A DNA stretch of 34,661 nt from the sequence record DRR723986_1409. The stretch is one strand, 5' to 3'. This document shows positions 1 through 34,661 of the stretch, piece by piece. The translations under genes were made by a program, and so were the position numbers. How positions within the stretch are numbered: position 1 is the stretch's first letter; every line of letters starts with the position of its first letter. The notes below the pieces were generated by a model. That model made no database searches. It was given only the letters and a program-made list of their open reading frames with translations, and was not told the DNA's origin.

Positions 1-8092: not shown

Positions 8093-10040
8093 AGGCAAGA
8101 TTGCCTTCGGAGTGTTGAGCCTCGTACTCGTCGGTCTCGCCATGGGCTATGTCGTGGCGACCGGCTTTGTCATGTTCCGCTATGGGCTTTCTCCCTCGCG
8201 TTTCGACGTCACCCTGCTTGCCCGCGAATATCGGGGTCTGTCTCAGTCTGCACCGAAGGACTTCCTCTGGGTGAACCTCATCCTTGGCGGCTTCGGCCTG
8301 GCATCGCTGATGCTGAGTGTCACGCTTCTGGGGGATGCATTGACCCGCTTCGGGACGACGCATTGGCAGACCCGCGGTGAGATGAAGAGGAACGGTTTCT
8401 TTGCCAAACCCGGTGGCGGCTTCCTTCTGGGCAAGCTCGGCTCCCCGAAGTCCAAGCGCCCGTTCCTTGTCTCAAAAACCTTCCCCCACGCACTGATTGT
8501 GGCGCCTACAGGCCGCGGCAAGGGCGTGGGATTTGTGATCCCGAACCTGCTGACCTACAAGGGCTCGGCCGTGGTGCTCGACGTGAAAGGCGAGAACTTC
8601 CGCGAGACCTCGCGCTTCCGCGCCAGCATGGGGGACAAGGTTTTCCGCTTCGCGCCGACGGACTGGGATCGTCCAACCCACCGCTATAATCCGCTGGCGC
8701 GCATCGCGGCCATGACCAACCCCGACCGGCAGCAGATGGAGCTGAAACTCACCGCCAAGCTTTTCCTGCAGACCGACAACGAAAAGCTGAGCGGCCTTCT
8801 CGCAGGCGGTGTCGACTTGTTCGTGGCGGCCGGCCTTCTTGCCTTCGAGCGCGGCGTGCCGACCATCGGCGAGATTTACCGCATCACAGCCTCGGGGGGC
8901 GACAAGCAGAAGGAATATCTGAAGCGCTCGCAGGAGGTGATGAACAGGTCGGCCAAGCTGATCTTCGAGCGCATGGCCTCGACCAACAACGACACCCTCA
9001 CGTCCTACCTGTCGCTTCTCATGACCTCGGGTCTCGACACCTGGGACAACCGCGCGATCGACGCGGCCACCGCGACATCTGACTTCTCGTTCCGGGATAT
9101 CCGCCGCCGCCCGCATGCGATCTATCTTGTGGTCGAGTCAGAGATGATCCGCCCGCTCGCTCCGCTGATCCGACTTTTCTTTTCCGACCTGATCGCCTCG
9201 CTGCAGGCGCAGGAACCCGGAGATGACGAGCCCTGGCCGGTGATGATCATGCTCGACGAGTTCGACCGGCTCGGGAAAATGCCGATCGTCGCAGAAAGCA
9301 TCAAGACCCTGCGTTCCTATGGCGGTAACCTCGCCATCGTCACCCAGACGATTCCTGCTTTGGACGAAATCTATGGCGAGAACACTCGCAGGTCGCTTCA
9401 GGGCGGCGCCGGCGTGAAGCTCTACCTCACCCCATCCGAGCAGAAGACCATCGAGGAGTTGAGCCAGGCTGTCGGCAAGACCACCAAGCGCGTGGTGACC
9501 CGGTCCCGTGCTGTCGGTCGCAATCCCTTCGAGGGGCGCAGCGTCTCTGAGCGAACCGAGGATACCCCGCTCCTGACAGAGGACCAAGCCCGGCGCATGG
9601 ACCTCGATGAGGTGATCCTCGTGATCGACGCGCAGATGCCGATCCGGGCGCGGCGGATCAAGTACTTCGAAGACCCCGCGCTGAAGGTGCTGCATGCGGG
9701 TCAGGTGGGAAGTTTCCCATATCCGGACGAGGATGGGCTGAGGCGGGATCGGCAGATGTCGGAGACCCGCGAGACGTTGGAAAAGCTGAAGCAGGAGCTA
9801 CAAGAGGTGCGGGCGGCAAATGTTGCATCGGAAGTCGGTTCGAACGCGCCGAACACACCGAAGACTGAACCTGTCAACTCAGCGAAAGCCCGAGGCCGCG
9901 CAGCTCGTGCTGCTGCGAGCAGCGGTGGCCAGGGTCAGCTGTCGCTTGATATCGAGGGATTGGGGATTATCAGCTCAGACCGGACAGCGTTGGCTTCGGC
10001 TGTTCTAACGACGAGGGCTATTATCGCGGAGCATGGGTGA
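8085..10040 (+). CDS. virD4: Type IV coupling protein
   Basis: Two N-terminal TM segments, Walker A APTGRGKG, VLDVKGEN and Walker B MLDEF. Confidence 0.95.
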   Translation: MDKGKIAFGVLSLVLVGLAMGYVVATGFVMFRYGLSPSRFDVTLLAREYRGLSQSAPKDFLWVNLILGGFGLASLMLSVTLLGDALTRFGTTHWQTRGEMKRNGFFAKPGGGFLLGKLGSPKSKRPFLVSKTFPHALIVAPTGRGKGVGFVIPNLLTYKGSAVVLDVKGENFRETSRFRASMGDKVFRFAPTDWDRPTHRYNPLARIAAMTNPDRQQMELKLTAKLFLQTDNEKLSGLLAGGVDLFVAAGLLAFERGVPTIGEIYRITASGGDKQKEYLKRSQEVMNRSAKLIFERMASTNNDTLTSYLSLLMTSGLDTWDNRAIDAATATSDFSFRDIRRRPHAIYLVVESEMIRPLAPLIRLFFSDLIASLQAQEPGDDEPWPVMIMLDEFDRLGKMPIVAESIKTLRSYGGNLAIVTQTIPALDEIYGENTRRSLQGGAGVKLYLTPSEQKTIEELSQAVGKTTKRVVTRSRAVGRNPFEGRSVSERTEDTPLLTEDQARRMDLDEVILVIDAQMPIRARRIKYFEDPALKVLHAGQVGSFPYPDEDGLRRDRQMSETRETLEKLKQELQEVRAANVASEVGSNAPNTPKTEPVNSAKARGRAARAAASSGGQGQLSLDIEGLGIISSDRTALASAVLTTRAIIAEHG

Positions 10041-10161
10041 GCGTGGGAGAACTCACTAAGCCCTTCTGCATCGGCGATTGGCCTTTTGCAGACGAACTGA
10101 AAGGTGAAGTCTTTCACCCGATTGGTGCAGGGTAGGTGTTCGGAACGCCATGTGCATCCTA

Positions 10162-11265
10162 CTAAGCAGTTGATGTTCCGGGTGGAGGGGCAATCGAGCC
10201 GCGCGACAAGTAGCGCGGTCGCAACTTCAGGTTCCGCGCTCTGCCCTTGGCCCCCTTGATCCGTGCAATCAGCAGGGCCGTCGCCGCTTTGCCAAGACGC
10301 CTGCGCGGTTGGGCGATTGCATCGATACCGCTACCCACGAAGGCCATCCAGTCCAGATCGTCAAAGCAGACAAGTGATAGATCATCCGGTACGCTCAATC
10401 CGCACGCCACGATAGCCGCCATGGCCCCAGATGACATCAGCCCATCTGCGCAGAACAGCGCGGTTGGCCGGTCGGGGGTCTCAAGAAGCGCGCGCACCGA
10501 TTGCTGCGCTGCCGATGCGGAATGCTCACCAACATGGACAATCAGCGCCGGGTCGATCTCAAGCTGCGCGTCACGATGCGCCGCAAGATAGCCTCCAAGA
10601 CGCTGCCAGCTTGTCGAGACTGCGTTCAGATTGGTTCTGCCCCCCTGCCCTGCCGAGGCAAGGAATTTGGGCAGATCTTGAGAAGCAGTGCGGCCCAATT
10701 CCGCCACGACACCTATGCGGCGATGACCTGCCCACAAAAGCCGGGCTACGCCATCGCGGGAGCTTTCGATATTCTCGACTGAGACACTGTCGATCTGAAG
10801 ACCCGTCACCTTGCGGTCGATTAGCACCATCGGTATTCCGGCTGCAGCCGCCTCTTTGAGGTGAGGGGAGTCCATAACATCGCAGGGAGAGACGATGAGC
10901 CCGTCAACCTGATTCTCTCGCAGCAGTTTCGTGGCGGCAATCTCACGCGCAACCGTTTCATCACTGTTTGTGATCAACATGCTCATGCCGCGCGCTTCCA
11001 CCCCATCCGATATGCCTCGCAATACGGCAGCATAGAATGGGCTCGAGATATCGCCGGCAATTACCCCGATGGTGCGGGTCTGACCGGTGATCAGACCGCG
11101 CGCCAGTTTGTTGGGCCGATAGCCTAGCTCGGAGGCAACAGCCTCAACCCGCTCTTTGGTTTTTGCACCTGCATAGCCGTAATTCCCGAGAACTCGGCTC
11201 GCTGTGGCGACGCTGACCCCGGCCTTGGCCGCAACCTCGACGATCGTTACTTTCGCTGCCTTCAT
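10162..11265 (-). CDS. LacI-family transcriptional regulator
   Basis: VTIVEVAAKAGVSVATASRVL HTH, YRPNKLARGL hinge and a periplasmic-binding-protein-like effector domain. Confidence 0.95.
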   Translation of the reverse strand: MKAAKVTIVEVAAKAGVSVATASRVLGNYGYAGAKTKERVEAVASELGYRPNKLARGLITGQTRTIGVIAGDISSPFYAAVLRGISDGVEARGMSMLITNSDETVAREIAATKLLRENQVDGLIVSPCDVMDSPHLKEAAAAGIPMVLIDRKVTGLQIDSVSVENIESSRDGVARLLWAGHRRIGVVAELGRTASQDLPKFLASAGQGGRTNLNAVSTSWQRLGGYLAAHRDAQLEIDPALIVHVGEHSASAAQQSVRALLETPDRPTALFCADGLMSSGAMAAIVACGLSVPDDLSLVCFDDLDWMAFVGSGIDAIAQPRRRLGKAATALLIARIKGAKGRARNLKLRPRYLSRGSIAPPPGTSTA

Positions 11266-11340
11266 GCGGTCCGATCCGTTTTGCTGCGCAGGCGTGGTAA
11301 ACTACTCAGGCTCGCGCTCGCATCCCGCAACCCGTGCCGC

Positions 11341-12291
11341 CTATGGAAGACGTTCAGACAAGGCCACGGCGGCAAAAAGGTCAAGATGGCCGCCGCCGAC
11401 ATTCTTGAACACCGTGATTTCCGAGTCCGACTGACGGCCTGGATGCGCGCCCCGGCAGAGTTGATAGAGGTCTGCGCCGACGTCATCCCAGTTGATAACC
11501 CCGGCGGCCACGGGGCGGGCCAATTCGCCAGAGCCTTTCATCCCGTCCCGGCAATCGACAAAGATCTGCCCGCGCGCCATTGCTTCGTCATCGGCCTCGC
11601 GCATGTCCGGCAAATAGGCACCGACCAAGTCGAGATGCGCCCCGGGTCTCAGAAGCGCCCCCCTGATCAGCGGCTCGCGGGCCATCGTGACACAAGAGAT
11701 GATATCGGCGTCGGCCACGGCTGCATCCAGGTCGCGCGTTGCCGCGATATCGACGCCTTGCGTATCGGCCCCCGCCATTAGCGAAGTGGCAAGCGTCTCG
11801 GCGCGCTCGGGCGTGCGGTTCCAGATCAGGATGCGGTTCAGAGACGGGCGCGCGGCGCGATGGGCAGCGATGACATGCGGCGCAAGACCCCCTGCCCCGA
11901 CAACCAGCAGCGTCCCGCAATCAGGCCGCGCAAGCAGCCGCGTGCCTAGCCCTGAATCCGCCGCAGTCTTGCGGAAGGTCATCGCCTCGCCATCGGCGGC
12001 AAGCATCGGTGCCCCGGTGGCAGGGTTAAAGAGCGCGACCAACCCCTGCACCGAGGCTTGCGGCGGATCGAACGCCAGATTGCCGGGAAAGACCCCGACC
12101 ATTTTGACCGCGATGCCCTTGCCACCCTGCCAGCCCACAAGGGTCACGAATTGATTGTCGCCGCCCTCCGGCTCGGTGCTGACAATATGATCGGCGGCTG
12201 GATGCACTCCCTGATGGGCCTGGTACAACGCCTCGATCAGATAGGGGTAGTCCAGCAATCGGTGGACGGTTTCGGCATCTGCCAGTCTCAT
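11341..12291 (-). CDS. Ornithine cyclodeaminase / mu-crystallin family NAD-binding enzyme
   Basis: VKMVGVFPGN, RKTAADS, VVGAGGLA, IWNRT, GAHLDLVG, ITVFKNVG and DL motifs. Confidence 0.9.
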   Translation of the reverse strand: MRLADAETVHRLLDYPYLIEALYQAHQGVHPAADHIVSTEPEGGDNQFVTLVGWQGGKGIAVKMVGVFPGNLAFDPPQASVQGLVALFNPATGAPMLAADGEAMTFRKTAADSGLGTRLLARPDCGTLLVVGAGGLAPHVIAAHRAARPSLNRILIWNRTPERAETLATSLMAGADTQGVDIAATRDLDAAVADADIISCVTMAREPLIRGALLRPGAHLDLVGAYLPDMREADDEAMARGQIFVDCRDGMKGSGELARPVAAGVINWDDVGADLYQLCRGAHPGRQSDSEITVFKNVGGGHLDLFAAVALSERLP

Positions 12292-12301
12292 CGCAGACTC
12301 C

Positions 12302-13309
12302 TCAGTAGTCGTCGAGTTTCTTCATGTAGCGCCGTGCCGTCATCATCTCGTGTTGGCGCAAGTCCGCCAGGCGATAGGCGAAGGTCCACAGCGTATCGAA
12401 GAACACCAGTGGCGCAAGCGCGCCGCGAAACTCGGGGACGACTCCGGTGAAATCGAGCTCGGCAGCATCAACCACCAGGATATTCTCTGGACGACCAAAG
12501 CGCAGCAGGAAGTTTTCGGCGCGCTCTTCCAGCGGGCGCGTATCGTCCAGCCCTTTCATCAGGATGTAGCAGCGGTTGTCATCCAGAACCTCGAACGCAC
12601 CGTGGAAAAACTCGTTGGCGTGGATCGGGTGGCTGTTGATCCACTGCATCTCCATCAACACGCAGATCGCATAGGAATAGGCCGCGCCGTAGCTGGCCCC
12701 GCTGGCCGTTGTATAGATCACATCTTGTTTCGCAAAATGTGGGGCGTATTGGTCGAAACGCGGCGCGAAAACACCCTGCGCACGGTCGATGACCGATTGC
12801 AGCGCATCAAGACTGTCCATCAACGCGACCATATTTCCACCACCATCATAGCGAGCAGCAAGCCCCTGCACGATCTGGTAGATCCGGGCGTAATTGCTGT
12901 TCTTGGCATCGATCGGAATGCCGGTCGTGTAGGGCGCTTCGAACGCCACGACATGATCGCTGGCTTTGGCTAGCGGGCTCTCAGGGTCCACTGTTAGCGA
13001 GATTGTCAACGCCCCGGCCTCTCGAGCGAACTTCGCCGCCGCGACGGTTTCGCGCGTTGTGCCTGTCATCGAGCACAGGATGACCAGCGATTGCGCAGTT
13101 AGCCGCCTGGGCGCGCGATGAGTGAATTCGGCCGCGTTGTAGAGATCCGATGGCAGTTTGGCCGAAACCTGATCCAGCATGAATTTAGCCGGATACATGA
13201 TCGAGAGAGACCCGCCACAGGCCACGAAGAACACTTGCTCCGTGTCGCGTCCGTCAAGCGCCTGGAGCGCACGCACAACATCGGGATGAGGGGATTGAGG
13301 TTCAGACAT
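12302..13309 (-). CDS. frlB: SIS-domain fructosamine-6-phosphate deglycase (FrlB-like)
   Basis: FFVACGGS, ILCSMTGTTRETV, ICVLMEMQW and EFFHGAFE; C-terminal RRYM. ATG 13309 with GGAG RBS. Confidence 0.85.
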   Translation of the reverse strand: MSEPQSPHPDVVRALQALDGRDTEQVFFVACGGSLSIMYPAKFMLDQVSAKLPSDLYNAAEFTHRAPRRLTAQSLVILCSMTGTTRETVAAAKFAREAGALTISLTVDPESPLAKASDHVVAFEAPYTTGIPIDAKNSNYARIYQIVQGLAARYDGGGNMVALMDSLDALQSVIDRAQGVFAPRFDQYAPHFAKQDVIYTTASGASYGAAYSYAICVLMEMQWINSHPIHANEFFHGAFEVLDDNRCYILMKGLDDTRPLEERAENFLLRFGRPENILVVDAAELDFTGVVPEFRGALAPLVFFDTLWTFAYRLADLRQHEMMTARRYMKKLDDY

Positions 13310-13372
13310 CTTGTGGGGCTCCGCATTATTGACAACAGGAATTCGCGGGTCGCTTGACAGCCGCATGTGATT

Positions 13373-13390
13373 TGTGTGAACGTTCTCACA
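13373..13390. promoter_or_regulatory. LacI-type operator between divergent frlB and frlD
   Basis: TGTGTGAACGTTCTCACA is a 16/18 palindrome with central CG. TTGACA lies at 13354-13359. Confidence 0.75.
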
Positions 13391-14322
13391 TGATGTTAAG
13401 AAACGCAACCTCTCCGCAGATCGTTGCCTTCGGGGACAATGATGTGGATTGCTACGAGGCGCACGGGGCGATGTATCCGGGCGGCAATGCGCTGAATGTG
13501 GCGGTTTTTGCCCGACGCGCCGGGGCGAATGCGGCTTTTATTGGCGCCATGGCGGATGATCCCGCCGGGAGCCACATGCGCGCCGCATTGGAAATGGAAG
13601 GCGTCAACATCACGCGCCTGCGCCGTGCTGCGGGCCGCACCGCATTCTGCGTGATTGGCAATACGGCCAGCGGTGAGCGAGAGTTCCTGCGCGCCGATCT
13701 GGGCGTCTCCATTATCGCGCCTAATGCCGGAGATCTAGAAATGATCGCCAGGGCCGATGTCGTCCACACCGGACGCTCTGCCCATGTCGAGGCGCATCTG
13801 TCAGCATTCTCCAACCGCGCGCGTCTGTCTTTCGATTTCGCGGACCAGACCGGAGTCGATTATGTAGATGCCATCGCGCCGATGTGTTTTCTGGCGAGCT
13901 TTTCGGGCGGTAGTATGACCGACGCAGAGGTCGCCACGTTGCAAGCGCAGGTGCGCAAGGCAGGGGCGAACTGGTGCCTTATCACACGCGGCCAGAACGG
14001 CGCCTACCTGACCGGACCTGATACGGATGTAGGTGTTCCCCCCGCGCCCGCCGAAATCGTCGATACGCTCGGTGCCGGGGACAGTTTCATCGCGCGGGTT
14101 CTCACCGGGCTTTTGCGTGGCGAAGACCCGCGCGCCTTGATGCAGGCCGCCGCCATCATGGCTGGCGAAACCTGCGGCCAGCGCGGTGGCTTCGGTCACC
14201 CCGCACCCATCGACATTGACCAAAGCCACGCCATGCCGATCGGCTTGATCCATGCGCATGCCGCCGAACTGGCGGACCGGGCCAGAAAGCGCAGCGCCGA
14301 AACCGGCGTCCCGGCCAAGTAA
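13390..14322 (+). CDS. frlD: PfkB-family fructosamine kinase (FrlD-like)
   Basis: FGDNDVDCY…PGGNALNVAVF and DTLGAGDSF motifs; divergent from frlB. Confidence 0.85.
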   Translation: MMLRNATSPQIVAFGDNDVDCYEAHGAMYPGGNALNVAVFARRAGANAAFIGAMADDPAGSHMRAALEMEGVNITRLRRAAGRTAFCVIGNTASGEREFLRADLGVSIIAPNAGDLEMIARADVVHTGRSAHVEAHLSAFSNRARLSFDFADQTGVDYVDAIAPMCFLASFSGGSMTDAEVATLQAQVRKAGANWCLITRGQNGAYLTGPDTDVGVPPAPAEIVDTLGAGDSFIARVLTGLLRGEDPRALMQAAAIMAGETCGQRGGFGHPAPIDIDQSHAMPIGLIHAHAAELADRARKRSAETGVPAK

Positions 14323-14342
14323 CGCAACACGGAGGACGAGAC

Positions 14343-15347
14343 ATGACTACCCCATTCAATGCCCTAACCCGACGCCACGCCCTTGCCATGCTGGCCAGCA
14401 CACCGCTCGCCCTTTCGGCAAGAACTGCCTTCGCTCAGGATGCGGCAAATTTCAGGATCGCTTCGGTCAACGCGCCAACCGCGCTGTCCAACACGCTCGC
14501 CGAAGAGGTCGGCAACCGGATCATGGAGCGCACCGAAGGGCGCGTCACGTTCCAGATGTTCCCGAGTGCCCAATTGGGCACGACGACCGACACCATCGAA
14601 CAGGCAAGCCAGGGTCAGCCGACCATCGCCTATACCTCGGCCAGCAACCTGTCGCAGTTCGGTGTGCCCGAGCTTGCCGCGGTCGAGGGGCCGTTCATCG
14701 TCGGCAATGCCGCGGAAGCCGAGCGCCTCGCCAATTCGGACCTGATGCAGGGCTATTATGATCAGCTTGCCGAAACCGCCGGTCTGCGCGTGCTGGCGTT
14801 GAACTGGTTCGACGGGGCGCGCCACATGATCGGCACCGAGCCCTATCCGCACCCCTCCGACCTGGAGGGCGTCCTGATGCGCGTGCCGCCGCTTGAAACT
14901 TGGCTCAACACCTTCGAGCCAATGGGCGTGGTCGCCACCACGGTGGAAGCCGCGGAGGCCTATTCTGCCTTGGCCCAGGGCGTCGTGACCGCAGGGGAAT
15001 CCCCGTTGACAGGCCTGCGTGCGAACCGGTGGTATGAAGTCGTCAAGGAAATCACCCTAACCGGACATTTCAACCTGTTCCTTGGCTGGGTCACGTCAGA
15101 GGCGGCCTTCCAGGCCTTGTCGGAGGGCGACCGCGCCATCATGCTGGAGGAGTTCCGCGGTGGTGGGCAGGAGCTGACAGCGCAATCCATCGCGTTGGAA
15201 GAGGAAATCCGCGCCGAGTTTGAAGCGGCGGGAGTTACGTTCCACGAGGCGGACCTCAACGCCTATCGTGAAGCCACTTCCAGCTTCTTCGATGATCTGC
15301 CGGAAGGTCTGTTCGACAGCATTCGTTCCGCCGCGACACAGGGCTGA
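14343..15347 (+). CDS. dctP: TRAP transporter substrate-binding protein (DctP family)
   Basis: Twin-arginine-like leader TRRHALAML, FPSAQLG, GARH, conserved Arg in LMRVP, EAYSALAQGVV and TLTGH. Confidence 0.92.
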   Translation: MTTPFNALTRRHALAMLASTPLALSARTAFAQDAANFRIASVNAPTALSNTLAEEVGNRIMERTEGRVTFQMFPSAQLGTTTDTIEQASQGQPTIAYTSASNLSQFGVPELAAVEGPFIVGNAAEAERLANSDLMQGYYDQLAETAGLRVLALNWFDGARHMIGTEPYPHPSDLEGVLMRVPPLETWLNTFEPMGVVATTVEAAEAYSALAQGVVTAGESPLTGLRANRWYEVVKEITLTGHFNLFLGWVTSEAAFQALSEGDRAIMLEEFRGGGQELTAQSIALEEEIRAEFEAAGVTFHEADLNAYREATSSFFDDLPEGLFDSIRSAATQG

Positions 15348-15355
15348 CCAATGGG

Positions 15356-15378
15356 TGCCGACACGATCTGTGTCGGCA
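15356..15378 (+). other. Intercistronic stem-loop after dctP
   Basis: TGCCGACAC-GATCT-GTGTCGGCA, a perfect 9-bp stem at the usual position of an mRNA-stabilising hairpin. Confidence 0.65.
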
Positions 15379-15405
15379 TCTTCGAGCTGTTGGGAGGTAT
15401 CCGGG

Positions 15406-15882
15406 ATCGAACGTGTTTTTTTGCGACCTTTGCTGCGCCTGATCGGCGAATTGATCCCGACACTCCTTCTCGGGATAGTGCTTGTGGCGGTCGGTGCAAA
15501 CGTCATTTCGCGAACAGTGCTTCGCGAAGGGTTCCAAGTCGCCAATGAACTGGCCGTGGTCTGTTTTGCGGGCGTGGTGTTCTTTGGGATCATCGGCGCC
15601 GCGTTGGACAAGCAGATGTTCGGGGTTGATTTCTTCGTATCCAGATTGCCCCGGCGGCTTCAAGCCTGGGTGACTGCGCTGACCCATCTTCTTGTCATTG
15701 CCATCGCACTGCAGGTTCTGAACGCAGCCATTGCACAGGTGTCGACCGCGCGGTTCACCACGTTTCTAGCACTGGGCTGGCCAAAATGGATCGTGTCGGC
15801 CGGTCTGGGTGTGGCAATGTCAGCCATCATCTTGGTCCAACTGCTCCATCTTGCCGAACTTTGGCGGGAGCGCCACACATGA
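15406..15882 (+). CDS. dctQ: TRAP small permease (DctQ); start uncertain (ATC 15406 or TTG 15421)
   Basis: Four TM segments, NVISRTV…NELA, GVDFFVSRLP and LGWPKW. Stop overlaps the dctM start (ATGA). Confidence 0.85.
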   Translation: MERVFLRPLLRLIGELIPTLLLGIVLVAVGANVISRTVLREGFQVANELAVVCFAGVVFFGIIGAALDKQMFGVDFFVSRLPRRLQAWVTALTHLLVIAIALQVLNAAIAQVSTARFTTFLALGWPKWIVSAGLGVAMSAIILVQLLHLAELWRERHT

Positions 15883-17156
15883 TTGCGTCAGGCATTGCCT
15901 TCCTTGCGCTGCTGGTGCTGCGTGTTCCCATCGCCTTCGTGATCCTGGGGGCCTCGGTGATCTATTTCGCCCTCAACCCGATGATGGCAAGCACCGTGGC
16001 GCAACGCATGGCTTCGTCACTGGAGAGCTTCCCGCTGCTCGCGGTGCCGTTTTTTATCGTTGCAGGCGCCGCTATGGCCCGTGGCGGCATCGCCCAACGT
16101 CTCTACGATTTCGCCGATGGGCTTGTCGGACACTGGCATGGCGGGCTGGCGCAGGTGGCAGTGATGAACTCGCTTTTCCTGGGGGCGATGTCGGGTTCAT
16201 CCAACGCGGACGCCGCCATTGACGCGCGCACCATCGCGCCGATCATGCGTCAGCGCGGCTATTCCAACGGTTTCGCCTCGGTGGTCAGCGCCGCCTCGGG
16301 GGCCATCGCGCCGATTATGCCGCCCTCGATCGGGCTGATCGTCTATGGGTTGCTGACCGACACCTCCATTGGACGCCTGTTTATCGGCGGCATTATCCCG
16401 GCATTCATCATCACCTGCGCGTTACTGCTGACGGTGCGCATCATGGCGAAACGGCGCGGTTACAAACCCGAGCGTGCGCAGAGATTGCCCGCGCGCCAGA
16501 TCGCGGCGCGCGGGCAATCTGCCCTTTGGGCGCTGGCGATGCCGGTGCTGCTGATCGTCGGGCTACGCGGTGGCTGGTTCACACCGACCGAGTTGGGGGC
16601 AATGGCCGCTCTCTATGCTTTCGTTATCGGCATCTTCGTCTATCGCGGCTTTCGACTGTCCGAAACTTATGACCTGCTGCGCGAATCCGCGCTGACAACC
16701 GCGAATGTCCTGTTCATCGTGGCCTCAGCGGCCGTCTTCTCACTGGTTCTGGCGCTGGAGCAGGTGCCGCAATCTCTGTTGACCAGCCTGCTGTCTTTGT
16801 CCGACAACAAATATGTCATCCTGATGATCCTGACCGTGATGCTGCTGGTGCTTGGCACCATGCTTGAAGGCCTTGCGTTGATGGTGATCCTGGTCCCGAT
16901 CCTCAATGAGGTGACGCGCACCCTCGGCATAGACCCGGTCCATTTCGGCATCGTCCTGGTATTCAACACAACCATCGGCTCGATCACGCCACCCGTTGGC
17001 ACGGTCCTTTATACCGTCTGCTCGATCACCAAATGCTCGATTGAGGAGTTCAGTCGCGAATCCCTGCCCTTCCTGGCCAGCCTGATCGGCGTACTACTTC
17101 TCTTGACCTATGTGCCAGCGCTGGTGACGTTCCTGCCGAACCTGTTGTTCCGCTGA
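15879..17156 (+). CDS. dctM: TRAP large permease (DctM)
   Basis: SFPLLAVPFF, GAMSGSSNADA, IMPPSI, FTPTE, GIDPVHFG and ITPPVG motifs. Confidence 0.95.
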   Translation: MIASGIAFLALLVLRVPIAFVILGASVIYFALNPMMASTVAQRMASSLESFPLLAVPFFIVAGAAMARGGIAQRLYDFADGLVGHWHGGLAQVAVMNSLFLGAMSGSSNADAAIDARTIAPIMRQRGYSNGFASVVSAASGAIAPIMPPSIGLIVYGLLTDTSIGRLFIGGIIPAFIITCALLLTVRIMAKRRGYKPERAQRLPARQIAARGQSALWALAMPVLLIVGLRGGWFTPTELGAMAALYAFVIGIFVYRGFRLSETYDLLRESALTTANVLFIVASAAVFSLVLALEQVPQSLLTSLLSLSDNKYVILMILTVMLLVLGTMLEGLALMVILVPILNEVTRTLGIDPVHFGIVLVFNTTIGSITPPVGTVLYTVCSITKCSIEEFSRESLPFLASLIGVLLLLTYVPALVTFLPNLLFR

Positions 17157-17615
17157 TCCTGGAAGCGATAAGTGCCCATGAGAGTGGTTTTTCAATGGCG
17201 GCGCGTGCCATATTGACCGTGCGGCCACAAATCCACTCGTCATTCTCGGCGTCCGCGACCGGTCGGCGGAACCGTTCGCCTTTGCAGCTTTCGGCACGGG
17301 CACGCAAATGGGTCGATTATTCCATGCAAATGGTGCAATCCAACACCGGAGTTGAGACCTACCATCTGCACCTGCCTTCACCGCTTCCCCAAGCTGGCAC
17401 TGAACCGAAGAAATTGGTAGCCACAGTATAGGATTGGCAACGGTGAGCCGCCTCAGATACTGCATGAATGCTCACCCACCTGGTCTTGACTTCACGAAGT
17501 CATCGCCCCGACCAATAATCCAACGCGGTGAGACGAGGGGCGATCTTGAGTTGAACCTATTATGTTAAAGGAGTTCAGTAACTCATTGAAGATAGAAGTA
17601 AACTCGTCCAACCCA

Positions 17616-18641
17616 TCACGGGGCCAACCGTTTCGCCCTCTCCGCTATCCGCACCACTTGCGCGCTCGCGGTCGCCGCAGCGCTCCGCACAACCACAGGC
17701 GCCTGCACCGCACCTCGTCCGATCGCTTCGCCTGTCGTGAGTGCACCGATCCTCGCCCGGCCCTTGACGCCGTCCGTATTGAAGACTCCCCGCATGATCC
17801 CGAATGATCCAGCGACCACAGCGGGTGCCGCAGCCACCATCAGATTCCCCGAGATCCCACGTACGATCAGCGGCGTCGCCGCAACGAAACCCTTGGCCAG
17901 GAACACCATCACGAAGAACGGCACCAGCGAGCCGATGTTGGTGGCCGAGTTCGGGTCACCGAGCTGGGCCAGAAGCGAGTTCGCCATGCCGACGACGGTC
18001 GAGAACATGGCGGCGATGACGATGGGGTAGAAGGCGTAGCTGATCGTCGTCGAGACCCATCTGTGGAAGAAATCCTTGGTCGCATCGAAGAGCGACAAAG
18101 CGATCATGATCGGAGCAAGGCCGAGCATCAGCGTCAGCATCATCTTGGCGAAGATGAGGACGATGCCGGTCATGAAGCCAAGAAGGCTCAGGAGCACCAG
18201 ACCGATGCCGCCGAGGATCGCGCCAGTCATCCAGTTCAGGTTGTTACCGATCGCGTTCAGGTACTGGCTGAACTCCGTGATGAGATCATCGAACTCGGCG
18301 GCAAAGTACGTTGCCCCTGCCCCGCCGCCACCGACCGAGGAGATCAGAGCCCCGGCGATGTAGTCGAGCCCGCCGATCACGGCATTGGCCACAGCGTTGA
18401 AGTTGGCCCAGTTGAAGGCAAAGAGCCCTATCAACATCAGCTTTATCAGGTACCAGAAGAAGCTGGCCCCATCCATGCTTCGGAACTGGAAGGCCATGTT
18501 GATACAAACGCCGATCAGCGAAAGCGTGACCATCAGCAGGACGATCGTGCCGGTATTGCTCGCCACAGCCCCGAACTGGGACTCGGCGGCATCGGCAAGG
18601 AAGCCGTCGGCGGTTCCAACCATCCAGCTGACGATGCTCAT
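17616..18641 (-). CDS. virB6: T4SS inner-membrane protein VirB6/TrbL
   Basis: Polytopic membrane protein with LAPIMIALSLFDATKDFFHRW. Start overlaps the upstream stop. Confidence 0.88.
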   Translation of the reverse strand: MSIVSWMVGTADGFLADAAESQFGAVASNTGTIVLLMVTLSLIGVCINMAFQFRSMDGASFFWYLIKLMLIGLFAFNWANFNAVANAVIGGLDYIAGALISSVGGGGAGATYFAAEFDDLITEFSQYLNAIGNNLNWMTGAILGGIGLVLLSLLGFMTGIVLIFAKMMLTLMLGLAPIMIALSLFDATKDFFHRWVSTTISYAFYPIVIAAMFSTVVGMANSLLAQLGDPNSATNIGSLVPFFVMVFLAKGFVAATPLIVRGISGNLMVAAAPAVVAGSFGIMRGVFNTDGVKGRARIGALTTGEAIGRGAVQAPVVVRSAAATASAQVVRIAERAKRLAP

Positions 18642-19060
18642 TACCAGTTGCCTTGCGCTTCGCAGATATCCTGGACGTCGCGGGCGATCTGGTTCTGCTC
18701 GTTGCGAATGGCCAGCCGCGCTTGAGTATGCTCGGCCTGCGTGCTTGTTGCGAACCGTTCCTCGTACTCGGCGGAGGCTGCATCCCATGACGGGAAGCGG
18801 ACATCACAGCCGCAGTCGCCAGTTTCCTGGATCGCCTCCCATGACCGCAGCTCGTAGAGCCGCATCAACGTCAGCGCCTTGTAGGCCTCACGCGGGTGAG
18901 CCTCGTCCATCCAGGTCGGGCGAGCGGGCCGGTCGTTGCAGATCCGGTATTGCTGGGGCGACATGGTCACGGTGAGATCGTTCGTCACCTGAGGCGCGGT
19001 CTGGGCCGCGAGGGGCGCGGCCAGCAGGGTGACAGCGGCGGTGAGGGTGATCTTGCGCAT
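18641..19060 (-). CDS. Secreted 4-Cys hypothetical protein inside the virB operon
   Basis: MRKITLTAAVTLLAAPLAA|Q signal; C, CGC and C residues; translationally coupled to virB6. Confidence 0.8.
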   Translation of the reverse strand: MRKITLTAAVTLLAAPLAAQTAPQVTNDLTVTMSPQQYRICNDRPARPTWMDEAHPREAYKALTLMRLYELRSWEAIQETGDCGCDVRFPSWDAASAEYEERFATSTQAEHTQARLAIRNEQNQIARDVQDICEAQGNW

Positions 19061-19077
19061 GGGGATTTCCTTTCGGT

Positions 19078-20112
19078 TCATTCGGCCGCGACCGTGGGGC
19101 GCTCGGCACCCCCGGCTGGACCCGTGTTCTGGTCTGGATGTCTCGCCTGCCCCGGCAGGAAGAACTCGGTGATGCCGCGGGCGCCATTATGACGGCCGGC
19201 CTGAATGATCACGTCGATGGAGCCCTCGATGTAGTCCACCATATCGGCATGGGTCATCGGCACATCGGTCTTGAGCGCGGCAATGGCGAGGCGACGGACG
19301 GCGAGTTGCGGTGTTTCGGCATGCAGCGTGGTGAGCGAGCCGCCATGGCCGGTGTTGATCGCCTCAAGGAAGGTCATGGCCTCGCGACCACGGACCTCGC
19401 CCAGCACGATCCGATCAGGCCGCATCCGCAGGGTCGAGGCCAGAAGCACATCCGCGCTGCGGGCGTCGGTATCCCGGTCGGCGATCAGCGTTACGGCATT
19501 CGGCTGTTCGGGGCGCAGTTCGGCTGCCTCCTCAATGGTGATGATCCGCTCCTCGGGTGGGATCAGCGAGAGGATCTTGCGCGCCGCGACCGTCTTGCCG
19601 GTCGAGGTGCCCCCCGAGACGATCATGTTGAGCTTGTTCTCGACGCAGAACCGCAGGGATGCACCGATGTCGCCGGAAGCCACCACATCGCGCAGGGCGG
19701 CATTCCGTTCGCGGCGCAGGCCTTCGAGGCTGCGCTCCTTGCCATAGAGAAACCCGAGCTTGATCACCTCCAGCGGCAGGGAGGAGAAGAACCGTAGCGA
19801 GATGGAAAACCCACCTTCAACGGCGGGAGGCTGGATCACCTGCGCCCGGATCGGACGATCCCGATAGAGGATCGAGACCGAGACGATGGGCTTCTTGGTG
19901 CTGAGCATGGTTGAGGCGGCCGAGGCGATCTGGTTGCCGAGGTCCTTGATCTCGGTCTGGCTGAGCGGGGTGCCGAGACCTCGCATGAAATGATCGCCCT
20001 GGAACTCGCCCCAGACCTGTCCGTCGGGGTTGATGCAGATCTCGATCGTGTCGTCCCATTGCACGGGGGCACCAAGCCGGTCGAGCGAAGCTTCGAGATA
20101 GCTCGCTGCCAT
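19078..20112 (-). CDS. virB11: T4SS ATPase VirB11
   Basis: GGTSTGKT, ITIEEAAEL, LRMRPDRIVLGEVRG and NTGHGGSLTTLHA motifs. Confidence 0.95.
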   Translation of the reverse strand: MAASYLEASLDRLGAPVQWDDTIEICINPDGQVWGEFQGDHFMRGLGTPLSQTEIKDLGNQIASAASTMLSTKKPIVSVSILYRDRPIRAQVIQPPAVEGGFSISLRFFSSLPLEVIKLGFLYGKERSLEGLRRERNAALRDVVASGDIGASLRFCVENKLNMIVSGGTSTGKTVAARKILSLIPPEERIITIEEAAELRPEQPNAVTLIADRDTDARSADVLLASTLRMRPDRIVLGEVRGREAMTFLEAINTGHGGSLTTLHAETPQLAVRRLAIAALKTDVPMTHADMVDYIEGSIDVIIQAGRHNGARGITEFFLPGQARHPDQNTGPAGGAERPTVAAE

Positions 20113-20113
20113 G

Positions 20114-21439
20114 TCAGAAGATCTCCAGGTCGCGGTCGACCATGACGGTGATCCGGGTGCCCTGATCGACATGGATCACGGGCCGGATCGCGAGATAGTC
20201 CTGCATCACGCTTTGGGTGCTGTCGCGCAGGTCCGTGCCCACGTCACTTGCGATATCGGCCGCAGCCTCATCCTCAATCTGACCTGCAGCTGCGGCAGGA
20301 AGAGCCCCGATCAGCGAGATCAGCGCGGCCGAGCCGAAACGCTGTGCGAAGCGGGTATCGACGAAGCCGGTGGTGCCGGTGCGACCGAGCTCGTCTCCGC
20401 CAAAGGCGCTGATCTCCACGGTCTGGTTGTCGGGCAGGATGATGCGATCCCAGGCCACCATGACCCGCGATTGCGCGAGCGCCACATCGGAGCGGTAGCG
20501 CCCCACGAGACGCGCGCCGCGCGGGATGAGGACCCGCGTGCCGTCGAATGAATGAACGTCCTCGGAGACGATCGCGCGGATCGCGCCGGGCAGCGTGCTG
20601 TCGAGCGCTGTTTCCGTCACGGCCTGGATCATCGTGCCTTGCACGACGGTGTTGCCGGGGTTCACGATCACTTCGGCCCGCGTCACCGGGGCGGGTCTTG
20701 CGCCAGCGCGCACGAAGGCTTCGTCTTCATTCAGGCGCGCGGCCTCGAGGCTGTTCTCTCGGTCGGTCCCTGCCGCCATCCCGGAAAACGCGATCATGGG
20801 CGAGGCGATGCGTTCGGCCCGCGCCTCGGCCTCCGCGATGCGGCGGCGCTCGAGTTCGGCAAGCCGTAACTCCTCCTCGTTCGGCCCGAGGTCCGTGGGC
20901 GCAGGCGGGGTCAGCCGTGCAACTTCAAGGTCCATGCGCAGCTGGTCGAGTTCCCGGTCGCGTTCGGTCAATTGCCGCTCGAGTGCGCGCTGCGCCTCAG
21001 ACGAGGCTTCCTGCAGCGCCGCGATCTGCGCCGTGAGATCGGCGATGGCCTGCTCCGCGCCGCTGTCCGAGGCCTCGACGGGCCGTGCGCGCAGGTCTTC
21101 GAGTTCCGCGCGCAGCGTTGCGAGGCTCTCCATCAGCGCCAGTTCCGACGCGGAGGGGCCGGTCTCGGCCGGTGGCGGCGGTGCAGGCTCGACCACGGGC
21201 ATGGGTGCGAGGTCGCCGAAGCCCGATCCGGCGGTCTGGAACTCTTCCGGGGCTGCGGTCGGCAGTGGGGCTTCCGGCGATGGCTGTAGGGCGGCCCAGG
21301 CCAGCCCGCCCACGGCCACGATCCCGGCCACACCGAGGATGGCGGCCAGCGGGGAGGGCCGTGCGGCACCGCGCTTCTTGTCGCCCGTCGATTCAAGCGC
21401 CGCGAGACGCGCGGCGAGGTCTTCGGTGTCCTGGCTCAT
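20114..21439 (-). CDS. virB10: T4SS core protein VirB10/TrbI
   Basis: TM segment, Pro-rich and coiled linker, GTMIQAVTETALDSTLPG, RFGSAALIS and VDRDLEI. Confidence 0.93.
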   Translation of the reverse strand: MSQDTEDLAARLAALESTGDKKRGAARPSPLAAILGVAGIVAVGGLAWAALQPSPEAPLPTAAPEEFQTAGSGFGDLAPMPVVEPAPPPPAETGPSASELALMESLATLRAELEDLRARPVEASDSGAEQAIADLTAQIAALQEASSEAQRALERQLTERDRELDQLRMDLEVARLTPPAPTDLGPNEEELRLAELERRRIAEAEARAERIASPMIAFSGMAAGTDRENSLEAARLNEDEAFVRAGARPAPVTRAEVIVNPGNTVVQGTMIQAVTETALDSTLPGAIRAIVSEDVHSFDGTRVLIPRGARLVGRYRSDVALAQSRVMVAWDRIILPDNQTVEISAFGGDELGRTGTTGFVDTRFAQRFGSAALISLIGALPAAAAGQIEDEAAADIASDVGTDLRDSTQSVMQDYLAIRPVIHVDQGTRITVMVDRDLEIF

Positions 21440-22149
21440 GACGTCGGTCCGCCCATATCCTGAACACAGACCTCGTCTTCCCCGAGGCGCAGGACCCATT
21501 GCCGGTTCACACCCGAGACCCGGATCACACCGTCCTCGAGTGCCGTGCTGTTCACCGCCCGCTCGCCGCCATTGGCATAGCGAAAGATCGCCGGGACCGG
21601 CGCGTTCCGCGCAAAGCGGAAATACGTGAAGGTGCCGTCATCCCAGATAGCCGTCGGCGTGAACTCCTCGCTTGCGCTGACGGCGTAGTTGGCATTCGGC
21701 GCATCAGCCGCGACGGCCCGAGCCGGTTGAACGCGACTCTCGGGATAGCGGAACTGCACGACGTAATGCGGAGTCTCGCGCGCCTCGACCACGTGGAAAT
21801 AGTAGGAGCGGCGGTTCGTGTAGACCGTGATGTTGGTGGCCACCCCCGAGGCGGCGGGTTTGATGGCGAAGGCACGCCCGCCCGGCACGCCGTCGAACTG
21901 GAAGCCGACCGTGTCACCCGCGATGATCGAGCGGATGGTCTCGCCCTCGCCGAACTCGACGGTGGTGACGCGGGTCAGAGTGGTGACGACGCGGTAGACC
22001 TGCCCCTCGGTCCAGGTGGCGATCCGGACGCGGTTGTCATGGGGACCGGGGCGCGGCGTGGTCTCGGCCAGAGCTGCGGGCGCCATGAGCGCCAACGCAC
22101 CGGCGACGAGAAGGGCGTGAACGGATGTGAGAACGGGAACAGAGGTCAT
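21436..22149 (-). CDS. virB9: T4SS core protein VirB9/TrbG
   Basis: Signal peptide, DNRVR, TNITVYTNRRSY, WDDGTFTYF and LRLG motifs. Confidence 0.93.
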   Translation of the reverse strand: MTSVPVLTSVHALLVAGALALMAPAALAETTPRPGPHDNRVRIATWTEGQVYRVVTTLTRVTTVEFGEGETIRSIIAGDTVGFQFDGVPGGRAFAIKPAASGVATNITVYTNRRSYYFHVVEARETPHYVVQFRYPESRVQPARAVAADAPNANYAVSASEEFTPTAIWDDGTFTYFRFARNAPVPAIFRYANGGERAVNSTALEDGVIRVSGVNRQWVLRLGEDEVCVQDMGGPTS

Positions 22150-22811
22150 TCGGAACGGTCCGATCGGATGGCATATTGGGTGACGGTGAAGCCGAAGGGG
22201 TTCTGCCAGACATCGTCGATCGAGCGGGTCCGTTCGGGCTGAAAAGCGAACATCAGCGTCGCGGTGAAGGATCCGTCCTGAGCCCCTTGCGGGCTGGTCA
22301 GGCGCTTTCTGAGACGCACCTGCGCGCGGTTCTCGCCGATCAGCGTGATCGAGGCGATCTCGACCGCCATCTCAGCTGCGGGGCCGTAGCGGGTCGGCGG
22401 ATAGCTCTCCTGCCCCGAGGTCCACATGGCGCGCATGCTGGCCTCGGCCGCCCCGGTGGATTGCGCCAGCACCCGGCGCACGCGCAAATCATTGTCGAGC
22501 TGGTTGTAGGCCTCGCGGTCGAGGATGTAGCGGTAGATCTGCGCCTCGATGATGGCGGGCCGCTCGGCAAGCCGCACCGTTTCGACCGTGGCATTGGGCA
22601 GCGCGAGACCCGTCGCGGGGTCATAGGGCACGACAACAGGCGGGGGCGTCTCGACCATCATGGCGACGGCCGCGGCCGCAAGGCAGCCCAAGACGCCGAA
22701 ACCCGCCCCGCCAAGGCCGATCATCCGCCAGAGGTGTTCCCGGCGCAGCGCGCCATGGATCAGTTCCTCTTCCACGAGTTCGCGCGCACTCACCCTCAAT
22801 GCCCCGCTCAT
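22146..22811 (-). CDS. virB8: T4SS protein VirB8
   Basis: Single TM, YILDREAY and C-terminal NPFGFTVTQY. Confidence 0.92.
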   Translation of the reverse strand: MSGALRVSARELVEEELIHGALRREHLWRMIGLGGAGFGVLGCLAAAAVAMMVETPPPVVVPYDPATGLALPNATVETVRLAERPAIIEAQIYRYILDREAYNQLDNDLRVRRVLAQSTGAAEASMRAMWTSGQESYPPTRYGPAAEMAVEIASITLIGENRAQVRLRKRLTSPQGAQDGSFTATLMFAFQPERTRSIDDVWQNPFGFTVTQYAIRSDRSE

Positions 22812-23605
22812 GGTTGAAGCTCCGGCAAAGTGAAGTCCATGTAGCGCTGTTCTTCAGCTATGGTTGCGGCATCGACGAGACCGGTATTGCCCCGGCCAAG
22901 AGTCTGGATGGCTTCAAGCTCCCACATGCGCGTGAGGGCGATGGCAAGCTCCGCCGTCACGCGGGTGTTGTGGTCCATGGACGCCTTCAGATCTTCCATA
23001 TCCGGGATCATTTCGACCAGACGTTCGACGCGCTCAAGAGATTGTTCCGCCTCTGCGTGGCTGTTCTGCGCCGCTGCCGACATCACGGCACCCGTGGTTG
23101 CCCGCGTGGCGACACCTTCCGCGCCCGGATTACCGCTGGTGGCGATTTCGCGTAGTGAATCTTCGTCAAACCCGGCACTTGCCAGAGCCTGTTCCATCTG
23201 CGAGCGCATCGGCCCGGCATTTGGCCCGATCAGAGCACTCCAATCGCCCGCCTGGATCCCTCGGATCAGGTCGGGAATGTCGGCCAGATCGGTTTCGAGC
23301 AGGTTGTCGAGATCACCGCCCATGGCGAGGCCGAGGATGCTACGCGGCCCGGTGAGGGAGGCATACATCTCGTTTAACTGCTGGAGCTGGCCTTGCAGCG
23401 TCTCAAGCTGCGCAAGCGCATTGTCCAGAAGGTCGGTCTGAATCCCGAAATCCTGCAGCATCTGCTGAAGCTGGCGAATTTCCTGGGCAATGTTCTGGGT
23501 GTCCACCGTGGGCACACCCTGTGCCGCGGCAGGTCCGGTGACATTGAGGGCAAGCGCGAGAGCGATGCTACCGGCGAAAAGGGAACGGGGCGGGCGCAGG
23601 TTCAA
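22808..23605 (-). CDS. virB5: VirB5-like minor pilin
   Basis: AGGAGG RBS and TTG start, signal then AQGVPTVD, helical Gln-rich body, DLKASMDHNTRVTAE. Confidence 0.85.
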   Translation of the reverse strand: MNLRPPRSLFAGSIALALALNVTGPAAAQGVPTVDTQNIAQEIRQLQQMLQDFGIQTDLLDNALAQLETLQGQLQQLNEMYASLTGPRSILGLAMGGDLDNLLETDLADIPDLIRGIQAGDWSALIGPNAGPMRSQMEQALASAGFDEDSLREIATSGNPGAEGVATRATTGAVMSAAAQNSHAEAEQSLERVERLVEMIPDMEDLKASMDHNTRVTAELAIALTRMWELEAIQTLGRGNTGLVDAATIAEEQRYMDFTLPELQP

Positions 23606-24780
23606 CGCAAATCCTCCTGACTGAAATCCATGTATTGCCGCTCCGCGGCTTGAGCCGCGGCCAAGGCGATTTGCTCGGCGCTGAGTGGCTCGATTTGGGC
23701 GGCCCTGATCCGGGTCCGGATTGCGACCAGCCGGGCAAGCTCGGCCCGGGCATAGGTGTTGAGTGCGATGGCCTCGTGCAGGTCTTCGGTTTCGCCAATG
23801 CGGGTGATGATGTCCTGAACGCGCAAGGCTGCCGCCCGGACCGAGATCAGCGAATAGTCGCCGTAGACACCCGCCCCATGGGCCGAGAGGCTGAAGCTTG
23901 CGTTGGCGAGGAGCACAGGGTCGATGGTTCCGAGGGCATCGATCCCGCCGACGGCGGCGAGGTAGCTATTGTACTGCTGCGGGATGACAACGACGTAATG
24001 CTGGGTTTCCGCAAAGGGCGGGACGCCGCCGTAGTTCTGAACGTTGCCCGGGCCTGCGTTGTAAGCGGCGAGCGCGTGGATGATGTTGCCATCGAACATG
24101 TTCAGCATCTGCGCGAGGTACCGCGCGCCGCCGGTGACCTGCAGCCAGGGGTCGTCATAATAGGCCGGATAGATCCCGAGATCGCCCGCGGTGCCGGGCA
24201 TGATTTGCGTGAGGCCAAACGCCCCCACGGGAGAGCGCGCGCCGATTTGGAAGCGACTTTCTTGCCAGATCAGCGCCTGCAGAAGGCAGCGCCACTGAAC
24301 AAGCGAAAGGCCCGCACGGCTCACACCCGGCAAGCTATGGGTATGACGCGCAGCGCGGATGATCAGCTCCTCAACCCCTTCCCGGGCATCGCCGAACATT
24401 CGCGCTGCCGCCGGGTTGTTGTCCTCCGGCGCATAGAGGCTGGCGGCCGCGCTTTCGACGTCACCGACAGATCCTCGCACCGCCCCCTGCCCCGCCTCGA
24501 GCCCCGCAACGGTTCCCGCGACATCGCCGGAGCCGAGGGACATGGCATCCATCAGCCCCTCTAGCGAGGCGAGTTGCTGGCGTTCGATCTCGGCCAGCTC
24601 CTCCTCGTGGGTCAGCCGGTCCTGTTGCAGCGCCAGATCCCGGTCGGTCTGCTCGAGGATCGCCTGCCGCTCTGCGAAGAGGCGCAGGTCGAAGGTCGGC
24701 ACTCCTTGAGCGCTGGCTGGTCCCACCGTGGCACCTGCCAGTGCAAGACTGACCATCGAGAGGGGGAACCAGGTCCGCAT
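23602..24780 (-). CDS. VirB5-like protein with an inserted lytic transglycosylase (SLT) domain
   Basis: AQGVPTFD N-terminus, central QESRF…GAFGLTQIMPGTA…ALAAYNAG, and C-terminal EDLHEAIALNTYARAE…YMDF paralogous to the adjacent VirB5. Confidence 0.85.
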   Translation of the reverse strand: MRTWFPLSMVSLALAGATVGPASAQGVPTFDLRLFAERQAILEQTDRDLALQQDRLTHEEELAEIERQQLASLEGLMDAMSLGSGDVAGTVAGLEAGQGAVRGSVGDVESAAASLYAPEDNNPAAARMFGDAREGVEELIIRAARHTHSLPGVSRAGLSLVQWRCLLQALIWQESRFQIGARSPVGAFGLTQIMPGTAGDLGIYPAYYDDPWLQVTGGARYLAQMLNMFDGNIIHALAAYNAGPGNVQNYGGVPPFAETQHYVVVIPQQYNSYLAAVGGIDALGTIDPVLLANASFSLSAHGAGVYGDYSLISVRAAALRVQDIITRIGETEDLHEAIALNTYARAELARLVAIRTRIRAAQIEPLSAEQIALAAAQAAERQYMDFSQEDLR

Positions 24781-24784
24781 CGGC

Positions 24785-25000
24785 TTAGCCGCCCGCCGCC
24801 AGCATCACGAAATCGCACGCCGTGTCGCGGCGCGTGACTTCTGCCCCCATCGTCGAGATCGTGGCCGTGGCATTTCCCGCCTGTGCGGGCGCATCGCGGA
24901 AGTTGAAGCAGTTGGCCTGCGCGGGATTGTGCTGCGCACAGGCTGTCAGGGTCAGACCGAGGCCAAGCAGCACGACGCTGCGGGTGATGGTACGGGTCAT
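24785..25000 (-). CDS. virB7: Small lipoprotein, VirB7-like
   Basis: 71 aa with lipobox LTAC, inside the virB operon. Confidence 0.6.
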   Translation of the reverse strand: MTRTITRSVVLLGLGLTLTACAQHNPAQANCFNFRDAPAQAGNATATISTMGAEVTRRDTACDFVMLAAGG

Positions 25001-27393
25001 GTCACTCTCCAGAAATCGGGGCGGTCACGGTAGTCGGGGCCGACGAGGGCCTCGCCCTTCTCCATGCCGCCAAGGATGGTCACGAGGGGGCCAAGGGCGC
25101 TGAGATCGGCGTCGATCACCACCGAACCCCGGTCATCGCGCACGAGCGCAAGCCGCGAGGCCGACCCGACGCCCAGAAGCACGTCCAGCTCTTTCTCGCT
25201 GAGGCCGAGCATTGCGTAATCCGCAGCCGAGGCGCGGATGTTGGGCAGAAGCACCTGCGTCGGCACGGCTTCCACGATGGTCTTGCCAGTGCGTGTGCGT
25301 TCGAGCTGGCTGGCATACTGGGTCATCATCACGATGACCGCGTTTTGCTTGCGCGCGGTCACCAGCCAGTTCGAGAGCCGCTCCGCGAAATACGCGTTGT
25401 CGAGCGCCTTCCAGGCCTCATCGATGACGATGATCGTGGGCTTGCGGTCTTCGATCACGCGTTCGACCCGGCGGAAGAGGTAGGAGAGGACCGCCATGCG
25501 TTCCCGCTCGCTCTCGGAATCGAGGATGCCGGTCAGATCAAAGCCCGCGACGTCAGCGTCGGTGCTGCCCCCGATTTGGAATGTGTCGTCTGTGTTCGCC
25601 CCAAAGATCCAGCCGTAGCGGCCCTCAGCCGTCCATTCCTGCATCCGCTCAAACAGATCGCCATCGTCATCGGTCGAGACGAGGAGCGAGGCGAAGTCCG
25701 ACCAGTTCCTGAGGTCGGCGTTCCCGGCACTGGCGTTCTGGCGCACCACCTCCTGCAGGCGGTTGGTCTGCACCGGGGTCAGCGGTCGATCGCGCCGCTC
25801 GAGGAGGCTCGCGAGCCAGTCGGCAAGCCATGCCTGGCCACGCATGTCGATCTCGGTCTGCAGGGGATTTAGCCCCGTGGGCCGTCCGGCCCGCACGGTC
25901 GAATAACTGCCGCCAAGCGCGCGGACGGCCATTTCCATACCGGCGCGATAGTCGAAGACGAAGAGCCGCGCGCCTGTCCGCCGCGCCATCGTCATCAGGA
26001 AAGCAGCCAACACCGATTTGCCCGAACCGGGGCGCCCCAAGATCAGCGTATGGCCACCTGTGGGCTCGCGGTCCGGCGCGCCCTGTTCGTGGAAGTTGAA
26101 GCGGAACCCGCTGCGCTCGGGCGTCGGAAAAAGCGTGATCGGCACGCCCCAGGGCACTTGCGCGGCCGTCTTGCCGAGCGGCGTGCGGTGAAAGGTGGCG
26201 AGATCGGCGAAGTTGTGGTTGGTGATCGCAGCCTTGCGGCTGCGCGCGCCAGTGTTCCCCGGATGCTGCGCCATGAAATGCGCCCGCGCGCCGAAGGCTT
26301 CCGAGATCAGGTTGATGCCGGAAGTGGCGGAGATGTTGCGGATCTCTGCCGCGATGTCGTCAAGCGCCGTTTGGCTGCGCGCATAGACGGCCACCGTCAT
26401 GTGGTGCTCGCCGAAGATCAGGCGTTTGGATTCCAGATCGTCCTGCGCGAGTTCCAGTTCCTGGGCGAGACTGACGGCCCCGTCATTGGCGGCTTGCATC
26501 AGGCGCAGCTGCCGCTTGATCCGGCCCGCCATGATGTTGGCGTTGATCGGTACGAACGAGTGGGTGACGACCATATCGACGGGCAGGTTCAGCTCGTCGA
26601 GCATCAGGCCGTCGGTCTTGGCCGGGTAATTCTTCACCGCGAAGATCGCGCCGAGCTTGTCGCCGACGGCACCGTCGGAGAGCGCGATGGTCGTGCCGCG
26701 GAATGTGACGCGGGTATTGGCCAGGTCCTCGGCGATCACGCCCAAGCGTGACCTCGGGAAGAGCGGATGCTCTTCGCCAGTGTTCAGTGACCCTAGGAAG
26801 CCCAGAAGCTCGCCGGTGCTGGCCGCAAGCAGCCGGGGTTTCAGCTCATCGAAAGACGACAGCAGAAATCCCACCACCTCGTCGAGTTTGCGCAAGCGCC
26901 GAGTGGTGTCGGCTGCATGCCGGGCGCGGGACGCGCCAAGACCGAACGGTAAGCGGCTGCCCGCCTCGGGACGTTTCAGCACCGTGAGGGTCAGCGATTT
27001 GTCGCGCAGACCCGAGCGTCCAAGATGGGTGCGCCAGCGCTGATCGACGGCGGCCGCGAACCCCTCGCCCGGGATGGGCGGCAGCGTCACATCGACTGCT
27101 TTCGACACCTTGTGCAGGTAGAAGGAGAACTCGGTCCCCACCTGCGCGACGATGCCTGCCAGGAGCCCGCCGATCCGGTCGAGATGCCCATCCTCGCTCG
27201 TGGTGCTGTTCACGCCCTCAAGCCGGATGCATTGCATCAGCTCGTTGCCGCGCGTTCGGATCGTCCGGTCGGTGGCAAGGCTGACATAGGGCAGCATCGA
27301 CGAGAGCCGTTTCTCGCCCTTGACCCAAGCGGGCAGCGCCGTGAGCGGATCGAGCGCCTCCGCCACGTTATCGGCCAGTTCATCACGGGGCAT
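24997..27393 (-). CDS. virB4: T4SS ATPase VirB4
   Basis: 798 aa with GHTLILGRPGSGKS, IVIDEAW and TARKQN. Confidence 0.95.
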   Translation of the reverse strand: MPRDELADNVAEALDPLTALPAWVKGEKRLSSMLPYVSLATDRTIRTRGNELMQCIRLEGVNSTTSEDGHLDRIGGLLAGIVAQVGTEFSFYLHKVSKAVDVTLPPIPGEGFAAAVDQRWRTHLGRSGLRDKSLTLTVLKRPEAGSRLPFGLGASRARHAADTTRRLRKLDEVVGFLLSSFDELKPRLLAASTGELLGFLGSLNTGEEHPLFPRSRLGVIAEDLANTRVTFRGTTIALSDGAVGDKLGAIFAVKNYPAKTDGLMLDELNLPVDMVVTHSFVPINANIMAGRIKRQLRLMQAANDGAVSLAQELELAQDDLESKRLIFGEHHMTVAVYARSQTALDDIAAEIRNISATSGINLISEAFGARAHFMAQHPGNTGARSRKAAITNHNFADLATFHRTPLGKTAAQVPWGVPITLFPTPERSGFRFNFHEQGAPDREPTGGHTLILGRPGSGKSVLAAFLMTMARRTGARLFVFDYRAGMEMAVRALGGSYSTVRAGRPTGLNPLQTEIDMRGQAWLADWLASLLERRDRPLTPVQTNRLQEVVRQNASAGNADLRNWSDFASLLVSTDDDGDLFERMQEWTAEGRYGWIFGANTDDTFQIGGSTDADVAGFDLTGILDSESERERMAVLSYLFRRVERVIEDRKPTIIVIDEAWKALDNAYFAERLSNWLVTARKQNAVIVMMTQYASQLERTRTGKTIVEAVPTQVLLPNIRASAADYAMLGLSEKELDVLLGVGSASRLALVRDDRGSVVIDADLSALGPLVTILGGMEKGEALVGPDYRDRPDFWRVT

Positions 27394-27661
27394 AGCTGTC
27401 GCCTCCGTGGAGCTTGCGGTTCGTCGTGGGCGGGGTTTCCTGCAAGGTGATCACCAGGACATCGAGGAAGTTCGGATCCCAGTCCGCAGCCTTCCAGAGC
27501 GCCGGCCAGGCCAGCCCCGCGAAGACGGCCACCACCCAGCTCTGCACCCAGAGGAACAGAAGCGTCGAGCCGAAGAGCCAGACCATGGCATACATGATCG
27601 GCAAGCCCATCAGCTTGGGTGGCCTCAGAAGGCCGATGAACACGCGGGACTGGTCGGACAT
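27383..27661 (-). CDS. virB3: T4SS protein VirB3
   Basis: VFIGLLRPPKLMGLP, two TMs and C-terminal SYAP. Confidence 0.9.
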   Translation of the reverse strand: MSDQSRVFIGLLRPPKLMGLPIMYAMVWLFGSTLLFLWVQSWVVAVFAGLAWPALWKAADWDPNFLDVLVITLQETPPTTNRKLHGGDSYAP

Positions 27662-27670
27662 GGTTGCTTC

Positions 27671-27985
27671 TCAGGTCGTCCAGATGGCAGCAACGATCGT
27701 GGGTGCCGCGGCGATGCCCGCGATTGCAACCACCACCCAAAGCGCCTGGCGAAAGTCGAGGATGCCAAAGAGCCAGGACAGAAACACGCCGATCAGCGCA
27801 AGCGTGCCGATCACGATCCCCAAGGGGCCAGTGATCGCATCGACGATGCCCTGAAGCAGGGTCTGCACCGGCGAGAGGTCGATGCTCTGCGCGAGTGCTG
27901 GGCCCGCCAGCACGATAAGGGTCATCGCGCAGAACGCGGCGATCGCCCGCGTGCGGAGCACGATTTGACGTTTCCTCGATGTCAT
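27671..27985 (-). CDS. virB2: Major pilin VirB2/TrbC
   Basis: PALAQ processing site, ITGPLG and two hydrophobic helices. Confidence 0.9.
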   Translation of the reverse strand: MTSRKRQIVLRTRAIAAFCAMTLIVLAGPALAQSIDLSPVQTLLQGIVDAITGPLGIVIGTLALIGVFLSWLFGILDFRQALWVVVAIAGIAAAPTIVAAIWTT

Positions 27986-28665
27986 GAAAGATCTCCTCTG
28001 AGCCGCTCAAACACGGCGGTCACACGGGCCACATGCCCTTGGGTTTCGCGAAAAGGGGGGATGCCGCCGTGGCGTGTGACCGCCTCCGGACCAGCGTTGT
28101 AAGCCGCAAGGGCCAGGGAGCCGTCGCCGAACTGGTCGAGCATCATCAGCAGGTAGCGGGCTGATCCGTCGAGGTTCTGCGCGACGTCATGTGGGTCCAC
28201 GCCGAGATCGCGGGCGGTATCCGGCATAAGCTGCCCAAGTCCTATGGCACCGACAGGGCTACGTGCAGCGGGATTGTACGCGCTCTCGACTTCGATGTTG
28301 GCCCGGTAGAGGAGCGCCCAATCCGTGACGGAAAGCCCCGCGCGACGCAGCGCACCATGCCCGGCATAACGCAGAGCCGTGGTCTCGATGGCATTCAGGA
28401 TTTCTGGGGTGGCGCGGACGGCAGATGGGGCCGGGATCGCTGTCTCGATAGTGGCGTCGGGAACGCGGGGTTCTGCGAAGAGAAAAAGGCGCTCGTTTGC
28501 CTCTTGAGGAGAGGAAATCAATTGGCCGTCGGGGCCAACTGAGAAGATGAAACCGTCGGCCAGGGCCGGGGGCGCGGGACAAACGCCTGTACCCAAAGCA
28601 ACGACGAGCGCAGTCGCGCGGTCAGCTGCCGTTGACCGGAGGCGCGGCGTGGCGCTCGCGGCCAC
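27982..28665 (-). CDS. virB1: VirB1-like lytic transglycosylase (start approximate, GTG 28665)
   Basis: VESAYNP…GAIGLGQLMPDTA…ALAAYNAG…ETQGHV, directly upstream of virB2. Confidence 0.85.
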   Translation of the reverse strand: MAASATPRLRSTAADRATALVVALGTGVCPAPPALADGFIFSVGPDGQLISSPQEANERLFLFAEPRVPDATIETAIPAPSAVRATPEILNAIETTALRYAGHGALRRAGLSVTDWALLYRANIEVESAYNPAARSPVGAIGLGQLMPDTARDLGVDPHDVAQNLDGSARYLLMMLDQFGDGSLALAAYNAGPEAVTRHGGIPPFRETQGHVARVTAVFERLRGDLS

Positions 28666-28948
28666 CTTCTTCAAGTGGGATGCTAGCGGTCGTACAGCCC
28701 ATGTCGGCCAAGAAGCTGACAAGACCAACGATGGTTTTGAAGTCGCGGAGCTTGAGGACGCTTCGGCTGGTGACGAGCATTTTATCGTCACGCCCATCAG
28801 TGGCGACGGCGCGGATGACCCACGAGCCGTACCAGCTGTTATGGCGCTTCTCCGCTCTCTCCTTGCAGACCACCTCAATGAGGTAGCCCTCAGAGAGCAA
28901 GCCGCGCAGTCCATCTTCGGTGACCACATTCGGTGCTTCTTCTATCAT
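28622..28948 (-). CDS. Hypothetical cytoplasmic protein, first gene of the virB operon
   Basis: GGGGAGG RBS, ATG 28948, 108 aa, overlaps virB1. Confidence 0.75.
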   Translation of the reverse strand: MIEEAPNVVTEDGLRGLLSEGYLIEVVCKERAEKRHNSWYGSWVIRAVATDGRDDKMLVTSRSVLKLRDFKTIVGLVSFLADMGCTTASIPLEEGGRERHAAPPVNGS

Positions 28949-29132
28949 GACCTCCCCTGGGCCCTCCTCATCATGAGTATCGGCCCGCGGGGACATTTCC
29001 ACACGGTCGATACAAGACAACATAATTGACTGCAAGACGATTTATTCGAGTTGACGAACCGTCTTTGGCTGCAATAGGTAGCTACCGCACGAAACCATAA
29101 ATTTGAAGTGGCAAAGGAGTTTTGTCCTGCGC

Positions 29133-29305
29133 ATGTTTTGTGCATTTCGATACGGTGTGCTTAGTCTTGTTGTGCCTCTCGCGTTGATTGGCCAAATCAC
29201 AAACGCCTGCACCCCACCGGAACGGCCCTTCCTGCCTGAGCGGTCGCAAGACATTCGAGAATATGCCGATCTGCTCCGTTCTGATTTCGAGGGCTACATT
29301 GCCGA
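29133..29305 (+). pseudogene. Secreted-protein gene truncated by IS insertion
   Basis: MFCAFRYGVLSLVVPLALIGQITNA|CTPPERPFLPERSQDIREYADLLRSDFEGYIA runs directly into the IS terminal repeat at 29306. Confidence 0.65.
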
Positions 29306-30355
29306 GGCCTTGTTGCACAAATCGGGGCCTGACCGCAGGTCCCCTTTCCCCGGACGGATTTATCCTACGGCCTCAGTGATAGGTATACCAAGCGCGGTGT
29401 AGCCGTTCAGGACAGCGATGCGGACCTGCAGTTCGGCGACTTGGCGATCGAAGTCGAGGGCCATGAGGGATTGGCCGAGTAACTTGATGCAGTTCATCTT
29501 TGCCTCGACACGGCTCCGACGGTGGTATCCGCTCCAACGTCGCCACAACGTCTTGCCCAGATACCGGGACGCACGCACCGCCTCGTTTCGGGCGATGGCG
29601 CCGGTGCTTGTGGGCTTCCAGGGCTTGGCGTTTTTGCGGGGTGGGATGACGGCATGTGCGCCACGTGCGGCAATCGCGTCATGGCATTTGCGCGTGTCGT
29701 AAGCTCCGTCAGCGGTAACCGATCCGACATCCTGATCTGGTGGGATTTGGTCGAGCAGTTCGGGCAACATGGGCGCGTCGCCGATGTTGCTGCCGGTGAT
29801 CTCGACGGCCCGGACCTCCAGCGTTTGCTCATCAATTCCGATGTGTATCTTTCGCCAGATGCGCCGCTTGGGGCCGCCGTGCTTGCGCGCGTTCCACTCG
29901 CCTTCGCCCTCGGCCTTGATGCCGGTGCTGTCGATCAGCAGGTTCAGCGGGCCCGTGCCGCCACGGTAAGGGATGGCCACGTTCAACGTCCGCTGGCGGC
30001 GGCACAAGGTGCTGAAGTCCGGCACCCGCCAGTCCAGCCCGACCAGGCGCAAAAGGCTTTCGACGAACCCGGTTGTCTGTCGCAACGGCATGCCGAACAG
30101 CACCTTCATGGTCAAACAAGTCTGGATCGCAGCGTCGCTGAAACTCGGCTGTCGCCCGCGCTTCCCCGTCGGCGCCGGTCTCCACACCATGTCGGGATCA
30201 AACCAGATCGTCAGCGATCCGCGTTGCAGGAGTGCTTCATTGTAAGCCGACCAGTTCGTGGTCTTGTACTTCGTAGGTGCCCAACTGCTCATGACCTCCA
30301 GCTATCATGCTGGATTCACGCAGTGAATCCCTCACTCGATTTGTGCAACAAGGCC
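29306..30355 (-). mobile_element. IS5-family (IS903-group) insertion sequence, 1050 bp
   Basis: Perfect 19-bp terminal IRs GGCCTTGTTGCACAAATCG (29306-29324) and CGATTTGTGCAACAAGGCC (30337-30355) around a single transposase. Confidence 0.95.
29360..30292 (-). CDS. IS5/IS903-group DDE transposase
   Basis: TNWSAYNEAL…RGSLTIW, IDSTGIK, WRKIHIG, ADGAYDT and GYHRRSRVE motifs. Confidence 0.95.
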   Translation of the reverse strand: MSSWAPTKYKTTNWSAYNEALLQRGSLTIWFDPDMVWRPAPTGKRGRQPSFSDAAIQTCLTMKVLFGMPLRQTTGFVESLLRLVGLDWRVPDFSTLCRRQRTLNVAIPYRGGTGPLNLLIDSTGIKAEGEGEWNARKHGGPKRRIWRKIHIGIDEQTLEVRAVEITGSNIGDAPMLPELLDQIPPDQDVGSVTADGAYDTRKCHDAIAARGAHAVIPPRKNAKPWKPTSTGAIARNEAVRASRYLGKTLWRRWSGYHRRSRVEAKMNCIKLLGQSLMALDFDRQVAELQVRIAVLNGYTALGIPITEAVG

Positions 30356-30657
30356 CCGAGACTCTAGAATTAGGAGGACAAACCGGAATATTGCAGCAAA
30401 TTGGCATGGGATGGTGACAACGGCACGAACCGTCGCTTCTTGACCCTGGTGTGTGGATCGGCACAGCAAAGCTGATGCCTTGGAGCCAATGAGGGAGAAG
30501 CACGCGGAAATCCATCGGGGCTCGCGGCGACAATGTATTGGGCCGCTCAAAGAAGCCGGATATACGTCAGCAATCGTGATCCTGAACCAAGCCTGCCAAG
30601 ACTGTTGCAATAAGGCGGGGTCCATATACATCCACACAAGACATTATACGGATTTAT

Positions 30658-30675
30658 TGTCCGCATAAGCGGACA
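30658..30675. repeat. Palindrome abutting the hipA remnant stop codon
   Basis: TGTCCGC-ATAA-GCGGACA. Confidence 0.6.
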
Positions 30676-30837
30676 CTAAAGCGTCAAAGCTTTCTCCAGA
30701 TCGTCGTGCTCGAAAGCACTTTCCAGATAGTCGATTTCGCGTGCCGGAGCGCCGACCTGATGCGCAACCTCACGCCATGTGGCTGTCGCTCTTGCCACTT
30801 CAGCGACGATCTCCCGGGTGTGTTTGGTGCAGAGGCC
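30676..30837 (-). pseudogene. C-terminal remnant of a HipA-family toxin
   Basis: GL…REIVAEVARATATWREVAHQVGAPAREIDYLESAFEHDDLEKALTL* resembles HipA-like C-termini. No kinase core lies upstream. Confidence 0.65.
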
Positions 30838-30981
30838 GAGTTTGGCATCCCGGCTCATGACATCGTGCTCGATCCTCCGATTATTCCGGTGGGTGCCATG
30901 GCGACAGCGGGTCAACAGGTCTCTACCCCGGTTCTCATACTGCGTGACGAACTGTGCGTGAACACCGTCTGCGGCGCAACA
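30835..30981 (+). pseudogene. Internal remnant of a methyltetrahydrofolate:corrinoid methyltransferase (MetH pterin-binding-type domain)
   Basis: AEFGIPAHDIVLDPPIIPVGAMATAGQQVSTPVLILRDELCVNTVCGAT matches the GI…DI..DP…G.SN pattern of this fold in decayed form. Confidence 0.65.
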
Positions 30982-31267
30982 AAGAACGACACCCCCTTCC
31001 CCGAAGCCACCCAAATGGTCTGTTCTATGGCTGTGTGTGAAAGGCGACGTCGGCGGAGACCGGCATGAGTCAGAAGGGCTTCAGCCGTGGGTGCGCAACT
31101 TAGGCGGAAAGGTGCGCGTCATTCTCGGGACCACCGAGCGCATCCCTTCTTTGAATAGGAAAACACCATAGCACTATTGTCAGGAAGGACAGAAGGCAGC
31201 CAAATCTGCGCTGCATGAAGACAGCGTCCCAACGTCAGTCAAACCGCCTGCCCCCATCTCAATCCCC

Positions 31268-32473
31268 TCAGATCCGTTTTGCCGGCGGCAGGGTCAGAAG
31301 CGCCCTGCCATAGGCCAGGGCGAACCCGCCGAAGGCCGCAATCCAGGCCGTGCCGGCAACGGCATGCAGATGCATGGACATATCGGGCCAGCCCCCCGCA
31401 GCTGTCCGCGCAAGCACGGCAAGCACGAGCGCGGCGTAGATCGCGACCGTCGCTTTGCCCGCGCTTAACGACTGCCCCGTGTGCCCGAGGGTCGCGCGGG
31501 TCATGACCGCCAGCGTCATCAGCCCGATGGCTCCCCCCATCCACAGGTGCTGCGCCGCGGCCATGCCAAGGGTTCCTGGCATCAGCAGTTCCGTGCCAAG
31601 CGCCAGCGCCCCGAGGGGCAGAAAGGCGTAGCCTGCGTGCAGCACCGTCACCAGCGGCTCTGACAAGGTGCGGTGTCCCGCCCATCTTGCGAGGCGCCAC
31701 AGATGAATCCCGCCTGCCAGCAGCTGCACAGCCCCGGTGGTGCGGGCGAGGGGATGCGCCACCCAGAGGAGGAGCGCCGCGAGCAGCACCATAAGGGCCA
31801 GCTTGTCGAAGCGCTGCATCGGCGCAGCCGGAAGCCTGCCCGGCCCGCGTTTGACTAGCCAGTTCCGCGTGAAGGACGGGACGATCCGCCCGCCGATCAC
31901 CGCGATCATCATAAGCCCGGCCCCAAGACCAAGGCGCAAGCCAAAGCCCTGAGCGGCATAAAGGCCCTGCGCGGCTTCCCAGTGGAAAATCCCGTTGCCA
32001 AGGGAGAAGACGGCCAGAATCCCCAGAACGATCAGGTTGCGCCAGTTCTGTCCGGCCACGATCTCTCGCAGGATTGCCGCAGCCAGCGTGACGGGGAAGG
32101 CCAGGTCGATCAGCGCCACGGCGATGGGCCCCAGTCCAGCCGGAAGCAGCATCGCGACACGCCCGGCCAGCCACAGGGCCGCCAATGCGCCAAGCGGCCA
32201 GCCGACAATGGGCAGGCGGCCGGTCCAGTTCGGCACGGCGGTCAGCAGGAACCCCGCAATTACCGCGCCGAGATAGCCGAAGAGGAATTCATGCGCGTGC
32301 CAGCTGACCGGATCGAAGGCCGTGGGCGGGGCGATATGGCCCATCAGCATCGGGATCCAGAGCAGCATGGAAAAGGCCGCCCACAGGGCCGCGCCAAGAA
32401 AGAACGGGCGGAATCCGTAGGTCAGGATGGAGGGACCGGCCCAGGCCCGCATCTGTTCTGTCGTGGTGGTCAT
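31268..32473 (-). CDS. nnrS: NnrS-family membrane protein
   Basis: GFRPFFL, WHAHEFLFG, GFLLTAVPNWTG, IGGRIVPSFTRN, LHAGY and MTRATLGHTG motifs. Confidence 0.93.
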   Translation of the reverse strand: MTTTTEQMRAWAGPSILTYGFRPFFLGAALWAAFSMLLWIPMLMGHIAPPTAFDPVSWHAHEFLFGYLGAVIAGFLLTAVPNWTGRLPIVGWPLGALAALWLAGRVAMLLPAGLGPIAVALIDLAFPVTLAAAILREIVAGQNWRNLIVLGILAVFSLGNGIFHWEAAQGLYAAQGFGLRLGLGAGLMMIAVIGGRIVPSFTRNWLVKRGPGRLPAAPMQRFDKLALMVLLAALLLWVAHPLARTTGAVQLLAGGIHLWRLARWAGHRTLSEPLVTVLHAGYAFLPLGALALGTELLMPGTLGMAAAQHLWMGGAIGLMTLAVMTRATLGHTGQSLSAGKATVAIYAALVLAVLARTAAGGWPDMSMHLHAVAGTAWIAAFGGFALAYGRALLTLPPAKRI

Positions 32474-33663
32474 GATGCCTCGCTTCGTTCTGCTGTCATT
32501 GGATAATCCCCGGAATCGGCGCGGCGGAGGTCGGGCCGTTTCGGCCCGCTGAACACCGGCCTCGGTGCAGGGCGGAACAGCGCCGCGCCGTGCCGCGCCA
32601 GGAAAATGGCCCAGGCCAGGCACCAGAGGGCAGGCGCGGCTGCGTCCCAGTGCGCCCCGGCTGGCGTCACGACACGCCAAGCGGCGGCTGCCCACAAGAG
32701 CCCAAAGCCAGCCGCGTCGGCAGGCGATGTCCGCAACCGGTCGCCGCGCCGCGCGACCGCACGCGCGGCCACCGCGTAGATCGAACAGGCGATGGCACCA
32801 GCCGCAAGCCCGTGCAGGGCGGCGCTTTCCAATAGCAGCGATCCAGGCACCTTGCCAATCGCCAACAGCGCCAGCCCGATGGGCAACCAGGCATATCCCG
32901 TGTGCAGCATGAGCAGCAGACCGTCTGTCAGGATCTCCCAGGACAGCCAAAGGCATACCCGCACCGTCTCGAAGGCGGCGGCCAGCAACAGGCAGGCGGC
33001 AAGCCAGTCAGGCGCAGCCCGCAGGGTTTCGAGACCAAGCGCGGCGAGGATCGTGACCGATCCCAGCAGGCCGAAAACCCCGGCGATCCGAAAGCGCCGT
33101 TTCTGCGCTTCGCTGACAGTCAGAGCGTTCAAGGTAAAGGCCGCAACCATTCGCCCACCCACGACTGACAGAAGGGCTGCGAAGCCAAGAATGGGGACGT
33201 GTGGCGGGCTTGCGCCGGTCAGAACCGCAACCTGAGATCCGGTCATTGCCAGCGAGAACAGCGCCAGGGGTGCTGCTCGCATGGTCCGGGATCGCAGCAC
33301 CGAACGGGCAAGGATCAGCGTCAGGAAGGCCATGAACGACACGCTTGCCGGAGCGGCAAGGCGCAGGTCCGGCCCGAGCGCGCCCGCCGCAGACAGCCGG
33401 GCGAGAACCCACAGGACGACGAGGGCGGCAAGCCCGGCAGAGGACAGGCGCGCCCTGCCCGGCCAGCTTGTCATCGCGGTCAGCGCATAGCCTGCAAACA
33501 AGGCGGCGGCGACGCCGAAGGCCATTTCATGCGCGTGCCACGCCGAAAGCCCGCCCAGAGGCGAGCGTGCCAGATCGAAACCCGTCTCCGGGGCGACCGC
33601 GACGACCGCGACAATCGCCCAGGATCCGCCAGCCAGGAACATCGCGCGGTGCGGGGCCGTCAT
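32470..33663 (-). CDS. nnrS: Divergent NnrS-family paralog
   Basis: PHRAMFL, WHAHEMAFG, GYALTAMTSW, VGGRMVAAFT, LHTGY and ALHG motifs. Confidence 0.8.
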   Translation of the reverse strand: MTAPHRAMFLAGGSWAIVAVVAVAPETGFDLARSPLGGLSAWHAHEMAFGVAAALFAGYALTAMTSWPGRARLSSAGLAALVVLWVLARLSAAGALGPDLRLAAPASVSFMAFLTLILARSVLRSRTMRAAPLALFSLAMTGSQVAVLTGASPPHVPILGFAALLSVVGGRMVAAFTLNALTVSEAQKRRFRIAGVFGLLGSVTILAALGLETLRAAPDWLAACLLLAAAFETVRVCLWLSWEILTDGLLLMLHTGYAWLPIGLALLAIGKVPGSLLLESAALHGLAAGAIACSIYAVAARAVARRGDRLRTSPADAAGFGLLWAAAAWRVVTPAGAHWDAAAPALWCLAWAIFLARHGAALFRPAPRPVFSGPKRPDLRRADSGDYPMTAERSEAS

Positions 33664-33680
33664 CGCCGTTCCTTTCAGCG

Positions 33681-34598
33681 CTACACCGCCGTCGCCGCGG
33701 CGATCCGGCGATAGCCCGCGGCACCGTGATAGAACCCGTTGCTCAGGCCCACCTGTCCAACCAGTCCAGCAAGGCGCGCATCGGCGTCATCGGCAGAGGC
33801 CTTGCCGTCCAACCTATCGCGGAACACCCGTGCAACGGCGACCATGTCCGCCGCCTGCGGCATCAGCCGCAGATGGGTGACACCATCGGCCACCAGCCGT
33901 GCGGTTTCCGGCAGCAGGTCGACATAGCTTTCCGACTGGGTCTGGATGCCGTTGACCCGCAGGATCGGCCGGTCGTCGCGGGTGCGAAGCGGCATCCCGT
34001 CGGGATCCGCTTCACAGACGAACTGGCAATTGTCCTTCGTGCGGCCATGGGCGCGGGCGTGGTAGCAGCGCGCCGACACGGCAAGCGAGGCCCGCCCGAA
34101 CACCTGCACCTCGACGCCGAGCCCCAGGTCGCGGGCCGCCCGCGCGGCCACGGCAATCGCGGGGGCGGGCATTTCGGCGGGCAGGCAGATATGGGTCGCG
34201 CTCTGCCCGGCCATCCAGGCGATGGTGGCCTCGTTATAGGCATTCATGAACGGCCCGATCCGATGCGGTCGCTGGCCGCGTGCGAACAGCCCGGCTGCGT
34301 TGTTGATCTCGATCTCGGGCGTTTCCATCGCGGCGAGGTCTTCCGTCGCCTTCCGCTCACGCTTGAGCATCACTTCCGCCAGCGAAGACAGGATCACCTT
34401 CTTGCCCGCACGCTCCAGGCGGTCGATGATCTCGGGCAGATCCGCCTCCTGGAAGGGCGCTCGCTTGGAGCAGATCACCTCGCCCAGGTAGACCTCGTCC
34501 ACGGGCGCCTCGTCGGCGATGCGCGCATAGAAGTCGCGCCGCCGTTCGGCGGACCAGTGATAGGCTATGGGCCCGAGCGTCAGTCTGGTCATGTCCAT
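33681..34598 (-). CDS. ubiV: U32-family O2-independent ubiquinone biosynthesis protein UbiV
   Basis: LTLGPIAYHW, YLGEVICSKR, SARCYHARAH…DNCQFVC and NGIQTQS. ATG overlaps the ubiU stop. Confidence 0.9.
   Translation of the reverse strand: MDMTRLTLGPIAYHWSAERRRDFYARIADEAPVDEVYLGEVICSKRAPFQEADLPEIIDRLERAGKKVILSSLAEVMLKRERKATEDLAAMETPEIEINNAAGLFARGQRPHRIGPFMNAYNEATIAWMAGQSATHICLPAEMPAPAIAVAARAARDLGLGVEVQVFGRASLAVSARCYHARAHGRTKDNCQFVCEADPDGMPLRTRDDRPILRVNGIQTQSESYVDLLPETARLVADGVTHLRLMPQAADMVAVARVFRDRLDGKASADDADARLAGLVGQVGLSNGFYHGAAGYRRIAAATAV

Positions 34599-34661: not shown

Follow-up and report, generated by a model that had tools for sequence, protein, structure and literature searches.

A candidate glycated-amino-acid catabolic module carried as variable cargo between virD4 and virB6 of a conjugative roseobacter plasmid

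Introduction

A conjugative plasmid from a marine roseobacter has, between its virD4 and virB6 genes, a cargo block of seven genes. We ask here which compound the block serves and whether that compound has anything to do with conjugation. The window, by which we mean the whole stretch of DNA analysed, comprises 34,661 nucleotides of sequence record DRR723986_1409. A first-pass annotation had described seven genes around one operator at 10162-17156, between virD4 and virB6, and open reading frames and domain matches both agree with this layout (Table 1). To this we added computed comparisons of gene content, synteny, operator conservation, the catalytic dyad, family placement and the variability of the insertion site.

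Table 1. Positions of the island genes, the sequence elements between them and the flanking genes
Feature	Position	Strand	Evidence and remarks
VirD4-type coupling protein, left flank	8064-10040	+	PF02534, 280.3 bits
Cargo slot, virD4 stop to virB6 stop	10042-17624		Seven genes, with 120 bp of spacer on the left and 468 bp on the right
LacI-family repressor	10162-11265	-	Pfam LacI HTH and Peripla_BP_1/3/4
OCD/mu-crystallin-family NAD(P) enzyme	11341-12291	-	PF02423 OCD_Mu_crystall, 158.7 bits
Double-SIS FrlB/FraB-type deglycase-like protein, 335 aa	12302-13309	-	3eua match, dyad, NF008481; ORF 12302-13408, likely true start ATG 13309
LacI-type operator palindrome TGTGTGAACGTTCTCACA, 18 bp	13373-13390		Divergent SIS/PfkB intergenic region
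PfkB-family kinase, FrlD-like, 310 aa	13390-14322	+	PF00294, 117 bits; ORF open from TTG 13354, likely start ATG 13390
TRAP solute-binding protein DctP	14343-15347	+	PF03480, 168.4 bits; NF037995, 154.2 bits (cut-off 50)
Perfect hairpin, 9-bp stem and 5-nt loop	15356-15378	+	Between dctP and dctQ (repeat search)
TRAP small membrane subunit DctQ	15421-15882	+	PF04290, 73.9 bits, residues 88-216 of ORF 15220-15882; start uncertain, likely ~15421
TRAP large membrane subunit DctM	15879-17156	+	PF06808, 390.2 bits; TIGR00786, 408.7 bits (cut-off 268); ORF 15786-17156, likely start ATG 15879, overlapping dctQ stop
VirB6/TrbL, right flank	17616-18788	-	PF04610, 128.3 bits; annotated homologues 341 aa

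Results

The block occupies a variable slot in the plasmid backbone

Genes for a VirC1-like ParA, MobC, a relaxase and VirB4/5/8/9/10/11 surround VirD4 and VirB6, and virD4 shares ~92% nucleotide identity with MOBP/MPF_T roseobacter plasmids. Homology to the backbone of a Celeribacter ethanolicus plasmid stops at 10041 and restarts at 17625, and homology to Sulfitobacter modules is confined to 10304/10694-17150. In related plasmids the virD4/virB6 gap is filled with other, unrelated inserts of 1.2-24 kb. The gap is a hot-spot in a conjugative MOBP/MPF_T backbone, and the module is accessory cargo there.

Family placement of the enzymes and the transporter

The SIS protein matches 3eua, a putative fructose-aminoacid-6-phosphate deglycase, at 1.1e-87 over residues 12-327 of 329. 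It also aligns over its full length with FraB structures (1e-52 to 1e-53; 9otj and others, 183-185 bits), and Salmonella FrlB (8glr) gives only 124 bits. A copy on a B. subtilis plasmid is 50.5% identical; homologues on plasmids of Ti-plasmid size, which may correspond to MocD, reach only ~39%. The protein has an S-M-T-G-T-T-R-E loop and a Glu220-x15-His236 dyad, its residues 16 apart, a spacing equal to that described for FrlB (E224/H240) and FraB (E214/H230) (PMC10285752). Among NCBIfam models, the SIS protein is best named by fructoselysine 6-phosphate deglycase (NF008481, 109.7 bits, cut-off 430) and the PfkB protein by fructoselysine 6-kinase (NF007321, 133.2 bits, cut-off 247). Specificity is not established by these names, because every Frl-type NCBIfam score falls under its equivalog cut-off.

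For the OCD-family protein, the Pyr2C/Pip2C reductase model NF004793 scores 297.4 bits (cut-off 322). Its best PDB sequence match (1.3e-58) is 7rbp, the delta-1-piperideine-2-carboxylic acid reductase of Medicago truncatula, which is 37% identical and superimposes with Z 40.6. Compared by structure, the protein comes closest to a Pyr2C reductase in complex with L-proline (Z 42.0), a value that ties with that of the Pip2C reductase. Judged by sequence, the protein falls nearest to the delta-1-piperideine-2-carboxylate/pyrroline-2-carboxylate reductases, not the cyclodeaminases, and it probably makes pipecolate. Close kinship with true ornithine cyclodeaminases was rejected (NF005762, 85.7 bits, cut-off 350).

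DctP carries a twin-arginine-like signal (TRRHAL), and its clade shares an invariant Arg180 in an MRVPP motif. Like organic-acid TRAPs, such as SiaPQM and structural-genomics DctP-family systems, the island encodes a three-part DctP/Q/M scoring over family cut-offs, but the nearest solved binding proteins match DctP at only 98-124 bits and are uninformative on the ligand. Our literature search found no paper linking TRAP transport to fructoselysine or Amadori compounds, in keeping with the earlier statement that no uptake route using TRAP was known. On rhizobial plasmids (S. meliloti, Shinella and B. anthropi) the core genes are paired with a polar-amino-acid ABC system, and some plasmids have TRAP alongside it. 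The module family has two alternative importers, of which TRAP is one, and where both are present TRAP could carry a different solute.

The seven genes and their operator form a conserved module

Searching 185,579 species genomes with DctP gathered 17 loci from Rhodobacterales and Hyphomicrobiales, of which 14 contain all seven genes, the co-occurrence that the first-pass annotation had proposed to check. The full set is also present on an S. indolifex plasmid (L001), and A. tumefaciens pAtCFBP6626a bears a complete version. L001 has a LacI orthologue, as do 14 of the 17 genome loci (48-69% identity). The block is a conserved module, and domains and synteny agree on a Frl-like kinase and deglycase linked to a TRAP system, as had been proposed. 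In a Devosia MAG (L012), orthologous DctPQM (61% identity) adjoins a GntR/UTRA regulator and genes for distant relatives of FrlB (137 bits) and FrlD (180 bits); this locus lacks the OCD gene. Relatives also contain an FrlR-like GntR/UTRA regulator and an FrlC-like TIM barrel (best match NF007360, 119-137 bits, under cut-off).

The palindrome TGTGTGAACGTTCTCACA is the sole site in the whole window at ≤3 mismatches, where 0.01 would be expected by chance; the same scan found no second operator. L001 and 15 of the 17 genome loci, 16 loci in all, keep the palindrome between the same two genes with 0-4 mismatches. This position between SIS and PfkB-dctPQM suggests that kinase and TRAP genes are transcribed together and regulated jointly with the deglycase. 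In relatives the operator also lies upstream of FrlC-like and ABC genes.

Lysine-linked genes accompany some relatives

An AmaA-like oxidase gene adjoins the module in five loci (320-477 bits). AmaB exceeds its cut-off of 730 in L005 (799.8), L006 (795.3) and Pelagibacterium lacus (809.5), and HglS its cut-off of 550 in L016 (752.9) and P. lacus (740.5). In the latter species the SIS gene diverges from a PfkB-aminotransferase-AmaB-HglS series in which the last three genes lie on the kinase strand. Together, the genes added in relatives point to a lysine conjugate of the fructoselysine type. Such lysine-linked genes occur in a minority of relatives. The seven-gene version in the window includes no amaA, amaB, hglS or aminotransferase gene, and in the nearest genome compared (G001, 99% complete) neither AmaB nor HglS exceeds its cut-off, and the AmaA-like gene lies in an unrelated context. 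No proline, arginine or glutamine catabolic gene recurs in the module flanks that were scanned.

Discussion

The explanation that we favor, with a probability of roughly 0.55, is that the module, under LacI control, breaks down a glycated amino acid, likeliest a fructoselysine-type Amadori compound. In the route that we infer, DctP exported by the Tat pathway would grip the conjugate through its carboxylate, and DctQM would bring it in. The PfkB kinase would then place a phosphate on C6 of the sugar, and the double-SIS deglycase, using its Glu/His dyad, would convert the 6-phosphate to glucose-6-phosphate and the free amino acid. Finally, the OCD-family enzyme would form L-pipecolate from the carbon skeleton of lysine, acting as a delta-1-piperideine-2-carboxylate reductase once an unlinked enzyme has removed the alpha-amino group, or else as a cyclodeaminase. 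In the reductase case, the conversion of lysine to Pip2C is not encoded on the island. LacI may shut the divergent promoters at the one palindromic operator until an intermediate builds up. The earlier suggestion of a glycated amino acid giving proline or pipecolate is thereby narrowed: the AmaA-like, AmaB and HglS genes of relatives and the kinship to Pip2C reductases fit lysine to pipecolate best.

This reading borrows from several known systems. E. coli FrlA is an APC permease. Like the frlABCDR genes of E. coli and Salmonella, the island has a PfkB 6-kinase and a double-SIS deglycase with a Glu-x15-His dyad, its relatives add an FrlC-like epimerase and a GntR/UTRA regulator, and lysine is the likely amino-acid moiety; unlike them, it has a TRAP importer, a LacI regulator and a core OCD-family enzyme, and its scores lie under the FrlB, FrlD and FrlC equivalog cut-offs. 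Routes from lysine through pipecolate to 2-aminoadipate are known from plants (ALD1/SARD4) and Pseudomonas putida (DpkA, AmaA, AmaB, HglS); they resemble the module in the Medicago Pip2C reductase and the enzymes linked in relatives, but have no link to a deglycase or TRAP system. The frlBONMD-frlP genes of B. subtilis share the kinase/deglycase logic and supply the closest deglycase (3eua), but include neither an OCD-family gene nor a TRAP system, and are described with an ABC type I importer (PMC12632257). The fra system of Salmonella, for fructose-asparagine, has a FraB that aligns over its full length and is described with the same dyad (PMC12359202), but it differs in substrate, downstream step and transporter type, and belongs to the chromosome of an enteric pathogen. 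The Agrobacterium soc (pAtC58) and moc/mot (Ti/Ri) systems act on deoxyfructosyl-glutamine and mannopine and use ABC importers. Like the present module, they are described as lying on plasmids of Alphaproteobacteria and degrading conjugates of a sugar and an amino acid (PMC4231840).

The same logic might serve another amino acid, such as fructosyl-ornithine, -arginine, -glutamine/santhopine or an alpha-glycated neutral one, with the OCD-family enzyme processing, for example, ornithine or pyrroline-2-carboxylate to proline. The deglycase is indeed nearest to that of B. subtilis, whose frl pathway is said to favor alpha-glycated amino acids (PMC12632257); NF004793 spans both Pyr2C and Pip2C reductases, which also tie structurally, and the window has no lysine-specific gene. 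Nevertheless, we regard this as unlikely, given that AmaB and HglS of relatives are specific to the C6 lysine branch, that the scanned flanks show no recurring gene for the other amino acids and that the match to true OCD is weak. A more doubtful alternative is that two sub-pathways travel together, TRAP and the OCD-family enzyme handling a lysine-derived carboxylate (Pip2C, pipecolate or D-lysine) and the kinase and deglycase a separately imported sugar-amine. In P. lacus, ~22 kb of a single contig separates a TRAP-OCD-AmaA-like-LacI group from SIS/PfkB, Nitratireductor and a Rhizobiaceae MAG have the OCD gene after dctM, and there are core versions whose only importer is an ABC system. However, the single operator joins both halves in 16 loci, the Devosia locus ties the DctP clade to FrlB/FrlD-like genes without an OCD gene, and the seven-gene version has no other importer.

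We give still less credence to a non-Amadori role in which SIS and PfkB proteins act on some other TRAP-imported phospho-amino-sugar or keto-sugar acid. The sub-threshold Frl-type scores and weak matches of GlmS and NagB-II models to the SIS protein would allow it, but those matches reach ≤41 bits against 298 bits, over the full length, for deglycase structures, the dyad is kept, and relatives have FrlC-like and GntR/UTRA partners. Least credible of all is an opine-like system of the Ti-plasmid kind, whose substrate would govern conjugation of the element. The island does sit inside the transfer region of a conjugative backbone, and Agrobacterium plasmids are described as using Amadori opines (PMC4231840). 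However, the operator is alone in the window, the island converges at either end with the T4SS genes virD4 and virB6, and in related plasmids a nickel transporter, an ATPase module or a peptide/ABC module fills the slot. Moreover, the module lies within a T4SS locus only in the lineage of the window (L002, L003) and outside such loci in 15 of 17 genome loci and in all seven plasmid records inspected, and the SIS homologues on Ti-plasmid-size plasmids are only 39% identical. The island contains no opine synthase or conjugation link, and no feature of the sequence connects it with the regulation of conjugation. The Ti-plasmid opine logic and substrate-linked conjugation that had been envisaged find no support.

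Returning to the favored reading, a module for a fructoselysine-type compound, the first-pass claim of an undescribed pathway survives in one respect only. The pathway would be a variant of a known one; what varies is the type of importer, TRAP, for which our literature search found no earlier report in Amadori catabolism.

Gene content and regulation of the island

Lying between virD4 and virB6, the island is a genuine Frl-like module that is controlled by LacI, is horizontally mobile and combines a TRAP importer with a partner enzyme resembling ketimine reductases. Its substrate, a lysine Amadori conjugate, and all of the enzyme activities are predicted from sequence. ORF and domain calls confirmed the seven-gene set that the first-pass annotation had described here, recovering the same genes in the same places (see table). 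The TRAP components all score above their family cut-offs: DctP with NF037995 (154.2 bits against 50), DctQ with PF04290 (73.9 bits, cut-off 28.3) and DctM with TIGR00786 (408.7 bits, cut-off 268.45). The island DctP is 100% identical to copies in Nioella ostreopsis Z7-4 scaffold12 (143.6 kb) and in one MAG.

Coordinates of features in the window and in records holding relatives of the module
Feature	Record	Position (nt)	Strand	Remarks
ORF, 373 aa	window	252-1373		near VirC1-like gene
ORF, 239 aa	window	3246-3965		near VirC1-like gene
VirC1-like ParA	window	3898-4632		
Relaxase	window	5579-8092		
VirD4	window	8064-10040		
LacI	window	10162-11265	-	N-terminal LacI HTH and periplasmic-binding-protein-like core (Pfam)
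OCD/mu-crystallin-family protein	window	11341-12291	-	
Double-SIS protein	window	12302-13309	-	ORF open to 13408; ATG at 13309 gives 335 aa, as in annotated homologues
Palindrome	window	13373-13390		predicted operator
PfkB kinase	window	likely start ATG 13390	+	
dctP	window	14343-15347		
Hairpin	window	15356-15378		perfect 9-bp stem
dctQ	window	~15421-15882		
dctM	window	15879-17156		
Inverted repeat	window	16482-16520		within dctM; perfect, 16 nt, 7-nt spacer
VirB6	window	17616-18788		
DDE transposase gene	window	29360-30292		DDE_Tnp_1_5 and DDE_Tnp_1
NnrS-family ORF	window	31268-32956	-	
NnrS-family ORF	window	32470-33663	-	
Flavoprotein	L005	7894-9927		Oxidored_FMN and Pyr_redox_2
Flavoprotein	L006	7767-9869		Oxidored_FMN and Pyr_redox_2
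DUF3483/4Fe-4S/CCG protein	L005	12864-14756		
DUF3483/4Fe-4S/CCG protein	L006	12970-14916		
NADH:flavin oxidoreductase	L038 (Microvirga)	4297-6369		
Extended module	L034 (P. lacus contig)	2658-10822		FrlC-like, SIS divergent from PfkB, class I/II aminotransferase, AmaB, HglS, LysR
Second cluster	L037 (Shinella)	1-8854		adjoins module
Second cluster	L040 (B. anthropi)	10240-18996		adjoins module

LacI and the palindrome TGTGTGAACGTTCTCACA have the features expected of a LacI/GalR repressor with a palindromic operator. The predicted operator carries a central CG and, as a LacI-type palindrome inside the regulon of its own LacI, lies within the 80-bp divergent SIS/PfkB intergenic region; no other site in the 34.6 kb of the window comes within 3 mismatches of it (chance expectation 0.01). 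It is kept with 0-4 mismatches at the same intergenic position in 16 loci, namely 15 of the 17 genome loci that hold relatives of the module and the plasmid of S. indolifex (L001). Locus L012 lacks both the palindrome and LacI, and Pelagibacterium lacus (L014) has only a 5-mismatch site, close to its LacI gene. Extra copies of the palindrome occur 5' of FrlC-like and ABC genes in rhizobial plasmids and in P. lacus.

Directly 3' of the dctP stop and 5' of dctQ lies a hairpin, which may favour the binding-protein message as an element of attenuation or mRNA stability. The inverted repeat inside dctM is matched at 90%, in inverted orientation, by a MAG copy (L003). A promoter- and terminator-consensus scan of 9900-17700 gave three promoter-like and five terminator-like sites, no excess over shuffles, and there were no matches to Rfam families at gathering thresholds over the whole window.

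Distribution of the module in genomes and plasmids

A search with DctP in one genome per species (185,579 species) yielded 17 loci, from Nioella, Sulfitobacter, Flavimaricola, Paracoccus, Nitratireductor, Mesorhizobium, Aquamicrobium, Devosia, Pelagibacterium and Rhizobiaceae. The expectation that the genes would occur together elsewhere was borne out, with all seven present in 14 of these 17 loci by tblastn with the window proteins. The OCD gene of L008 is truncated by a contig end, and L011 is itself an end of the contig that holds L016. In Sulfitobacter profundi (L013) and Mesorhizobium sediminum (L018) the matches to several module genes are incomplete, DctP for example aligning over 225 and 209 of 334 residues, respectively, and these two modules may be decaying. 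An integrase-core gene lies near the L018 locus. In L012 the TRAP genes are accompanied by a GntR/UTRA regulator and by distant FrlB/FrlD-like genes, and the OCD gene is absent. In L014 the TRAP, OCD, AmaA-like and LacI genes are grouped, and a distance of about 22 kb separates them from SIS (59% identity) and PfkB on that contig. The module is rare: an SIS orthologue at E<=1e-40 was present in one of 401 evenly sampled alphaproteobacterial genomes, the single match being the nearest genome, G001. Our neighbourhood comparison covers the 17 genome loci and seven plasmid records, with gene calls in the relatives' loci that are ORF-based rather than curated annotation.

Megablast of the island against plasmids found S. 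indolifex alone, and the wider family surfaced only by protein search, which placed SIS homologues in 391 plasmid records, with an identity of at least 60% in 17 of these. In S. indolifex, plasmid pDSM14862_b carries the same seven genes in identical order, beside an IS481. The importer adjoining the core is TRAP only in S. indolifex, TRAP plus a polar-amino-acid ABC system in A. tumefaciens pAtCFBP6626a and the Paracoccus sp. Arc7-R13 plasmid, and ABC only, within 9 kb, in S. meliloti ABS7 pSymA and the Shinella and Brucella anthropi plasmids. The Microvirga plasmid has an ABC system, and the edge of its locus holds a gene for a TRAP binding protein; the OCD gene is not listed for this record, in PLSDB tables that leave out pseudogenes. 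Because the importer varies over these seven plasmid records, the conserved core consists of LacI, the OCD-like enzyme, SIS and PfkB, to which TRAP and ABC systems are predicted to be alternative or additional importers.

In the Shinella and B. anthropi plasmids, a second, different cluster (SIS/LacI/sugar-ABC/FAD-oxidoreductase/TIM-barrel/PfkB) adjoins the module. This arrangement suggests larger islands for several sugar-amine compounds.

A cargo slot in the transfer region

Besides the transfer genes in the table, the window encodes MobC, VirB11, B10, B9, B8, a VirB5-like protein, two SLT lytic transglycosylases and VirB4. Many MOBP/MPF_T roseobacter plasmids share its relaxase-virD4 and virB6-virB10 segments at 80-92% identity. 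Homology to a Celeribacter ethanolicus plasmid ends at the virD4 stop (10041) and picks up again at 17625, and homology between the island and the Sulfitobacter modules is confined to the seven genes. Comparison of window positions 10042-17624 with three related plasmid records (L019, L020 and L021) showed that the virD4-virB6 gap holds a nickel-transporter gene in Celeribacter (1.2 kb), an HTH/AAA-ATPase set in Leisingera thetidis (7.5 kb) and an RpiR/ABC/MenC-like/ArgE-like/asparaginase set in Roseovarius indicus (11 kb); in other plasmids the gap measures 2.6 to ~24 kb by coordinates. Because the content of the gap differs by plasmid and the homology of the island covers the seven genes only, the island is cargo in a variable slot. 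Both of its ends are convergent with virD4 and virB6.

The position of a sugar-amino-acid catabolic locus among virC, virD and virB genes had led the first-pass annotation to raise the possibility of a Ti-plasmid-like opine logic with substrate-linked conjugation. The neighbourhood that suggested this idea is shared by only two of the 17 genome loci (L002 and L003), and elsewhere, including the inspected plasmid records, the module lies outside T4SS loci. Substrate control of transfer is further disfavoured by the lack of a second operator in the 34.6-kb window, and a tie between the catabolic locus and the transfer region by the unrelated cargo that the same slot holds in related plasmids. 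The opine-conjugation proposal thus finds no support in the sequence.

At the edge of the transfer region, just past the virB1-like SLT gene, lies a DDE transposase gene. The minus strand also holds a pair of NnrS-family ORFs that overlap; they probably represent tandem nnrS genes, the first ORF being over-long. The two ORFs near the VirC1-like gene had no Pfam match at E<=1e-5.

Predicted activities of the island enzymes

The SIS protein matches the B. subtilis putative fructose-aminoacid-6-phosphate deglycase 3eua over its whole length (1.1e-87) and Salmonella FraB structures at ~1e-53, as against only 1e-9 for GlmS isomerase domains. Its Glu220 and His236, 16 residues apart, form the sole E-x15-H in the 335-aa protein, with the same spacing as E224/H240 of FrlB and E214/H230 of FraB, a Glu/His pair reported to be nearly universal and essential (PMC10285752). 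Glu220 also aligns with the position changed in the FraB variant chain 9otu. As a further mark of a deglycase we considered a conserved Ser46 together with the S-x-S-G-x-T-x-E phosphate loop (S91, S93, G94, T96 and E98 in FrlB). The SIS protein shows counterparts of both, with CGGS at residues 31-34 and S-M-T-G-T-T-R-E at residues 80-87, where Thr replaces the second Ser. Since its best NCBIfam match, NF008481 (E. coli FrlB), reaches 109.7 bits, far under the cut-off of 430, we regard the protein as FrlB-like and not as an equivalog of E. coli FrlB. Likewise, the kinase has the PfkB fold (Pfam PfkB, 117 bits) and is best matched by FrlD (NF007321) at 133.2 bits, under the equivalog cut-off of 247.

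The OCD-family protein most resembles ketimine reductases. The model for Pyr2C/Pip2C reductase (NF004793) scores 297.4 bits, slightly below its cut-off of 322, and the best PDB sequence match is 7rbp (1.3e-58), which is entitled Medicago truncatula delta-1-piperideine-2-carboxylic acid reductase. The structure of the protein was predicted confidently (pLDDT 91.8), and the model aligns best with two reductases, the Pyr2C reductase of T. litoralis (Z 42.0, rmsd 1.7, 309 residues) and 7rbp (Z 40.6, 37% identity). In the same structure search, P. putida OCD (1x7d; 25% identity, Z 37.4) falls below the reductases, and the fold alone leaves the reaction undecided because all family members give Z 34-42.

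An assignment as ornithine cyclodeaminase (EC 4.3.1.12) is not supported at 85.7 bits with NF005762 (cut-off 350), and true cyclodeaminases are no close relatives, with P. putida OCD at 6.8e-17 and lysine cyclodeaminases at ~4e-15. The cyclodeaminase Asp is Asp228 in OCD and Asp236 in LCD (PMC5935100).

Accessory genes and the likely substrate

Accessory genes in relatives of the module point to lysine as the probable amino-acid moiety. DAO-family genes directly adjoin the module in L005, L014, L015, L016 and L018, and their best NCBIfam model by far is L-pipecolate oxidase AmaA (320-477 bits; cut-off 600); these AmaA-like copies are 41-50% identical to that of L016, the first row and reference of the alignment. 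The cut-off of 730 for L-piperidine-6-carboxylate dehydrogenase is exceeded by aldehyde dehydrogenases of L005 (799.8), L006 (795.3) and P. lacus (809.5), and that of 550 for HglS by proteins of L016 (752.9) and P. lacus (740.5). The FrlD-like, aminotransferase, amaB and hglS genes of P. lacus follow one another on the same strand, and an FrlC-like gene lies upstream of SIS there. The versions of S. meliloti and A. tumefaciens have FrlC-like TIM-barrel genes as well; their best model is fructoselysine 3-epimerase, at 119-137 bits, below the cut-off of 305. A GntR/UTRA regulator sits between the OCD and SIS genes in L005, L006, L010 and L016 and is listed at the same position in plasmid records L035-L039. 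The extended modules thus combine counterparts of FrlB, FrlC, FrlD and the GntR/UTRA regulator with the pipecolate branch of lysine degradation, and a fructoselysine-type conjugate is therefore the best candidate substrate.

None of these accessory genes is present in the seven-gene version of the window. A search of the nearest genome, G001, for the remainder of the lysine route found no AmaB or HglS above their cut-offs and an AmaA-like paralogue in an unrelated context.

On contig L034 of P. lacus, the genes for deglycation and those for the lower part of lysine catabolism (2-aminoadipate/2-oxoadipate) are arranged head to tail on a single strand. The modules of L005 and L006 also contain a flavoprotein (677-700 aa) and a DUF3483/4Fe-4S/CCG protein (630-648 aa), a pair that we take to resemble two-subunit amine demethylase/dehydrogenase pairs, and the Microvirga version has an NADH:flavin oxidoreductase.

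Implications

The use of Amadori compounds is known from gut and soil bacteria, with uptake by APC, ABC, PTS or Dcu-type transporters. Within the literature searched, whose coverage excludes most subscription journals, we found no TRAP transport tied to fructoselysine, fructosamine or Amadori compounds, and fructoselysine appeared together with pipecolate in mammalian work only. One paper that mentions both tripartite ATP-independent transport and Amadori compounds proved unrelated, and the other co-mentions were judged by title or single occurrences. A bolder joint reading, to which we give roughly three chances in ten, is that the island DctP might serve Amadori compounds (fructoselysine or psicoselysine) as a dedicated TRAP receptor, the first of its kind, and that the OCD-family enzyme might correspond in bacteria to the SARD4-type Pip2C reductase of plants, through which the released lysine would reach pipecolate. 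The seven genes would then form a minimal cassette converting glycated lysine to glucose-6-phosphate and pipecolate, which plasmids would carry as cargo between Alphaproteobacteria of sea and soil, and in a host without amaB and hglS the pipecolate might serve as an osmolyte rather than be burnt.

The module family resides on plasmids of roseobacters, rhizobia, agrobacteria and Brucella/Ochrobactrum-group bacteria. Because an enzyme resembling ketimine reductases accompanies it, joined in some cases by amaA, amaB and hglS, the family suggests a previously undescribed point at which deglycation meets the pipecolate branch of lysine catabolism. The virD4-virB6 gap of MOBP/MPF_T roseobacter plasmids emerges as a cargo hot-spot. 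If the pathway is TRAP-dependent, the ligand range of TRAP binding proteins would widen to sugar-amino-acid conjugates, and the island DctP offers a concrete receptor to test.
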